Assembly: GCA_043821725.1 (NCBI GenBank)
Contig: JBDRCM010000002.1
Coordinates: 1 to 59,502 of the forward strand
Length of the DNA: 59,502 nt
DNA from: a bacterium
GTDB taxonomy: Bacteria > Patescibacteriota > Patescibacteriia > Magasanikbacterales > GWA2-37-8
Direction: 5' to 3'
Part shown: piece by piece, positions 1-59,502 of the stretch
Layout of the letters: every line of letters starts with the position of its first letter
Position numbering within the stretch: position 1 is the first letter of the stretch
The notes under the pieces: generated by a model
What the model was told of the DNA's origin: nothing
Seen by the model: the letters and a program-made list of their open reading frames with translations, nothing else
Databases searched by the model: none
Translations under genes and position numbers: made by a program

Positions 1-328
1 CCGGCAGGTTGTTTATATCATGCCAAGCCCATTCGCAAACTGTTGGCCCCGGCTTAACTTCTCCTTTTCGTTTTGCCAAAAAATGCACTAGCTGTATTTT
101 AACATTATCAACAGTATCTTCCAATGTCTGCAGTTGCTTTAATATTTTAACATCTAAGCCGGTTTCTTCTTTGGCTTCGCGAATACAGGCGTCTTCATAA
201 CTTTCATTTGACTCAACTTTTCCACCGGGAAAAAACCAAGGAGTTATCTCATTCCTTTTTCTTTCCTTTATCAGAAGGACTCTTTGATTTTCAATTATTA
301 CTGGGCCGGAACAAATTATTATATCCAT
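1..328 (-). CDS. NUDIX hydrolase (3' end truncated by window edge)
   Basis: Manual minus-strand translation from ATG 328: MDIIICSGPVIIENQRVLLIKE...FFPGGKVESNESYEDACIREAKEETGL contains the Nudix box GX5EX7REUXEEXG; missing from the ORF track because it has no stop in the window. Confidence 0.9.
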   Translation of the reverse strand, partial: MDIIICSGPVIIENQRVLLIKERKRNEITPWFFPGGKVESNESYEDACIREAKEETGLDVKILKQLQTLEDTVDNVKIQLVHFLAKRKGEVKPGPTVCEWAWHDINNLP

Positions 329-388
329 ATTTTATTATAGCAGGCAGGGAATTATGTCATTATTGTCTGCATTATATTTTGCTATTAA

Positions 389-621
389 GGGTCTGTCGAC
401 AAATGCGCTTTCGTGACGAAGTTCATAAATTATGAGACAAAATTGTTGATAATTTCATAGTTATCTTCGCTCGCTCAGAAAAAAAATTATCATTTTTCTT
501 TTCTCTCGCTTCGCTTGATAAAAAATTTTGAGGCCTATCTGTAAGACAAGCCAAGAAATTTTGAAACGATTTTGGCCGTAATTTACCAATTGCAGTAGAA
601 ATGGTATTTGGCGACAGACCC
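389..621 (+). mobile_element. MITE family A, copy 1 (~233 bp)
   Basis: Terminal inverted repeats GGGTCTGTCG(A)CAAAT / ATTTGGCGACAGACCC; body nearly identical to copies at 6802, 41637 and 49887; no clear TSD here. Confidence 0.85.
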
Positions 622-639
622 ATATTAGAAGCCTGTTTA

Positions 640-712
640 CCCCGCGACTTTTTGCAAGATCGGGTTTATTAACACATCGCAGTGAGCCCTCGTCCTTTGT
701 AAAAGGCGGGGT
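640..712. repeat. Imperfect inverted repeat (REP/mini-element-like) after the mreD stop
   Basis: ACCCCGCGACTTTTTGCAA ... TTGTAAAAGGCGGGGT arms. Confidence 0.4.
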
Positions 713-1231
713 TCATTTTACGTAGTTCGGATTTATTTTTTTTGCAAATCTATGAGTTATTAGAAAAAACAAGATAGCAAAGCAGGATGTTATCAGTATT
801 TGAATTACTATTGATGTTGGCAAAAATGAATTGAACAATGAAAATTCCAGTCCGTTAAATACGCCGTAGAAATAAATCTGCAAGATGAGCACAAAATTAT
901 AAAATAAAATTCCAATTGCCATGGAAAATATAGTTGTATATAAAGTTCTGTTGGTAAAAATATTTTTCAGAATCCAATTAACAGCAACAGCAGTTGAAAG
1001 CATAGCTAAGAAAATCGCGCCAAAGGGGGTTGAGGCGCTCGCCTCTTGAAATAAGCCAACCAACAATATAAACCATAAAATTATGTTGATTTTTTTGGAT
1101 AATAAAATAATCCAAATCATCGTAAAAATAACGATTTTTATTTCATTGATAGGATATGGCATTGCATTAATAAAAAATATATTTGCAAGAATTATTGAGG
1201 CGCAAAACAGCGCAAATTTCAAGAAATTCAT
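713..1231 (-). CDS. mreD: Rod shape-determining membrane protein MreD-like
   Basis: 172 aa multi-TM protein directly downstream of mreB-mreC; GLFQE..S..PFG resembles the MreD motif. Confidence 0.7.
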   Translation of the reverse strand: MNFLKFALFCASIILANIFFINAMPYPINEIKIVIFTMIWIILLSKKINIILWFILLVGLFQEASASTPFGAIFLAMLSTAVAVNWILKNIFTNRTLYTTIFSMAIGILFYNFVLILQIYFYGVFNGLEFSLFNSFLPTSIVIQILITSCFAILFFLITHRFAKKINPNYVK

Positions 1232-1234
1232 AAT

Positions 1235-2032
1235 TTAGTCAGGTACTATTACGCTGACAAGCGATACCTTTTTGAGATCAGCGGCAGGCAGAATGAGAGC
1301 TTTTTGAAAGGGCTGATAAGATTCATTTTCCGAAACTATAATTTTACCTATGTAAAGACCACTTGGAATACTTCCGTCCAAACCGGATGTTACAACCATA
1401 TCACCGACCAATATTGTCTCGTTCTGTGGAATTAAATCCATTTTTACGCTCAAGCCAAAACCCCCTTCAATTACTCCTATGCTTTTGTTGCTATTTAGAA
1501 CAATGGCCGCAATTCGACTATTTGGGTCGTTTATCAATCGCACGAAAGCTGATTCTTCATTTACTTGTTGTACAATGCCAATCAATAGTCCTTTGTTTAC
1601 AACTACAGCCATTCCGGTTTTTATTCCATTTTTTTCACCTAAATTGATTATATATGCACTGCTTATACTGTCGGTACTTTTGCTGATTATGCGGCCACTA
1701 ATTAATTTATATCCGGAATCATCCATAAAATTTAGCATTGACTTTAATGTCTCGTTTTCTTCCTTTATAAGCTGAACTTCTATTTGCGCGGCATCGCTAT
1801 CCTTTTTTTCGCTGATGCACTTATCATATTTTTCCAATATATCTTTTTTTAAATTGCCATCGCTAATTCGGAAGTCGATCCATTGTTTAGAGGAAAGAAA
1901 GAAGTTTCCGAGCGGATTTGAAACAACCAAAATTTTGTTTTCAAAAAATTTTAACCAGCCAAAATAATGAAAAAAAATGAGCAGTATAATTGCTCCGGTA
2001 AGCACGTAGCTTTTTTTAAAAACCTTTCGCAT
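1235..2032 (-). CDS. mreC: Rod shape-determining protein MreC
   Basis: N-terminal TM, coiled coil, INLGEKNGIKTGMAVV..GLIG and GDMVVTSGLDGSIPSGLYIG motifs; follows mreB. Confidence 0.95.
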   Translation of the reverse strand: MRKVFKKSYVLTGAIILLIFFHYFGWLKFFENKILVVSNPLGNFFLSSKQWIDFRISDGNLKKDILEKYDKCISEKKDSDAAQIEVQLIKEENETLKSMLNFMDDSGYKLISGRIISKSTDSISSAYIINLGEKNGIKTGMAVVVNKGLLIGIVQQVNEESAFVRLINDPNSRIAAIVLNSNKSIGVIEGGFGLSVKMDLIPQNETILVGDMVVTSGLDGSIPSGLYIGKIIVSENESYQPFQKALILPAADLKKVSLVSVIVPD

Positions 2033-2034
2033 AA

Positions 2035-3078
2035 TTAATTTTTATTCTCCGGTTTTACAACTATTTCTTCCAGTAATTCCGGTTCATCAAGGAGAATTCC
2101 GGCACCCCTAACCACTGAGGTTAAAGGATCATCAGCTATTCTCACGGGTATTTCAGTCGCTCTGTATATTAAATTTTCAATTCCTCGCAATAATGCCCCG
2201 CCACCGGAAACTAAAATTCCGCGTTCGTGAATGTCTGCAACCAATTCCGGAGGAGTAATTTCAAGCGTTTCTTTTATGTTGTCAATAATTGTTTTAAGAG
2301 ACTTATTGGTTGCTTCACGCACTTGAAAATCATTTATCATTATTTCTTTAGGCAAGCCGGTTAAAAGATCTCGTCCACGCATTGGAAACTGCATTGATTC
2401 GCTAAGTTCAATCGCGGATCCGATTTTAATTTTTATTTCTTCGGCTTGTCTCTCTCCCAACAGCAGATTAAATTGATCTCTGGCATATTGCATAATATTT
2501 CGGTTCAATTCATCTCCGGCAATTGGAATAGATTTCCAAAGCACGATTCCGCCAAGTGAAATAACGGCAATTTCAGTGGTTCCGCCACCGATTTCAACTA
2601 TAAAATTTCCTACTGGCTCACGAATCGGCATTCTGCAACCAATTGCCGCTGCCATTGGCTCGTCAACTATCCAAACTTCTCTTGCACCGGCGCTCATAAC
2701 GGAGTCATTTATTGCCTTTTTTTCAACTTCTGTAATGTCCAATGGGGCTCCAATAACAACTTTTGGCCTTGACATAAAGGAGCTTTGCCCTTCATAAACT
2801 TTGTCAAAAAAATATCGGATCATTTTTTCAGTTACCTCAAAATCTGAAATAATACCACTGATAAGAGGTCGAGTGGATAAAATATGAGGAGGGGTCTTTC
2901 CAAGCATTTCTTTCGCTTCATTGCCGACTGCCAGAATCTGATCTGTGCGCGAGTTAATTGAAACTACACTGGGTTCATTAATAATTATTCCCCTGCCTTG
3001 AACATAGACCAGCGTGTTTGCCGTCCCAAGATCAATACCTAGCCCCTTTCCCGTCCTCTTAAATAGGTTTGCAAACAT
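2035..3078 (-). CDS. mreB: Actin-like rod shape protein MreB
   Basis: GIDLGTANT, EPMAAAIG, EIGGGTTEIAVISLGG, SGGGALL motifs. Confidence 0.98.
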   Translation of the reverse strand: MFANLFKRTGKGLGIDLGTANTLVYVQGRGIIINEPSVVSINSRTDQILAVGNEAKEMLGKTPPHILSTRPLISGIISDFEVTEKMIRYFFDKVYEGQSSFMSRPKVVIGAPLDITEVEKKAINDSVMSAGAREVWIVDEPMAAAIGCRMPIREPVGNFIVEIGGGTTEIAVISLGGIVLWKSIPIAGDELNRNIMQYARDQFNLLLGERQAEEIKIKIGSAIELSESMQFPMRGRDLLTGLPKEIMINDFQVREATNKSLKTIIDNIKETLEITPPELVADIHERGILVSGGGALLRGIENLIYRATEIPVRIADDPLTSVVRGAGILLDEPELLEEIVVKPENKN

Positions 3079-3088
3079 AACAGAAATC

Positions 3089-3478
3089 TCAATTATTCTT
3101 AAATTTTCTTCCGGTCAAAATAATACTCTCCAATATTATGAAAGTTGCTACTATCAGCAGGCCGGTTAAAAGCGTCAGCAATTCAAGCTGTAATAAAGCC
3201 AAAGCGACCAGAATTATGCTTGATATTAATATTGCCTGTTTAAATGTGCGTTTAATGTGGTGAAAAACAACAATATCATTCTTTGATATTCTTTTTTTTA
3301 TCAAAAAACCGATAATTGAAATAGTGCCTGTAAGAGCCAAAAAAAGCGAACTGTAGAAAAGCATAAAAGCGATAATTTTACTCTCAGCAGGGTCAATATT
3401 TCTCAAAATCAAAAACCACACCGTCCAACAGACAGCAGTTCCCCCGGCCATTATTATTAAGTATTGGCGCAGTGTCAT
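3089..3478 (-). CDS. Hypothetical 4-TM membrane protein
   Basis: Hydrophobic ORF MTLRQYLIIM...; ATG 3478 preferred over TTG 3490, which lies in a MITE end remnant. Confidence 0.75.
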   Translation of the reverse strand: MTLRQYLIIMAGGTAVCWTVWFLILRNIDPAESKIIAFMLFYSSLFLALTGTISIIGFLIKKRISKNDIVVFHHIKRTFKQAILISSIILVALALLQLELLTLLTGLLIVATFIILESIILTGRKFKNN

Positions 3479-3480
3479 AT

Positions 3481-3497
3481 TATTTGGCAACAGACCC
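3481..3497 (+). mobile_element. Solo terminal inverted repeat of MITE family A
   Basis: TATTTGGCAACAGACCC matches the family end TATTTGGCGACAGACCC at 16/17. Confidence 0.55.
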
Positions 3498-3561
3498 TAT
3501 TTATACTATCGCATTTGTTTGAATTTTGCAAGCTTTAGAGGGCGTTAGCCCAATATCCGAG

Positions 3562-3852
3562 TTAATTCAAATATGTGATTTTTTTTATGGTATTTAAGCC
3601 AAATTTCTCATTTAATTCATTGAGTATTTTTGTTTCGCGCAAGCGTATTTCCTGGGCAGACGTTGAACTTAGGCAGGCCAACGTCAATGTTTGATTTTTA
3701 AAATGCACTGCGGATATACGTTTGGTTATTTCAGATCCGAAATAACGTTTTAAAATAATATTGGCCGAGTCAACCACCAATGCTGCAGACACCCCGCGCC
3801 AAATCGGAGATATTTTTTGTTTGGCGTTTATGATTGAATTTATGCTTTTCAT
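3562..3852 (-). CDS. DUF721/DciA-family protein
   Basis: 96 aa with ..AVHFKNQTLTLACLSSTSAQEIRLRETKILNELN pattern typical of the DciA/DUF721 KH-like domain. Confidence 0.7.
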   Translation of the reverse strand: MKSINSIINAKQKISPIWRGVSAALVVDSANIILKRYFGSEITKRISAVHFKNQTLTLACLSSTSAQEIRLRETKILNELNEKFGLNTIKKITYLN

Positions 3853-6782
3853 ATCCTGAATTCACAAATATCGCGATAATGACAATTTGCGCAAATATGT
3901 TTTGATGGATTAGCGTCGAATTCAAATGATTTTATTTTGTTAACTGTGTTTGCAATTTTCGTTTTAATATTTATAATTTCTTTTTCAGTGGCCATGAAAG
4001 CTGTTTGCTGTCCGTCCTTTACATAATAGAGAATCAATTGTTCAACTTTTCCGATATTATTATATTGTTGAAGCTGGCTCATTGCCATCTGATATGTAAT
4101 TAGTTGGTCTTTTTCATCGCCCTTTGCTTTTTCTTTGCTTGCACCCGTTTTGTAATCTATTACGATTAGTCCGCCGTTTTTATTTTGATCTATTCGATCA
4201 ATTTTACCGTTAAACAAAAAATCATCAATTTTTATTTTAAAACCTGATTCCAAACACACAGGCACAGTCCATTTTTCACAATTTGATTCATAATAATTTT
4301 TAAGCATTTTTTTTCCGTCTATAAAATATTTTTCTCGCTGTTCCCGGCTAAGATACCAATCATCTTGCCACTTTTCTTCATAAATCTTTATCAATTCGTC
4401 CAATGCGGGCGCTTTTATTGCGCCATCCTTTGAATGCCCGCTTCTGTCAATACCCTGAATACTACTGAAAATGGATTCCTGCTTTGAGCTGTTTAACTGT
4501 TGAATTCTTTTGTAAAATTCCAGCATTGCGCCATGTATTGTATTACCAAAGCTGAAGTAGTGGCTTTGCTTGCTGGGAAGTTTAATTATAGCGCCCAGTT
4601 TATATTGATAAGGGCACGTATTGTATGATTTTATTTGTGAAAATGAAAAAACTTTGGGGATTTGGTAAAAAATGATGCCGTCGTTTTTTTGCTCTTTTTG
4701 TATGCTTATTTTTATATCTTTTTCTTTTACCTTGTTGTCTGTAATCTGATAACCCAATTCATTTAAAAAACGACTAATCTTTTTCTTCCTAATTCCGCCG
4801 TAATTGCTTGAGCTTGTAAAATACAGTTTTTGCTTTGCGCGAGTGCATGCCACGTAAAATAATCTCCTCTCTTCCTGAAAATGGCTATCCCCTTCAGGCA
4901 GGTCTTCTTTAATCAGTTCAAGCGGAATTTCTATGCCATTTCCACGCCGTCTGGTGGGAAAACGATCCTCCACCATATTTACTACAAATACGTATTTAAA
5001 TTCCAATCCCTTGGCTTTATGTATTGTAATGATATTTATGGAATCAGGAGTATCCTTTGGCTGGTACAGACCGCCTTCGTCACCTGATTCAACCAGATAT
5101 TGAAATTGACTCATAAAATCGTAAATTCTTGCGTCCGGCACATTTTCTTCGTATTTTTTTAAATACTCAAAAAATTGCATTAGCTGATAAATTTGCCTTA
5201 TTACTGAACGGTTTGATCGTTCTTCTTCATGAGCCAAATATTTCAAATAACCGCTTTTTTCAAGAAAATCATATAAAATTTTATGTGGCTTTTCATTTCG
5301 CGCCTTTTTCATTCCATCGTGAATTAAATTCAATGTTTTTTCACATAATTCTATTCCGTTTTCTGATAAGCCGAACTCACGCGATCGCTTAATGGTTTCA
5401 TAATAAGAGATACTCTTCCTGCGAGCCGTGTATGTTATTTTTTGGAGATCGTTTTCCTTGATTTTCCACGCCGGAATTTGTAGAACGCGATAGAGCGCAT
5501 GTAATTCATGATAATCGTCAAGAAGCTTAAAATAGTTTAAGCAGTCCAAAACAATTGGCTGGCGATATAGTCCGCTGGATGCCAAAAATTCATAGGGTAT
5601 TTGGACGGCTTCAAATCCTGAAATAAACGCGTTGGCATGGTTATTGGCGCGAACCAGAATTGCAAAATCATCCCAGCTTGCTTCGCTGTCCAGTTCTTTA
5701 AGTTTGGCAATTTCATTTATCACAAACTTTACTTCATCCTCCAAACTGCTGTTGTGGGAATGAATTATTTCAGATTTTGCTTGATCTACCGCTTTGAGTT
5801 TTTTGTCAATTTTAAGCTTGACTTCTAATCTGTCCGGATTGTTGTTTTGAATGGAAATATATGCTTTTTCCAATATTTCCTGCCCTGAACGGTAATTTTG
5901 CGTTAAAATTATTTCCTTGGCCTTTGGATAATCATCTTTAAAGCGCATAATATTTGAGACCGAAGCCCCGCGGAAAGCATATATACTCTGATCATCATCT
6001 CCAACCACTGTCAATTGTGATTGTTTGTCGCTCAACAACCTCACTAATTCATACTGCGCCCAGTTAACATCTTGAAATTCATCAACAAGAATACATTTAA
6101 ATTTATTTTTTAATAGTTTCAAAATTTTTGGCCGTTTTTCCAAAAGTTTAACAGCGTAATAAATCAAGTCGCCGAAATCAAGCGAATTGTTGTCCAATAA
6201 AATTTGATTATACGTGTGGTAGGCATTTGCAACTTCAGTCAATCGATCTTTTTCATATCCATTCATGTTATCTTTGTCTAATTTTATATTTTCTGCATAT
6301 TCAAGATATTCCTGCGGAGCTATCAATTCATCTTTGCATTTGGAAAAATGCTTTATGAACTCATGAATATGCTTGCTCGGATTGCCAAGAGGCCGATAAT
6401 AATCAAGATTGAATTTGTCCAAATTTTTTCTAATCAAAATCCACGCATCTGTCTGGCTCAACAACTTAAAATTATCAGAAAGACCAATATCAAGCCCGTA
6501 CTCTTCCAGCAATCTTTGGCAAAATGAATGAAATGTTGATATTTGCATGTCAACATATCCAATGTCAACCAATTGATCTACTCTTTCTTCAATTTCCTCA
6601 GCCGCCTTGTCATTAAAAGCCAGTGCTAAAATATTTTCAGATTTTGCTATGTTTTTTTCAATTAAATGGGCTATTTTGCGCGTAATTACCGTTGTTTTTC
6701 CTGTTCCTGCTCCGGCTACGATTATCAAAGGGCCATCTGTATATTCCACTGCTTTTTTTTGATTTTGATTTAATGTATACAT
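3849..6782 (-). CDS. UvrD/PcrA-family helicase fused to a C-terminal PD-(D/E)XK nuclease (AddA/AdnB-like)
   Basis: AGAGTGKT Walker A, VDEFQD, VGDDDQSIYAFRGA, TIHKAKGLEF, EERRLFYVACTRAK; C-terminal GKIDRID..IDYKTG and Cys cluster C...CANC-x5-C. Confidence 0.95.
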   Translation of the reverse strand: MYTLNQNQKKAVEYTDGPLIIVAGAGTGKTTVITRKIAHLIEKNIAKSENILALAFNDKAAEEIEERVDQLVDIGYVDMQISTFHSFCQRLLEEYGLDIGLSDNFKLLSQTDAWILIRKNLDKFNLDYYRPLGNPSKHIHEFIKHFSKCKDELIAPQEYLEYAENIKLDKDNMNGYEKDRLTEVANAYHTYNQILLDNNSLDFGDLIYYAVKLLEKRPKILKLLKNKFKCILVDEFQDVNWAQYELVRLLSDKQSQLTVVGDDDQSIYAFRGASVSNIMRFKDDYPKAKEIILTQNYRSGQEILEKAYISIQNNNPDRLEVKLKIDKKLKAVDQAKSEIIHSHNSSLEDEVKFVINEIAKLKELDSEASWDDFAILVRANNHANAFISGFEAVQIPYEFLASSGLYRQPIVLDCLNYFKLLDDYHELHALYRVLQIPAWKIKENDLQKITYTARRKSISYYETIKRSREFGLSENGIELCEKTLNLIHDGMKKARNEKPHKILYDFLEKSGYLKYLAHEEERSNRSVIRQIYQLMQFFEYLKKYEENVPDARIYDFMSQFQYLVESGDEGGLYQPKDTPDSINIITIHKAKGLEFKYVFVVNMVEDRFPTRRRGNGIEIPLELIKEDLPEGDSHFQEERRLFYVACTRAKQKLYFTSSSNYGGIRKKKISRFLNELGYQITDNKVKEKDIKISIQKEQKNDGIIFYQIPKVFSFSQIKSYNTCPYQYKLGAIIKLPSKQSHYFSFGNTIHGAMLEFYKRIQQLNSSKQESIFSSIQGIDRSGHSKDGAIKAPALDELIKIYEEKWQDDWYLSREQREKYFIDGKKMLKNYYESNCEKWTVPVCLESGFKIKIDDFLFNGKIDRIDQNKNGGLIVIDYKTGASKEKAKGDEKDQLITYQMAMSQLQQYNNIGKVEQLILYYVKDGQQTAFMATEKEIINIKTKIANTVNKIKSFEFDANPSKHICANCHYRDICEFRI

Positions 6783-6801
6783 AATTGATTTTCCTCATAA
6801 A

Positions 6802-7165
6802 GGGTCTGTCGCCAAATGCGCTTCGCAACGAAATTGCTTAACGCAGCGCAGTAAGAGTCCCGCTTAGCGGGACCGAACAAGCAAGTTAACTACCCTGTGG
6901 CTTGTCACAGCGGTCTTCCTTGTTGCTTATCCTGATATCATCTGCTCTTGTCGCATGGATCGGTTCATAAATTATGAGACAAAATCGTTGATAATTCCAT
7001 AGTTATCTTCGCTCGCTCGGAAAAGAAAAATTATCATTTTTCTTTTCTCTCGCTTCGCTTGATAAAAAATTCTGAGGCCTATCTGTAAGATAAGCCAAGA
7101 AATTTTGAAACGATTTTGGCCATAATTTATCAATTGTAGTAGAAATGGTATTTGGCGACAGACCC
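6802..7165 (+). mobile_element. MITE family A, copy 2 (long variant with ~130 bp internal segment)
   Basis: TIRs GGGTCTGTCGCCAAAT / ATTTGGCGACAGACCC; extra segment includes the palindrome CCCGCTTAGCGGG; lies between divergent genes. Confidence 0.85.
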
Positions 7166-7189
7166 GTTAAAGTGCAAACAAATAAAAAA

Positions 7190-9073
7190 ATGCAAACAAT
7201 AAGCGATCTTGATCAAAATGATTTTTACACAAATCCTGATGTAAATTTTTTTGCGTGCACAAATTTCAGAAATCAATTCAGAAAATTCGGCATTAAAACG
7301 GATGATAGGCGCCGCCATATGTATGTTGTAGGCAAAACCGGAATGGGCAAAACAACTTTGTTGGAAAATATGGTATTGAATGATATTTATGCCGGACATG
7401 GGGTGGGATTGGTGGATCCGCATGGAGATTTCGCTGAAAAAATAATCAATTACATACCTCCACGTCGTATAAATGATGTGATATATTTTAATCCGGCAGA
7501 TGTTGATCATCCGGTGGGTTTTAATATTCTTGAAATATTAAATCCTGAACACAAGCATTTGGTTGCCGCCGGCTTAATGGATATATTTAAAAAAATATGG
7601 GTGGATATGTGGAGTTCCAGAATGGAATATATCCTTAACAATACCATTCTTGCTCTTTTGGATTATCCGGGTACCACTTTGTTGGGTATTAACAGAATGC
7701 TTTCCGATTCAGAGTACAGAAGGCGCATTGTGCGTAATATAAAAGATCCTGTAGTTAAATCTTTTTGGGTTACTGAGTTTGCTTCTTACCAGGATAGATA
7801 TGCACAAGAAGCAGTAGCGCCTATCCAGAATAAAATTGGACAATTTTTATCGGCATCAGTTATTCGTAATATTGTTGCCCAAGTTAAATCCAAGATTAAT
7901 GTGCGCTCAATAATGGACGAAAAAAAGATATTTATAATGAACCTTTCAAAAGGCAGAATAGGCGAAGACAATTCGCGCTTGCTTGGCGGTATGCTGGTTA
8001 CCAAACTTCAGTTGTCTGCAATGGAAAGAGTTGATACGCCTGAAGAACAGCGTCCTGACTTCTTTCTTTATGTTGATGAGTTTCAAAATTTCGCAACGCC
8101 GAGTTTTGCAAATATTTTATCAGAAGCTCGCAAGTATCATCTAAGCTTGATAATGGCTCATCAATATATGGAACAGCTTGATGAGACGGTATTGGCTTCT
8201 GTAATAGGCAATATTGGTTCAATCCTTACTTTTCGAGTGGGATCAACTGACGCTGAATTGCTTGCAAAAGAATTTATTCCCACTTTTGAAGAGCCGGATC
8301 TTATAAATTTGTCTAAATACAATATCTATCTGAAGCTTATGATAGACGGAGTGGCATCCAGGCCTTTTAGCGCTAATACTTTGCCGCCAATAGCAACACT
8401 AACCAACAGCGCTGAGAAAGTAATTAAAGTTTCACGAGAAAGATATGCTGCAGATCGTAGCAGTATAGAAGACAAGATAGCCAGATGGAGCGGAATGGAA
8501 ATAGAAGGTTATGATGATGAGGAGGAGGATTTATTTATTCGAGAAAAAGAAAAAAATAAGATAGTTGCGAGAAATGTTAAAAAAGATTCTCCTGGCAATT
8601 CGCGCAATATTGGCAATAATCGGTTAAAACAGCAGAAATATTCAGGATCAACTCCAAGAGCAGGTGGAAAATATAAACCAGCTGGATTTCAAAAAGTTGG
8701 GCAGGAAAACAAAAAATTACCGCATATTTCATTTGATAAAGCACGCAAGGTCTCAATAGTTGACACTTCGCAAAAAGGAATTTCGCTTGAGTCATTGGCA
8801 AATACTGCACTGCCACGCAACAGCAAGTATTCAGGCAACGCACAATACAATAACGGAGGACCGGTTACAGATGATGAAATGACAAAATTCAAAAATAGCA
8901 TCAATTCAAATGATGATGGAAACTTATCTGCGATTAGAACAAAATCAAAATTTAACGTTGGCACGCAACAGCTGCCAAATGTAAGTTCGTTATCAAATAA
9001 TTCGCTGTCTTCCGCTCAGGAGGATAATATAAAACGCACGCTTCGCTCCGGGCGCGTTGCAAAATTTGAATAA
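7190..9073 (+). CDS. VirB4/TraG-like (HerA-FtsK superfamily) ATPase with a disordered C-terminal tail
   Basis: RRRHMYVVGKTGMGKT Walker A, LVDPHGD, FFLYVDEFQNF Walker B, SEARKYHLSLIMAHQY; upstream ATG 7145 is inside the MITE. Confidence 0.9.
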   Translation: MQTISDLDQNDFYTNPDVNFFACTNFRNQFRKFGIKTDDRRRHMYVVGKTGMGKTTLLENMVLNDIYAGHGVGLVDPHGDFAEKIINYIPPRRINDVIYFNPADVDHPVGFNILEILNPEHKHLVAAGLMDIFKKIWVDMWSSRMEYILNNTILALLDYPGTTLLGINRMLSDSEYRRRIVRNIKDPVVKSFWVTEFASYQDRYAQEAVAPIQNKIGQFLSASVIRNIVAQVKSKINVRSIMDEKKIFIMNLSKGRIGEDNSRLLGGMLVTKLQLSAMERVDTPEEQRPDFFLYVDEFQNFATPSFANILSEARKYHLSLIMAHQYMEQLDETVLASVIGNIGSILTFRVGSTDAELLAKEFIPTFEEPDLINLSKYNIYLKLMIDGVASRPFSANTLPPIATLTNSAEKVIKVSRERYAADRSSIEDKIARWSGMEIEGYDDEEEDLFIREKEKNKIVARNVKKDSPGNSRNIGNNRLKQQKYSGSTPRAGGKYKPAGFQKVGQENKKLPHISFDKARKVSIVDTSQKGISLESLANTALPRNSKYSGNAQYNNGGPVTDDEMTKFKNSINSNDDGNLSAIRTKSKFNVGTQQLPNVSSLSNNSLSSAQEDNIKRTLRSGRVAKFE

Positions 9074-9092
9074 TTATAAGTTGCGCTTATTT

Positions 9093-9893
9093 ATGGAGAG
9101 AACCAAAATTAATTCCGCTATACTGCGCAAGCTGTACGTGCCGTCCATTGAATCGCACAAAGGTCAGAATGGTCGTCTGCTTATAATAGCCGGATCTCGA
9201 AAGTATCACGGCGCGTTTTATCTTTGCGCGTCAATGGCCTCAAAAATTGTTGATTTTGTTTATGTCCATACAACTAAAGATAATTTTGAGATTATTAAAA
9301 AAATGCGTGAGCGGCTCGCTGAATTTATATATATAAATAAGCGCGACCTGAGCGCAACAATTAAGGAGTCTGACGCAATTCTCATGGGTCCTGGACTTAC
9401 TCCTGACGCGAATATTAAAAAATTGGTAAATAAAATTCTTAAAGAAAATCCACACAAAAAAATATTGCTGGACGCCGGCGCTTTGAGAGTGGCAGACATT
9501 AAATTTTTGCATAAAAAATGCGTTTTAACTCCGCACCGACAGGAATTCAAAGCGCTGTTCAACATTGAAGCATCAATGCTGGCCGCACGTGAGATTGCCA
9601 AGAAAATACCATCCATAATTATTTTAAAAGGAAGTACTGATTATATTTTTCAGAATGAAAAATGTTTTTATAATACAACAGGCAACGTAGGCATGACAAA
9701 AGGTGGAACCGGAGATGTGTTAGCCGGATTGCTCGCGGCTCTTCTCACCAAAACAGATGCCATTACTGCCGCACAACAGGCAATTTACATAAACGGTCTG
9801 GCAGGTGATCGCTTGTATAAAACTAAAAAACAATATTATAGCGCAAGCGAATTAATTCCCGAGGTACAGAAAATACTTGCAAACAAAAGATGA
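9093..9893 (+). CDS. nnrD: ADP-dependent NAD(P)H-hydrate dehydratase (YjeF C-terminal)
   Basis: SHKGQNGRLLIIAGS, GPGL, LLDAGAL, LTPHRQEF, GGTGDVLAG motifs. Confidence 0.93.
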   Translation: MERTKINSAILRKLYVPSIESHKGQNGRLLIIAGSRKYHGAFYLCASMASKIVDFVYVHTTKDNFEIIKKMRERLAEFIYINKRDLSATIKESDAILMGPGLTPDANIKKLVNKILKENPHKKILLDAGALRVADIKFLHKKCVLTPHRQEFKALFNIEASMLAAREIAKKIPSIIILKGSTDYIFQNEKCFYNTTGNVGMTKGGTGDVLAGLLAALLTKTDAITAAQQAIYINGLAGDRLYKTKKQYYSASELIPEVQKILANKR

Positions 9894-9920
9894 GCCCTTA
9901 CATTGCGTAAGGGCTGTTTT
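9893..9920. terminator. Hairpin terminator between convergent genes
   Basis: AGCCCTTAC-attgc-GTAAGGGCT followed by GTTTT. Confidence 0.7.
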
Positions 9921-9966
9921 GCGTACCGGATCGGGTGTGGAAAGTCGGGTAAAAACATGCTTTTCC

Positions 9967-10086
9967 TCATAGTTTTTTGAAACACACTGTGATGAGCGCT
10001 CCGGTTATGATGTCTTCGATGGTATATAGAATGTAAAATCCTCCCATAATGCCGTATTCCACTGCGATCAATAATTTAAACATCAT
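9967..10086 (-). CDS. Putative 39-aa hydrophobic micro-protein
   Basis: AAAGGAGA SD then MMFKLLIAVEYGIMGGFYILYTIEDIITGALITVCFKKL*. Confidence 0.45.
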   Translation of the reverse strand: MMFKLLIAVEYGIMGGFYILYTIEDIITGALITVCFKKL

Positions 10087-10177
10087 TGTGGATCTCCTTT
10101 AGTTACTGTTGAACTCATATAGAGTTATCCAACATAATATGCTATTACTAACGAAATGACAAATGTTAAAAAATGTC

Positions 10178-10593
10178 TGTCATTCTGAATCCCGACTTAT
10201 CCCGACTTAGTCGGGACTTATCCCGACTTAGTCGGGACTTATCCCGACTTAGTCGGGATGAAGAATCCCTTTAAATAATTCACTTGAATTAATTTGAATG
10301 ATCAGAGGGATCCTTCGCGGAGTTTATCCTCGAGCGTAGCGAAGGGCTCAGGATGACAGGTGAAGGGCTCAGGATGACAGATAAGCTCTTCGCAAAGTTT
10401 AGCACTATGTCATTCTGAACGTAATGAATGAGCGTAGCGAATGAATGAAGTGAAGAATCCCTCTGTTTACTGTGAGCTAAGGGATCCCTTCATTTCATTC
10501 AGGGCAAGCTCTTCGGTCGCTGAGTTTATCCCGACTTAGTCGGGATTTATCCCGACTTAGTCGGGACTCAGGATGACATAGTGCTAAACTTTG
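10178..10593. repeat. REP/BIME-like palindrome cluster
   Basis: Two TGTCATTCTGAA...GAAGAATCCCT...AGGGATCC...CTCAGGATGACA units; five TCCCGACTTAGTCGGGA palindromes (21-bp period); 25/26 inverted repeat 10393-10418 / 10568-10593. Confidence 0.85.
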
Positions 10594-10651
10594 TATGAGT
10601 TCATTATACATAATACATAAAGAATAATAAATATTCAAATGGTTCATTATC

Positions 10652-10680
10652 GGGTCTGTCGCGCAATGCACTTTCGTAGC
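10652..10680 (+). mobile_element. Degenerate left end of MITE family A
   Basis: GGGTCTGTCGCGCAATGCACTTTCGTAGC resembles GGGTCTGTCGACAAATGCGCTTTCGTGAC. Confidence 0.55.
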
Positions 10681-10813
10681 AGATCCTTATCAGATTATTT
10701 TTTTTGGTCAACATTTTAAATCGTGTTTGAATAAATTGTGTCATTGTAGTACAATAAATAAAGTGCTTAATCCACAGCGTATTTTGGAATCATATTATTA
10801 ATAAACAAAGCAT

Positions 10814-11890
10814 ATGAATTTTTTTTATAACATTATTAACTATCTTCGCCAAACCTCACTTGATGGCAATACTCTATTGGATTATTCAATAGCTTTGCTG
10901 ATTTTTTTCGGAGTATGGGCAATATTATATGTATTTAAGTCAATTTTTTTAAGCTATTTAAAAGCCCTCACTAAAAAGACAAAAAACAATTATGATGATT
11001 TGTTTGTTGATATATTGGACAATGTGGGTTATATAGCATATCCAACCGTTTCAATATATTTGGCTTCTCTTTACCTTAATCTGGCGCAGTGGCTGGACAA
11101 TTGCCTGTCTGTAATTTTTGTTATCCTGCTGGCTTATGAGGCCTCGCGAGCATTAAAAAGAATTTTTTCTTTTTATGCTGACAGATATATATCAAAACTG
11201 GAAGACCAATCAGATGCGCAATCAACAAAATCAATAATTAACATATTATGGAAGATGGCAATGGCTCTGATGTGGGTAGTTGTTGCCTTGCTTGTAATGT
11301 CAAATCTTGGGTTGAATGTTACTTCATTGGTGGCAAGTTTTGGTATTGGTGGAATTGCCATAGCTTTGGCCGTTCAAAATATTTTGGGAGATTTATTAAG
11401 CGCTTTTTCCATTTATCTTGACAAGCCATTTTCAGTTGGGGATTTTATCGTTGTAGGCGCAGATAAAGGAACTGTTGAAAAAATAGGCCTTAAATCCACG
11501 CGATTGCGCAGTATTACCGGTGAAGAATTGGTAATATCAAATAAAGAGCTTACGTCCGTTAGAATTAATAATTTTAAGCGCATGCAGCAAAGGCGCGATG
11601 ATTTTACTATTGGGGTTGAATACGGAACGCCAATTGAAAAATTAAAGAGTATACCAACAATCATCAAGCAAATTATTGATTCAATGGAAGATATTGATTT
11701 CATAAGGTGCCACTTTGTTAAACTGGCTGACTTTAGTTTGAATTTTAATGTTGTATTTTTTGTCAAATCAGCCGATTATGACGCTTTTTTGGATTTTAAG
11801 GAACAAATTCTTCTTGAAATTTATTCCAAATTTGGGGAAAAAGGGATTAAATTTGCTTTTCCAACACAGGAAATTATTTTAAAGAAATAG
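10814..11890 (+). CDS. mscS: Small-conductance mechanosensitive channel (MscS family)
   Basis: GIGGIAIALAVQNILGDL, DKPFSVGDFI, GTVEKIGLKSTRLR, GIKFAFPTQ motifs. Confidence 0.93.
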   Translation: MNFFYNIINYLRQTSLDGNTLLDYSIALLIFFGVWAILYVFKSIFLSYLKALTKKTKNNYDDLFVDILDNVGYIAYPTVSIYLASLYLNLAQWLDNCLSVIFVILLAYEASRALKRIFSFYADRYISKLEDQSDAQSTKSIINILWKMAMALMWVVVALLVMSNLGLNVTSLVASFGIGGIAIALAVQNILGDLLSAFSIYLDKPFSVGDFIVVGADKGTVEKIGLKSTRLRSITGEELVISNKELTSVRINNFKRMQQRRDDFTIGVEYGTPIEKLKSIPTIIKQIIDSMEDIDFIRCHFVKLADFSLNFNVVFFVKSADYDAFLDFKEQILLEIYSKFGEKGIKFAFPTQEIILKK

Positions 11891-11904
11891 AGTGGCGCAT
11901 AAGC

Positions 11905-12207
11905 ATGAAAATAAAAATACCAGAAAAAAGTGTTGAGGACGCAGAAAAGTTTATCCGTAGATGCGGTTATGGCAGAATTTTTAACAGAAAAATCAATAAA
12001 ATAAGTTATGCCCGTCGACTGCGCGGTTCTTTTTATCCTAGATTTCATATATATATGATAATCAAGACAAATAGTATTGAAATTAATTTGCATTTAGATC
12101 AAAGGCAGACAAGGTATAAAGGCGTAACAGCGCACAGTGGCGAATACAGCGGAGAGCTTGTGCAAGATGAAGCCAAAAGAATAAAAAATCGCATTTCAGC
12201 AAGCTAA
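11905..12207 (+). CDS. Conserved hypothetical protein
   Basis: 100 aa ORF co-oriented with neighbours; YPRFHIY, NLHLDQ, AHSGEYSG segments look protein-like. Confidence 0.75.
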   Translation: MKIKIPEKSVEDAEKFIRRCGYGRIFNRKINKISYARRLRGSFYPRFHIYMIIKTNSIEINLHLDQRQTRYKGVTAHSGEYSGELVQDEAKRIKNRISAS

Positions 12208-12218
12208 AAAAATTGTTT

Positions 12219-12338
12219 TGTTGCAGAAAAGCCAAAATTATGACATTTTAACTTCCCTGAAACCGGACATTTCTAAATCCTTACAAGTAGGACATTTTAA
12301 AATCCCTGAAAGTATGACATTTTAACTTCCCGTTGACA
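12219..12338. mobile_element. Orphan IS end / mini element with repeated GACATTT boxes (IS1202/ISNCY- or IS21-like)
   Basis: Four GACATTT(T) direct repeats at 12242, 12266, 12291, 12316 ending in TTGACA (TGT terminus on the minus strand); possible left TGT at 12219; no transposase. Confidence 0.6.
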
Positions 12339-12353
12339 AAATATTTAAGCTAC

Positions 12354-12382
12354 TTGAAGTAACAAGCGATTTATGGTAGCAT
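12354..12382 (+). promoter_or_regulatory. Sigma70-like promoter of secA
   Basis: TTGAAG-N17-TAGCAT with TG extension. Confidence 0.5.
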
Positions 12383-12419
12383 ATTCAAGCTTTTAGAGCT
12401 TTTTTTAAAATATATTTTT

Positions 12420-15185
12420 ATGACATTATTAACGAAAATATTCGGAGATCCAAACGCAAAAGCCATTAAAGAAGTTCAACCCATTGTTAATGAAATAAAC
12501 AATTTTGAATCAACAATGGCAGGGCTTGAAATTGTTGATTTGGCAAAAAAAACAGATGAATTCAAGCAAAGATTAAAAAATAATGAAAAATTGGATAATA
12601 TATTGCCTGAAGCATTTGCAGTTGTGCGTGAAACATCAAAGCGTTTGATGAAGATGAGGCATTATGATGTTCAGCTTGTAGGCGGAATTGTGCTTCATAG
12701 AGGTCAGATTGCTGAAATGGGAACTGGAGAAGGCAAGACCTTAGTGGCTACGTTGCCTGTATATTTGAATGCATTAACAGGCAAAGGTGTTCATGTTGTC
12801 ACAGTAAATGACTATTTGGCCAAAAGAGATGCCATTTGGATGGGTCAAATTTACAACGCACTTGGGCTTTCTGTTGGAATTGTTCAAAATCAAATGGTTT
12901 CATTCAAGTATCGTGCTGAAGCATTCACCAAAGTTGGCGAGCCGAATGATCTGGTTGAAGGTGGTCAAAAAGATGAAGAGCGCGACATCAAAGGAATGTT
13001 TAAGGTTGAAGATGATTTTTTGGAGCCGTGCACGCGCGCTGAAGCATATCAATGCGATATTGTGTATGGTACAAATAATGAATATGGCTTTGATTATTTG
13101 CGCGACAACATGGCACAGAATATAGAGGACAAGACACAGCGTCCTTTTTATTACGCAATCATCGACGAAGTTGATTCTATTTTAATAGATGAGGCGCGAA
13201 CACCTTTGATTATTTCAGCTCCGGCTGAAGATGCAACGCAGATGTATTACAAGTTTGCCGAGTTGGTAAGGCGGCTCAAGGAAAATGAGGATTATAATAT
13301 TGATGAGAAGATGAGGACCGCAACTTTATCCGAAGCCGGCATTTCAAATTTTGAAAGATGGCTCGGAGTTGATAATATATATGCAGAGGGTGGAGTAAGA
13401 ACAGTGCACCATATTGAACAAGCATTGCGGGCGCACGCTCTTTTTAAAATTAACAAGGATTATATAGTTGAAAATGGAGAAGTTATTATAGTGGATGAAT
13501 TTACCGGAAGAAAGATGCCGGGCAGAAGGTACAGCGAGGGCCTGCATCAGGCAATAGAAGCCAAGGAAAAAGCCACTATTCAACAGGAAAGCCAGACAAT
13601 GGCAACCATAACTTTTCAAAATTTATTCCGAATGTATGAAAAGCTCTCCGGAATGACTGGCACGGCCGTAACTGAGGCCGAAGAATTTGGCAAAATTTAC
13701 AATTTGGAAGTGGTAGTAATCCCGCCAAACAAGCCAAGCTCGCGCCATGATATGCCAGACAAGATATACAAGACCGAAGACGCCAAATTTAAAGCCATTG
13801 TGGCTCGTGTAAAAGAATTACAGGAAAAAAGCCAGCCGGTTTTGATTGGTACTGCTTCAGTTGATAAAAATGAGTTGTTAAGCGAGTATCTTACAATTGA
13901 AGGAATTGAGCATGAGATTTTAAATGCAAAGAACCATGAGCGTGAAGGTCAAATTATCGCACAAGCAGGAAGAGCTGGTCATGTTACTTTAGCGACCAAT
14001 ATGGCCGGACGCGGAGTTGATATTGTTTTAGGCGGAAATCCGGTAATTTTGGAAGAGCATGAAAATGTCAAGCGTGTTGGTGGTTTGTTTGTAATCGGCA
14101 CAGAGCGTCATGAGTCGCGGCGTATTGATAATCAATTGCGCGGACGGTCCGGAAGACAGGGAGATCCCGGAGTAACTCAGTTTTATCTTTCAACTGAAGA
14201 CGATCTTATGAGGATTTTTGCGGGCGACCGCATTAGATCGGTTATGAACACATTGCGCGTGCCAGATGACATGCCAATTGAACAAAAAAGTATTTCAAAA
14301 ATTATTCAATCCGCACAGAAAAAAGTGGAAGGCATACATTTTGATACCAGAAAGCACTTGCTTGAATATGACGACGTTCTTAATCGCCACCGTGAGGTAA
14401 TATACGGCAAGCGCGATGGCATACTTGAAAGTTTTAAAAAGCAAATTGATGGAGAGCAACTGCCAAAAGACAAAATTTTAAGAGCAAAAATTTTGGAAAT
14501 GGTTGAACAGGAGATTGAAAACGTAATTTCATTTCATACCAACACAGAGGATTTCAAGGGGTGGAACATTGAAGAGATTATAGAAAGTGTGTCAACCATA
14601 TTTCCACTTTCAGGCGATGAAAAGGAAAAAATTCAACGGCTTAGCCAAACGCAAAACGATCATAAAAAAATGGAAGGGGTTGAAACGAGAACCAATATGA
14701 TTGAATATATAGTGGAATTGGCAGGAAAGAAATACACTGAACTTCTTGTTGAAAAAGTGTCTGATGAGAAATTGTTATTTGAAATTGAAAAGCAGGTTTT
14801 GTTGAGAGCCATTGATAATTTATGGGTTGAGCACTTGGTTTCAATTGATTATCTGCGTACCGGCATAGGTTTACGCGGATATGGCCAGCGCGATCCGCTT
14901 GTTGAATATAAAAAGGAGACATATTTTATGTTTAACGAACTGCTTGGTTCAGTACAGCGCGAAGTTGCATATTTAATATATAAGATTAACATCGGCCTTC
15001 AATTGGCGCCGTCAGTGATGGAAAAAGGCAATTTAAAGCTTAGCGGAGCAAGCAAGACATCAAACGGATCTGAATATCCATCTCTCCATGCAAAGATTAA
15101 GAACGAGGATGGAAGCAAAGTGGGAAGAAATGATCCATGCCCATGCGGAAGCAACAAGAAATTTAAAAAATGTTGTGGGAAGTAG
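12420..15185 (+). CDS. secA: Preprotein translocase ATPase SecA
   Basis: EMGTGEGKT, IIDEVDSILIDEARTPLIIS, ATNMAGRGVDI, QLRGRSGRQGDPG, C-terminal GRNDPCPCGSNKKFKKCCG. Confidence 0.99.
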   Translation: MTLLTKIFGDPNAKAIKEVQPIVNEINNFESTMAGLEIVDLAKKTDEFKQRLKNNEKLDNILPEAFAVVRETSKRLMKMRHYDVQLVGGIVLHRGQIAEMGTGEGKTLVATLPVYLNALTGKGVHVVTVNDYLAKRDAIWMGQIYNALGLSVGIVQNQMVSFKYRAEAFTKVGEPNDLVEGGQKDEERDIKGMFKVEDDFLEPCTRAEAYQCDIVYGTNNEYGFDYLRDNMAQNIEDKTQRPFYYAIIDEVDSILIDEARTPLIISAPAEDATQMYYKFAELVRRLKENEDYNIDEKMRTATLSEAGISNFERWLGVDNIYAEGGVRTVHHIEQALRAHALFKINKDYIVENGEVIIVDEFTGRKMPGRRYSEGLHQAIEAKEKATIQQESQTMATITFQNLFRMYEKLSGMTGTAVTEAEEFGKIYNLEVVVIPPNKPSSRHDMPDKIYKTEDAKFKAIVARVKELQEKSQPVLIGTASVDKNELLSEYLTIEGIEHEILNAKNHEREGQIIAQAGRAGHVTLATNMAGRGVDIVLGGNPVILEEHENVKRVGGLFVIGTERHESRRIDNQLRGRSGRQGDPGVTQFYLSTEDDLMRIFAGDRIRSVMNTLRVPDDMPIEQKSISKIIQSAQKKVEGIHFDTRKHLLEYDDVLNRHREVIYGKRDGILESFKKQIDGEQLPKDKILRAKILEMVEQEIENVISFHTNTEDFKGWNIEEIIESVSTIFPLSGDEKEKIQRLSQTQNDHKKMEGVETRTNMIEYIVELAGKKYTELLVEKVSDEKLLFEIEKQVLLRAIDNLWVEHLVSIDYLRTGIGLRGYGQRDPLVEYKKETYFMFNELLGSVQREVAYLIYKINIGLQLAPSVMEKGNLKLSGASKTSNGSEYPSLHAKIKNEDGSKVGRNDPCPCGSNKKFKKCCGK

Positions 15186-15255
15186 TGAAATTTACGTCAA
15201 ATTTTATCCACTTGTAATAAATTACAAAAAAGCGTAAAATGAATTTCACATTGTT

Positions 15256-17307
15256 ATGACCAGCAAAAAGCAAATTACAAGACCAATTACACGATCCCGT
15301 CTAAGAGGCCATATTGTTTCAATAGCCATTATGGTTGTTTTTTGTATTGTCATGATTTTACCTAGCAATATAAACAAAGCAATCAGTTGGACCAATTCGC
15401 ATTATAATTTGGGCATTCCAAATATGCCGTCAGCAGGATTTAATTTGGGATTGGATCTTCAGGGAGGAGCTCACCTTGTTTATCAGGCAGAAACAAGCAA
15501 GATTGAGTCAAAAGACATAGCTGATTCTGTGGAAGGTGTAAGAGATGTGATTGAAAGGCGCGTCAGAGGAGGACTTGGCGTTGCTGAGCCATTGGTGCAA
15601 ACCACAAAGGTTGGAAGCGATTATCGCGTGATTATTGAGTTGCCTGGTGTTCAAGATGTAAATGAAGCCATTAAAATGATCGGTGAGACGCCAACTTTGG
15701 AATTTAAAGAAGAAAATAACGAGCCGGATAGGGTTCTAACTGAATCTGAGAAAGATCAGATGAGTGACTACAATGCACAGGCAGAAATATCTGCAAGTGA
15801 GATATTGAGCATGACTCTTGCAAGCCCGAATGATTTTAGCGCTTTGGTAGGGCAGTATTCTCAAGATGATTTAAGCAATCAGTCCAATGGCGATCTTGGA
15901 TTTATAGACGGCACAATTTGGCCGGAGATATACCAATGGGCGGCTGGGGCAAAAGACGGAGATGTCGGCAATGTTCCTATAAAAACAAGTGAAGGGTATA
16001 ATATAGTGAAAAGAACGTCATCTCGAGAATCTGAAGTTGAAATAAAGGCATCTCATTTATTGGTATGTTATGAAGGCGCTGACAGGTGCGATAATCCAAA
16101 ATACAAAACAAAAGATGAGGCGCGTAAAAAAATAGAGGAAATCAAAAAAAGCATAAGCACGTCAAATTTTTCTGCTCTGGTTAAGAAAAATTCAACTGAA
16201 CCAGGAGCTGACAAGACCGGCGGTGATCTTGGCTGGTTTGGGAAGGGCAGAATGGTGATTGAGTTTGAAAACGTTGTTTTTTCAATGAACAAAAATACTA
16301 TTTCAGATATAGTGGAAACACAGTTCGGTTTTCACATAATTTATAAACAAGATGAGCGAAAAAAGAGCGAGTATCAGGTCGCAAGAATTTTAATTAGAAC
16401 AAAAAGCGCGGCAGATATGGTGCCTCCGGAGGAAAAATGGGATAACACAGGACTCTCGGGAAAACAACTGAAGCGCGCGGAAGTAATTCAAGACCCTCAA
16501 AGTGGCCAAATACAAGTAAGCTTGAATTTTGATTCTGAAGGATCTGATTTGTTTGCCAAAATAACGGAGCGCAATACAGGAAAGCTTGTAGCCATTTTTC
16601 TTGATGGACAACCAATCAGTATTCCACGAGTAAATGAGCCGATTTTAAGCGGAAGCGCTGTTATTACCGGAGGATTTAATTTGCAGGAAGCTCAACTCCT
16701 TGCAAGGCGGCTTAACTCAGGCGCTTTGCCCGTGCCTATTAAGCTTATAAGCCAGCAGAAAGTTGATGCAACGCTTGGAGCTGAATCTTTACAAAAAAGT
16801 TATACTGCCGCGATTTACGGTTTGATTATGATAATTTTGTTCATGATTATATATTACCGACTGCCCGGTTTGATTGCCACTCTATCTCTTGGCATATATA
16901 CATTTTTGGCTTTGACGATTTTTAAATTAATGGGAGTTACACTTACTTTGTCAGGCATTGCAGGTTTTATTCTTTCACTTGGCATGGCTGTTGACGCGAA
17001 CGTTCTTATTTTTGAAAGATTAAAAGAAGAATTAAAAAGCGGACGCAGTTTAAGGCCGTCTATTGAAGATGCTTTTAAGAGGGCATGGCCTTCAATCAGA
17101 GACGGCAATATCACCACTCTTTTGAGCGCCACTTTTTTAGTATGGTTTGGAACCGGGTTTGTACAGGGATTTGCAGCCACATTGATAATCGGCGTGCTTT
17201 CAAGCATGTTTACCGCAATAGTAATCACCAAGGCAATTATGAGGTTTATAAGCTATTGGTTTAAAGATTCAGGCAACTGGTTATTCCTTGGGTTTAGAAA
17301 AAAGTAA
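15256..17307 (+). CDS. secD: SecD with inserted parvulin-type PPIase domains
   Basis: LGLDLQGG, RLNSGALP, GMAVDANVLIFER, IRDGNITT; the insertion contains ASHLL, GGDLGWF, ETQFGFHII. Confidence 0.95.
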   Translation: MTSKKQITRPITRSRLRGHIVSIAIMVVFCIVMILPSNINKAISWTNSHYNLGIPNMPSAGFNLGLDLQGGAHLVYQAETSKIESKDIADSVEGVRDVIERRVRGGLGVAEPLVQTTKVGSDYRVIIELPGVQDVNEAIKMIGETPTLEFKEENNEPDRVLTESEKDQMSDYNAQAEISASEILSMTLASPNDFSALVGQYSQDDLSNQSNGDLGFIDGTIWPEIYQWAAGAKDGDVGNVPIKTSEGYNIVKRTSSRESEVEIKASHLLVCYEGADRCDNPKYKTKDEARKKIEEIKKSISTSNFSALVKKNSTEPGADKTGGDLGWFGKGRMVIEFENVVFSMNKNTISDIVETQFGFHIIYKQDERKKSEYQVARILIRTKSAADMVPPEEKWDNTGLSGKQLKRAEVIQDPQSGQIQVSLNFDSEGSDLFAKITERNTGKLVAIFLDGQPISIPRVNEPILSGSAVITGGFNLQEAQLLARRLNSGALPVPIKLISQQKVDATLGAESLQKSYTAAIYGLIMIILFMIIYYRLPGLIATLSLGIYTFLALTIFKLMGVTLTLSGIAGFILSLGMAVDANVLIFERLKEELKSGRSLRPSIEDAFKRAWPSIRDGNITTLLSATFLVWFGTGFVQGFAATLIIGVLSSMFTAIVITKAIMRFISYWFKDSGNWLFLGFRKK

Positions 17308-17308
17308 T

Positions 17309-18214
17309 ATGAAAGAAATTAATATTATCAAACACAGCAACGTATGGCTTTCAATGGCCGTTATTGTTATGTTATCTTCAGTTATTCTTATTGCGATGTT
17401 TGGCCTTAGGCCCGGCATTGATTTTACAGGCGGTTCTTTGCTTGAAATAAAATTCAGTCAAATAAGGCCTGAAAACAAAGAAATAGTCACAGTATTAAAC
17501 AAAATGAATCTGAGTGAGAACGTTGTTCAAAAAACCGGCGCCAACAGCGTAATCATAAGAACAAAATTTTTGGAAGAAAATTCTCATCAAGAATTATTGA
17601 AAGCGCTTGGACAAAAATTCAGCGCAAACAACAACACAATAACTGAAAGCAGGTTTGAAACAATTGGCGCGGCTGTGAGCAAGCAGTTGCGATCGCGTTC
17701 AATTTGGGCGGTATTCTTTGTGGTTTTGTCTATTGTCCTTTATGTGGCTTATGCTTTTCGCAAGGTTTCAAGACCTGTGGAGAGTTGGAAATACGGAATT
17801 TTAGCCATTGTGGCGCTTGTGCATGATGTTTTGGTTGTTTTGGGCGTGTTCGCAGTTTTAGGAAAAATATGGGGCGTTGAAATAAATATACCAATAGTTG
17901 TTGCCTTGCTCACCGTGCTTGGTTATTCAGTGAACGACACAATAGTGATTTATGACAGAATACGCGAGAATATATTAAGAACGCGTTGGGAAAACTTTGG
18001 AGATGTTATTAATACAGGATTAAATCAAAGTTTAATGCGTTCAATTAACACCACCATTACCACCCTGATGCCTCTGTTTGCATTGTTTTTTATTGGTGGC
18101 TCAACAATACATTACTTTAGCTTGGCGCTCATAATAGGGATAGCCAGCGGAGCTTATTCTTCCATCTTTATTGCTTCTCCTTTGCTTGTTATTATTGGCA
18201 GTCAAAAAAAATAA
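17309..18214 (+). CDS. secF: Protein translocase subunit SecF
   Basis: GIDFTGG, ALVHDV, GYSVNDTIVIYDRIRE, RSINT, GAYSSIFIASP. Confidence 0.97.
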   Translation: MKEINIIKHSNVWLSMAVIVMLSSVILIAMFGLRPGIDFTGGSLLEIKFSQIRPENKEIVTVLNKMNLSENVVQKTGANSVIIRTKFLEENSHQELLKALGQKFSANNNTITESRFETIGAAVSKQLRSRSIWAVFFVVLSIVLYVAYAFRKVSRPVESWKYGILAIVALVHDVLVVLGVFAVLGKIWGVEINIPIVVALLTVLGYSVNDTIVIYDRIRENILRTRWENFGDVINTGLNQSLMRSINTTITTLMPLFALFFIGGSTIHYFSLALIIGIASGAYSSIFIASPLLVIIGSQKK

Positions 18215-18298
18215 TAGTCCTGCATTGCGATTTATCGCAATTAAAATTAAGAAGAGCATTCTTCTTCAAGTTTTATGTTATTTGTGGTATACTTTAAT

Positions 18299-18410
18299 GG
18301 GTTTGTTCCATAATTTATGAACCGCTCTCTGTGTCAAGATCCGCTAAGCAGGATCCTCACTGCGTTGCGTTAAACAATTTCGTTGCGAAAGCGTATTTAG
18401 CGACAGACCC
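18299..18410 (-). mobile_element. MITE family A, short variant (112 bp) with TTAAT TSD
   Basis: Reverse complement matches the left part of copy 2; flanked by TTAAT on both sides. Confidence 0.75.
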
Positions 18411-18447
18411 TTAATGTAAGTTGGCCATTAATTTGCTTAAAAAAGTT

Positions 18448-18609
18448 ATGAATGATAATTTAACAAGGCATTTAGTCGCGATGTTGGCAACATTGATATG
18501 TTTGCTTGCATATTATAGCGGATATGTTTCAGGGTTGTTTGGTTGGTGGTGGACAGTGTTCGCAGTGCTGATTATTTATGCGGCCGTATATAAAATAATT
18601 GACAGATAG
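18448..18609 (+). CDS. Small 2-TM membrane protein
   Basis: Hydrophobic 53-aa ORF immediately before the next gene. Confidence 0.6.
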   Translation: MNDNLTRHLVAMLATLICLLAYYSGYVSGLFGWWWTVFAVLIIYAAVYKIIDR

Positions 18610-18613
18610 TTAT

Positions 18614-20095
18614 ATGATCCCTTTTGTGATTGAACTGCCTTTTGGAATAAGCGCGGATATTTCTTTTTGGATAACGCTGTTTAGCTGGCCGATTTTTGAT
18701 ATTATTAAAAGTATTATCGCTATTATAGGATGGACAATAATTGCGTCTATTTTTTTCTACATGGGTTCCATTCTGTTTGTTAATTATCGGTCGTTAAAAT
18801 ACATGGCAAGTTGGGAATGGGTTGTGCTTGCAGTTGATATTCCGGAGGAGCTTGTCCAGAGCCCAAAAGCCGTTGAACAGATATTTGCGCATCTTAGCGG
18901 GTCGCTTGAAGACATTACTGTTGTTGAAAAATATTGGAAAGGAAAGACGCAAAAATGGTTTAGTTTAGAAATAATAAGCATAGAAGGGTATATACAATTT
19001 TTGATTATCACAGAGGACGAACATAGAGACTTGGTTGAAGCCGCAATTTATGCGCAATATCCGGAAGCTGAAATAACAGAGGTTGAGGATTATACAGGCA
19101 ATATTCCAAATAATTATCCAAACGATACCCACAAAATGATTGGCATTGAGTTTGCATTGGCTCAGGCCGACTCATATCCTATACGAACTTACAGTGAGTT
19201 TGAACATAGTTTTAGTAAGGATATAGTTTTTAATGATCCCATGGCTGCATTGTTGGAGAATTTTAGTCGGCTTGGAGCCGGAGAAAATTTATGGATGCAG
19301 ATTGTGATTTATCCGACAGATAACAGCTGGAAAGAGCAGGGCATTGAGCTTGCCAAGAGCTTAATTGAACAAAGACCTCCAAACCAACCAAATACATTTA
19401 TCAATAAATTAGGGGCACTCCCCATGAAGATAGGGGAGGAAGTCATTAATGTTTGGAAATGGAGTTTTGAGCCGGCAGAGGAAGATGCTATTAAAAAAGA
19501 GGAAAGAACCAAGACGGTTTCAGAGCTCAGTCCGGGAATGAGAACAACCGTTGAATCAATAGAGGAAAAATTATCGCGAATTGGCTTTAAAACAAAAATA
19601 AGAGTAATGTATTCGGCAAATAATGATATTTTCAAACCGTCCAAGTGCATGAATGGTTTGATAGGTTCAATCAATCAGTTTTTTAACAGTTCGCGCAACG
19701 GTTTTGTTCCCAAACTCAGTACGAAATTGAAAGACAAGGCCAATCATAAATTTATTCAATCATATATTAATCGCAAGCTCACGACAGGCCTAAACCCATA
19801 TATTTTAAATATTGAAGAGCTGGCAACAATATGGCATTTTCCATTGGCATTTGTTAAAACGCCTCTAATACAAAAAACGGCCAGCAAACGCGCTGAACCT
19901 CCGATTGACTTGCCATCTGAAAGCATTATTTTTGATCGTAAAATCGCAGAAGAAGAAATTCGCAAGCAGGAACCCAAAAAAGTTGTTACAGATGCTGACG
20001 GCAATATTGATGAAGCAGGTATTGATTTCGGCCAGATTGAATATAACAATACCGCAGAAGAAGAAAAATTCAGCGATGATCAGCAATTTGGCTGA
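18614..20095 (+). CDS. Membrane-anchored hypothetical protein of the type accompanying CPR VirB4/TraG-like ATPases
   Basis: N-terminal TM; PKAVEQIFAHL, FSLEI, IYAQYPEAEI, YPIRTY, ILNIEELATIWHFP; family link is from recall, not a search. Confidence 0.65.
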   Translation: MIPFVIELPFGISADISFWITLFSWPIFDIIKSIIAIIGWTIIASIFFYMGSILFVNYRSLKYMASWEWVVLAVDIPEELVQSPKAVEQIFAHLSGSLEDITVVEKYWKGKTQKWFSLEIISIEGYIQFLIITEDEHRDLVEAAIYAQYPEAEITEVEDYTGNIPNNYPNDTHKMIGIEFALAQADSYPIRTYSEFEHSFSKDIVFNDPMAALLENFSRLGAGENLWMQIVIYPTDNSWKEQGIELAKSLIEQRPPNQPNTFINKLGALPMKIGEEVINVWKWSFEPAEEDAIKKEERTKTVSELSPGMRTTVESIEEKLSRIGFKTKIRVMYSANNDIFKPSKCMNGLIGSINQFFNSSRNGFVPKLSTKLKDKANHKFIQSYINRKLTTGLNPYILNIEELATIWHFPLAFVKTPLIQKTASKRAEPPIDLPSESIIFDRKIAEEEIRKQEPKKVVTDADGNIDEAGIDFGQIEYNNTAEEEKFSDDQQFG

Positions 20096-20489
20096 TCCTG
20101 GCTTTTTTTATTCTTATATTTGGCTCTCCATTATATTGCGGCTTAACAATGCCGTTTTTTTTCATTTTATGTATTTTTTTGAGCAAAAGTTCGCAATTAC
20201 ACGCAAGTTTATCGTCAACCCCCAGAACTGGAATTTTTAATGCAAATGCCAATGAATTTGCCGTTACAGTTGCAATTCTGGCTGATGTAAAAGTTGGATA
20301 ATCCTGTTTTATGGCAATGCCTGAAAGATCATTCAGATTGATTTTTTCTTTTATCAAAAAATCGCTTATGCAATTGAGAAGGTCAGGGAATTCACTTTCA
20401 ATCAACTTTTCCCTATAGCCGTTTATCTCAATCAATTTTAGCAATACTTGATTTTTTTTTGAAACGTCTATAAATATAATCATAAACAA
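20070..20489 (-). CDS. tsaB: TsaB/YeaZ-like protein (short form)
   Basis: IFIDVS start; GIAI...PTFTSARIATVTANSLAFALKIPVLGV corresponds to GPGSFTGLRIG..AKGLA; degenerate and short. Confidence 0.7.
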   Translation of the reverse strand: MFMIIFIDVSKKNQVLLKLIEINGYREKLIESEFPDLLNCISDFLIKEKINLNDLSGIAIKQDYPTFTSARIATVTANSLAFALKIPVLGVDDKLACNCELLLKKIHKMKKNGIVKPQYNGEPNIRIKKARISQIADHR

Positions 20490-20679
20490 TTCTAGTGGTT
20501 TTTTTTGAAAAACTGTTGTTTTATAACCAATTTTTCATTTGTTTGAAGTGATTTTTCTGTTAACAGGCTCAGTATATCATGAAAGAGCAAGGTTGACAAT
20601 AAAACTTGTATTTACCTGATATTTATGATACAATTCCGATGTTAAATTATAATATATATAATCTAAAAAAATTGTAAAT

Positions 20680-21918
20680 ATGCTAAACGATCCATTTGAG
20701 ATAGCTTTAAGGCAGTTGGAAAAAGTAAATAAATTTATAAACATAGAAGCAAATATTTACGCACAGCTCAAACAGCCGCACAGAGTATTGGAGGTCTCAA
20801 TACCGGTTAGAATGGATAATCGGGAAATAAAGGTTTTTACAGGTTATAGATCACAATATAATAACGCGCGTGGTCCGTACAAGGGAGGTATTCGATTTCA
20901 TCCAAATGTCACAAAGTCGGAAGTTGTTGCATTGAGCATGTGGATGACATGGAAGACAGCTGTAGTAAATATACCGCTTGGAGGCGGAAAAGGCGGAGTA
21001 ATAGTGAACCCAAAAGAACTAAGCGCCAATGAAATTGAAAAACTTTCTCGCGGATATTTAAAGGCGATGCATAAGTTTATAGGACGCACGCTTGACATTC
21101 CCGCGCCTGACGTTTACACTGATCCGCGCATCATGGGCTGGATGATGGATGAGTACGAAAAAATTATCGGCCATCATGCTCCGGGAATGATTACCGGAAA
21201 GCCACTTACAATAGGCGGTTCAGAAGCGCGCGCTTATTCAACCGCGCAAGGCGGATTTCATGTATTTTGTGAAGCAATATCAAAGCTGAAAATAAAAAAA
21301 TCGGAAGTTTCAATCGCAATACAGGGATTTGGAAATGCCGGATCAAACATGGCGCATTTAATAGCTCAGGTCGGCTACAAAGTTGTGGCAGTAAGCGATT
21401 CAAAAGGTGCCATATACAATCAAAAAGGGATTGATGTTGAGAAATTGATTAAACACAAGCAAAAAACCGGAACGGTTTTAAATTTTTCTGAATGCAAACG
21501 ATATGATGGAGATATAATTTCATTTAATGCCAGTGTTTTGGTTTTAGCCGCGTTGGAAAACGCCATTACTTTGGAAAATGTTCAGGAAGTCAAGTCAAAA
21601 CTGATCATTGAACTTGCCAATGGGCCAATAGTGCCTGAAGCGGATGACATACTGCTTGCAAACAACGTCTGCGTTGCTCCTGACATATTGGCAAACGCCG
21701 GCGGAGTAATTGTGAGTTATTTTGAACAAGTGCAGGATGCTTCAAATTATTATTGGAAGGAATATGAAGTTTTGGAAAAACTAAAGGAAACGATGATAAA
21801 TTCATTTAATTCTGTTTGGGATTATAAGATCAAATTTAAAACAAATTTAAGAATGGCGGCCTATGTTTTGGCTGTCTCCCGCGTTTCACAGGCAATGAAA
21901 GACAGGGGATGGAATTAA
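20680..21918 (+). CDS. gdhA: Glu/Leu/Phe/Val dehydrogenase (glutamate dehydrogenase)
   Basis: GPYKGGIRFHP, GGGKGG, DIPAPDV, IQGFGNAG, ELANGP, PDILANAGGV. Confidence 0.95.
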   Translation: MLNDPFEIALRQLEKVNKFINIEANIYAQLKQPHRVLEVSIPVRMDNREIKVFTGYRSQYNNARGPYKGGIRFHPNVTKSEVVALSMWMTWKTAVVNIPLGGGKGGVIVNPKELSANEIEKLSRGYLKAMHKFIGRTLDIPAPDVYTDPRIMGWMMDEYEKIIGHHAPGMITGKPLTIGGSEARAYSTAQGGFHVFCEAISKLKIKKSEVSIAIQGFGNAGSNMAHLIAQVGYKVVAVSDSKGAIYNQKGIDVEKLIKHKQKTGTVLNFSECKRYDGDIISFNASVLVLAALENAITLENVQEVKSKLIIELANGPIVPEADDILLANNVCVAPDILANAGGVIVSYFEQVQDASNYYWKEYEVLEKLKETMINSFNSVWDYKIKFKTNLRMAAYVLAVSRVSQAMKDRGWN

Positions 21919-21922
21919 TAAT

Positions 21923-22624
21923 ATGCTATCTTTTTTGTGGATTACATTGTTGTATCAACCGTTGTTTAACGCATTGGTATGGATATACGTTAACGTGGCC
22001 GGTGCAAATCTTGGATGGGCGGTAGTATGGCTCACGATTTTTTTGCGTATTGCATTGATGCCTTTAACAATAAAATCCGAGGTTGACGCAATTAAAAGAG
22101 AACGGGCTCAAGAAGAATCGCTTGAAGCAACTAAGCAATTTAGTTCGGATATTATTATAAGAAAGGAAGAAATAAGAAGGATAATGCGCAAAAATAAAAT
22201 ATCGCCATGGGCCAAAGTTTTAAGCTTGGGTATTCAGCTGTTGATTCTTGTATTGCTGTATCAGGTATTTATAGGTGGTATTGAAGGCAGGCGGGTTATA
22301 GCCACTCTTTACGATTGGGTTGATTATCCGGGCAAGCTGAACGCCGTATTTTACGGATTTGATATTGGCATCAGGCATGGTTATGTATGGTCGTCAATAG
22401 CGGCCTTGTATCTCTTTACATCAATTCTAATAAGCGAACGGACTAAAAAATGGGATATGCGCCGCGCTTCTTTCCTGTTTCTGTTCCCATTGGCAACATT
22501 TGGAGTGTTATGGTTTTTGCCGATGGTCAAGTCGCTTTTTATTTTGACTTCAATGATTTTCTCTGATATAATCTCAATAATTTTAAAACCGTTTATCAAT
22601 AAAAAAACAGTTAAAGATAACTGA
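21923..22624 (+). CDS. yidC: YidC/Oxa1-family membrane insertase
   Basis: YQPLFNAL...GWAVVWLTIFLRIALMPL, IQLLILVLLYQVF; multi-TM. Confidence 0.8.
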   Translation: MLSFLWITLLYQPLFNALVWIYVNVAGANLGWAVVWLTIFLRIALMPLTIKSEVDAIKRERAQEESLEATKQFSSDIIIRKEEIRRIMRKNKISPWAKVLSLGIQLLILVLLYQVFIGGIEGRRVIATLYDWVDYPGKLNAVFYGFDIGIRHGYVWSSIAALYLFTSILISERTKKWDMRRASFLFLFPLATFGVLWFLPMVKSLFILTSMIFSDIISIILKPFINKKTVKDN

Positions 22625-22645
22625 ATTTTGAATAATTAAAAAAAT

Positions 22646-23218
22646 ATGTCAGGTGATTCATTGGACAAATTAATGTACTCGTTTGTGTTGGAGGATGTAC
22701 TTAAAGGAGTATTCATAAACGTCCCTCCTGGATATGTTGCGTGTGTTTATGATTTAGGCAGGGGAGTGCTAAAAAAAGTATTAACTCCTGGTCTGCATTT
22801 AAAGATACCTTTTTGGCAAAAGGCGAAATTGTTTAATACGCAGACGCTTGAATACAGCATAAATCGCCAGTTTAAGTCGGAAAACGAAAAAGCACTCGGA
22901 GATATTCCAATTGCGGCTGTTACTCAGGATGAACAAAGGGTTGCAGTTGAAGGAACAATATTATTGCGCTTGGATGTGCATCAGATACCTTCAATTTGGC
23001 AGACAATTGGCGAGGATTTTGTGGCGAAAATTGTGCGCCCAACGATCAGAAGCCGAATAAGGATGGTATTTAGCAATTTTGACTATCAGGATATTATTAC
23101 AGGCAACAGGGATAATGTGGAGATGGAGCTTAAAAACGAGCTGGAGAGAATTTTTTATGCCAGAGGAATATATGTTGAAAATGTCTTGCTTAGTGAAATC
23201 GGTAGAATCAGCGTATAA
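22646..23218 (+). CDS. SPFH/Band-7 (prohibitin) domain protein
   Basis: VPPGYVACV, LTPGLHLKIPF, IVRPTIRSRIR, GIYVENVLLSEI. Confidence 0.85.
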   Translation: MSGDSLDKLMYSFVLEDVLKGVFINVPPGYVACVYDLGRGVLKKVLTPGLHLKIPFWQKAKLFNTQTLEYSINRQFKSENEKALGDIPIAAVTQDEQRVAVEGTILLRLDVHQIPSIWQTIGEDFVAKIVRPTIRSRIRMVFSNFDYQDIITGNRDNVEMELKNELERIFYARGIYVENVLLSEIGRISV

Positions 23219-24153
23219 TGTCCTCACTTATTTTTATGGATGAATATTTGGGTCATAACCATATAAAAAAATATTTTGATGAAGCCATTGATCATAAGAG
23301 TTTGGCTCATTGCCACTGTTTTTGCGGTCCTAAGGACGTTGGGAAGAGGCACATGGCTTTAAGCGTGGCATCAAAATTGCTTGGAATCCAGATTGAAAAA
23401 TTGTCCATGCATCCTGATTTTTATGAAGTTGACATTGAAATTGATCTAAAGAGTAAAAAAAAGAAAAAGAACATTTCCATTTCACAGGCAAGAGAGCTAA
23501 AAAGAAGCCTCAGTTCAAAGCCATGGCTTGCAGAATATCAAGTAGTAATTATTAACAGTGCCCACCTGTTAAGCCAAGGGGCCGGAAGCGCACTGCTTAA
23601 GCTTTTAGAAGAAAGCACAACAAATATTGTTTTTTTTCTGATTACTGAAAATGAAGAAATGTTGCTGTCAACAATTAAGTCAAGATCACAACTGTTGTTT
23701 TTTCAGACATTTTCGGATAGATACATTCAAAATCTTCTTATTAAAAAAGGAAATGCAAGTGAAGCCGCAGAATTGATAACCGGCTTTTCATGCGGAAGAC
23801 CGGCGCGCGCGCTAAAATTAACTGAAAATGATGATTTGCTGAACCAACAAATTATTCTTAAAAAGGAAGTTGAAGAAGTACTGAATGCTCCTTTAAGCAA
23901 AGCGCTCGCATTGATAAATAAAAAAGCAAAAGATTTGGTAAAAAAAGAAAAAGAGGAGACAATAAATTTTTTGGAATTGATGCAGATGATATGCCGCAAA
24001 AAAATGCTGAATGCGGCTAATGGCGATAACGATCGCTTGAACCGATTAAAGGCAATGAGCGTGATTGACCATATTGAAACGGCTAAGAAAAAGTTGCATT
24101 CAAATGCCAATACTCCACTTGTTTTTGACGAAATAATATTAACCGCAATATGA
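23218..24153 (+). CDS. holB: DNA polymerase III delta' subunit
   Basis: HCHCFCGPKDVGK, HPDF, ISISQAREL, ALLKLLEE, LLSTIKSR. Confidence 0.85.
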   Translation: MSSLIFMDEYLGHNHIKKYFDEAIDHKSLAHCHCFCGPKDVGKRHMALSVASKLLGIQIEKLSMHPDFYEVDIEIDLKSKKKKKNISISQARELKRSLSSKPWLAEYQVVIINSAHLLSQGAGSALLKLLEESTTNIVFFLITENEEMLLSTIKSRSQLLFFQTFSDRYIQNLLIKKGNASEAAELITGFSCGRPARALKLTENDDLLNQQIILKKEVEEVLNAPLSKALALINKKAKDLVKKEKEETINFLELMQMICRKKMLNAANGDNDRLNRLKAMSVIDHIETAKKKLHSNANTPLVFDEIILTAI

Positions 24154-25289
24154 TTATAAAAAATAGAAAAAAAATCAGCGCTCTGGCCGTGTCATTTTTT
24201 TGCCTTTTTTTCTTGACAGGAGTTGGGTGTATAAATTTTTCATCGCAGAGTCAAGGAGTGATGGGAATGTACAGATCTGAAAATAAAGGAGAAGCATGGG
24301 CGCAGATTACGTCCATGCCAACGTTGGAAGGAGTAAAAAATTTGTCCGGCTTGTCCGTGTATAATATGTTTTTTGATCCAAGCGATGACGATGCCATTTA
24401 TTTGGCAACGCGTGGCCAGGGATTGTATTATAGCTATAACAAGGGAGACAGCTGGCAGAGTTCACCGCACATGAACAACAAATATATTTACTCTGTAGTT
24501 GTTGATCCTGCGGATAAGTGTACTATTTACGCTACAGACGGACCGCATATTTTCAAAACAAACGATTGTTTGCGATCATGGAGTTTGGTGTTTACAGAAG
24601 AGAGATTAAATGAACGTTTGGTTGATCTGGCTGTGGATCCTGATAATTCAGATATAGTTTATGGCGCTCAATTGAATGGCGATGTGTTGCGTAGCGAGGA
24701 TGCGGGAAAGAGCTGGAGAATAATAAAGCGCTTTGGTTTTGGAATACGCGATCTTGTTATAGATAAGGTTGATTCAAATACCAAAAGAATTTATGTTGCG
24801 GCTTATAAAGACGGGCTTTACAGGTCAGATGACAGTGGGATAGAGTGGATTAACTTAAGTGTTGGTTTTGACGGCTTCAACGACAGCAAGCAGTTTAATA
24901 GGATTGTGATGAATAACAATAAGAAGGACAGTTTGTTTTGGATATCAAAGTACGGTATATTGCGATCGGATGATGCTGGCAAAACATGGAAAAGCATATC
25001 CTTGCTTACGCCTCCCGGCAGTGTTGACATATATGGTTTTGCAGTGAGTCCGAAAAACGACAAAGAGATATATTACACAGGTACTGTGCTTGACAACAAG
25101 AAAAAGAATTTAAAGTCAACTTTTTACATTTCCAGCGATGGTGGAAACAATTGGGTGACACGACAGCTTCCCACCAACACAGTGCCGGTCAGCTTGTATA
25201 TTTACAAAAAAAATACATCAATGCTTTTTTTGGGATTTACATTATTTGACAGCACAGCGTCGGTTCAAACTAAGCAATTTGGAATTTAA
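24150..25289 (+). CDS. Secreted BNR-repeat beta-propeller lipoprotein
   Basis: Lipobox LTGVGC; repeated SxDxGxxW Asp-box motifs. Confidence 0.85.
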   Translation: MIIKNRKKISALAVSFFCLFFLTGVGCINFSSQSQGVMGMYRSENKGEAWAQITSMPTLEGVKNLSGLSVYNMFFDPSDDDAIYLATRGQGLYYSYNKGDSWQSSPHMNNKYIYSVVVDPADKCTIYATDGPHIFKTNDCLRSWSLVFTEERLNERLVDLAVDPDNSDIVYGAQLNGDVLRSEDAGKSWRIIKRFGFGIRDLVIDKVDSNTKRIYVAAYKDGLYRSDDSGIEWINLSVGFDGFNDSKQFNRIVMNNNKKDSLFWISKYGILRSDDAGKTWKSISLLTPPGSVDIYGFAVSPKNDKEIYYTGTVLDNKKKNLKSTFYISSDGGNNWVTRQLPTNTVPVSLYIYKKNTSMLFLGFTLFDSTASVQTKQFGI

Positions 25290-25299
25290 CAACAAGATT

Positions 25300-25848
25300 A
25301 TGAACATTGATTCATTTACTCAGGAATTTGAAAAATCAATTGAATACTTGAAAAATGATATTTCCGGACTTCGCACCGGAAGAGCTTCAGCAGTGATTGT
25401 TGATGGAATACACGTAGAAGCATATGGGGTCAAACAGCCGATTAAGTCGGTTGGCACTATTAATGTACCTGATTCAAAAACAGTAACAATTGAGCCGTGG
25501 GACAAGAGTTTAATGGCAAATATTGAAAAAGCGATCAAAGAGTCATCAGTTGGAATCAATCCTGTAAATAACGGCCAACAGATAATTTTAGCATTGCCTG
25601 ATTTAACTTCCGAAAGAAGAGCCGAGCTTATAAAGGTTTTGCATCAAAAATTAGAAAATGCAAAAATCTCTGTTCGCAAGATTAGGGAAGAAGCAAGAGA
25701 TCAAATTATTAAATCGGAAAAAAACAAAGAAATAGGGGAAGATGATAAATTTCGCCTGCAGGAGGAGCTGGATAAGAAAGTTAAGGATTACAACGATAAA
25801 ATAAAATCAATAGGTGACGAAAAGGAAAAAGAAATAAACCAAATTTAG
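25300..25848 (+). CDS. frr: Ribosome recycling factor
   Basis: LRTGRAS, IEPWDKS, LPDLTSERR, KISVRKIR. Confidence 0.96.
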   Translation: MNIDSFTQEFEKSIEYLKNDISGLRTGRASAVIVDGIHVEAYGVKQPIKSVGTINVPDSKTVTIEPWDKSLMANIEKAIKESSVGINPVNNGQQIILALPDLTSERRAELIKVLHQKLENAKISVRKIREEARDQIIKSEKNKEIGEDDKFRLQEELDKKVKDYNDKIKSIGDEKEKEINQI

Positions 25849-25861
25849 AGATTAATTTAAT

Positions 25862-27232
25862 ATGGGTTTAACACTTGACACAATAGTATCTTTTGCCAAA
25901 CAGCGCGGTTTTATTTTCCCATCAGCTGAAATTTATGGAGGACTTTCTTCATGCTATGATTACGGGCCTCTTGGAATTGAATTGAAAAATAACATTAAAA
26001 AAGCATGGTGGAAATCAATGATTCAGCAAAGAAACGACATCGTAGGCCTTGATTCCGCGATATTAACGCCTAAAATAGTATGGCAGGCAAGTGGCCATCT
26101 GCAGAACTTCCACGATCCTCTTGTTGAATGTTTGGCATGCCATCGCCGATTCAGAGCCGATCATTTGCTTGAGGCCACTCGCGCGGTTCCCGGTTATATG
26201 AAGGAACAGCCATTGGACATTTCAAATATTGATTGCCCTGAATGCGGGGGTAAGTTGGCTGAGCCAAAAAATTTTAACTTGCTGATGAAGACCGAGCTTG
26301 GAGCGGTTGAAGGAAATACATCTCAGGCGTATTTAAGGGGCGAAACATGCCAAGGAATTTATTTGAATTTTTTGAACGTATTGGACACATCCAGAAAAAA
26401 AATTCCATTTGGAATAGCCCAGATCGGCAAGGCATTTCGAAATGAAATAACCACCAAGAGTTTTACTTTCCGTACGCGTGAATTTGAGCAAATGGAAATG
26501 CAGTATTTTGTCAATCCTGCGGACGGGGCAAAACATTTTGAATACTGGAAAGACCAGCGCTGGAAATGGTTTATGGACATGGGCATGAAAAAGCAAAATT
26601 TAAGATGGCGCCAGCATGAGCCGGATGAATTGGTTTTTTATGCCAAAGCGGCTTGGGATATTGAATATAATTTTTCATGGAGCGGCTGGAGCGAGATGGC
26701 AGGTGTCCATTACAGGGAAGGGGATTTGGAAAGGCACATGCAACATTCCGGAAAAGACATGTCATACAAGGATGCTCAACTTGACAAGAGTTTTATTCCA
26801 CACATAGTTGAAACGTCAGATGGCGTTGATCGCGCGGCGCTTATGTTCTTGATAGATGCTTATGAAGAAGTTGATACAAGAAGTGGACAAAAAAACAGCA
26901 AGCACGAAAAGGAAGTGATTTTGAAATTGCATAAGGAATTGGCTCCGATTAAAATAGCAATTTTGCCGTTAATGAAAAAAGAACCGCTTCAAAACTTGGC
27001 TTTGCAAGTTCAGACCTTGCTTTGGGGCAATTGGATGACACAGTATGACGAAACCACCAATATTGGAAAGCGATATAGGAGACAGGATGAAATAGGCACT
27101 CCATATTGCGTTACAATTGATTATGACAGTTTAGATGACAACTGCGTCACGGTCCGCGACCGCGACACAATGGAGCAGGAGCGTGTTTCAATTTCTGAAT
27201 TGAACAGGTTTTTTGAAAGTAAATTTAATTAG
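25862..27232 (+). CDS. glyQS: Glycine-tRNA ligase (alpha2 type)
   Basis: RGFIFPSAEIYGG, YLRGETCQG, GKAFRNEI, FRTREFEQME, IGKRYRRQDEIGTP. Confidence 0.97.
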   Translation: MGLTLDTIVSFAKQRGFIFPSAEIYGGLSSCYDYGPLGIELKNNIKKAWWKSMIQQRNDIVGLDSAILTPKIVWQASGHLQNFHDPLVECLACHRRFRADHLLEATRAVPGYMKEQPLDISNIDCPECGGKLAEPKNFNLLMKTELGAVEGNTSQAYLRGETCQGIYLNFLNVLDTSRKKIPFGIAQIGKAFRNEITTKSFTFRTREFEQMEMQYFVNPADGAKHFEYWKDQRWKWFMDMGMKKQNLRWRQHEPDELVFYAKAAWDIEYNFSWSGWSEMAGVHYREGDLERHMQHSGKDMSYKDAQLDKSFIPHIVETSDGVDRAALMFLIDAYEEVDTRSGQKNSKHEKEVILKLHKELAPIKIAILPLMKKEPLQNLALQVQTLLWGNWMTQYDETTNIGKRYRRQDEIGTPYCVTIDYDSLDDNCVTVRDRDTMEQERVSISELNRFFESKFN

Positions 27233-27251
27233 CGCAACGGACGAAATAATT

Positions 27252-28532
27252 ATGAAAAAAGCCCACACGCTGAAAAACGGACTAAAATACATTAAGATAC
27301 CATTGCAATCGACAAAAGCCATTACTCTAATGGCTTTATTTCCTGTTGGCTCAAGATATGAAAATAAGAAGATATCAGGCGCCTCGCATTTTGTTGAGCA
27401 TATGTTATTCAAGGGTACAAAAAAGAGGCCTACTTACATTGACATCTCAAAAGAACTGGATTCAGTGGGTGCTGAATACAATGCATTCACAAACAAGGAT
27501 TATACCGGATACTATATTAAAATCAACAGTGCCAAGCAGGAGCTTGCTTTTGATATGCTTTCGGACATATTATTCAATTCTAATTTTGACAAAGAAGAGG
27601 TTGAGAAGGAAAAGGGAGTTATAGTTGAGGAATTGCGCATGTATGAAGACAATCCAACATATGCGGTTGACAATCTTTTTGATCAAACTTTTTTCAGAGA
27701 TCATCCGCTTGGGTGGGATATAGGCGGAACAATAAAAACCGTTAAAGGGATAAGCAGAGACGAGCTTTACGATTATTATAAAAAATATTATCATGTTGGC
27801 AACATGATTTTGGTCGTATCCGGTAATATTGATAAAAAAGATTTTTTTAAGAATATTAAATATTTTAATGTTCACTCGGATAAAGCAATCGGTTTAAAAA
27901 AAGTGCGAGCATACAAGAAATATACTTTTCCAAAAGGAAAAATATCACCAAGCAACAGAGTGGGTATTAAAAGAAAAAAAACAGACCAAGCTCACGTTGT
28001 GTTGGGATTTCCGGGATTAAGGCACGACCATAAAGATAAATATGCATTGGCAGTACTCACTTCAATTTTAAGCGGTGGCATGAGCTCGCGTTTATTTGTT
28101 GAAGTTAGAGAGAAGAGAGGGTTGGCTTACGCAATTGGAGCCGGCGTTTCGCCTTATCGCGATGTCGGAGTGTTTGAAATAAAAGCCGGACTTGATCCGG
28201 CTCGCCTTGAAGAAGCCATGCGAGTAATTAGAGATGAACTTATTAAAATAAAGAAGCAGACGGTTTCAATCCGCGAATTAACGGACGCCAAAAATTATAT
28301 AATCGGGCATATGGCTCTCTCTTTGGAAGACAGCAGTACTCAAGCTGAATGGCATGCCAAAGGTTTTTGGTTCAATAAAAAAATTTTTTCCTATTCGCAA
28401 GTTGCAAGAGAAATAAAAAAAGTGAGTCAAGAAGATGTTAGAGCTTTGGCCGGTCGTATTTTTGACATAGATAATATGCGCATGGCCGTAATCAGCAATC
28501 TTACAAAGCAAAAATTATTAAAGATAATTTAA
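27252..28532 (+). CDS. M16-family zinc peptidase
   Basis: HFVEH (HxxEH), NAFT, GGMSSRLFVEVREKRGLAY. Confidence 0.93.
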   Translation: MKKAHTLKNGLKYIKIPLQSTKAITLMALFPVGSRYENKKISGASHFVEHMLFKGTKKRPTYIDISKELDSVGAEYNAFTNKDYTGYYIKINSAKQELAFDMLSDILFNSNFDKEEVEKEKGVIVEELRMYEDNPTYAVDNLFDQTFFRDHPLGWDIGGTIKTVKGISRDELYDYYKKYYHVGNMILVVSGNIDKKDFFKNIKYFNVHSDKAIGLKKVRAYKKYTFPKGKISPSNRVGIKRKKTDQAHVVLGFPGLRHDHKDKYALAVLTSILSGGMSSRLFVEVREKRGLAYAIGAGVSPYRDVGVFEIKAGLDPARLEEAMRVIRDELIKIKKQTVSIRELTDAKNYIIGHMALSLEDSSTQAEWHAKGFWFNKKIFSYSQVAREIKKVSQEDVRALAGRIFDIDNMRMAVISNLTKQKLLKII

Positions 28533-28544
28533 TAGCTTGGATTT

Positions 28545-29291
28545 ATGAAAAAAAAATATTTTTTTGCAAATTGGAAAATGTATTTAAATAATAGCGAAAG
28601 CATTGCTTTAGCTTCATGGATGGCTGACAATTCAGGTAATTTTGACAAGAATTTTGAATTGGCAGTTTTTCCGACCAATCTATCGCTTGTCGCTGTTAAG
28701 AATAGGATAAAAGAGAGCAATATCAAGATTGGTGCGCAAAATTCCTATTGGCTCAATGAGGGAGGGTACACAGGTGAAGTTTCAGTCGGCATGTTAAAAG
28801 AAGTCGGATGTTCATACGTGCTGGTTGGCCATTCTGAGCGCAGGCATCTTTTCAATGAAACAAATGAACAAGTTGGAAAGAAAATTTCTTCCGCAGTATT
28901 GAATAACATGATTCCGGTGTTGTGCGTTGGAGAAACAAAGCAACAAAGAGAGGACAATTATCAAGAAATAATAGTAAAAAAGCAGATTGAAGAAGCGCTT
29001 TCCAACATTGACTTAAACGAAATTTCTTTATTTATTGCTTATGAGCCAGTATGGGCCGTTGGATCCGGAAAGAATTGCAGTCTTTTTGAAGCTGAACAAA
29101 TGCATGATATTATTGGAAAGATTGTTGGTCAATTCAGCTCTAATTACAAAATATTGTATGGTGGAAGTGTAAGGCCTGAAAATATTAATGAATATATACA
29201 GAGCGACATTATAGATGGCGTATTAGTCGGCGGAGCTTCAACTAAAAAAGATGCCCTTGCAAATATGCTTGGAATGTCCAATTCAATTTGA
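28545..29291 (+). CDS. tpiA: Triosephosphate isomerase
   Basis: ANWKM, GHSERR, AYEPVWAVG, LYGGSV, GVLVGGAS. Confidence 0.98.
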   Translation: MKKKYFFANWKMYLNNSESIALASWMADNSGNFDKNFELAVFPTNLSLVAVKNRIKESNIKIGAQNSYWLNEGGYTGEVSVGMLKEVGCSYVLVGHSERRHLFNETNEQVGKKISSAVLNNMIPVLCVGETKQQREDNYQEIIVKKQIEEALSNIDLNEISLFIAYEPVWAVGSGKNCSLFEAEQMHDIIGKIVGQFSSNYKILYGGSVRPENINEYIQSDIIDGVLVGGASTKKDALANMLGMSNSI

Positions 29292-29292
29292 T

Positions 29293-30192
29293 ATGACAAT
29301 CACAATTATATTTTTGTTGTTAATAATAGTCCCTCTCTTAGTCATAGGCGTAATAGTGTGTAGAAAGATACCGCAGTTAACAATTGTTGATCTTGAGAAT
29401 TTAAAGCTCGAGCGCTCCCTTGTAAGAAAAAAAGAAATTATCAGAAAAAGGATTGAAGAAAAAGGAAGGAAGATCCGTGCCAAACTTGGTTCAACGGCAA
29501 CGCCAATAAAGAAATTATGGGGAAAAGCTCAATTGGCATTCCGTGTTTATTTTGGAAAAGTGCATCGGCTTTGGCAACATGAGCAGATAATAAAAAGCAA
29601 AGAAGAAAAAAAGAAAAATTTATTGAAGCATGAAGAACAGCTTGAATCATATATTCAATCCGGAGAAGCATGCCTTAAAAATGAAGAATATGAAAAAGCT
29701 GAGGGTTGTTTTCTTTCAGCAATAAGCATTGATCAGAAGTGCATTTCAGCATATCGTGGGTTGGGGGATACATATTTTGCCAAAAAAGAATTGAATGAAG
29801 CAAGGCAAACCTATAGATTTTTGGTAAACCTTGATAAAGAAGATGATTCAACATATATAAAATTGGGTGAAATTGCAGAAAGCCAAGGCGATGTTGAGGA
29901 TGCTATTGAATATTATTCGCGCGCAATCGAGATAAATGGAGCAGTTGCTGAAAGATATTTTCATATTGCCCAGTTGCTTCAAGCCGCTTCAAGATTTTCC
30001 GAAGCATTGGATTATATAACTCAGGCAATTACAATTGACTCGCACAATCCTCGCTATCTTGACTTATTGACTGAAATTGCTATAATATGCGGAAATAGAA
30101 TGGTAGCACATGAGGCATTTGAGAAGTTGCGCCTTGTTAATCCGGAAAATAACAAGCTTGATTCTTTTAAAGAAAGGATTGAAAAAATTTAG
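29293..30192 (+). CDS. Membrane-anchored TPR protein
   Basis: N-terminal TM followed by multiple TPR helices (AYRGLGDTY, AIEYYSRAIEIN). Confidence 0.85.
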   Translation: MTITIIFLLLIIVPLLVIGVIVCRKIPQLTIVDLENLKLERSLVRKKEIIRKRIEEKGRKIRAKLGSTATPIKKLWGKAQLAFRVYFGKVHRLWQHEQIIKSKEEKKKNLLKHEEQLESYIQSGEACLKNEEYEKAEGCFLSAISIDQKCISAYRGLGDTYFAKKELNEARQTYRFLVNLDKEDDSTYIKLGEIAESQGDVEDAIEYYSRAIEINGAVAERYFHIAQLLQAASRFSEALDYITQAITIDSHNPRYLDLLTEIAIICGNRMVAHEAFEKLRLVNPENNKLDSFKERIEKI

Positions 30193-30225
30193 TATTAGGA
30201 CAGACAGCAAGAAGCTGTTGGCTTA

Positions 30226-30311
30226 GGGTCGGTACCAAAGCGGTCAAATGGGGCAGACTGTAAATCTGCTGGCTTACGCCTTCGTAGGTTCAAATCCTAC
30301 CCGGCCCACCA
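30226..30311 (+). tRNA. tRNA-Tyr(GTA)
   Basis: Cloverleaf with anticodon loop CT-GTA-AA, long variable arm, encoded CCA. Confidence 0.96.
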
Positions 30312-30314
30312 AGC

Positions 30315-30387
30315 GCCACCTTAGCTCAGTTGGTAGAGCATCGGTTTTGTAAACCGCAGGTCGTCGGTTCGAGTCCGACAGGTGGCT
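30315..30387 (+). tRNA. tRNA-Thr(TGT)
   Basis: GCCACCT/AGGTGGC acceptor stem, loop TT-TGT-AA, GGTTCGAGTCC T arm. Confidence 0.94.
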
Positions 30388-30406
30388 CACGTGCGATGAT
30401 ATATAA

Positions 30407-30479
30407 GCCCATGTAGCTCAGTTGGTAGAGCACTTCCATGGTAAGGAAGTGGTCAGCGGTTCGAGTCCGCTCGTGGGCT
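30407..30479 (+). tRNA. tRNA-Thr(GGT)
   Basis: GCCCATG/CGTGGGC acceptor stem, CTTCC-ATGGTAA-GGAAG anticodon arm. Confidence 0.94.
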
Positions 30480-30576
30480 CAAGCGGGGGCGTGCATGCGA
30501 TTAAGTCGCCTGCAATTTAAGAAAAATATTTACGTAATAAATTACCCAATTAATTACGTAATTAATTATTAAAAAT

Positions 30577-30741
30577 ATGCCATCAAAAGAAAGAGAAAAC
30601 AAGGTTAAACTCCAGTGCACGGAGTGTAAGTCAGTGGAAAATTTTACAAGAAAGAATAAAAAGACATTAAAAGAGCGTCTTGAATTGAAAAAATACTGCA
30701 AAAAATGCAAAAAGCATACATTGCACAAGGAAACCAAGTAA
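30577..30741 (+). CDS. rpmG: 50S ribosomal protein L33 (zinc-ribbon form)
   Basis: Manual translation [54 protein letters not shown]; lies before tRNA-Trp as usual. Confidence 0.96.
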
Positions 30742-30782
30742 AAAAACGGGCGGATTATCTCGTTTCTGCCCGTCATTTTAAA

Positions 30783-30853
30783 GGGCGAGTGGTGTAGTGG
30801 TAACACAGGGGTCTCCAAAACCTCTGACGAGGGTTCGATTCCTTCCTCGCCTG
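30783..30853 (+). tRNA. tRNA-Trp(CCA)
   Basis: GGGCGAG/CTCGCCT acceptor stem, loop CT-CCA-AA, GGTTCGATTCC T arm. Confidence 0.95.
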
Positions 30854-30973
30854 CTCATAAATTCGTGGCTTAACTTAGCCACGTTTTTTGTTTGACCGAG
30901 GGAGGAATCGAACCAAATATTCTATTTTCCGCTTAAATATGGTAAGATTAAGACTATAATTTATATCTATAAT

Positions 30974-32245
30974 ATGAGTAAACCAACAGAATTAAAACAT
31001 GGGTTACATGATGAGACTAAGGAGCAAGCTCTGCGCAGGCTTTCTGAAACAGTACGAAGTTCTGCGTTAGAAGGTAGAAAAGAAGTTTTTGATCGCTTAA
31101 CATCAAGAAATGCCCATAAAATTGCTGAAATGTCTAAAGAAAAACCAGTATTTTATGAGAATGACCCCACGGCCGAACAGAGTTCTTCTATCGATGATGA
31201 GATAGTTGATTCGTTGCCAGATGATTTTTTTACAAATCCGACTGAATGGATTGAGAGTAGGCCTAATATAAATCGTGGTTATGATATATTTAGTAGATTT
31301 GAAAATTTGCCTTATGGAGCAAGTATTGAAGAGTTATGGGAGCATCCATATGATGTGTCTAAAGTTAAAATAATAACTTTATCAAACGGCAAAATTATTA
31401 CTTCCAAGAGAATAAACGGACAAACTAGTGAGGTTGATAGAGCTAAAAAGGCCTTTCAGGCTGGAATACCAACCCCAAAGGTGTTGGGTGAGATCCATGA
31501 TAAAGGCAATTATTACGTTTGGTATGAATATATTCCAGCAAGAAATGTTGATTCCTTTTTGTGTGATAAAATAACATCTGAATTTTTATTAAGTTCATGT
31601 CCTATATCCACAACTAATGATAAACAATTTAAAGAACAGATGCTAGAAACAAGTGTTTCTATTTTTCTTGATGACGAGTCTAGCCAACAAAAACTACATG
31701 ATCTTTGGCTTAAATTTAAAGATCATATCATTCGAATAAATAGTGGTTATCACTTTTTAGGTGATTTGAGCAAATTTGTGTTAAATTGGGATAATACAAA
31801 AATAGGTGATTTTAAAGATAAAATGTTGTCATTATTTGGTGATGAAGACGAAGTATCTGCCTTTTTTATTTCACTTGGATATAGTAGTATTGATGATTTT
31901 ATAGATGTTTTGTTGCGTAGTAAAGAAAGAGGAGAGCATCAAGAGTTCTCGCATGAAATTATGAATAAATTAGAAAGAGATCCAAATAGAGAAGAGAGAG
32001 TGGGCATAGCTCAATTTGTAAGAGAATGGGATAATTTAATTTAAGTAGAATATTTTGGTTTTAATTTAAATGAAGAGATTGAACAATTAGAAAAAATGTG
32101 CGAACAGAAAGGAATAAAACACAAAGATTATAACAATCGTAATATTTTAGTAAGATGGGATTCTAGAAATTACAGGCCGTTAAAACCTAAAGAGAATGAA
32201 CCGCCACTTTATTTAATAGATTGGGAAGAAAAAGTGAATGAATAA
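30974..32245 (+). pseudogene. Protein-kinase-like (APH/Kdo/Bud32-type) gene with one in-frame TAA at 32042
   Basis: GIPTPKVL..YYVWYEYI N-lobe; frame stays open past the TAA and encodes HKDYNNRN (HxDxxxxN) and LIDWE up to TAA 32245. Confidence 0.8.
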
Positions 32246-32253
32246 CAAAATAA

Positions 32254-32426
32254 ATAGTGAGTAGCACTAGGGGGTAAAATTAACCCAGCTTTTGAATATA
32301 GATAAATTTAGTTGAATTTTTAATAATAGTTCCAACATCCTTTGCTATAGCCTGCTAAGCGGGATGAGTAGACTAAATAAGTCTACTTTTCTTTTTATTT
32401 TAGCCAAGAATCAATGGTTCGATAGT
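32254..32426 (+). repeat. Cassette junction 1: arm B - GCCTGCT - arm Y
   Basis: ATAGTGAGTAGCACTAGGGGGTAAA...AGTTCCAACATCCTTTGCTAT matches 35544-35637; right side (hairpin, T-run, AATCAA-GGTTCGATAGT) matches 33045-33109. Confidence 0.85.
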
Positions 32427-32573
32427 GATTTTAAATTTAAAATTAATTTGACTAAAGTTAGCAAAATCGTATCTCGTCCTTGTTCCCCCTCGAGCTGGGA
32501 ATCGAACTAAACAATACAATTCATATGGCTTTTTTTAGTTAATTTTGTTATCATTAGTAAAAGGAGGAACAAC

Positions 32574-32834
32574 ATGGCTGAAAAATGCATGTGTAGTGCC
32601 ACAGATATTGAAGCTTGTGTATGCGAAATTGATGTCGGCAAGGTTATGAAAGCCCTTGCCCAAGGTAAGGGGGTGCAGAAAATCCAGGAGGCGTGCTTGT
32701 TGATTCAAGGGGCTGTGTATGATGAAGAAAGTGATCCAGACGACCTCTCGCATCAGCTCCAAGATTTGAAGACAATAATTTGCACCTTGGAACGTCAAAT
32801 TCACTTTCGGCAGAAAGAGGAAAAGGAGGAGTAG
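32574..32834 (+). CDS. Hypothetical Cys-containing 86-aa protein
   Basis: Strong SD AAAGGAGGA 5 nt before ATG; followed by a long hairpin. Confidence 0.7.
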   Translation: MAEKCMCSATDIEACVCEIDVGKVMKALAQGKGVQKIQEACLLIQGAVYDEESDPDDLSHQLQDLKTIICTLERQIHFRQKEEKEE

Positions 32835-32976
32835 GATGGATAATGATAATCCTATTCGTGCAGGACCAAAACGAGGGACATCAGCATTCGTCCCTTCATA
32901 AGATTATATGTTAATATAGTTTTATGAAGGAGATAAAAACGGATGCTGTTTTGTTTTTTTACAAAATATCGTTTTA

Positions 32977-33109
32977 TCCAATATTCAAAATTTTTTCACT
33001 AAACCTAGCAAAAAAAGTTCGGTAGCTGTCCTTGTATGCCTGCTAAGTAGGACAAATAGGCTCAGATAGCCTATTTTTTTTGTATTAGTCAAAATCAAGG
33101 TTCGATAGT
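32977..33109 (+). repeat. Cassette junction 2: arm A - GCCTGCT - arm Y
   Basis: CACTAAACCTAGCAAAAAAAGTTCGGTAGCTGTCCTTGTAT-GCCTGCT matches junctions 3 and 5. Confidence 0.85.
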
Positions 33110-33135
33110 AATTTATATGTATCCACACAAAATAT

Positions 33136-33164
33136 TTGACAAGTTGTTAAAAATAAGATACACT
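33136..33164 (+). promoter_or_regulatory. Sigma70 promoter of the TA operon
   Basis: TTGACA-N17-TACACT. Confidence 0.7.
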
Positions 33165-33196
33165 TAGGTTACACCTTAATTATTAATTTAATATAT

Positions 33197-33445
33197 ATGA
33201 CTACAAAACTAATTGGCGTCAAAGAATTTCGTCAAAATATAACAACTCTATATAAACAAGCAACCAGAAATAATTGGCGTTTTATTGTTTTAAATCGTAA
33301 CCAGCCTATATTTAAAATTGAGCCATTAAACAAAGAGGACGCTATTTTAGAGAAATTAGCCATTGATATCGCTGAAGCCAGAGAAGATGTAAAAAAAGGT
33401 AGATTATTTACTGCTGATCAAATAAGAAAAGATCTTGGTTTATAA
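33197..33445 (+). CDS. Phd/YefM-type antitoxin
   Basis: IGVKEFRQN...FIVLNRNQP N-terminus; acidic C-terminus; upstream of a RelE-type toxin. Confidence 0.8.
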   Translation: MTTKLIGVKEFRQNITTLYKQATRNNWRFIVLNRNQPIFKIEPLNKEDAILEKLAIDIAEAREDVKKGRLFTADQIRKDLGL

Positions 33446-33452
33446 TTGTATT

Positions 33453-33722
33453 ATGAAATACCAATTGTTTTATACCTTAAAATCAAAAAAAGATTTATCT
33501 GGCTTGGATAAAAAGATTTCTATCAGAATATTGAATAAATTAGATTTTTTTGTTAATTCAGGCGAACCACTTAAATATGCTAAAAAGTTGTCTGACCATA
33601 AAACAGGTACTTATAGATTTAGAGTAGGAAATTATAGGGCAATATTTGATATTGATAAAAAAGGTAAAATAACAATCCTTTTAATCCTAAGAGTTAAACA
33701 CAGAAAAGAAGTTTATTTATAA
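33453..33722 (+). CDS. RelE/ParE-family toxin
   Basis: SKKDLSGLD, YRFRVGNYRAIF, VKHRKEVY. Confidence 0.9.
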   Translation: MKYQLFYTLKSKKDLSGLDKKISIRILNKLDFFVNSGEPLKYAKKLSDHKTGTYRFRVGNYRAIFDIDKKGKITILLILRVKHRKEVYL

Positions 33723-33946
33723 CCGATCTCAGCTCGAATAACTTCTGCCTTGGTTTTCTGGTCCATATCCATGGCTAATTTCAACTTTAGCATTTTTACT
33801 ACCGAGCGTTAATTATTTTATTAAAGGCGATAAGTCTAACGGAGCTATATTTCTTGTATCTGCTATGATTTTTTTAGTTGCGTTTTTTTATAAAAACTAA
33901 AGGAGAATAACAATTTAAAATAGTTATTAATTTTGATAAAAAATAT

Positions 33947-34162
33947 ATGGAAGAAAAAAAGAAATACAAAGCTCATCGCATAGATGTTAAAAGCAGTAAT
34001 ACGCAGGATTATTTGGAACAATTTTTAAATAATTTTGGTAGAGAAGTACTCACAATTATTCCAAATATCAAACCAACTTTTCAGCTCATGGGGGCTACAG
34101 CCAAGGTTGATTATTTATTGATCGTAGAAAAATTAGAAACTAGTTGGTCATCACAAGCTTAG
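33947..34162 (+). CDS. Hypothetical 71-aa protein
   Basis: Co-oriented ORF followed by a hairpin/T-run. Confidence 0.6.
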   Translation: MEEKKKYKAHRIDVKSSNTQDYLEQFLNNFGREVLTIIPNIKPTFQLMGATAKVDYLLIVEKLETSWSSQA

Positions 34163-34285
34163 AGCAAATAGTTTATGATTATTTAAAAAAAGGGATGTTA
34201 TTTTTTAATATCTCTTTTTTTATTTTCCCTCGTAAAGCTAACAGTGTATTTGTAATGATTTTATTAAGGTTATCCACACCCTTGC

Positions 34286-34315
34286 TTGACACCTATGTTA
34301 GAAATATATAACATA
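34286..34315 (+). promoter_or_regulatory. Sigma70 promoter with an overlapping palindromic operator
   Basis: TTGACA-N17-TAACAT; TATGTTA-N8-TAACATA palindrome, a likely XRE autoregulation site. Confidence 0.65.
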
Positions 34316-34346
34316 AAGTTATAAATAATTAACTTAATCATAAAAT

Positions 34347-34760
34347 ATGAATAAAGATAAAATAAAGCTTACAATATTAATCATTATATTTTCAGTGGTA
34401 TTTTTGACTTTTGGATTATGGGTGCGACAGGAGTGGAAAAACAGTATGTCGTTTACTTTATCAAATTTAGCTGTTCCATTCTTATTAGTTTTTATAGTTT
34501 TATTGATAATTCCAGTAATTTTGCGTAACTATAAAAGTATAAAACAGAATGTTCCGGTAGAGGATGAGAGATCAAAAAAAGCCACGATGAAAGCAGCTTC
34601 ATTAAGTTATTTTATTTCGATATATGTATTTTTAGCTATAGGTTGGCTGGGGGATGATTATTTTGAGAGAGCTTCTCAAGCAACAGGGCTTGGTATTGGG
34701 ATAATGGCTATCGTTTTTATTTTATTATTACTTTATTTTCAAAGAAGGGGTAAATTATAA
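34347..34760 (+). CDS. DUF2178-like membrane protein
   Basis: 4 TM segments and the EDERS...KAA..SY motif; paired with an XRE HTH gene. Confidence 0.75.
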
Positions 34761-34761
34761 T

Positions 34762-34956
34762 ATGGGAAATAAAATAAAAGAATTACGTGCGCGTTACAAT
34801 TTTACACAGGAGGAATTAGCTAAAAAAGTTGGTGTACGTCGTGAAACAATTGTTTTTTTAGAAAAAGATAAGTACAACCCTTCTCTTAAATTAGCTTACG
34901 ATATTTCTAAGGTACTTAAAGCTACAATTGAAGAAATTTTTTTTAATAAAAATTAA
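34762..34956 (+). CDS. XRE-family HTH transcriptional regulator
   Basis: NKIKELR...[31 protein letters not shown]. Confidence 0.93.
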
Positions 34957-34962
34957 ATTAGT

Positions 34963-35093
34963 GTTTTAACACGTTTCCAAAATCCCCTCGCTAAAACTAG
35001 CAAAGAAAGTTCGGTAGCTGTCTCCGTATGCCTGCTGACAAATTCGTGGCTTAACTTAGGCACGTTTTTTGTTTAGGGGAGGAGGGAATCCAA
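34963..35093 (+). repeat. Cassette junction 3: arm A - GCCTGCT - arm X
   Basis: Right arm AAATTCGTGGCTTAACTTAGGCACGTTTTTGTTT is nearly identical to the sequence after tRNA-Trp (30859-30893). Confidence 0.85.
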
Positions 35094-35101
35094 TTAAATC
35101 A

Positions 35102-35254
35102 TTGACAATTAGACAAAATATATGTATGATACTGATAATATGAAGATCAAATTAATTCAATCAAGAAGCTATTATAACCGTTCTGACTTAGTGCGGTTGA
35201 TTTAGATTTATTTTTTAAAATAATAATACCGTCCTAAGTCAGGGCGGTTTTTTT
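35102..35254 (+). promoter_or_regulatory. Promoter + 21-aa leader peptide + transcription attenuator
   Basis: TTGACA-N17-TATGAT; ORF 35140-35205 MKIKLIQSRSYYNRSDLVRLI*; mutually complementary hairpins 35176-35198 and 35228-35248 followed by a T-run. Confidence 0.65.
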
Positions 35255-35361
35255 GTTGCTCATTAAAATAGTGATATAGCAATGTCTTTGCGAGAATATT
35301 TATTAAAGTATTCTTTCAATGGCCTTCCTATGGTGGGTAGGTCTGTAAAAGGAGAAAAAGG

Positions 35362-35451
35362 ATGAAAGTTAAATTGATGAAGGTGAATTGGGGGGTTTGT
35401 CTCCGTTGTGGTCGTTATCACATGAAGGGGACACAATACTGCTGGTATTAG
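35362..35451 (+). CDS. Putative 29-aa zinc-binding micro-protein
   Basis: SD AAGGAG; MKVKLMKVNWGVCLRCGRYHMKGTQYCWY* (CxxC-x3-H-x6-C); downstream AGGCCGAG/CTCGGCCT hairpin. Confidence 0.5.
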   Translation: MKVKLMKVNWGVCLRCGRYHMKGTQYCWY

Positions 35452-35543
35452 AGCCAGTAAAAGGTTAAGGCCGAGTACCTGATAATAAAATCTCGGCCTA
35501 GTACAAAAAGACATATAGAAAGGTGTTTTTTTGTTTCAAATAC

Positions 35544-35722
35544 ATAGTGAGTAACACTAGGGGGTAAATCACTTCAAGCTTGGAATAAAGATAAAACCCT
35601 TCTCATCCCTTAAAAAAGTTCCAACATCCTTTGCTATGGCCTGCTCCAGTTTTAACCAAAAATTTGGCTAACCTTAGCACCGCAAGACGGTGCTTTTTAG
35701 GTAGGGGGAGTAGGGAATCAAA
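35544..35722 (+). repeat. Cassette junction 4: arm B - GCCTGCT - arm Z
   Basis: Arm B as at 32254 with 95-96 bp to the core; right side has an AGCACCG/CGGTGCT terminator and a GGGAATCAAAC tail. Confidence 0.85.
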
Positions 35723-35823
35723 CTTTTGGATTTTTTTGTCTAGATATAGCTATTTTTTTTAGCAAATACTTGATTCATATACTCAATGTGTTAATATTAT
35801 TTTATAAATAAAATAATAAATCT

Positions 35824-36444
35824 ATGGGATTAGCAGTAGCCATAATATTATACTATACTTTCTGTGTTATTTATTTATCAGCCATTTTGTTTCCAATTAT
35901 ATTGCTGATATTTTTTAGGAAGCGTTTCAGTCTAAAAAATGTATTAAAGATATATTTCTTTGTTATTGTCCCCGTGCTTTTATTTTGGTTTATGATCAGC
36001 AAGCCATTATTTTGGCCTGATATAGATATTTTGAAATTAGAAAGAACAATAGATTGTCCGATGGAGTCCATAAATTTTGGTCCAGATCCATTAGTTCCTG
36101 GCACTGAAATAACTGGCTCGTATATAACAGGGCCGTCTCAAGTTTATAAAATATGGGAGAAACGATTTTGGAACAAGAAAGTTGATCTCGCCAAATGTAA
36201 AGGAGTAGATGCTAAAAAAGCATTAAAGCACCAGCGTGATGTACGGCTACAAACTAACATGGATAATCCAAAGTTGATTGGCTGGAGTGTATCTACTACA
36301 AAATTTGCTTTTGGAGAGCCTGAAAAAATAGAGGAAAAAGATGGTATGGAAAGATGGATATACTATCCTTGGGAAGAAAAAGGGCCTTGGTCGGTTTCAA
36401 TATATGTGAAAGATGGTAAAATTTATAAAATTGTTGGTGATTAA
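35824..36444 (+). CDS. Hypothetical membrane protein with a SmpA/BamE-like C-terminal motif
   Basis: Two N-terminal TMs; FGEPEKIEEKDGMERWIY resembles the G-x-P...W-x-Y fold motif. Confidence 0.65.
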   Translation: MGLAVAIILYYTFCVIYLSAILFPIILLIFFRKRFSLKNVLKIYFFVIVPVLLFWFMISKPLFWPDIDILKLERTIDCPMESINFGPDPLVPGTEITGSYITGPSQVYKIWEKRFWNKKVDLAKCKGVDAKKALKHQRDVRLQTNMDNPKLIGWSVSTTKFAFGEPEKIEEKDGMERWIYYPWEEKGPWSVSIYVKDGKIYKIVGD

Positions 36445-36521
36445 GTTTTTAACACGTTTCCAAAAATCCTTCACTATAAACCTAGCAAAAAAAGTTCGGT
36501 AGCCGTCCCTGTATGTCTATT
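36445..36521 (+). repeat. Cassette junction 5: arm A with degenerate core
   Basis: TTTTAACACGTTTCCAAAA...CTAGCAAAAAAAGTTCGGTAGCCGTCCCTGTAT followed by GTCTATT. Confidence 0.8.
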
Positions 36522-36654
36522 CAGGACTTATTTAAGCTAAAAAAGTAAATAAGTGAGTGTGTACGTTATAATTGAGCAACTTGAATTAAGGGTGTTTTTT
36601 TGATATTGTAGAGTGGTAAATATCTTACTGAAGTTAGTCATTGTTTAATATTTT

Positions 36655-38178
36655 ATGCCAAATACTTGGTTTTTAATGCAAGAATTTAATAAAGCCACAT
36701 ACTTTAATTGGGCAATGCAAATGCGCAATGCATCTTTGGGTTGGAAAGATGAATTTGGCATTGCTGGCTCTTTAACTGTTCAACATGATAATGTAATTGA
36801 GCTACATTTTCATCAACAACAATGGAGAATGATCGGGGAAATGGTTTGGAATAAAGTAAAAGTAAACCCACAATGGCTTGATGATATTACAACTGAAACA
36901 TATAAAAGGATAGATAATTTTTTTGTTTTTTTAAATAAATTAAAAGCTCAGAATTTAATGGTTGCAAGTAATGGGCAATTGTCGGATTTACTTACCGAGT
37001 TTGAACAACATCGTTATGAAATTCATATATATGGAGTAGTGGGTACAATTTTGGAATTTGATCATGAATTATTAAGTAAATATTTGCAGAATTATTTACA
37101 AGCGCAGGTAGAAAAAATTGGTAGCATCTTGTTAGTCAATCAAGCTTTTAGTACATTGACTACGTTTCATAAAGATACTTTTGTCCGGAAAGAAGAGAAG
37201 AGTATGCTTAAATTGGTTGAATATGCACAATCTACGGTAGGTCTTTTAAGGTTTATTTTAGAACAGCCAGACAAAAATATATTAGAAATTTTATCAAAAG
37301 AATATTCAGATTTTAATAAAAAATTTGAAGAACATTATGAAAATTTTTGTTGGATTCAATATCAACATGTTGGTCCAGCATGGAGTAGAGAATATTTTGT
37401 TGATATTTTACGATCGTTGCTTAAGCAAGGTATTAACCCGATAAACCAGATCAAAGATTTCACCGTTACGATAGATAATACTCAAAAAGAACAGGAAAAA
37501 ATAAGCAAAGAGTTAGAGTTTGATGACTATCACAAAAATATGTTTCGTTTGGCAAGGGAATTGTCTTTTGTAAAATCTCTGCGTAATGATTCTTTTTTTT
37601 GTGGTTTTTATATCATTGAACCATTGTTAAAAGAGATAGGCAAGAGGTTGGGATTGTCGTTATCACAAGTCAGAGTATGTTTACCCGGTGAAATACAGCA
37701 GGCATTGTCAACGGGCAATTATTCTGTGGATGATTTAAATAATAGGTTGGCATATTCTGTTTATGCAATCTTAGAGGGTAAAATATCAATATTAACGGGT
37801 CAAGCCGCAAAAGATTTGGTTAATAAAATTAAAGCATTAGAACCAAAAATTGAGCAGAGTAACGAGATCAAAGGGACCGTGGCTGTGCCAGGAAAAGTTA
37901 AAGGAATGGTTAAGGTGGTAAATGAAGTCGAGGATATACATAAAATGAAAGATGGCGATGTCTTAGTTTCCAATGCCACTTATCCCAGTTTAGTGTCTGC
38001 CATGAGAAAAGCCATAGCTATCATAACAGATTTAGGTGGTATAACTTCGCATGCGGCTATTATTTCGCGAGAGCTAAAAATTCCTTGCGTAGTTGGTACA
38101 AAAATAGCTACTAAAGTTTTGAAAGATGGCGATATTGTTGAGGTAGATGCTGATAATGGAATAGTGAGAAAAATATAG
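36655..38178 (+). CDS. PEP-utilising phospho-His swivel-domain protein (helical N-terminus)
   Basis: C-terminal IKGTVAVPGKVKG...TDLGGITSHAAIISRELKIPCVVG...VDADNG. Confidence 0.88.
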   Translation: MPNTWFLMQEFNKATYFNWAMQMRNASLGWKDEFGIAGSLTVQHDNVIELHFHQQQWRMIGEMVWNKVKVNPQWLDDITTETYKRIDNFFVFLNKLKAQNLMVASNGQLSDLLTEFEQHRYEIHIYGVVGTILEFDHELLSKYLQNYLQAQVEKIGSILLVNQAFSTLTTFHKDTFVRKEEKSMLKLVEYAQSTVGLLRFILEQPDKNILEILSKEYSDFNKKFEEHYENFCWIQYQHVGPAWSREYFVDILRSLLKQGINPINQIKDFTVTIDNTQKEQEKISKELEFDDYHKNMFRLARELSFVKSLRNDSFFCGFYIIEPLLKEIGKRLGLSLSQVRVCLPGEIQQALSTGNYSVDDLNNRLAYSVYAILEGKISILTGQAAKDLVNKIKALEPKIEQSNEIKGTVAVPGKVKGMVKVVNEVEDIHKMKDGDVLVSNATYPSLVSAMRKAIAIITDLGGITSHAAIISRELKIPCVVGTKIATKVLKDGDIVEVDADNGIVRKI

Positions 38179-38212
38179 TGAGCAAAGGCATTTTTTTGTT
38201 AGTATATTTAAT

Positions 38213-39661
38213 ATGAATGAGATTATTAAACAATATGGAATCGACAATAGTGACTGGATCCACAAGGGTTTCCATGGTGTTTCTCATACTTTTTTTCCCG
38301 TTGAAGAAGAAGCGATCATATCAAAAAAAACATTGGGATATTCAGTAAATACAGCATTGTTTTTTTCGGAAGGCCATTACATACATCATTTTTGGAACAA
38401 AAACGATTTAACCAGAATAAGAAATATTTTTTTTCAAAGGCTTGACTCTGATCCCAAATATCTTGAAAAATTAAAAAATGATTGGAATAAAGATTTAGCT
38501 ATATTTGATGCAATTATCCTTAAAACAGATCGCACAAACTTAGCCAAATTGACGGATAAGCAATTAGTGTTTTTATATGATGAATTTTACAGAGCCTATG
38601 TGAAAGAATACAGCTATTTTATGGCTTTGGGCGATGCTATTTCAATGCAGGTTGAGGACTATTTAATTCCGGAATTTAAAAAAGTTTTGCAAGGAGATTT
38701 TAATAATTTGTTTTCTTTACTCGTTAGCACACACCACGTTTCCTTTATAGAAAAAGAACAAAGGGCGCGTGATGCTATTATAGAAATATATCGAAGGACT
38801 GGGACCATACCGCATGATATGTTGGAAAAACATGCAAAAGAATTTTTTTATATAAAAAATAATTATGCTAAAGCGATTTATTTTTCCGCTTCTGATTTTA
38901 AAAAAGAAATTATTGCAGAAAGCAGAATGGAGGTCGACCAGTACATCAATGTTAATAGAAGTAACGATACAATAAATCGAGAAAAGACATTTGAAGAGTA
39001 TAATTTTACCGATCACCATAAAATTCTTTTGTACGTTATGGACGAATTTTTTGGAATTCAGGATACTCGGAAAAAATACGTATTAATTTCAAATTATTAC
39101 CAATTTAATTTTTTGGCAGAGCTTTCAAGAAGAACTAATATTGATTACGAGTTGTTGCGATTTTCTGTACAGCCGGAATTTAAGGATATCTTGGAAAAAG
39201 GAATCGATATACGTGTGCTGTCTGATCGAAAAGATTTTGGGCTATGTTTATGCAATGAAGAAGGATACAAAATAGTCGTAGGAAATAATGCTCGCCAAGT
39301 CTATCGTTTTATAATTCAATCAACTCAAGCAAATATGAATAATCATGAAGTGAAGGGGATAGTTGCTTCAAAGGGTAAAGCTACTGGACGTGTAAAAATT
39401 GTTCTTAAAATTCACGATATGATAAATTTTGAAAAAGGCGATGTATTGGTATCTAGCATGACCAGGCCTGAAATGATTCCTGCTATGAAACAGGCTGTAG
39501 CTATAGTAACGGATGAGGGTGGTATGACCAGCCATGCGGCAATAGTTGCCAGAGAATTGAAAGTTCCGTGCATTATTGGCACAAAATATGCAACTACTAT
39601 TTTTAAAAATGGCGATATGGTTGATGTGGACGCGGAGGACGGAAAAATTAGGAAAATATAA
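38213..39661 (+). CDS. PEP-utilising phospho-His swivel-domain protein (paralogue)
   Basis: C-terminal MTRPE...TDEGGMTSHAAIVARELKVPCIIG...VDAEDG. Confidence 0.88.
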   Translation: MNEIIKQYGIDNSDWIHKGFHGVSHTFFPVEEEAIISKKTLGYSVNTALFFSEGHYIHHFWNKNDLTRIRNIFFQRLDSDPKYLEKLKNDWNKDLAIFDAIILKTDRTNLAKLTDKQLVFLYDEFYRAYVKEYSYFMALGDAISMQVEDYLIPEFKKVLQGDFNNLFSLLVSTHHVSFIEKEQRARDAIIEIYRRTGTIPHDMLEKHAKEFFYIKNNYAKAIYFSASDFKKEIIAESRMEVDQYINVNRSNDTINREKTFEEYNFTDHHKILLYVMDEFFGIQDTRKKYVLISNYYQFNFLAELSRRTNIDYELLRFSVQPEFKDILEKGIDIRVLSDRKDFGLCLCNEEGYKIVVGNNARQVYRFIIQSTQANMNNHEVKGIVASKGKATGRVKIVLKIHDMINFEKGDVLVSSMTRPEMIPAMKQAVAIVTDEGGMTSHAAIVARELKVPCIIGTKYATTIFKNGDMVDVDAEDGKIRKI

Positions 39662-39948
39662 CAAATAGGCCTAAGTTGCAAGTCATTCGCAAGTATTGAT
39701 AATTTTATGTTACAATTGCAAGAACTTTTTATATTTTATGGTATAATAAAAGTACGTATACGGTGGATCTTAATATAGTGGACCTTGTATTAATTAGCAT
39801 TTCTTGACTACCAGATAGCCGCTTAAGTCTAATTATTGATTGTAGTTGTGTCTCCAATCCTAATATTGATGCCATGTTTGATGTTTGTGGATTATACGAG
39901 CCAATAAATTTTAGAACCTAACTAACATGTAAATATATTTTTTCATTT

Positions 39949-40461
39949 ATGAACAACAACATCAATTTGCATGAACAAGGTCTTGAGCGATATCCAACAA
40001 AAACTATCATATTTGGTAATTTTGTAATGTTAATTTGGTTTGTTTTAGGAGCTATTGCATGCTACTTATTTTATCCGCTTATTGGTTGGATATATTTAAT
40101 CTTAGCACTGCTAATGTTATATATTGTATTGAGAAAGTTAGTTTGCACAAACTGCCATTATTACAACAAATATTGCGCTCTTGGATGGGGCAAATTGGCC
40201 GGTTTATTTTTTAAAAAAGGCAACATTGAAAAATTTTCCAATTGCAGAGCAATTAAACTGGCTCCATTTGTTTATTGTTCCTTGTCTTTGATTCCTCTCA
40301 TTCTAATAATTATATCTCTTGTTCAAAATTATACTTTTTTAAAGTTAGTCGTTCTCATACTGTTATCTTTAGTGTCTTTTTACAGCAGTATCGCAAATAG
40401 AAAAAAAACCTGTTCAAAATGCAAGATGAGATTAATTTGTCCAGGTTGCGCGGTTAAATAA
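39949..40461 (+). CDS. Cys-rich 4-TM membrane protein
   Basis: CTNCHYYNKYC and CSKC-x5-C clusters between TM helices. Confidence 0.75.
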   Translation: MNNNINLHEQGLERYPTKTIIFGNFVMLIWFVLGAIACYLFYPLIGWIYLILALLMLYIVLRKLVCTNCHYYNKYCALGWGKLAGLFFKKGNIEKFSNCRAIKLAPFVYCSLSLIPLILIIISLVQNYTFLKLVVLILLSLVSFYSSIANRKKTCSKCKMRLICPGCAVK

Positions 40462-40657
40462 AAAATCGATATCAAAAATATTTTGCTTTTCAATTTAAAG
40501 TAGCAAGTGATCCCTTTGCTTGGCTTATCGAAAACGTGGTGTGTGAGTTGACGCTCGATTTTTGGTTTATTAATTTTTTTTTGTCAATTGCAAGTTCTAT
40601 CCTTATATGCTATGATCTCACAATAACACAATATAATATCTCAATTGATTAAATTAT

Positions 40658-41070
40658 ATGTCTGAATCATTTAAACAAACTATTCTTAAATACATCACCG
40701 ACAATAGTGCTCACCATCCATCGGAGGAAAAAATATTAAGTGGATTATTAAGCACCGTGCTTGATTCTGAAAAAAGTTTACTTAATATGCTTTTGAAAGA
40801 GTTAGTTCTAGAAAAAAAATAAGATGTGTAACTTTGCCAAATATATCAGCTCGGTATGAGACTAGAATGGAACATCATTATCATTTTATTTGTGATGAAT
40901 GTGGAACGGTAAGAGATATAATTATAGATGAAGGTGCTATGAACATGATCCGTAATCATGCACAATCAATTATTAATTCATGTGCGCGAATTAGTAAGAT
41001 CAACATGAGTTTTCAAGGAGTATGTCATGATTGTAGGAAAACACTAGGTGGACAAAACAATAAAAATTGA
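40658..41070 (+). pseudogene. Fur/PerR-family regulator frameshifted in an A8 run
   Basis: N-half MSESFKQTILKYI..HHPSEE stops at 40820-40822; one extra A at 40812-40819 joins it to RYE..HHYHFICDECG...GVCHDC. Confidence 0.8.
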
Positions 41071-41200
41071 TTAAAAAAAGAATGAACTATTACAATCAAA
41101 AAAAGGCTACATACCAGCCTCCGCTGTCAAAATCCATTAAAATTCGCTAATTCATTAAAAAACTTTTCTTATCTGCGAGTAAAAAAGCAGTTTAGTTTTT

Positions 41201-41431
41201 TCAGGGGTTGACAAATCTAGATATCTTGGTTTTCATGTTCTTGGCTTCGACGTCGACTCCTTGTTCAAAAATATTCTTTCCCCCTGATAATAATTGCTGG
41301 CGCCATTTTGACAAGACAGTGACGGAAATATCATATTTTCTTGATATTTCTGATAAATTATCTGTTTTAACAGCTTCAATGGATCGGTCAAACTTAAATT
41401 GAGGGGTATATTTCTTTTTTGGATAAGGCAT
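41201..41431 (-). pseudogene. IS3-type transposase OrfA (HTH) fragment
   Basis: KKKYTPQFK...SEISRKYDIS..VLSKWRQQ; truncated in the coiled coil and no OrfB. Confidence 0.75.
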
Positions 41432-41636
41432 ATGTTTAATCTAGTTTATCTTGTTACTGCTATTAGCATAACATACTATGCCAACGGCTGTAAAAAGTAT
41501 TTCTTACCCTACTGGTTTAGTTTAGTTAGGATGTGTCAGGCTATAAAAATAGTAATGAACTAATATTAAGTTTTCTTTAGACGGCACTGCCAATCTGCCC
41601 AAGAAAAACCAGTCCAAATACCACAAAGTGTGTTGT

Positions 41637-41869
41637 GGGCCTATCACCAAATACCATTTCTACTGCAATTGATAAATTATGGCCAAAATCGTTTCAAAAT
41701 TTCTTGGATTATCTTACAGATAGGCCTCAAAATTTTTTATCAAGCGAAGCGAGAGAAAAGAAAAATGATAATTTTTCTTTTCCGAGCGAGCGAAGATAAC
41801 TATGGAATTATCAACAATTTTGTCTCATAATTTATCAATTTCGCTACGAAAGCAATTGGCGAAAGACCC
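41637..41869 (-). mobile_element. MITE family A copy with GTTGT TSD
   Basis: Reverse complement of the 389-621 body; GTTGT at 41632-41636 and 41870-41874. Confidence 0.9.
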
Positions 41870-41901
41870 GTTGTAAGGACGCGTTTTTTTAAACGAAAAA
41901 T

Positions 41902-41991
41902 AAAAAAACTCGCAAGATGTTTGACAAGGGGAAAAAGATGAAGGAGGGTACACCTCTCCCAATGTCAAACATTCTGCGAGTTTTAGTATTA
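41902..41991 (-). ncRNA. Candidate ~90-nt hairpin sRNA
   Basis: Minus-strand TTGACA(42026)-N17-TATTTT promoter; ~22-bp stem 41905-41926 / 41963-41984 ending in a U-run. Confidence 0.4.
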
Positions 41992-42151
41992 TGCATTAAA
42001 ATAGCATAAAATTTGATTTTTGTCAAGTGCTGTACTGAATAGATATAAGGAACATTAGTTTCGCATAAAATAATGTTTCCACTTAGAAAAAAATCGTATT
42101 TTTAGACAAAAAAAATGAATATAAACGAGAAGAAATGATTTATCAATGATG

Positions 42152-42496
42152 CTACTTTAAGTTATCCACAATTTTGGCAAATATTGGTTCATGTTTGCTT
42201 GCTAATTCAGAAAGCATTTTCCTATTGATTTTTATTTTTGCTTTAACAAGCTTATCGATCAGCACGCTGTAAGATAGATCATATTTTCTGGCCGCAGCAT
42301 TAATCCTAATAAGCCATAGCCCGCGATTTGTACGTTTTTTTATTTTTCTGTCGTTATATGCGTGTTGTCCTGCTTTTTTTTCAGCGATTTTGGCAAGTTT
42401 GATCTTGTTTTTTCGCCCCCATTTATAGCCCTTAACGCGCTTAAGCACATTTCGTCTTTTTTTTGCGTGAACAATTCCGCCTTTAATTCTTGTCAT
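42152..42496 (-). CDS. rplT: 50S ribosomal protein L20
   Basis: MTRIKGG, KGY, AYNDRKIKKR, LWLIRINAAAR, INRKMLSELA. Confidence 0.98.
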   Translation of the reverse strand: MTRIKGGIVHAKKRRNVLKRVKGYKWGRKNKIKLAKIAEKKAGQHAYNDRKIKKRTNRGLWLIRINAAARKYDLSYSVLIDKLVKAKIKINRKMLSELASKHEPIFAKIVDNLK

Positions 42497-42570
42497 ATTA
42501 ATTGATTATTATATGTTTATTGATATTGAAGAACTTTGCCTTTTGCGCGTCTTCTTGCGCGTATTAATTT

Positions 42571-42765
42571 TTAATTCAAACAATTATTGATAGTTTTTTC
42601 AATTTTTTTACTATTAATACCAATTATGTCACTTTTTTTATTGCGTCCGACTTTACCTGATTCTCTTGTATTAAAATGATTCTGCCCGCATGTTCTTTTT
42701 TTAAGTTTTCCTTTGCCGGTTTTTTTAAACCTTTTAGCCACTGCCTTGCAAGTTTTTTGTTTCAT
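42571..42765 (-). CDS. rpmI: 50S ribosomal protein L35
   Basis: MKQKTCKAVAKRFKKTGKGK; between infC and rplT. Confidence 0.95.
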   Translation of the reverse strand: MKQKTCKAVAKRFKKTGKGKLKKRTCGQNHFNTRESGKVGRNKKSDIIGINSKKIEKTINNCLN

Positions 42766-42849
42766 ATATCATTATTGATTAATTACAGGTTTCATTTTCT
42801 TCTCTAAGAAATCCGCCCGGATACCACACGGATTGCTACGAGGAGGGGT

Positions 42850-43395
42850 TTATTTTTTAGCTATAATTGTCGTTATTTTATTGAACTGCGATTCAATTTG
42901 CTGTTCACGCCTTACTTCTTCTTCAGCATTTATTGATTCAATGAATTTTTCAATTATTTCAAAACCCAAACTTTTTTGCTGATTTTCTCTTCCTCTTAAG
43001 ATAATTTCTATCTTAACTTTGTCTCCACTGTTTAAAAATTTTAATGTTCTTTTTTTCCTTATATCAAGATCATGTTGGCCGATTCGCAGTGACAAGCGAA
43101 TTCCTTTAGTATCAGTAACGTGCTGATGCGCCTTTCTTATTCTTTCTTCTTTTTCCATTCTGTATTTGTATTGTCCATAGTCGGTAATTTTTGCAACCGG
43201 CGGATCATTTTTTGGGTTTATAAGCACTAAATCCATGCCTTGAGTTTTTGCTTGCCTTATTGCTTCGGCAGTGTTCATTTCTCCCAGATTTTTTCCTTCA
43301 AAATCCAGCACAAGAACTTTTGGAGCTATAATTCTCTCATTAAAAAAAAGATTTCTTTTTGGCTGTACTTTTTTTCTTCTTCGTGAAATTCGCAT
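42850..43395 (-). CDS. infC: Translation initiation factor IF-3
   Basis: NERI, DLVLI..PPVAKITDYGQYKY, HDLDI, GDKVK..LRGRE. Confidence 0.97.
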   Translation of the reverse strand: MRISRRRKKVQPKRNLFFNERIIAPKVLVLDFEGKNLGEMNTAEAIRQAKTQGMDLVLINPKNDPPVAKITDYGQYKYRMEKEERIRKAHQHVTDTKGIRLSLRIGQHDLDIRKKRTLKFLNSGDKVKIEIILRGRENQQKSLGFEIIEKFIESINAEEEVRREQQIESQFNKITTIIAKK

Positions 43396-43405
43396 ATTTT
43401 TTTTG

Positions 43406-43807
43406 TGGAGGTGGCGGGAGTTGAACCCGCGTCCATTTGATTTTAATAATATCTTCTACATATTTAGTCCGCTTGTTGTTTGGAACCGCACGTAAGAAGC
43501 GAACAAAAACTTGCGGTTCGATTCGAAATTGCCTTTCAGAATTAAGGACTCGAAATTCCTAAATTCCTAAGCTCGATAATTGACACCGTCTTCACCTACC
43601 GAGCATGAGCGAGACGATGGGCAATCCCGCTAAAGCGGGCTGGGGTTTTTACGCCATTGCCGGAGCAAGAGAGTAGCTGTTAAACATTACTGCCACAGCG
43701 CTCTTTGCCCTATTGTACAAATTGGCATTTGTGTTTTTTGCCTTTTTAGGAGAAGGCGCTCCATATGCTGATATTACCAAAGATCAATGTCGAAGCCCAA
43801 CACCCCC
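43406..43807 (-). ncRNA. ssrA: tmRNA
   Basis: 5' GGGGGTG..GCTTCGAC; 3' GACGCGGGTTCAACTCCCGCCACCTCCA; tag ORF 43726-43649; adjacent to smpB. Confidence 0.95.
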
Positions 43808-43819
43808 TTGGGATAACAT

Positions 43820-44263
43820 TCATTTTAATTTAAGCGCGCGTTGAATTTCGCGATTTTGCGCTCTTTTCAGCAGAATATTCTTCTTATTGAATAATTTTTT
43901 TCCTTTTCCAATACCTATTTCTACCTTAATTAACCGACCTTTAGTATACACCCGAAGAGGTAAAATTGTCAAGCCCTTTTCATTCATTTTTCCCTTTATT
44001 TGTGCTATTTGATTTTTGTGAAGCAATAGTTTCCTCCAAACTTCAGGTTCGTAGTCATCCATTTTGCCTGCCGGCTTATATTTTGAAATATGCATATTGG
44101 TTATTCCCGGCTCGCTATTTTTTAAGGTGACATATGCCCCCTTTAAGTTTATCTGTCCGTTTTTTACTGCCTTTGTTTCAAAACCGCGCAACACAAGACC
44201 GGCCTCAATCTTATCAAGGATTTCATAATCAAAAAAAGCTTTTTTGTTGCGCGTAATTTCCAT
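43820..44263 (-). CDS. smpB: SsrA-binding protein SmpB
   Basis: NKKAFFDYEI...EAGLVLRGFE, RKLLLHK, GLTILPL, GKGKK. Confidence 0.98.
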   Translation of the reverse strand: MEITRNKKAFFDYEILDKIEAGLVLRGFETKAVKNGQINLKGAYVTLKNSEPGITNMHISKYKPAGKMDDYEPEVWRKLLLHKNQIAQIKGKMNEKGLTILPLRVYTKGRLIKVEIGIGKGKKLFNKKNILLKRAQNREIQRALKLK

Positions 44264-44323
44264 GCATATTAATAATAGCAGTAAATGCTTGTAAAATCAA
44301 GACATATTGGATATAATGGACAC

Positions 44324-45124
44324 ATGATTTTAAAATTTAATAAAATTTCACTTCACCCGCGTTTTAGCTCAATTATTGACATTTTTATCAATATATTCTA
44401 CATTTACGCAGTAACTACTGTTAAAAGCTGGTGGGTTCTTATGGCCTTGCTGATTGGAAAGCAATTTGTTCATTTTATAATACTTAGCGCAACTTACCAT
44501 CCAACAAAGGCAATAAGATGGCGTAACTTTTTTTCGCTCTTCATTCTTAATCTCGGCGTAATAATGAGCATTATTTTTTTGGAGTGGAAAGTCGCGATAT
44601 ATATATTAGGGGCTGTCTATATAATACTTAGCGCTTCAAGCACATGGATGTTGCCAAATTCAGGCATTGGAGTTTCATTGGCAATCAAGCCCCATTTAAG
44701 ATGGAGATTCATTTCCACGGTTTTCGGCCTTGCTGGAACGATGACAGGAGTTCAGGCCATCATGGTGTTTCAGGTCGCTTACAGGGTAAACAATTGGATA
44801 TGGTTTGCATTGCTGGCCATCGTAAGCGTTTTAATAGCAATTTGGTGGTGGTGGGAATATGATATCAAATACAACAAATTATTTTTGTTATCGGCTCTTA
44901 TATTTTTTTTAATAATGATTGAAATTATCGCTGTAGTCGCCCTCTTGCCACTCGGATATTTAATTTCAGGATTGATATTAACGTGGATATGGTACATCGT
45001 TTGGCTTTTATTCAGATTTAATATGTCATCCGAAGGAATTAATTGGAAAAAGCAATCGCGTTTTATCATTTCAAATCTTTTAATTTTTATTTTATTTTTA
45101 TTTTTTATTGCTAAATGGAAATAG
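44324..45124 (+). CDS. Hypothetical multi-pass membrane protein
   Basis: About 9 hydrophobic segments; TTGTAA-N17-TATAAT promoter just upstream of ATG 44324. Confidence 0.75.
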   Translation: MILKFNKISLHPRFSSIIDIFINIFYIYAVTTVKSWWVLMALLIGKQFVHFIILSATYHPTKAIRWRNFFSLFILNLGVIMSIIFLEWKVAIYILGAVYIILSASSTWMLPNSGIGVSLAIKPHLRWRFISTVFGLAGTMTGVQAIMVFQVAYRVNNWIWFALLAIVSVLIAIWWWWEYDIKYNKLFLLSALIFFLIMIEIIAVVALLPLGYLISGLILTWIWYIVWLLFRFNMSSEGINWKKQSRFIISNLLIFILFLFFIAKWK

Positions 45125-45128
45125 GACT

Positions 45129-46202
45129 ATGAAAAGAAAAATAGCGCCGCATCTGCCATCGCCCTCATGCAACTTAAAAAATCACACTTTGTTTCTTCGG
45201 ATGAAAAATATTTTCTTTGTAATTTTAATATGCGCGATGGTTTCCGTGCCCGTGTCTATTATTGTCGTGAGTTGGGTTTTGCCGTCAATTAGCGATAGCA
45301 GTATTTGGATAAATCAATTTAACAGGTCAGATCCAATCAATATTCAATTAAGTGATATTGAAAAAAAGGATTTGAAGACAAAAACCACGCTCATATATGA
45401 TCAACAAAAAATCGGCAGGAAAAATAGCTCTACAACAAGTAATATTTTTTTGGGCAGAGCCATTAATATCAGTTATGACGGCTGGACAGCACTTTATTAT
45501 CCGGAGTACAAAGCCGATGAATCCAACCTGTTGGGCGTTTCTCATGACAATCGTACATATATGTCAGAGCGTAGGATTTTTGACCGCCACACAGGCATTC
45601 TCTATCTTAAACTTAACTTAAAAGGGGATAATCTTCGCGTGGCAAATTTGGGCGCTGAAATAACGCCAACAGATGATTATTACGCGCTCACGCAAAATAG
45701 TTACGACCATATTAATATAAGCGGTCCGTATTTTATTGATTTTGGAGAACAAATAGATGCGGCGCCGAGAGTTAGGCATTCATTAAGCGGAAGTTATACG
45801 GCTAAGACGGGAAGTTTTATTGTGGATCGTTCCGGAAAGGTGGTGGGATTGATAGAGGATAGCGGGCATATCCTGCCTATGAAATACATAAACGGATTTG
45901 TACAGGATCTTTTAAGCAACAATTCTTTGCAGTATGTAACGCTCGGCGTCAGTGGATGGTTTAGCGCTCAGCGTCCAATCATCATTGACGACAAAAGCGT
46001 TCAAGGATTCCATGTCACAAAACTAAATTCAAATAAAAACGCGCTTAAAAGTGACGATATAATTCTTCTTATTAATGGAACAATTGTTGATGAGGATAAT
46101 TTATGGTATAATACAAGAGGAAAGAAGACAGCTGAACTTGTTGTCCTAAGAGGAGGAAACAGAATAACAATTTTAGCCGATGTATTGCCTGATTTGCAAT
46201 AA
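45129..46202 (+). CDS. Degenerate HtrA-like trypsin-fold/PDZ protein
   Basis: TM anchor; GRAINISYDGW, TGSFIVDRSGKVVGL and LKSDDIILLING (PDZ-like). Confidence 0.6.
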   Translation: MKRKIAPHLPSPSCNLKNHTLFLRMKNIFFVILICAMVSVPVSIIVVSWVLPSISDSSIWINQFNRSDPINIQLSDIEKKDLKTKTTLIYDQQKIGRKNSSTTSNIFLGRAINISYDGWTALYYPEYKADESNLLGVSHDNRTYMSERRIFDRHTGILYLKLNLKGDNLRVANLGAEITPTDDYYALTQNSYDHINISGPYFIDFGEQIDAAPRVRHSLSGSYTAKTGSFIVDRSGKVVGLIEDSGHILPMKYINGFVQDLLSNNSLQYVTLGVSGWFSAQRPIIIDDKSVQGFHVTKLNSNKNALKSDDIILLINGTIVDEDNLWYNTRGKKTAELVVLRGGNRITILADVLPDLQ

Positions 46203-46281
46203 TAGATTAATAATAGATCAAAAAAATTATTTGAAAAAAATATAAGCCGAAAATCGGCAATATTTATATATTTTAAAAAAT

Positions 46282-46890
46282 ATGCATAAAATTATTTTAA
46301 AAAATTTGAGCGTAATATTTATTTGGGGTATAATATTTGCCACATTGTCATTGGCTTTGACCGTTTTTCTCCCAAAACAGTATAGCGCTGAAAGCAAGGT
46401 TTTAATCATTTCCAAAGACAGAAGCGGAGTGGATCCATATACTCAAGCAAAGTCAGCTGAGAGAATAGGAGAAAATTTAGCTCAGATTATGATGACAAGC
46501 GATTTTTTTGATAAAGTTGTTGAATCTAAACTGTATAGTTTAAGCGATAAGCAGTGGTCTAATTTAAGTGAAAGGCAAAAAAGAAAAAAATGGAAAAAAG
46601 ACGTGCAGGCAACCGTAATATACGGCACGAGCATAATGAATATCAAAACATTTGCCGCAGATAAAAATTCAGCCGTCTCTCTTTCAAAGGCAGTGTCTCA
46701 AACGCTTGCTTCCAGAGGATGGGAGTATGCCGGAGGCGATATAGCACTTAAGGTCGTTAACAGCCCAATTGCTTCGGTAATGCCGGCTAGGCCAAATTAT
46801 GCCATGAATGCAGTTCTTGCTTTTATACTCGGGGTATTAACTTCAATAATTTGGTTTGCAAATTATCGCAAGCATCATCTATTCCAATAA
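46282..46890 (+). CDS. Wzz/CpsC-like chain-length determinant protein
   Basis: Two terminal TMs; PKQYSAESKVLI and P..P.RPNYAMN motifs. Confidence 0.8.
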   Translation: MHKIILKNLSVIFIWGIIFATLSLALTVFLPKQYSAESKVLIISKDRSGVDPYTQAKSAERIGENLAQIMMTSDFFDKVVESKLYSLSDKQWSNLSERQKRKKWKKDVQATVIYGTSIMNIKTFAADKNSAVSLSKAVSQTLASRGWEYAGGDIALKVVNSPIASVMPARPNYAMNAVLAFILGVLTSIIWFANYRKHHLFQ

Positions 46891-46893
46891 AAT

Positions 46894-49443
46894 ATGTCAA
46901 AGTCCAGGGCAGAAGCAAAAATTTCTGCATTGGAAGAAAATCAAAAATCTGAAAATGACAAAGCATACAGGCCCGAAAATAAGGGTTCGCTATTGAAGTT
47001 GGTAAAAAAAAGTAATTTAGAAATTCCAGAAGAGAAAGTTGATAAAGAAGAAGAATTAACCCGCAAATTAAGAAGTTTGCGTTTCAAAGCCAAAGAACTT
47101 GACTTACAATTGAGCAATCAAAATCTGTCAATACTTCAAGCTAAACTTGAAAGTATAATTTTTCAACTTAGCTTGATAGAAATGCAGTTAAGCAGTGAAG
47201 AAGAAATTGATAGCGAGTCAAGAATCAATCAACTTGAACAACAATTGAGAGTAATTCAAGAACGGTTTGACGCAGGAACAGAGAAAAAACATGCGAGAGA
47301 AAGTGTTCCAGGGCAGAAAGAGTCAAGTTCTCCTTTAGGTGGAAATAAAGCCGATCAAGGAGGCGGAGGTAGTGGTGAAGGCGAAGGGCCTACAGATGAT
47401 GAAAATAAAATAAAGGAGCAAATAAAAGATGCTGAATTAAAAATGCAGACAGCAAAACGAATTGGGATAATAGAACCAGATACTGAATTTTATGAGCAGA
47501 TAAAGCTCGATATTATGCTTGCAAGATCAGACTGGATTATAATGACAAAAACTAAAAACGAGGTAAAAAAGAGGCAGAAAAAAGAACTTATTCAACGTAC
47601 GCTCAATTCAGTGGACATGATTTTGATTTTAGCCGAAAATATTAAAGATTTGAACCAGTTTTCTTTTGAAGCGCGTAAAATTGAGAATAGAGAAATAAGA
47701 GAGGAAGTTTCAATAAGAATTGACAGATTGAGCGATTATATTTCATTCCAAAAAAATTCATTGAATAATGATAATACCAATTCATTTAGCAGTTTATCTA
47801 AATCATTTAAATCTGCTCTTGACAAAATAAAACAAGACATGGATATTTTAGTTGGAAGGGATTTACAAGACAAAAAAAGCAAAGAAAGAGATTTGGCAAG
47901 AGCATTTGATGAAAAAACTGAAGAGTATAAAAGAAAAAGCTTACAAGAGAGTAAGCTAACAAAAGAGAGTAAGATACGAGATCAAAGTTCAAAACAGCCA
48001 CAAGAACAAGCGCAAACGCGATTTGAGGAAGATAGTCAGGAAAAAGTTAAAGAAGAAGCTGTTAAAATTAGCGGATATGATTTTTTAAAGCCAATATCCG
48101 ATGAATTATTAAGAAAGCAGTGGCCGTTGATAATAGAATTGTGGAAAGAGAATAAAACGGAAGACGTGAAGAATGTAATACAAAAAACAGTGAGTATTTT
48201 AGTGAAAAATATTTATGGGCTGGCAGAAGAATATATTTATTTGCACAAACCAATGATCCAAATGATTTCAACGAGCATATTTGGCAGAATATCTGAAATT
48301 GTCGAGCAAGCAACCAAAGGCGTCAAGCTGAACGTTTTTCAAAGAATGAGCCGTAACAAAGAAGCCATAAAAGCAATAAAATCTTTTTCAATGATTCAGC
48401 CGGATCAAATAAGCAGGGTATTCAGCGCTGCAATCGCCAAGCATGCGGATCAGAGTTTGCATGTTGATGAACACTTGATTGACGATGAACGAGAATTGCA
48501 GTCAAGAATAAATTTTTTGAAAGAACAGTCCGCCAAGAGTAAAACCACGCACAGTCCTAAAAAAATCGCTCGTCTTAAATCCCTTGTAAGAGCTGGAGCA
48601 GTTGGACTTGGAATTATGGTTGGATTGGCAACATATGAAAGTATAAAAGATATTGGAAACTGCGAACCCGAGGATACCACTGAGATTGATAAAGAAATTC
48701 AGAAAAAGGTTAAGAAAATAATAGATCAGGGTATTGATGATGAAAAAAAAGCAAAAGCCAAAACGGAAATTATTACAGAACCGTTTGAAGATGGAAGCCA
48801 CATTTCCAGCCAAAAGGATGTTGTTGGACAAGATAAAAATATTTCAAAGGGCGAAAGCTCGCAGGAAAAGCCAAATCAAGCAGGGCGGGATAAGGCCGAC
48901 TTATTTGATAAAAGTCCGGCTATTTCTTTGGCTAAAGCAAATAAAGATACAAAACCACAAACAAAATCTGAATCAAGAGCCAATATAAAAATCAGTGATC
49001 TATTAAAAGAGCAACAAAAAAGAAAGAGGCCCGGCAAAAACCAGTCGGAAATAGCAAGGCGTGAAATGAAAAAAATGGGTTTAGCGCCCAAAAAGCTTCG
49101 GTTAGAAACAAAACAAAGTATTGAAGAAAAAGGTTCTAAAGTCATAAGAGATCTTGCTCCGCTAAATGTAGCTCAAATAGCGGACAACATCATGTTCGCA
49201 AAAATGCCTAAGAGCAATGAGAGTTACAAAAAGTATGGTTATGCCGATTACATAACAAAGCAGTGTAATAGTGGCTTGCTTGAAGAATTGCCTAACAAAT
49301 ACGCTCCAATGGATTCAAAAAATGCGCTTGATGATGTTGATGAGTTTTTAGATCAGATGCGAGCGCTTGCAAAAAAAGGAAACAAGGAGGGGATTAAACA
49401 TTTGATTGAGTGGAATCTAATGAATTGGCAGGAGCATTTTTGA
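46894..49443 (+). CDS. Large charged coiled-coil protein with one internal TM (possibly continuing to 49785)
   Basis: 849 aa K/E/Q-rich ORF with a GAVGLGIMVGLA segment. Confidence 0.7.
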   Translation: MSKSRAEAKISALEENQKSENDKAYRPENKGSLLKLVKKSNLEIPEEKVDKEEELTRKLRSLRFKAKELDLQLSNQNLSILQAKLESIIFQLSLIEMQLSSEEEIDSESRINQLEQQLRVIQERFDAGTEKKHARESVPGQKESSSPLGGNKADQGGGGSGEGEGPTDDENKIKEQIKDAELKMQTAKRIGIIEPDTEFYEQIKLDIMLARSDWIIMTKTKNEVKKRQKKELIQRTLNSVDMILILAENIKDLNQFSFEARKIENREIREEVSIRIDRLSDYISFQKNSLNNDNTNSFSSLSKSFKSALDKIKQDMDILVGRDLQDKKSKERDLARAFDEKTEEYKRKSLQESKLTKESKIRDQSSKQPQEQAQTRFEEDSQEKVKEEAVKISGYDFLKPISDELLRKQWPLIIELWKENKTEDVKNVIQKTVSILVKNIYGLAEEYIYLHKPMIQMISTSIFGRISEIVEQATKGVKLNVFQRMSRNKEAIKAIKSFSMIQPDQISRVFSAAIAKHADQSLHVDEHLIDDERELQSRINFLKEQSAKSKTTHSPKKIARLKSLVRAGAVGLGIMVGLATYESIKDIGNCEPEDTTEIDKEIQKKVKKIIDQGIDDEKKAKAKTEIITEPFEDGSHISSQKDVVGQDKNISKGESSQEKPNQAGRDKADLFDKSPAISLAKANKDTKPQTKSESRANIKISDLLKEQQKRKRPGKNQSEIARREMKKMGLAPKKLRLETKQSIEEKGSKVIRDLAPLNVAQIADNIMFAKMPKSNESYKKYGYADYITKQCNSGLLEELPNKYAPMDSKNALDDVDEFLDQMRALAKKGNKEGIKHLIEWNLMNWQEHF

Positions 49444-49512
49444 AAAATATTTGATTTTGATTCTCTTCACAAAGATGTAAAAGACAAGAAAGAAAGTATT
49501 AAGAGGGATAGC

Positions 49513-49785
49513 ATGGAAGCAGACCTGCTGAACAGATATGCAAAAAAGAACCGCCACAAAATAATTTGGAATTATACTTCAAAAGACAACTACATGCCGG
49601 ACAGCATTAAAATAGATAAAATGTTAATAAGGATGATAAAAAAACATCTTGTTTATAAAAGAATAGGCATGCAATATAATGAGCCCTCTGAATTCGCCAA
49701 AAGAATGCAGCTTGAATTGGGAATAGAAATTGATTCCAAAACGGCCTCTAAAATGTTAAAAAGTATATTTTATTACAATCAGTAA
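49513..49785 (+). CDS. Hypothetical 90-aa ORF, in frame with the upstream gene
   Basis: Same frame as 46894 ORF with no stop between 49444 and 49512. Confidence 0.5.
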   Translation: MEADLLNRYAKKNRHKIIWNYTSKDNYMPDSIKIDKMLIRMIKKHLVYKRIGMQYNEPSEFAKRMQLELGIEIDSKTASKMLKSIFYYNQ

Positions 49786-49886
49786 TGAAATATTGTTTAG
49801 ATTATCACCCTCTGTTTGCTAATTTTGTTTATGAATTATAAAACGTCCTACGCGTTATGTGGCCGTTTTATGTTTTTAAGTTAATA

Positions 49887-50121
49887 GGGCCTACCACCAA
49901 ATACCATTTCTACTGCAATTTATAAATTATGGCCAAAATCGTTTCAAAATTTCTTGGCTTATCTTACAGATAGTCCTCAAAATTTTTTATCAAGCGAAGC
50001 GAGAGAAAAGAAAAATGATAATTTTTCTTTTCCGAGCGAGCGAAGATAACTATGGAATTATCAACAATTTTGTCTCATAATTTATCAATTTCGTCACGAA
50101 AGCGCATTTGGCGACAGACCC
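49887..50121 (-). mobile_element. MITE family A copy with TAATA TSD, inserted in the clpB stop codon
   Basis: TAATA at 49882-49886 and 50122-50126; nearly identical to the 41637 copy. Confidence 0.9.
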
Positions 50122-52763
50122 TAATAGGAAATTATAATTTCCGAGTTTATCGCGCTTACCTTTACCGCACTGCCTTCTTTAATTTTTCCTTCTATTATTT
50201 TTAGCGCCAGATCATCCATTATTTCGTTCTGTATCACTCTTTTTAACGGACGAGCTCCATAATCTTCGTCATATCCTTTTTTAGCAAGAAATTTTTTTGC
50301 TTTTTCATCAATAGTGAGGTTTATTTTATTTTTCGCGAGGCGTTCGCGGATTTTTTCCAATTGCAAGTCAACGATTTTTGATATTTGATTTTGATTAAGC
50401 GATTGGAATATAATTATTTCATCAACTCTGTTCAAAAATTCCGGCTTAAAATGCAATTTTAGTTGTTCATTTATTCTTTCACTGATTTCTTTTTCAAGAT
50501 TTTTTCTTGTATTTTTTCTGTGATCATCAAATCCAAGGTCTCCTTTTTTATTGAAGTCAATAATCAGCTCGCCGCCAAGGTTGCTTGTCATTATTAAAAT
50601 TGTATTTTTAAAATTTACTTTTCTTCCTTTTGAGTCGCTTATGTGTCCTTCGTCAAGTATTTGAAGAAGCACATTAAATACGTCCGGATGCGCTTTTTCA
50701 ATTTCATCAAGCAGTATCACGCAATATGGCTTTCTGCGCACTATTTCCGTAAGCTGGCCTCCTTCTTCATAGCCAACATATCCGGGTGGAGATCCGGTAA
50801 TTTTTGATACTGAATGCTTCTCCATATATTCGCTCATATCAATGCGGACTAGAGCTTCTTCGCTGTCAAACATGAATTCAGCCAAAGATTTTGCCAATTC
50901 TGTTTTGCCAACCCCTGTTGGCCCTAAAAACATAAACGATCCAATTGGCCGGTTGGGCTCTGCTATGCCGGCTCTTGATCTTCTAATGGCGCTTGAAACG
51001 GCGTTTATGGCTTTTTCCTGACCAACAACGCGGCAGGACAATTCTTTTTCCATGTTGGCTAATTTTTCTGCTTCACTGCGAAGCATTTTTGCCACAGGGA
51101 TGCCTGTCCAGCGCGATACAACAGCCGCTATATCTTGCTCTGAAACTTCTTCCTTTAGTATTCCTTTATTTTTCTGCAGTTCACTAAGTTTTTTTTCATT
51201 TTTCTTTATTTCAGTAACAAGCTCCGGAATTCTGCCATATCGTATTTCAGCCACTTTTTGTAAATCGCCGTTTCGTTCCTGAATGTCAGCTTCCTGCTTC
51301 AACTTGTCAATCTCTTTTTTTTTGTCATGGATTTTGCTTATAATGTCTTTTTCGTTCTTCCATCTTGCTTCAAGCTCAACGCTTTTTTCGCGCAAGTCAG
51401 CCAGCTCTTTTTCAATTTTTCCCAATCGCTCTTTTACTTCAGGATCCTTTTCTTTTTTAAGAGCTCTTTTTTCAATTTCAAATTTAATAAGTTTTCGTTT
51501 CATTATATCAAGCTCGTCAGGCATGGAATCAATCTGCATCCTTAAAGCTGACGTAGCTTCATCCACCAAATCAATGGCTTTATCCGGAAGGAATCTGTCT
51601 GTAATATATCTTTCAGAAAGATCAACAGCTGAAATAATCGCTGAATCCGTAATTCTAACTCCATGATGAACTTCATATTTTTCTTTTATGCCTCTTAAAA
51701 TTGCTATTGTATCTTCCTCGCTTGGTTCATTAACAACTATGGGTTGGAAACGTCGTTCAAAAGCCGCATCCTTTTCAACGTGTTTTTGATATTCTTTGAG
51801 AGTTGTGGCTCCGATTGTGCGAAGTTTTCCGCGAGCAAGTGCCGGCTTAAGCATGTTTGACGCATCAACCGACCCTTCAGATGAGCCAGCTCCGACTATT
51901 GCGTGCAGTTCATCAATAAAAAGAATGATTGATCCGTTTGATGAGTCAATCTCTTTTAAAAGGGTTTTTAAACGATCTTCAAACTCACCTCTGAACTTAG
52001 TTCCCGCTAAAAGCGAGCCAAGATCAAGCGCCAGTATTTGTTTGTTTTTTAATGATTCTGGAACGTCGCCATTTACAATTCTTTGTGCTAACCCCTCAAC
52101 CACTGCTGTTTTTCCTACGCCGGGCTCTCCAATCAATACCGGATTATTTTTTGTTCTTCTGCTTAGAATTTGCATGACACGCCGTATTTCATTATCACGA
52201 CCGATTATTGGATCGATTTTTTCTTCTCCCGCCATTTGCGTTAAATTATTGCAATATTTTTCAAGCACATTGAATTTTGATTCAGGTTCGGGGTTGTCTA
52301 TTTTTACGCCACCTCTAATTTCAGAAAGAGTTTTCAGTATCTGTTCATAACCAATGTCGCGCGTTTTTAGAATTTCAGAAATAGGATTTTTACCGGTTAA
52401 AAAAGCAAGAAAAAGATGCTCAACGCTGATAAATTGGTCTCCCATTTTTTTTGATTCAACTCCTGCTATCTGAAGAATGTGCATCATTGCTGGGCCAAGC
52501 ACTATTTGTCCGATAGGGGAAAATTGTTTGGACGCATCTTGTTGTTTTGGCAGTTTATCAATCAAAAGTTGCACTTCAGCTTTAAGCGGTATTATTTCAA
52601 TGTTGTTTTTCGCCAAAATAGAGGCGATTATTGAATCATCATCTTCAAGAAGAGCAAAAAACAAGTGAACCGGATCAACGGCTTGCTGTCCATTGCCGTT
52701 TGCTACGCCTGCGGCTTGCTGAAGTTTTTCCTGTGCTTTGCTTGTAAAATTTTGAGGAATCAT
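50121..52763 (-). CDS. clpB: ATP-dependent chaperone ClpB
   Basis: Two AAA+ modules ([16 protein letters not shown]), long middle coiled coil, [13 protein letters not shown]. Confidence 0.97.
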
Positions 52764-52816
52764 ATGAATATTTAGTATGAAGTATTGTTAAGTTTTAGGT
52801 AAATTTTGTAAGCGAG

Positions 52817-52869
52817 TTATCACTCTCTTTTATAGAGTGATAATAACATGAATTGAATGTGATTGTCAA
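52817..52869 (-). promoter_or_regulatory. clpB promoter with CIRCE-like (HrcA) operator
   Basis: TTATCACTC-N9-GAGTGATAA at 52817-52843; minus-strand TTGACA-N18-TATTAT overlaps it. Confidence 0.8.
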
Positions 52870-52895
52870 GTATGATATTCTTTGATGTGAACAAT

Positions 52896-53264
52896 ATGGC
52901 AATAAGAGAAATAAAAATTAAAATACCGCGCAGAAATAAGCGCGCTTATCTTAAATTCAAGGAATTGGCCAGACAATTTGTAAGGCAAAGAGTTGATTTT
53001 TATAACCGATATTACAATTATTCTTATAATAGGATTTTTATTAAGAATCAAAAGACGCGATGGGGGAGTTGTTCTGAAAATAGAAATTTGAATTTTAATT
53101 ATAGAATAATTTTTTTCCCGCCAAGGGTTGCCGACTATATAATCGTGCATGAGCTCTGTCATCTAAAGGAGATGAATCATTCCAAAAGATATTGGGCCAT
53201 AGTTTCAATTATATTTCCTGACTATAAAAAAATCGAACATCAGCTTAAGTGGCTGGCGAGTTGA
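52896..53264 (+). CDS. YgjP/DUF45 (M48-like) metallopeptidase-domain protein
   Basis: QKTRWGSCS, LNFNYR, DYIIVHELCHLKEMNHS (HExxH). Confidence 0.9.
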   Translation: MAIREIKIKIPRRNKRAYLKFKELARQFVRQRVDFYNRYYNYSYNRIFIKNQKTRWGSCSENRNLNFNYRIIFFPPRVADYIIVHELCHLKEMNHSKRYWAIVSIIFPDYKKIEHQLKWLAS

Positions 53265-53435
53265 TACTTATCCACAAAAAAATCAAACCTATTTTTTTTA
53301 TTAAAGAAAATATGGTATAATGTTTTCAGAGATAGACCATCCCAAGTAAATCACAGTGCAAAAAAAGGGGGTGGCGCAAAAAATAATTCAAAAATCGCAC
53401 GCCGATTCATTCGGCGGGTTAAAAGAAAAAAGTAT

Positions 53436-53840
53436 ATGCTGAAATTTGCGCCTCAAATATTTAATGACATAACAACAGGTAGCCAAACATGGATAATTTT
53501 AATGTTGATAGCGTTGTGGGTGATACCGTGGAAGGCCGTTGCTCTATGGAAGTCAGCAAGGAATAATCAAAAAGGATGGTTCGTGGTATTGATGCTTTTA
53601 AATACCATCGCAATAGTTGATGCCATTTATATTTTTATCTTCAGCGACAAAAAAGGAAAAGACAAATGTGGATGCGCGCCTGCAGTGGCTCAGCTTCCGA
53701 TTGTTAAAAAGACAGTAAAGAAGATAGTAAAGAAAAATAAGGAGGCAGTGGCTAAGAAAAATAGTAAGTTGAAAATGACTGCTAATCCAATGATTGCAAA
53801 AACTAAAAAAGTCAAAAAGAAAATTGTAAAAAAGAAGTGA
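53436..53840 (+). CDS. DUF5652-like membrane protein with a Lys-rich tail
   Basis: WKAVALWKSARNNQKGWFV..L.NT motif; basic low-complexity C-terminus. Confidence 0.75.
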   Translation: MLKFAPQIFNDITTGSQTWIILMLIALWVIPWKAVALWKSARNNQKGWFVVLMLLNTIAIVDAIYIFIFSDKKGKDKCGCAPAVAQLPIVKKTVKKIVKKNKEAVAKKNSKLKMTANPMIAKTKKVKKKIVKKK

Positions 53841-53912
53841 GAATTTATTAACAAAATATTTCATTAAACAGTTAGCGGATTAAATCCGCTAATTTTTTTT
53901 AAATCAGAGCTC

Positions 53913-53941
53913 TTGAATAAAAAAATTATTTATATTACAAT
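53913..53941 (+). promoter_or_regulatory. Sigma70 promoter of the candidate large ncRNA
   Basis: TTGAAT-N17-TACAAT, immediately after the terminator TTAGCGGATT/AATCCGCTAA-T8. Confidence 0.65.
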
Positions 53942-53947
53942 TATGAG

Positions 53948-54390
53948 TGCTTATGTGAACTGTGGCCGCGCAAATGCCCGGATCCGTCCCAGGGGATAGT
54001 AAAAGGGCGCGTTTCCATAGTTTGCATACGCATTGAGAAGCAGAGCGAGGCGCTGAGAGTTCGGTGAAAAGCTAAGATATTTTAATATCCGAACTTCGGG
54101 TTCTTTTCGTGGTAATGGAAAGATTCCCCCTCGGGAAGCGCTAAGCCCTGCTTCTCGCCAATGTATTCCTGTTAGGTTAACCATAATCGTTGATCTAATG
54201 GGTTGACATATTTGAGAAAACGTGCTTAAATATAGCAAGGCATGTTGCGTTCCGCTGGATCCAAAGTGGTGCGCGACCGCACAAAAAAAGGAGGTGAAAC
54301 ACCCAATCCGTCGAAGCAGGCGCAATTCGATTGCTACCGATTTCCCCCTGGGAAAAGCATTGATTGCGCTTTGCTTCGGCGGTTCTTCAC
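53948..54390 (+). ncRNA. Large structured ncRNA candidate, family unrecognised
   Basis: GC-rich island with many nested complementary segments; no credible ORF. Confidence 0.7.
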
Positions 54391-54447
54391 AAATACGTTA
54401 AAAAATGATAAAATGCATACACTGAATAAGTGTTTTTTTGTTTTTTT

Positions 54448-55386
54448 ATGCATTATTTATTTTTTGCGATAATCGGCTATATTCTGCTCGGAATTGTAAA
54501 CATTTTTGATAAATTTATTTTAACAAAAGCAATCAAGCAGCCACTGGTGTTTGTTTTTTACTCAACAGCGCTTGTGCTTCCCATTTTTTTATTTCTTCCT
54601 TTTGGTGTTTTAACGTTGGAAAGCCCGCTTCATTATTTTATTGCCTCTTTTGCAGGCATTTTTTTTGGCTTGGCTTTATGGGCAATGTACAAAGGCTTTC
54701 AAGAAAGCGAAGTAAGCCATGGAGCGCCTTTGCTTGGCGCTTCAACTCCTTTTTTTGTTTTAATTTTAAGCGTATTATTTCTTAGGGAGCAGTTAAGCGG
54801 ACAGCAGTTGGTTGGCATTATTATATTGGTTATCGGTTCAGTAATGATATCATTTGAAAAAAGCCGCAGGCATAAAGGCCTGCATGCGGGGCTTTTATAC
54901 ATTGTACTGTCAGGTTTTCTATATGCTGTTTCTCATGTTGCGTCAAAATATATTTATGATATTTACGGTTTTTACAGCGGTCTGGTTTGGACAAGGGGAT
55001 TTATGGCGCTTTTTGGAATTTGCTTGCTTTTTATCCCAATGGTAAGAAGGGAAATTTTTTGCAAAGACAATAGTCGAGCCACCAAAGCATCAATAAATGA
55101 GCTTAATCAAAAAACCAGCCGACCCCGCCAGATACTTTTAGTTGTTTTAAGCAGAGTTTTAGCTGTAGTGGCCGTGGTAATAATACAATACGCAATAGCA
55201 ATCGGGAGTGTTACCATTGTGAATGCATTGGCAGGCGCGCAATTCGCATTCATTATAGTTACGGTAATGCTTTTGACAAAATTCGTCCCTAAAATATTTA
55301 AAGAAAAATTTATTGTCGGTGAATTTGAGTGGGAGATGATTTCTGTGCTCATAATAGCAATTGGCATGATTGTTGTTATTACATGA
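54448..55386 (+). CDS. EamA/DMT-family transporter
   Basis: About 10 TMs in two repeats; EVSHGAPL..ASTPFFVLILSVLFLREQL. Confidence 0.88.
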   Translation: MHYLFFAIIGYILLGIVNIFDKFILTKAIKQPLVFVFYSTALVLPIFLFLPFGVLTLESPLHYFIASFAGIFFGLALWAMYKGFQESEVSHGAPLLGASTPFFVLILSVLFLREQLSGQQLVGIIILVIGSVMISFEKSRRHKGLHAGLLYIVLSGFLYAVSHVASKYIYDIYGFYSGLVWTRGFMALFGICLLFIPMVRREIFCKDNSRATKASINELNQKTSRPRQILLVVLSRVLAVVAVVIIQYAIAIGSVTIVNALAGAQFAFIIVTVMLLTKFVPKIFKEKFIVGEFEWEMISVLIIAIGMIVVIT

Positions 55387-55461
55387 ATGGCAAGTAAGCA
55401 TTATTAACCGCGCATAAGAAAATATCATCTCGACATGAACAAGTCCTAAAGAATTAAAAAG

Positions 55462-56466
55462 ATGAAGCATAAAATTTTAAAAATAATTATCACAATCGCG
55501 TCTTTCATCTTTTTGTTTTTAATGATCGCGATTATTAGTAATAATACAATGAAAAAAGAACAAGGGAACACAATATTTGGATTAAGTTTTTCTCCATATT
55601 ATGCGAAATATCTTAATTTAGACGCTAAAGAAGCGTTTCGCGAAATTTTGCAAGAAATGGATTTTAAGTACATTCGCTTGACAGCTCAATGGGATAAGAT
55701 AGAGGCAAAGCGTGGAGTTTATAATTTTACTGATTTGGATTGGATGATGAAAATGGCAGTTGAAAATAAAGCAAAAATTATTTTAACAGTGGGTAGGAAA
55801 ACCCCTCGCTGGCCTGAATGTCATATTCCAGAATGGGCGAAAAAAATGCAATTTCAAGAATACAAAGGAGATTTGCATAAATTTATAGAGCAGGTTGTAA
55901 ATAGATATAAGGACAATCCGGCTTTGGAAATTTGGCAGGTGGAAAATGAGCCGTATCTGGCTTTTGGTGAATGTTCTGTAATGGCCTCTCAAGACCTGCG
56001 TGATGAAATTGATCTTGTGAGAAGTCTTGATAATATGCATAAGGTAATGGTTACTGACAGTGGAGAGCTAAGTTGGTGGAGAAAGACCGCACAAGCCGGA
56101 GATTTGTTTGGCACCACCATGTACAGAGTTGTGTGGAATCGTTTTTTTGGATATTTTAGTTATGATTGGATGCCGGCAAAGCTGTACAATCTTAAGTTAA
56201 TGCTTAATAAAAGAGAATTAGATGAAGCATATATCGTAGAACTGCAAGCAGAACCATGGATACCTGCGCAATCTGTGCACGCCACTCCATTGGGAGAACA
56301 ATATAAATCATTCAGTATGAAGCGCTTGGAAAAAAATATTGATTATGCAACCAGAACAGGGATGCCTCGCGCTTATTTGTGGGGAGCTGAATGGTGGATT
56401 TGGGTTGAAAAACAGTATGGAGTGGGGCAGTATATTGAATATATTAAAACACTGCGCAAGGATTGA
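55462..56466 (+). CDS. Membrane-anchored clan GH-A glycoside hydrolase (GH5/GH42-like)
   Basis: IRLTAQWDKIE...GVYNFTDLD, WQVENEP acid/base, VELQAEPW nucleophile region. Confidence 0.8.
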   Translation: MKHKILKIIITIASFIFLFLMIAIISNNTMKKEQGNTIFGLSFSPYYAKYLNLDAKEAFREILQEMDFKYIRLTAQWDKIEAKRGVYNFTDLDWMMKMAVENKAKIILTVGRKTPRWPECHIPEWAKKMQFQEYKGDLHKFIEQVVNRYKDNPALEIWQVENEPYLAFGECSVMASQDLRDEIDLVRSLDNMHKVMVTDSGELSWWRKTAQAGDLFGTTMYRVVWNRFFGYFSYDWMPAKLYNLKLMLNKRELDEAYIVELQAEPWIPAQSVHATPLGEQYKSFSMKRLEKNIDYATRTGMPRAYLWGAEWWIWVEKQYGVGQYIEYIKTLRKD

Positions 56467-56522
56467 CATTTATTTAATTACTGTTATTATATCCGAGTAA
56501 TTCATTATGCGTAAAAAAATGC

Positions 56523-56596
56523 GCGCGCCTAGCTCAGCTGGTTAGAGCGCCTCGTTTACACCGAGGAGGTCAGGGGTTCGAATCCCTTGGCGCGCA
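56523..56596 (+). tRNA. tRNA-Val(TAC)
   Basis: GCGCGCC/GGCGCGC acceptor stem, CCTCG-TTTACAC-CGAGG anticodon arm. Confidence 0.96.
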
Positions 56597-57118
56597 CAAA
56601 AAAACAGGGTCAAAAAATCTTCTTTTTTTATCTACAAGCAAAATATTGAAAAAAAATAAAAATTAATGTAATATATTTATTGTTCTATGTCTGGCATCAA
56701 ACAAAAGGAGGAATCCACGACCAAGAAGAAGTTGTTCAGCAGTAAGTAGTCTGGAGCAAGACGTCAATTTGTGCAGTAAAAAACTCGCATGCTTTGCATG
56801 CCGAGAAAACCGTCACAGACGGAAAGTATTGCGGGACATTGGCGAGCACTCTTAGAACTCGCACTCAAACCTCCCGCATATTCCTTATAACATTAAAAAA
56901 TGTTGTAAGGAGTATCAATAGGTTTGAGTGTTAAAAGAATTAAAAAGCCGATAAATTTTATCGGTTTTTTAATATTGCAGATTCAGTTGGGTGGACACAC
57001 ATCAAGTCGGCGAAAAACTTATCATTACCCGGTTTTTTTATAACTCTGCAACTTGTGTTCTAATATGGTTTTTAATCGCGTAATATGGTAAAATATATTT
57101 CATAATGAACTAATATTT

Positions 57119-58480
57119 ATGCTTGATAATAACAAAAAAGCTTGGATAGTAGCTGTTGACATGGGATATGGTCATCAAAGAGCCGCATATCCTTTGCGTC
57201 ATCTTAGTCCGGGTGGCAATGTCGTGCTTGCGAATAACTATAAAGGGATATTGCGTAGCGAGAAAAAAATTTGGTATAACTCCAGAATTGTTTACGAATT
57301 GATTTCAAGATTTAAAGCAGTACCATTTTTGGGTGAAAAAGTATTTGATTTGATGGATTATTTTCAGTCAATACCGCCATTTTATCCTCGCCGCGATTTA
57401 TCAAAGCCCACAACACAACTTAAAACAACATACAGATGGATAAGAAAAAAAAGATGGGGTAAGGGATTTATTAATTTTCTAAATGCGGAGAATCCCAAGA
57501 TACCATTAGTCAGCACTTTTTTTATTCCAGCTTTTATGGCTGAAGAGCATGGATATCAGGGAGAAATATATTGTGTTATCTGCGATGCCGATATCAGCAG
57601 GGCTTGGGCGCCTTTTAATCCAAAGAAGAGCAGAATAAAATATTTTGCGCCATGCAGGCGGGTAGTAGAGAGGTTGCTTTTGTATGGAGTTAAAAAAGAA
57701 AATATTTTTCTTACTGGCTTTCCTTTGCCAAAAGAAAACCTTGGTGGTCATAATTTAAATCTGCTTAAAAAGGATTTGGCGCAAAGGTTGATAAATCTTG
57801 ATCTATGCAGTCATTATAGAAAGAAATATGGCAGTACTGTTAATAGATTTTTAACAGATAAGCTTGCCGGGCTAAATGATAACACGCAAAAATGCGCGAG
57901 GCGCGTGCCAACCATAACATTTGCTGTTGGAGGCGCAGGCGCCCAGCGCCAGCTTGCTGATGATATTTTATTTAGTTTAAGGAATTTGATAATTAAGAAA
58001 AGAATTAATTTTAATTTAGTTGCAGGCAGTAGAAATGATGTATATCTGTATTTTATTGAGAGAATAAAAAGAGTTGGTTTGGAAAAAAGCTTGAATAATA
58101 ATTTAAATATTATTTTTAATGTCGATAAAGAACAGTATTTTAAAGATTTCAATGCAGAACTGAGGGTAACTGATGTGCTTTGGACAAAGCCGAGTGAGCT
58201 GGTTTTTTACGCTGCTCTGGGTCTTCCGGTTATTATGGCTCCATCAATCGGCTCGCAGGAAATTTTCAACCGCAGATGGCTTAAGACAATTGGAGCCGGT
58301 ATATCTCAGGAAGATCCGCTTTATGCAAGCGAATGGCTTATTGACTGGCTGGAAAGCGGGTGGCTTGCCGAGGCAGCAATGTCAGGTTATTTGGATGAGC
58401 GCCAATTTGGAACTTACAGTATAGAAGATGTATTATTTAAAGGCGTGAAGGAGCCGACTACGCATTATCAACTTTTATAA
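57119..58480 (+). CDS. GT-B glycosyltransferase-like protein (MGDG synthase/UgtP-like)
   Basis: DMGYGHQRAA, TGFPLP, VGGAGA, DVLWTKPSEL..Y..LGLP..GSQE.FN. Confidence 0.75.
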   Translation: MLDNNKKAWIVAVDMGYGHQRAAYPLRHLSPGGNVVLANNYKGILRSEKKIWYNSRIVYELISRFKAVPFLGEKVFDLMDYFQSIPPFYPRRDLSKPTTQLKTTYRWIRKKRWGKGFINFLNAENPKIPLVSTFFIPAFMAEEHGYQGEIYCVICDADISRAWAPFNPKKSRIKYFAPCRRVVERLLLYGVKKENIFLTGFPLPKENLGGHNLNLLKKDLAQRLINLDLCSHYRKKYGSTVNRFLTDKLAGLNDNTQKCARRVPTITFAVGGAGAQRQLADDILFSLRNLIIKKRINFNLVAGSRNDVYLYFIERIKRVGLEKSLNNNLNIIFNVDKEQYFKDFNAELRVTDVLWTKPSELVFYAALGLPVIMAPSIGSQEIFNRRWLKTIGAGISQEDPLYASEWLIDWLESGWLAEAAMSGYLDERQFGTYSIEDVLFKGVKEPTTHYQLL

Positions 58481-58617
58481 AACATGAATAGGGTATGTTC
58501 TAATTAATGTTATAACGTTTTGAATTATCTTAGTCCAATTTTGTTTTCAAATTTTCAAAGAACATACTGTCTATCCGACCAATTTATTAAATTGATTTGA
58601 GCGAGATAGGCGAGTGA

Positions 58618-58646
58618 TTGACATTTTAGTGTAAATGTCGTATAAT
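58618..58646 (+). promoter_or_regulatory. Consensus sigma70 promoter of tRNA-Asn
   Basis: TTGACA-N17-TATAAT. Confidence 0.85.
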
Positions 58647-58661
58647 ATTTTAACAATTTAT

Positions 58662-58733
58662 TCCGGGGTAGCGCAGCGGTAGCGCAGTTGACTGTTAATC
58701 AATTGGTCGCGGGTTCGAATCCCGCCCCCGGAG
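58662..58733 (+). tRNA. tRNA-Asn(GTT)
   Basis: TCCGGGG/CCCCGGA acceptor stem, loop CT-GTT-AA. Confidence 0.96.
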
Positions 58734-59502
58734 CAAAACAGGATGAGCAGGTTCTAAAGAGCCTGTTTTCTTGTATATAGAGCCATTTTTTAGGAGTTCT
58801 GAAGTTGTGTTTAGCTTGGGTATCCATTCGGCGAGAAAAGCAAACGAATCGGTGTACTCAACATTTAGTTTTTGATCGGTATTGATAGTCATTTCTCTGA
58901 AAATTCGTTGTATAAGCGTTCTTCTGTCGTCGGGTGTAGCTTTTCTGCTGTTATACTTTTCTCGGGCTGTAAACGCCAAATTATGAATCTCAACGCCCAC
59001 CTCGTAATAGTTCTTGACCCGTGAATTTAGCTTTTCCAATTTACTCATTATGTCCTTTTGTTGCTTACCAAATAGCTTGAATTTTTTATTGTAATAATCC
59101 TCGGATATCTTGCCGTCCAGTTTATCGTCATACATCTTGTCAAAGCGGTTTTCTATCTTTTGTAGTTCGGCGGTTAATGATTCTCGGGTAGTCGCTGAAT
59201 AATCCTTTTTGCCTTTGTTGCTTTCTTTGAGGGCTTTATTTATCCAGTCCAAAACTTCCTTATTATTCGGACGGATTTTGTCCATCATTTCATTTAGTAT
59301 CTCGTCAATATTTTCCTCTTTAATATATCCCTTTCGTGTACAGGGTTTAAATCCACGACAAGAGCCGTAATTGTGGCCTTTTTGTGTTTGCCAACTAATA
59401 AGACAACCGCACTCCTCACAACGAATTAAACCTTTGAAAGTATGAAATTTCTTTTTGTATTGTCCGGCTTTGAGTGGTCTTCTTAATTTTTCTTGTACCT
59501 CG
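58695..59502 (-). CDS. Large serine recombinase, C-terminal part (5' end outside the window)
   Basis: Frame open upstream of 59288: FKGLIRCEECG...YGSC..KPC zinc ribbon, then coiled coil; C-terminus LRGRDSNPRPID is read antisense through tRNA-Asn. Confidence 0.88.
   Translation of the reverse strand, partial: EVQEKLRRPLKAGQYKKKFHTFKGLIRCEECGCLISWQTQKGHNYGSCRGFKPCTRKGYIKEENIDEILNEMMDKIRPNNKEVLDWINKALKESNKGKKDYSATTRESLTAELQKIENRFDKMYDDKLDGKISEDYYNKKFKLFGKQQKDIMSKLEKLNSRVKNYYEVGVEIHNLAFTAREKYNSRKATPDDRRTLIQRIFREMTINTDQKLNVEYTDSFAFLAEWIPKLNTTSELLKNGSIYKKTGSLEPAHPVLLRGRDSNPRPID

Follow-up and report, generated by a model that had tools for sequence, protein, structure and literature searches.

Five small cassettes are stacked immediately 3' of the tRNA-Trp gene of a tiny-genome bacterium (positions 30849-36521 of the window, i.e. 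the whole 59,502-nucleotide stretch of DNA analysed here), joined to one another at one 6-base site. We consider it probable that they are miniature elements devoid of a large serine recombinase (LSR) gene, which accreted at tRNA-Trp by site-specific recombination and were moved in trans. The array seems to belong to a type of tRNA-anchored island already known, here in a miniature form that is new, and the recombinase family behind it (LSR) can be inferred from the sequence of its arms. A preliminary description of this DNA had proposed serial integration of non-autonomous circles by a trans-acting recombinase; its observations are confirmed, and its interpretation is partly supported.

Organization of the cassette array

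The tRNA-Trp gene (CCA) was placed by ARAGORN at 30783-30854 on the forward strand, which also carries the array features listed below. The heptamer GCCTGCT occurs on this strand at 30849, 32350, 33038, 35030 and 35639; in the whole window and on both strands it has 9 matches (4.97 expected), and finding four additional copies on the same strand in 4.8 kb has a Poisson-estimated probability of ~6e-5. The anchoring on the tRNA 3' end and the recurrence reported earlier thus stand, but the junction alignment shortens the invariant core to six nucleotides (GCCTGC), which form the tRNA-Trp 3' end and are repeated beyond the tRNA four times exactly and once in degenerate form.

The array opens with junction J0 (core at 30849-30854; tRNA/X, written left arm/right arm) and right arm X0 (30856-30918; families D2 and I13), which consists of a 4-mer, a terminator hairpin (30864-30883) and an inverted copy of the tRNA-Trp T-arm/acceptor (30897-30914). 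Cassette 1 (cargo 30974-32245) encodes a 356-aa ORF (30974-32044) followed by a 49-aa ORF (32096-32245), seemingly one split gene and without family match, and ends in left arm B1 (32248-32349; families D9 and D10), a proposed P-type half-site. Beyond J1 (32350-32355; B/Y) lies right arm Y1 (32357-32425), composed of TAAGCGGGATGAG.., a terminator (32366-32388) and TTAGCC..GGTTCGATAG, and homologous to the arm that LSR islands have on their tRNA side; an inverted T-loop-like block follows (32491-32511). Cassette 2 contains an 86-aa ORF without family match (32574-32834) and closes with left arm A1 (32963-33037), which equals the order-wide LSR arm consensus bar two central bases. J2 (33038-33043; A/Y), spanned at 100% identity by a 101-nt contig from a public sequencing run, leads into right arm Y2 (33045-33108; terminator 33054-33076, GGTTCGATAG 33099-33108). 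The cargo of cassette 3 (33197-34956) comprises a weakly Phd/YefM-like protein, a ParE toxin, a 71-aa ORF, a weakly DUF2178-like membrane protein and an HTH_3 regulator, and is followed by left arm A2 (34955-35029; family D1), J3 (35030-35035; A/X) and right arm X1 (35037-35099), whose hairpin has one mismatch and behind which a strong promoter-like site is found (35102-35130). Cassette 4 (35037-35638) has very small ORFs only, an internal terminator (35228-35248) and left arm B2 (35536-35638). Finally, J4 (35639-35644; B/Z) joins it to right arm Z (35646-35723; terminator 35676-35694, then an inverted GGGAATCAAAC block) and to cassette 5, which carries a 206-aa ORF without family match (35824-36444) and left arm A3 (36440-36514; family D1). 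The sixth site, J5 (36515-36520), directly follows this clear A arm and reads GTCTAT (GTCTATT with the next base), the central CT being kept; as had been noted, the most degenerate core is the most distal, and we propose it as the oldest junction.

The cassettes measure 0.6-2 kb, their cargo genes are co-oriented, and no recombinase was found within 30849-36521, all in agreement with the preliminary description. Its functional assignments fared unevenly: the 'kinase' ORF has no Pfam or NCBIfam support, while in cassette 3 one half of the toxin-antitoxin pair (ParE) and the XRE-type regulator (HTH_3) pass Pfam cut-offs and the Phd/YefM and DUF2178 matches score below them. Similarly, a terminator-like hairpin had been ascribed to every right-arm class and was called in four of the five right arms (the mismatched X1 hairpin was uncalled), and the claim that units carry their own promoters is borne out by three strong matches but not by the total of promoter-like sites, which is not raised (30 vs 27.5 in shuffles).

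Arm classes and partner switching

Two left arm classes were recovered, as described before: A (three copies, 82 nt, 65-77% identity, family D1) and B (two copies, each in two blocks at 94%, families D9 and D10), and AGTTC ends 17 nt ahead of the core in 5/5 left arms. The right arms fall into X (two copies, 70 nt, 83% identity), Y (two copies, 44 nt, 70% identity, plus a second common block) and Z (a single copy). Left and right arms change partner exactly at the core: by ungapped identity over the 40 nt to its left and the 40 nt to its right, J3 scores 0.23/0.90 (left/right) against J0 and 0.85/0.35 against J2. Repeated end pairings also hold here (X..B twice, Y..A twice; p = 0.1 by enumeration) but are not strict in a related array (L139), and strict pairing (attP = B/X or A/Y) is a tendency only. 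Arms of the Trp type are not scattered over this genome but restricted to this locus.

We aligned 19 junctions (six from this genome, nine from contig L139, three from L140 and one from L141). In 17/17 non-tRNA junctions, which represent four left-arm classes, the GTTC motif begins 21 nt ahead of the core; in the two tRNA-Trp genes the distance is 16 nt. This 5-bp offset between tRNA and arm conforms to the rule published for the attP and attB sites of LSRs: for LI integrase, the zinc-ribbon-domain (ZD) motif lies at positions 16-24 in attP and 11-19 in attB (PMC3783163).

Related arrays in other organisms

The metagenome contig L139 bears the same tRNA-Tyr/Thr/Thr/Trp cluster, followed by at least nine junctions of this kind, in which the same arm classes recur in another order (tRNA/X, A/X, B/Z, B/X, B/X, B/W, A/Y, C/V, C/Z). 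Between this genome and L139, arm identity is 82-97%, against 78% for the final 40 nt of tRNA-Trp. In tblastn searches of contigs L139-L142 with 13 window proteins, ribosomal protein L33 was the sole match, and no cargo was common to this array and L139. In a genome from another family (G135) the order is rpmG, tRNA-Trp/X, a 0.45-kb cassette and B-like/X, and its contig (46% G+C) holds an exact 24-nt copy of the X arm. Clustering of the arms at tRNA-Trp with variable cargo and order, proposed earlier as a check, was hence seen in two other organisms; with these relatives included, units span 0.45-2.2 kb. No LSR was found at tRNA-Trp in the three organisms, the sequence covered being 12.4 kb for L139 and, for G135, 0.6 kb on the downstream side of the tRNA.

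These comparisons bear on the view that the array is immobile, either the relic of former insertions or the outcome of homologous recombination or duplication among terminator/promoter spacers, with arms kept as terminators and promoters. We regard this as unlikely. It would accommodate the array's lack of a recombinase, the terminator in each right arm and the promoter-like sites after several, the damaged X1 hairpin and decayed J5 core, and the seemingly split gene of cassette 1. It would also fit the outcome of the proposed search for circle junctions: neither circles nor empty sites were seen in one public run (holding 6% of the sampled words), and the single joint that 'goes back' has a different 4-mer, so that it comes from a relative's A/X junction. 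Yet no role in expression is obvious for the left arms, which nevertheless keep the GTTC distance fixed; between organisms, arms are more alike than the tRNA 3' half while cargo is wholly different; the exact X arm recurs in another family; and breakpoints are confined to 6 nt, where homologous recombination would scatter them.

Relation to large serine recombinase islands

Across the order, arm A forms the right end of LSR-encoding islands adjoining tRNA genes. Its 16-mer (at most one mismatch) was detected in 22/240 genomes of the order (the reversed pattern, used as control, matched 11 times in 10 genomes), in the consensus context TTAGCYAAAAA-AGTTCGGAAGCTGTCC-nn-GTATGCGAGC followed by a terminator, and the consensus arm closes LSR-encoding islands on contig C31 of this genome and at tRNA-Asn in G067. 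The central dinucleotide alone (GA to CT) separates the consensus arm (GTATGC-GA-GC) from arm A (GTATGC-CT-GC). Arm Y (TAAGCGGGATGAGTAG, hairpin, TTTTC.., TTAGCC..GGTTCGATAG) resembles the tRNA-side arm of Asn/Gln LSR islands, and the likeness stops at the last codons of the LSR, where the LSR gene would begin. The Y..A cassettes look like LSR elements minus the LSR gene. In 10 LSR islands, inserted at tRNAs for Asn, Gln, Ser or Asp, the pattern GTTC-N(sp)-core was counted downstream of the tRNA: a spacer of 17 gave 12 matches, the 13 other spacers 0-3 apiece (14 together).

This genome has three LSR genes (domain set Resolvase, Recombinase and Zn_ribbon_recom). One is situated at the window end: there, tRNA-Asn (58662-58734, forward strand; ARAGORN) anchors a second element of the same family, and the C-terminal part of an LSR (Zn_ribbon_recom domain; 58698-59501, reverse strand) continues in frame through the arm into the tRNA gene, the frame being cut by the contig end. 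An LSR frame enters a tRNA gene in 12/20 sampled LSR loci, and the family uses Trp, Gln, Asn and Ser tRNAs here, plus Glu and Asp in relatives. The preliminary description had called for a co-varying recombinase: an LSR occurs in 18/21 other motif-bearing genomes vs 141/239 overall, but a serine recombinase was detected in 0/4 arm-holding genomes (G135, G110, G171 and G062; 87-99% complete), each with 1-2 tyrosine recombinases.

The latter genomes lend some weight to a quite unlikely alternative, namely modules that exploit Xer (IMEX-like, or as the pdif modules of Acinetobacter plasmids), in which the core would be a dif-like central region and host tyrosine recombinases would insert and excise the units. 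IMEX and pdif modules depend on XerC/XerD and 28-bp dif-like sites; like the present cassettes they are small, recombinase-less, placed at short recombination sites and often equipped with toxin-antitoxin genes. An identical 6-7-bp core is typical of the tyrosine-recombinase overlap region, this genome encodes two Xer-like enzymes, and the A/Y junctions read 11-6-11 with partly inverted arms (TGTCCTTGTAT / GCCTGC / TAAGTAGGACA). However, the 11 nt right of the core vary among X, Y, Z, W and V. Moreover, the motif kept in 17/17 left arms sits 18-21 nt off the core, beyond an 11-bp Xer arm; a Xer mechanism has no place for the 5-bp offset or for the spacer-17 peak in LSR islands; and arms A and Y are homologous to those of LSR-encoding islands. 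The conserved motif and its offset indicate LSR sites instead.

Proposed mode of accretion

We reason that each LSR-less cassette would have been inserted at the tRNA-Trp 3' end by conservative site-specific recombination, the sites being putative attachment sites of the LSR family common in this order. The tRNA would provide the attB left half-site, with the T-loop (GTTCGATTC) as ZD motif at positions 11-19, whereas the cassette end would be a pseudo-tRNA 'P' arm (A or B), with the GTTC motif 5 bp further out (positions 16-24), and the cassette start a 'P-prime' arm (X, Y or Z) with its terminator. Exchange would occur at the central CT of GC-CT-GC, a position we infer, as the alignment resolves the crossover only to somewhere within the 6-nt core. 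New insertions at the tRNA would push older cassettes outward, so that internal junctions read P/P-prime, and the last junction (36515) would combine P with the original tRNA-distal flank, since decayed. An LSR acting in trans, presumably encoded by one of this genome's three genes or by a transient element, would move the cassettes through putative circular intermediates. Textbook LSRs recombine attP with attB only; a further insertion where the tRNA is already occupied (at an attL-like site) would thus need relaxed selectivity, which the model assumes. Also against the model are the X and Z arms, which in our reading of the junction alignment lack the inner inverted repeat of the A/Y junctions, the four arm-holding genomes with no serine-recombinase match, and the failure to see circles or empty sites in the public run.

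Comparison with known systems

The closest precedents are the SCC composite islands and the ssrA islands of Dehalococcoides. SCC elements are inserted by LSR-type recombinases into the 3' end of a single conserved gene, and repeated insertion yields tandem arrays with short repeats, including recombinase-less members (ccr-less pseudo-SCC) moved in trans. All these traits (3'-end target, tandem arrays, short repeats, recombinase-less members) recur here, but the SCC target is protein-coding (rlmH) rather than a tRNA, and SCC elements reach tens of kb and have neither a pseudo-tRNA arm nor a T-loop motif.

Integrons rely on the tyrosine recombinase IntI, folded single-strand attC sites and promoterless cassettes, with an adjacent intI gene and Pc promoter. 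A true integron relative, with an IntI-type enzyme acting on folded attC-like sites and the tRNA end as attI, is very improbable: unit size, co-orientation, a cargo of toxin-antitoxin and small unknown ORFs, the newest cassette adjoining the anchor, and the 18-nt inverted repeat that the tRNA 3' half forms with X0 around the terminator (family I13) recall integron arrays, yet neither IntI, an adjacent intI nor other integron hallmarks were found here, no tyrosine recombinase adjoins the array (the two in the genome, Xer-like proteins of 276 and 322 aa, are on other contigs), cassettes bring their own terminators (some with promoter-like sites), and the core is flanked on both sides by long, class-specific, double-strand arms whose motif is common to LSR islands, not by one attC. 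The label 'integron-like' is hence an analogy only.

The tycheposons of Prochlorococcus also insert at tRNAs, successive insertions displacing older ones into the island, where degraded remnants and partial tRNA repeats pile up (bioRxiv 10.1101/2020.12.28.424599). Unlike here, 910/937 carry tyrosine recombinases (27/937 a large serine recombinase) and true partial tRNA copies are left; they often bear replication genes and are not described, in the accessible part of that preprint, as arrays of sub-2-kb recombinase-less cassettes (bioRxiv 10.1101/2020.12.28.424599).

The array had been presented as matching no described system, but LSR-driven tandem islands at a tRNA-like gene, some of them integrase-less, are already on record for Dehalococcoides, in a paper that also mentions CcrB and SCC (PMC3146451). 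These ssrA islands (CcrB-family serine recombinase DsiB) likewise lie in tandem downstream of the gene and are bounded by repeats of its 3' end, have a ~540-aa serine recombinase on the reverse strand at the gene-proximal boundary and, immediately before the repeat, a conserved motif that is not alignable to the gene, and include members without integration module that were proposed to move by accretion (PMC3146451). They differ in repeat length (20 bp vs 6 nt here) and in unit size (many kb vs integron-sized units here) (PMC3146451). Further differences are that several tRNAs are used by the present family, and that the host bacterium has a small genome and arm relatives labelled candidate-phyla-radiation.

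Architecture and cargo of the tRNA-Trp array

The array (30849-36521) starts at the 3' end of a tRNA-Trp gene (30783-30854, forward strand, predicted with ARAGORN), which is preceded by the L33 ribosomal protein gene, a tRNA-Tyr and two tRNA-Thr genes. The motif GCCTGCT, which takes in the acceptor-stem terminus together with the discriminator base, is repeated on the same strand at 32350, 33038, 35030 and 35639. The whole window holds 9 matches to it (vs. 4.97 expected), and the occurrence of four additional copies on a single strand within 4.8 kb has a probability of ~6e-5 (Poisson estimate). At a sixth site (36515) the core reads GTCTATT and follows a clear copy of left arm A; in this degenerate last junction (J5, GT-CT-AT) the central CT is retained.

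The arm classes of the preliminary description were all recovered by a repeat finder: left arms A (3 copies, 82 nt) and B (2 copies, each in two blocks), and right arms X (2 copies, 70 nt), Y (2 copies) and Z (1 copy). The exchange of partners at the core was likewise borne out by ungapped comparisons of the 40 nt on each side of it, as the identity of the A|X junction at 35030 (J3) to the tRNA|X junction at 30849 (J0) was 0.23 left of the core and 0.90 right of it, vs. 0.85 (left) and 0.35 (right) to the A|Y junction at 33038 (J2). A terminator-like hairpin is found in four of the five right arms, and the array is poorer in G+C than the upstream region (31.9% vs. 38.3%). The X and Z arms have a distal block in common, and so may be a single arm type with exchanged terminators.

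The cargo includes a ParE toxin with a weakly matching Phd/YefM-like partner and an HTH_3 regulator adjoining a weakly matching DUF2178-like membrane protein. Several other ORFs had no family match, among them one of 356 aa whose earlier label as a kinase was thus not upheld. No recombinase gene is present within 30849-36521, as had been described, and large serine recombinases (LSRs) are encoded elsewhere in the genome; the array can hence only be a non-autonomous derivative.

Two further regularities were noted around the cores. An inverted block resembling the T-loop and acceptor stem (GGGAGGAATCGAACC) is located 45-150 nt after the core in the X and Z arms and in the region after Y1 (30832-30849 with 30897-30914; 32491-32511; 35078-35098; ~35705-35723), the X0 block being 94% complementary to the 3' half of tRNA-Trp. 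The 4 nt directly after the core belong to a small set (TCAT with X and Z, ACCG with X and Z, TAAG with Y), which recurs with different arms on both sides in the window and in two of the metagenomic loci described below (L139 and L140). Downstream of the array, 36655-39661 holds a tandem pair of paralogues (507 and 482 aa) whose products have a C-terminal PEP-utilising mobile domain; this stretch is still G+C-poor (32%), and the paralogues may be older island cargo or core genes.

Arrays with the same arms in other organisms

Metagenome contigs were scanned with arm A and the Trp core, yielding four loci (L139-L142). One of them (L139, from a 182-kb contig with 32% G+C) has the same tRNA-Tyr/Thr/Thr/Trp cluster, after which come, in the 12.4 kb covered, the junctions tRNA|X, A|X, B|Z, B|X, B|X, B|W, A|Y, C|V and C|Z, where C, V and W are additional arm classes; three further junctions were found in L140 and one each in L141 and L142. 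In all four loci the cargo ORFs between junctions have the orientation of the tRNA. Their content differs from that of the window, as L33 was the sole match when 13 window proteins were searched against them (tblastn), and the recombinases of the host genome, used as queries against the same loci, had no match. The cargo of L139 comprises a surface protein with peptidoglycan-binding and Ig-like domains, a PLP-dependent enzyme, a zeta toxin, a Bro-N protein, two NYN-domain proteins and a Fic protein with an HTH domain.

The arms of L139 are 82-97% identical to those of the window, above the value for the last 40 nt of tRNA-Trp (78%). An exact 24-nt X arm was also present in a genome of a different family (G135), where a contig of 46% G+C carries rpmG, tRNA-Trp|X, a 0.45-kb cassette and a B-like|X junction before it ends. 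Thus, the expectation that the arms would recur at tRNA-Trp in other genomes, with variable cargo and order, is matched by L139 and G135. The claim that end pairings repeat holds as a tendency and fails as a strict rule, since the L139 units (X..A, X..B, Z..B, X..B, X..B, W..A, Y..C, V..C) mix X..A, X..B and Y..C. In 19 other relatives, a search for repeats of the terminal 10 nt of tRNA-Trp showed no array there; one of them (G021) has a short duplicate of the tRNA-Trp end 46 nt downstream. A genome of the same genus (G002) has a different tRNA-Trp with a helicase gene directly 3' of it.

Arm geometry and the proposed position of the crossover

We aligned 19 junctions from the window and from L139-L141. 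In all 17 non-tRNA junctions, spanning four left-arm classes, a GTTC starts 21 nt before the core, vs. 16 nt for the T-loop GTTC in both tRNA-Trp genes. This offset agrees with the attP/attB rule of LSRs: according to the crystal-structure work on the LI integrase (PMC3783163), the motif of the zinc-ribbon domain lies at positions 16-24 in attP half-sites and 11-19 in attB, i.e. shifted by 5 bp toward the centre. If the CT of GCC|TGC is taken as centre, positions 24-16 are occupied by the arm motif GTTCGGTAG and positions 19-11 by the tRNA motif GTTCGATTC. The A|Y junction (TGTCCT..TATGC [CT] GCTAA..AGGACA) also has its dyad at this centre. We infer that GTTC is probably a protein-contacted motif.

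The spacing was also assessed in ten LSR islands at Asn, Gln, Ser and Asp tRNAs, by taking as core the 6-mer 16 nt after the T-loop GTTC and counting GTTC-N(sp)-core downstream of the tRNA (one core mismatch allowed, 14 spacers in all). Twelve matches were obtained at a spacer of 17, and between 0 and 3 at each of the 13 others; the arms found at 17 are otherwise unlike each other.

LSR partner sites have just a short central sequence in common, with a 2-bp crossover; here identity is confined to GCCTGC, and the cuts would fall somewhere within these 6 nt. Nothing beyond the 6 nt is shared with the tRNA, the left arm being otherwise a pseudo-copy with 5 nt more. The reading of the left arms as decayed true copies of the tRNA-Trp 3' end was rejected on account of this greater length and of the near-identity of arm A in two organisms. 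Direct repeats (TTAGCC..GGTTCGRWAG) bound the Y..A units as well as a 1.2-kb unit at a tRNA-Ser on contig C19 of the same genome, and we had initially placed the crossover at GTTCG(R)A. This placement was rejected for the array on two grounds: the 17 nt from GTTC to the core go with the upstream left arm in every case and with the right arm in none, and the X and Z cassettes are devoid of that repeat.

Arm A (GTATGC-CT-GC) differs from the order-wide consensus (GTATGC-GA-GC) in the two central bases and in nothing else. The consensus core itself (GCGAGC) was considered as the 3' end of a tRNA elsewhere and had 0 matches in 5 genomes.

Relationship to large serine recombinase islands

The host genome (1.0 Mb in 46 contigs, ~37% G+C) encodes two Xer-like tyrosine recombinases and three LSRs. 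One LSR is found at the end of the window (58698-59501, reverse strand), directly after tRNA-Asn (58662-58734), and another on contig C30, directly after tRNA-Gln(ctg); both are cut by contig ends, and no overlaps extending the LSR-terminated contigs were found in the assembly. The third, complete at 519 aa, is located on contig C31 in an 8.1-kb island between two copies of the 40-nt consensus-arm element described below. Trp-type arms are confined to the tRNA-Trp locus within this genome, which speaks against a genome-wide scatter. A 16-nt stretch of arm A also recurs on C29 (two copies), C31 and C19, with the final few bases differing each time. The C29 copies end in CCCGAGC, which is the 3' end of tRNA-Gln, and in CCCGAAC; the former precedes a right arm that shares ~76% identity across 194 nt with the downstream flank of tRNA-Gln(ttg), and the C19 copy is situated 1.2 kb downstream of tRNA-Ser(cga). 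Hence, the same architecture occurs at other tRNAs of this genome. Small arrays of the same family were noted at C19 16436-17790 (a 1.2-kb unit after tRNA-Ser(cga)), C29 13400-16312 (minus strand; two Gln-type arms, with right arms resembling the tRNA-Gln(ttg) flank) and C30 17348-18812 (the LSR directly after tRNA-Gln(ctg)).

Across the order, an arm-A 16-mer (at most one mismatch) was recovered from 22 of 240 genomes, vs. 11 matches in 10 genomes for a reversed-pattern control. Some 21 of the 25 matches outside the host genome share, by reading, one context: TTAGCYAAAAA-AGTTCGGAAGCTGTCC-nn-GTATGCGAGC, followed by a terminator. An 18-mer of the arm-consensus element matched 44 stretches in a species-genome collection (20 with candidate-phyla-radiation titles), vs. 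~17 expected by chance by our own arithmetic. Arm A matches the right-end arm of the LSR islands of C31 and of another genome (G067). In the latter, a terminator comes after tRNA-Asn, then a gene for a 529-aa LSR (opposite strand) and cargo, with the arm 9.4 kb away. On the tRNA side, Asn and Gln islands read AAAACGGGATGAGCAG, hairpin, TTTTC.., AGAGCC, T-run, GGTTCGGAA and the last codons of the LSR, and the Trp array has, as arm Y, the series TAAGCGGGATGAGTAG, hairpin, TTTTC.., TTAGCC.., GGTTCGATAG, where the arm stops. Arm Y thus matches the tRNA-side arm of these islands and ends where the LSR frame would start, so the Y..A cassettes have the appearance of LSR elements from which the gene was lost while both arms were retained. 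No counterpart with an LSR was detected for arms B, X and Z.

A Recombinase domain was detected in 142 of the 240 genomes of the order. As to a recombinase that co-varies with the arms, an LSR is present in 18 of 21 other arm-motif genomes vs. 141 of 239 overall, a comparison that is weak owing to the non-independence of related genomes; four arm-bearing genomes have no detectable serine recombinase.

Twenty LSR loci were sampled, and at 12 of them the open frame of the LSR extends into a tRNA gene on the opposite strand (Asn 4, Glu 3, Gln 3, Ser 1, Asp 1). As far as the proposed crossover, the tRNA-side arm did not interrupt this frame in any of the seven islands tested (L175, L177, L178, L179, L181, L182 and L092+L144; 482-546 aa), and likewise in the three LSRs of the host genome. 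In the integrated state, the last 10-30 residues are therefore specified by the antisense strand of the tRNA (..RDSNPRP..), and in the circular form they would come from the element's own far arm (..IRTD.., ..FRTF..). Integration would thus exchange the C-terminal tail of the LSR.

Best-supported reading and evidence against it

We reason that the array is best explained as an accretion of miniature, recombinase-less LSR-type elements at the 3' end of tRNA-Trp, moved in trans. The tRNA would provide the left half of attB, arms A, B and C would act as P arms, and arms X, Y and Z as P-prime arms that would also terminate transcription from upstream. Fresh insertions would enter at the tRNA end and the distal junction would be the oldest. 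With the observation itself confirmed, the earlier interpretation (serial integration of non-autonomous circles by a trans-acting enzyme) is partly supported, and its model is kept with the enzyme family now filled in.

The evidence against LSR accretion is substantial. No LSR was present at any of the tRNA-Trp arrays seen, and each of the four arm-bearing genomes with no detectable serine recombinase has a tyrosine recombinase. Classic LSRs are not known to accept an occupied site as a partner of attP. The inner symmetry of the A|Y junction is missing from the X and Z arms, and the lack of an LSR-bearing counterpart for arms B, X and Z also counts against this reading. Finally, the circle junctions that the model had predicted in reads, as well as empty sites of this array, were not seen in the only public run, which contained 6% of the sampled words and is informative for the covered parts alone. 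Some contigs of this run are 100% identical to the window (one spanning J2); its single back-joint (33043 to 30859) has GGGC where the array has TCAT, and is hence another organism's A|X junction.

We further suggest tentatively, at somewhat short of even confidence, that an LSR lineage widespread in these small-genome bacteria uses the universal T-loop of tRNAs as outer motif together with a pseudo-tRNA arm in which this motif is shifted out by 5 bp, and could hence be re-aimed between tRNAs through the central dinucleotide and about ten inner bases. Recombinase-less miniatures would pile up at the tRNA as an 'LSR integron', in which the tRNA end would be comparable to attI, and, as the LSR frame spans the crossover, insertion would swap the last 10-30 residues, which could help to set the direction of the reaction.

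Comparison with known systems

LSR elements encode an LSR with Resolvase, Recombinase and zinc-ribbon domains, which the Trp array lacks altogether, and have arms homologous to its arms A and Y. Cis-mobilizable elements are att-flanked, integrase-less deletion derivatives of autonomous relatives; the Y..A cassettes match this description, keeping both LSR-island arms (with putative att sites).

The ssrA-specific islands of Dehalococcoides and SCC composite islands are among the closest described systems. The arrangement of the ssrA-GI/SCC type, with the LSR on the reverse strand at the target-proximal boundary, is found at tRNA-Asn in the window, on C30 (tRNA-Gln), in G067 and in 12 of 20 loci, and is missing from the Trp array itself, which moreover shares just 6 nt with its target instead of a 15-20-bp direct repeat of the target 3' end. 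The ssrA-specific islands are tandem and bounded by a 20-bp repeat of the gene end, with a CcrB-family serine recombinase on the reverse strand at the proximal boundary, a conserved non-gene motif upstream of the repeat, and some members devoid of the integration module (PMC3146451). Tycheposons likewise stack at tRNAs, but mostly with tyrosine recombinases (bioRxiv 10.1101/2020.12.28.424599).

Integrons, to which the array had been likened, are a functional analogue only. They have IntI, attI and Pc beside the array, whereas here the sole PF00589 matches are the Xer-like genes on contigs C39 and C42; their cassettes are promoterless with one folded attC, whereas here a terminator-bearing arm starts each unit, several units have promoter-like sites, and each junction has two long arms. 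IMEX/pdif elements depend on XerC/XerD acting on sites that resemble the 28-bp dif of the host; the conserved array motif (-21 to -18) falls outside a Xer arm.

A literature search of partial coverage showed, among the results listed, no description of such arrays in candidate-phyla-radiation bacteria. The view that the array is not a described system needs narrowing, as tandem islands at tRNA and ssrA genes are already known. New are the miniature units, a shared core of just 6 nt, a pseudo-tRNA arm that is shifted by 5 bp, the host group and, apparently, the use of several tRNAs through altered central bases. How these small-genome bacteria exchange genes is, to our knowledge, poorly understood; here one recombinase family, present in 142 of the 240 genomes, seems to give rise to large islands at tRNAs and to cassette stacks of integron size alike. 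Considering that the cassettes carry toxin-antitoxin, Fic, zeta-toxin, NYN and surface-protein genes, the arrays are likely sites of rapid accessory-gene turnover. The arm geometry (T-loop outer motif, 5-bp shift, central dinucleotide) offers a readable rule for tRNA choice, which is of practical interest since LSRs serve as genome-engineering tools (PMC3783163).

Minor observations in the host genome

The LSR island of C31 (32400-39400) contains stretches of 62-72% G+C in a genome of 37% G+C, including a fragment whose sequence we take for that of a group II intron reverse transcriptase; either this material is foreign or the contig is chimeric. Near-identical downstream flanks were observed for two pairs of tRNA genes (tRNA-Ser on C9 and C15, 268 nt from the contig end, and tRNA-Pro on C25 and C35), which suggests further repeated tRNA-flank modules that break the assembly.

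Follow-up and report, generated by a model that had tools for sequence, protein, structure and literature searches.

A strongly folding, GC-rich intergenic element upstream of an EamA gene is a possible species-specific non-coding RNA locus in a tiny-genome bacterium

Directly upstream of an EamA-family transporter gene, a tiny-genome (CPR) bacterium with a genome of 1.01 Mb carries an element of about 445 nt that is GC-rich compared with its flanks, is present in a single copy, folds strongly and strand-specifically, and matches no family in Rfam 15. The explanation that we tentatively prefer is that it may be a plus-strand locus for a stand-alone non-coding RNA peculiar to this species, bounded upstream by the terminator of a DUF5652 gene and downstream by the conserved EamA promoter. 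A transcript from the P1 site would start at about 53947, run for about 445 nt, and end near 54390, past a 75-nt terminal hairpin. From a second start at about 54238 (P2), a shorter RNA of about 155 nt, nested in the 3' part of the first, would arise; in it, the terminal hairpin would be preceded by a 5' hairpin and a single-stranded A-rich linker. The predicted fold would be modular, with four units that are each stable on their own instead of a single nested domain, and the RNA may act as a base-pairing riboregulator or decoy. All positions refer to the window, i.e. the whole stretch of 59,502 nucleotides that was analysed, and the features of the locus are listed in Table 1.

Table 1. Features along the locus, in window coordinates.
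Feature	Position	Strand	Details
DUF5652 gene	53436-53840		Upstream of the element; PF18893, E = 1.9e-21
Intrinsic terminator of the DUF5652 gene	53870-53902	+	11-pair stem, then T run
P1 promoter-like site	53913-53941	+	TTGAAT-17-TACAAT, 9/12 consensus matches
Module 1, 89-nt hairpin	53946-54034	+	Helices of 5, 14, 4, and 4 pairs
Module 2, branched domain	54035-54156	+	Closed by GAGAAGCAG/CUGCUUCUC and GGCGCU/AGCGCU
14-pair hairpin	54168-54202	+	Many G-U pairs, 7-nt loop; predicted fold
P2 internal promoter	54203-54231	+	TTGACA-17-(gTGc)TTAAAT, implied start ~54238
Hairpin	54240-54280	+	Helices of 2, 7, and 5 pairs; 5' hairpin of the would-be P2 transcript
A-rich linker ACAAAAAAAGGAGGUGAAACACC	54281-54303	+	Carries the Shine-Dalgarno-like 10-mer at 54288-54297
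Module 4, 75-nt terminal hairpin	54308-54382	+	MFE -42.5 kcal/mol, z = -6.68
P3, the EamA gene's own promoter	54386-54414	+	TTCACA-17-(TGa)TAAAAT, 10/12 consensus matches with TG
EamA-family transporter gene	54448-55386	+	PF00892, E = 2e-11

The plus strand of positions 53945-54400 has a minimum free energy (MFE) of -189.1 kcal/mol (z = -10.0), and none of 100 dinucleotide shuffles folded as well; the minus strand has a z-score of -3.8. The RNase P RNA and tmRNA of the same genome both gave weaker signals (z = -7.4 and -4.3, respectively). Four plus-strand sub-segments were each separately significant: module 1 (-39.6 kcal/mol, z = -4.25), module 2 (-53.7 kcal/mol, z = -4.79), the block 54160-54290 (z = -4.85), and module 4 (Table 1). 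Because two of these, module 1 and the block, lose their signal on the minus strand (z = -1.43 and +0.85), we take the plus strand to be the RNA strand. The MFE structure contains 159 pairs, 23 of them G-U. GC content is 0.43-0.49 within the element, compared with 0.26-0.31 in its flanks and 0.38 across the genome. A first-pass annotation had described the region as a large structured RNA with its own promoter; its observation of a strand-specific, strongly folding, GC-rich stretch is confirmed, and its interpretation is partly supported. The usual proofs that an RNA is functional are covariation and conservation. The fold described here is a prediction from one sequence, to which no homologue turned up in the collections that we searched.

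The DUF5652 terminator is strong and would isolate the element from transcription arriving from upstream. The start implied by P1 (about 53946-53949) falls on the first base of module 1, a placement that is suggestive only. The promoter proposed in the first-pass annotation exists as a site, but similar sites occur at chance level (six in the 1.7 kb scanned, against 4.8 +/- 2.4 in shuffled sequence), and a far better match, P2, lies inside the element. Only eight sites in the whole 1.01-Mb genome fit the P2 motif. At each of the other seven, an ORF of at least 60 aa begins 19-224 nt downstream; at this locus, the sole ORF after P2 is a 76-aa frame with no support as a gene. An intergenic terminator-plus-promoter in a relative (G038) has the same -35 box as P2 and the same fifteen bases around the -10 box. 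Within a transcript from P1, the bases of P2 would fold as a hairpin (54203-54238).

At the other end, P3 lies outside the RNA and sets its 3' limit. Together with the 5'-UTR stretch, P3 aligns with the EamA-proximal sequence of two relatives (G001 and G002); the body of the RNA does not. Module 4 is likely to form the 3' end of the RNA, although its U-tract (UUCUU) is poor beside other terminators of this genome, making it a weak terminator. It is followed by UUCUUCAC. In weighing the case for a separate RNA locus, we counted in its favour the framing by the upstream terminator, the position of P1 at the start of module 1, and the terminal hairpin ahead of the EamA promoter, along with the rarity of P2, the lack of coding support, and an RNA in a like position in G001. 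Counted against it were the lack of any homologue, the chance-level frequency of P1, the want of a proper U-tract after the 3' hairpin, and the long, near-perfect helices, which in our judgement fit young or selfish hairpin elements better than ancient structured RNAs.

The internal organization differs from what had been proposed, namely a single nested RNA of about 440 nt held together by long-range helices and a possible loop-loop pseudoknot, and perhaps acting as a ribozyme or binding the 30S subunit. The pairings on which that model was built all exist, and we verified eight of them base by base. Positions 53961-72 and 54270-81 pair at eleven of twelve bases (with one C-A mismatch), the GGAUCC segments at 53980-85 and 54257-62 at 6/6, 54005-14 and 54218-27 at 10/10 (three G-U), and 54058-64 and 54089-95 at 7/7. 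GUGAA (53955-59) can likewise pair with UUCAC (54386-90). The helices 54031-46/54145-63 and 54308-35/54356-82 are real, if bulged, and are also present in the unconstrained MFE structure, and module 2 is common to that structure and the nested model. Enforcing the three long-range helices, however, gives -171.5 kcal/mol against -189.1 kcal/mol for the free fold, so choosing the nested architecture over locally folded modules carries a penalty of 17.6 kcal/mol.

The pseudoknot fares similarly. The complementarity between UCCCAGGGG (53987-95) and CCCCUGGGA (54345-53) is perfect (9/9), but a pseudoknot of 9 nt is not above chance on its own. It is also not independent evidence, because its near-palindromic arms come from three similar UCCC...GGGA hairpins, copies of one repeated motif. 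A Shine-Dalgarno-like AAGGAGGTGA is indeed present in the unpaired A-rich linker, with no ATG, GTG, or TTG 3-13 nt downstream, but its occurrence is at chance level: the perfect 10-mer has one copy in the genome where about 1.4 are expected (our estimate from composition). The assembly contains no 16S rRNA against which an anti-Shine-Dalgarno sequence could be compared. That the element belongs to no known family would suit a single new nested RNA. By our reading, the predicted fold holds no GNRA or other hallmark tertiary motif; no ribozyme family matches at E <= 10, and the internal promoter P2 argues against one indivisible RNA. We regard such an RNA as very unlikely, and the ribozyme or ribosome-binding role suggested for it is not supported.

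Comparison with 4,227 Rfam 15 models, at the gathering score and also at E <= 10 over 53850-54480, bore out the earlier statement that the element lacks signatures of RNase P, tmRNA, SRP, 6S, and group I or II introns. No model reached its gathering score. At E <= 10 there were only seven matches, all to sRNA models with 16-20.7 bits and mostly in the AT-rich flanks; no ribozyme, group I or II intron, riboswitch, T-box, OLE, ROOL, GOLLD, raiA, or HEARO model was among them. Covariance model searches also confirmed that the element is not RNase P RNA, tmRNA, SRP RNA, or 6S RNA. RNase P RNA models (RF00010 and relatives) gave no match in the element at E <= 10, and the genome's own copy lies elsewhere (G000:C26:12212-12676, 60.6 bits over the full model, 1-367). 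The tmRNA model (RF00023) was likewise without a match in the element at this threshold; the tmRNA of the genome is found on the minus strand of the window at 43403-43807 (142.8 bits), adjoining smpB. Models of SRP RNA (RF00169, RF01854) had no match at E <= 10 in the element or anywhere in the genome. Searches of the genome found neither the Ffh M domain nor the SRP54 GTPase domain, and the M domain was not found in any of sixty-one genomes of the phylum, this one included. With Ffh and FtsY both absent, an SRP RNA would not be expected here. The 6S RNA model (RF00013) matched neither element nor genome. Typical 6S RNA is rod-shaped, about 185 nt long, and interrupted by a central bubble, and the element differs from it in size and in its branched fold.

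The element could also be the mRNA of a small protein, either from a near-leaderless 76-aa ORF or as a short peptide beginning at a non-canonical start after the Shine-Dalgarno-like sequence. The start implied by P2 is 2-6 nt before an ATG at 54242, the frame from this ATG stays open for seventy-six codons through the Shine-Dalgarno region, and by our reading two relatives (G001 and G020) have apparent small, Shine-Dalgarno-led ORFs at the same spot upstream of EamA. This frame, however, crosses the most stable hairpin and ends in a T-rich stretch inside the EamA gene. Pfam assigned no family to any of three ORFs, and neither the 76-aa plus-strand ORF nor a 124-aa ORF on the minus strand had a homologue among 5.8 billion proteins. 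A type I toxin mRNA of the hok kind was considered and rejected, as no start codon follows the Shine-Dalgarno-like sequence by 3-13 nt. None of the eleven ORFs of at least 20 aa overlapping 53940-54440 (the EamA gene left out) is hydrophobic and toxin-like. A small-protein mRNA therefore seems highly improbable to us.

Searches for homologues were negative throughout. BLASTN with the element matched none of sixty relatives, and in a control with RNase P RNA sixteen of thirty relatives were matched. Phage and plasmid sequences gave no BLASTN matches to the element, nor did translated scans of genome, metagenome, and viral contig collections, which used the element's spurious ORFs as probes. Three sets of candidate matches were rejected. 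Model R1 (module 2) produced one chance match in 100 relatives, a REP-like hairpin in G027; G001 and G002 were without a match, and switching the filters off revealed none in the syntenic loci either. Model R2 (54165-54283) had one match in thirty-nine relatives, which was the G038 terminator plus promoter. A two-hairpin DNA pattern returned eight loci among metagenome contigs, all of them GC-rich chance matches without further similarity. A literature search, including the portions available of PMC8080830 and PMC10768705, yielded no paper on structured non-coding RNAs of Patescibacteria.

This orphan status in every collection searched would also be expected of a passenger, that is, a non-functional piece left over from foreign or mobile DNA, or else a selfish hairpin-rich element, sitting upstream of EamA in an intergenic region that is a hot spot of variation. 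The neighbourhood in relatives is consistent with this. EamA orthologues are present in thirty-two of forty-five relatives, as part of a conserved EamA-glycoside hydrolase-tRNA block (a tRNA flanks EamA in seven of the twenty loci scanned with Rfam). The DNA directly upstream of EamA varies from genome to genome and holds unrelated GC-rich items: a structured RNA in G001, structured elements in G002 and G019, REP-like palindromes, and a hammerhead-like motif in G014. These items resemble neither one another nor the element. In eight of twenty-nine relatives' loci, the stretch upstream of EamA that lacks any ORF of 80 aa or more is longer than 150 nt. Conservation of the EamA-proximal promoter, moreover, extends to the very edge of the element, as an insertion would give. 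A z-score of -10 with a strand asymmetry based on G-U pairs is nevertheless unexpected in decaying DNA. The element is single copy, it has neither inverted repeats at its ends nor direct repeats on its flanks apart from A/T runs, no protein remnant was detected in it, and its promoter- and terminator-like framing is oriented like the elements of G001 and G019. On balance, a passenger is unlikely.

Synteny around EamA amounts to a correspondence in position, not in sequence. The structured RNA of G001 (L028:2348-2635, minus strand), a genome of the same genus, is an example; EamA is 56-60 per cent identical in the same-genus genomes compared. It lies directly upstream of an EamA orthologue that is 60 per cent identical, shares the position and orientation of our element relative to EamA, and is likewise GC-rich, preceded by a promoter-like site, and well folded (-110.7 kcal/mol, z about -4.4 with mononucleotide shuffles). 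It differs in length (about 280 nt) and in having a canonical strong terminator before the EamA promoter. Its best local alignment with the element is reached by 24 of 200 shuffles, and R1 has no match there. Following the DUF5652 gene instead leads to a different orphan RNA in G001; the same syntenic position in G018 holds a 188-aa ORF that we judged by reading to be protein-coding.

With structured elements in the same orientation upstream of the EamA orthologue in G001, G002, and G019, the element, or the part of it past P2, might instead be a structured 5' UTR that regulates EamA by attenuation or long-range pairing. It lies directly upstream of the gene in the same orientation, and its weak terminal U-tract makes read-through into EamA plausible. 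Linker positions 54281-98 are in addition complementary at seventeen of eighteen bases to EamA codons 98-104 (54741-54758), a site directly 3' of a GC-rich intragenic hairpin; from twenty-eight matches of that score genome-wide, we estimate the chance of so good a match between the element and this ORF at about 0.006. The target, however, is a conserved run of Pro-Phe-Phe-Val codons, and nothing comparable was found in eleven other genomes tested, so the pairing is probably coincidental. Several features speak against a leader. EamA has its own promoter and a short 5' UTR, both conserved with G001 and G002, and in G001 the upstream element closes with its strong terminator ahead of the EamA promoter. 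Known leaders and riboswitches show sequence conservation, whereas these elements share nothing. We therefore think a cis-acting leader quite unlikely.

If the element is a stand-alone RNA locus, as we tentatively prefer, two surfaces are candidates for base pairing. The first is the A-rich linker with its Shine-Dalgarno-like AAGGAGGUGA, the only long unpaired stretch of the predicted fold. Its 3' part can itself form a mini-hairpin (GGUG-AAA-CACC), and on the minus strand the linker resembles a terminator, with a hairpin and then T7. The second comprises the C-rich hairpin loops, which could pair with G-rich ribosome-binding sites. The C-rich hairpin motif has two copies in the whole genome, both within the element: UUCCCCCUCGGGAA at 54124-54137, one of three hairpins inside module 2, and UUUCCCCCUGGGAAA at 54341-54355, the apex of module 4. 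Their predicted apical loops are near-identical (CCCCCUC and CCCCCU). Module 1 is capped by a small G-rich hairpin, GUCC-CAGG-GGAU, at 53986-53997. GAGGGGG, the complement of the loop CCCCCUC, occurs at twenty-four sites genome-wide, five of them in the ribosome-binding site of an ORF; three of these five ORFs have GAGAGGGGGUGA in common, in leaders at G000:C12:28859, C42:41053, and C45:4624. The complementarity spans 7 nt, and such target complementarities are short and were found post hoc.

A bolder version of the same idea is that, in this clade of reduced-genome Patescibacteria, the site upstream of the EamA block is a cradle of fast-turnover structured RNA genes, different in each species. 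The element would then represent a new class of large riboregulator, with a Shine-Dalgarno mimic and anti-Shine-Dalgarno-like C-rich loops as surfaces that titrate 30S subunits or G-rich ribosome-binding sites. We consider this distinctly unlikely as a whole.

Few large structured RNAs are known apart from the housekeeping ones, and new classes have tended to bring new biochemistry with them. If transcribed, the element would add a multi-domain RNA outside the known classes, from a lineage that is uncultured and has a reduced genome, and it would show that such genomes can contain lineage-specific structured RNAs whose turnover is too fast for comparative discovery. GC-rich intergenic blocks of Patescibacteria without an Rfam match can be real yet orphan, and recognizing them would require transcript data rather than covariation.

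Among known systems, OLE, ROOL, GOLLD, and raiA are large structured bacterial non-coding RNAs that came to light as GC-rich stretches between the genes of AT-rich genomes. Classes of this type have no known function and are defined by many homologues with covariation. Like them, the element is a GC-rich, multi-domain, ORF-free intergenic stretch of hundreds of nucleotides with strong predicted structure; it differs in having no homologues or model match and in its longer, more perfect helices. The STAB-SD of Bacillus cryIIIA mRNA is a Shine-Dalgarno-like stabilizer without a start codon, located near the 5' end of the mRNA. The element shares a strong Shine-Dalgarno-like sequence with no start codon after it, but here that sequence would lie about 340 nt from the start of the P1 transcript (about 50 nt in the case of P2), with no ORF downstream. 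In Staphylococcus aureus, RNAIII and the Rsa-type regulators use C-rich (UCCC) hairpin loops to bind Shine-Dalgarno sequences. The element has no sequence or model similarity to these RNAs and no encoded peptide, so the likeness concerns a possible mechanism only: in a low-GC organism, it too would be transcribed from a promoter of its own into several hundred nucleotides of RNA with multiple hairpins, presenting two predicted apical C-rich loops.

The genome carrying the element (G000; 1.01 Mb, 46 contigs, an estimated 98.9% complete, 0.38 GC) has a single copy of it by BLASTN, with a DUF5652 membrane-protein gene on its upstream side and an EamA-family transporter gene downstream. GC content is 0.43–0.49 over 53900-54399, against 0.26–0.31 immediately upstream and 0.29 immediately downstream. 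The ~50 nt preceding the EamA start (a TG-extended promoter and short 5′ UTR) can be aligned across G000, its same-genus relative G001 and G002, whereas the body of the element aligns to neither. We therefore placed its 3′ limit at ~54395, and judging from these alignments the element behaves like an insert.

Features of the element, its setting and comparable loci (coordinates without a prefix are window positions)
Feature	Location	Strand	Details
DUF5652 membrane-protein gene	53436-53840		PF18893; upstream neighbour
Strong terminator of DUF5652 gene	53870-53902
5′ hairpin	53946-54034	+	89 nt; unconstrained fold
Branched domain	54035-54156	+	unconstrained fold
Three hairpins (linker follows)	54168-54280	+	unconstrained fold
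Terminal hairpin	54308-54382	+	75 nt; unconstrained fold
EamA-family transporter gene	54448-55386		PF00892; downstream neighbour
tRNA-Val	56523		near EamA gene
tmRNA	43403-43807	minus	beside smpB (43820-44263)
RNase P RNA	G000:C26:12212-12676 (L002:1501-1965)		465 nt against 367-position model; 60.6 bits
ORFs bearing GAGAGGGGGTGA	G000:C12:28859, C42:41053, C45:4624	minus
G001 framed RNA	L028:2348-2635	minus	~280 nt; promoter-like site and canonical terminator; -110.7 kcal/mol, z ~ -4.4
Second G001 orphan RNA	L004 ~670-1000	minus	~300 nt; downstream of DUF5652 gene; z = -4.17
G002 structured stretch	L029:1205-1395		~190 nt; z = -3.3
G019 element	L038:2444-2569	minus	126 nt; z = -4.98; GTGCTATAAT-type promoter ahead
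G014 Hammerhead_3-like match	L030:384-448		34.2 bits, E = 3.6e-4, full model; gathering score 48.5
REP-like palindromes	L028:3344-3430 (G001); L019:1501-1590 (G027); L030 ~530-640 (G014)

Energy minimisation confirmed a predicted structure well beyond chance. The plus strand of 53945-54400 folds at -189.1 kcal/mol, compared with -135.3 ± 5.4 in 100 dinucleotide shuffles (z = -10.0), and its reverse complement at -143.5 kcal/mol (z = -3.8); for scale, RNase P RNA and tmRNA of the same genome score z = -7.4 and -4.3. Split into four pieces, the element gives z = -4.25, -4.79, -4.85 and -6.68 on the plus strand and -1.43, -5.00, +0.85 and -3.58 on the minus strand. Together with the G-U pairs in the predicted fold (23 of 159), these values point to plus as the folding strand.

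The first-pass annotation had described a single RNA of nested long-range helices, possibly a ribozyme or a 30S-binding RNA. Its helices can all form: 11 of 12 positions pair in 53961-72/54270-81, 6/6 between the two GGAUCC copies, 10/10 in 54005-14/54218-27 (three G-U) and 7/7 in 54058-64/54089-95, while 54031-46/54145-63 and 54308-35/54356-82 exist with bulges. However, the unconstrained single-sequence fold is modular, and imposing three of the long-range helices raises the energy by 17.6 kcal/mol, to -171.5 kcal/mol. The energy models thus do not favour the nested architecture, though the question is beyond their power to settle, and one large ribozyme or 30S-binding RNA seems quite improbable. 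The proposed loop pseudoknot does have a perfect 9-mer complementarity (53987-95/54345-53), but it arises automatically, because each arm is a near-palindrome of the same UCCC...GGGA motif. The C-rich version of this motif occurs twice, as UUCCCCCUCGGGAA (54124) and UUCCCCCUGGGAAA (54342), and nowhere else in the genome; one G-rich copy lies at 53986. The Shine-Dalgarno-like AAGGAGGTGA is present at 54288-97 with no start codon 3–13 nt downstream, as described, but its rarity is at chance level (one genomic occurrence against ~1.4 estimated from base composition). AGGAGG occurs 295 times in the genome, only 60 of them followed by an ORF of ≥50 aa, and on the minus strand the SD-like bases give a small hairpin and then T7. 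No 16S rRNA, from which the organism's anti-SD would be read, was found in the assembly.

The promoter first assigned to the element, P1 (53913-41, TTGAAT-17-TACAAT), matches consensus at 9/12 positions and is aptly placed, a few bases ahead of the first paired base, but matches of this class are at chance level (6 found nearby, 4.8 ± 2.4 expected from shuffles). A covariance model of 54165-54283 (R2) gave one 18.1-bit match among 39 relatives; the match, in G038, is a terminator followed by a promoter that has TTGACA and 15 identical bases (AAAACGTGCTTAAAT) in common with window 54203-54231, here called P2. The motif built from this comparison (TTGACA, 11–14 nt, [GT]TGN, then a -10-like hexamer) has only eight sites on both strands of the genome, from which we estimate a chance of ~0.002 for a site inside a 450-nt window. 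At all seven other sites an ORF of ≥60 aa begins 19–224 nt downstream. This rarity, and these ORFs, make P2 the better promoter candidate by sequence.

Initiation at P2 would fall near 54238, which suggests a nested 3′ RNA of ~155 nt in which a 5′ hairpin (54240-80) is followed by the A-rich SD-like linker and then the terminal hairpin; P1 may give a long RNA and P2 a short one, with the 3′ hairpin common to both. The only ORF after P2 is an unsupported 76-aa frame, and its nearly leaderless expression from the ATG at 54242 is less likely. Three ORFs were compared with Pfam and matched no family, and protein searches with the 124-aa minus-strand and 76-aa plus-strand ORFs found no homologue. 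Comparing ORFs from relatives' equivalent regions with the element gave a best E of 7.6e-4 among 653 queries, which is chance level. Coding capacity is unsupported by these comparisons, and a small-protein mRNA is highly improbable.

The element fits no known family. None of the 4227 models of Rfam 15 matched at gathering score; at E ≤ 10 there were seven matches, of 16–21 bits, to unrelated sRNA models and mostly in AT-rich flanks. The genome's own RNase P RNA (full-length, on another contig) and tmRNA lie elsewhere, and neither the SRP nor the 6S model matches anywhere in the genome. RNase P RNA scores below its gathering threshold of 100 and so would escape routine Rfam annotation; its promoter reads TTGACA-17-(TGc)TATAAA. 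Aligned to its Rfam model, the tmRNA shows a large insertion in the tag region, and ARAGORN reads a tag of 25 residues. A divergent SRP RNA was considered and ruled out: RF01854 had no match in G000 and RF00169 none in 41 genomes (G000 and 40 relatives of the order), and no Ffh M domain, SRP54-type GTPase domain, FtsY or ORF with the GTPase motifs was found in G000. PF00448 gave only P-loop-level matches (≤ 22.7 bits, 10/41 genomes), and PF02978 (Ffh M domain) none in 61 genomes (G000 and 60 across the phylum). This absence is known rather than new, as a passage of PMC8080830 already states that many CPR bacteria are without SRP subunits.

BLASTN found the element in none of 60 relatives, including the two of the same genus; as a sensitivity control, RNase P RNA matched 16/30 (same genus 2/2, same family 14/18). 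A covariance model of the branched domain (R1) matched one of 100 relatives, and there only a 19.3-bit REP-like hairpin, with no match in G001 or G002. With the two spurious ORFs as queries, translated scans returned nothing from genome_contigs, metagenome_contigs or viral_contigs, and phage and plasmid collections held no match. Eight metagenome loci retrieved by a two-hairpin pattern were rejected as GC-rich chance matches. Given these searches, the element is an orphan in the collections covered. REP-like palindromes of the GTCATTGCGAGCG...CGCTCGCAATGAC type, ~80–90 nt long, turn up repeatedly between genes in relatives and draw spurious model matches (R1, 27.3 bits; mir-548, 50.3 bits).

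EamA orthologues occur in 32/45 relatives, and Rfam scans of 20 loci placed a tRNA close by in seven, as in the window. Among 29 relatives' loci, 21 have the EamA start no more than 140 nt from a contig end or from an ORF of ≥80 aa; the remaining eight have gaps of more than 150 nt occupied by unrelated GC-rich items. Among these are the framed RNA directly upstream of the G001 EamA orthologue, the G002 stretch, the G019 element and the G014 match, and the items resemble neither the element nor one another. The G002 stretch could alternatively code a 54-aa Cys-rich peptide, and the G001 and G020 gaps hold what read as small SD-led ORFs. The Hammerhead_3-like match lies upstream of the G014 EamA orthologue, within a block of >1 kb where GC reaches 0.78; G015 (L046) has a similar CUGAUGAG...CGAAA motif by eye, which Rfam did not report. 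Both G001 orphan RNAs have promoter-like sites and terminators, with no Rfam match and no relative found. A functionless passenger lodged in a variable hot spot is rather unlikely.

A cis-leader of the EamA gene might draw on the linker (54281-98), which is complementary at 17 of 18 positions to EamA codons 98-104 (54741-58); 28 matches to the EamA ORF reach this score genome-wide on both strands, or ~0.006 estimated per 450-nt stretch. As the target is a conserved Pro-Phe-Phe-Val codon run and 11 other genomes offer no parallel, the complementarity is probably coincidental, and we regard such a leader as unlikely. Within the EamA frame, at 54720-54758, conserved G-A-P-L-L-G-A-S-T-P-F-F-V codons form a hairpin resembling a terminator, with nine pairs (six G-C) and a U-run after it. 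GAGGGGG, the complement of the loop CCCCCUC, is found ahead of five ORFs, three with a common GAGAGGGGGUGA; this match is a testable lead, not evidence. Three MNK-starting ORFs (91, 143 and 140 aa) have the same unusual ribosome-binding site, GAGAGGGGGTGA, and may be paralogous.

The signal is real and unexplained, and is known here from a single sequence of an uncultured organism, with no relatives found. We tentatively read the element as a plus-strand non-coding RNA locus specific to this species, which is the best-supported interpretation; it would act, if at all, via the exposed linker and C-rich loops. GC-rich intergenic large ncRNAs have a similar discovery signature, but the conservation that defines them is missing from the element. 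RNAIII is a multi-hairpin regulator with C-rich loops, and by analogy regulators of this type, like the element's predicted fold in both respects, would be the closest by possible mechanism.
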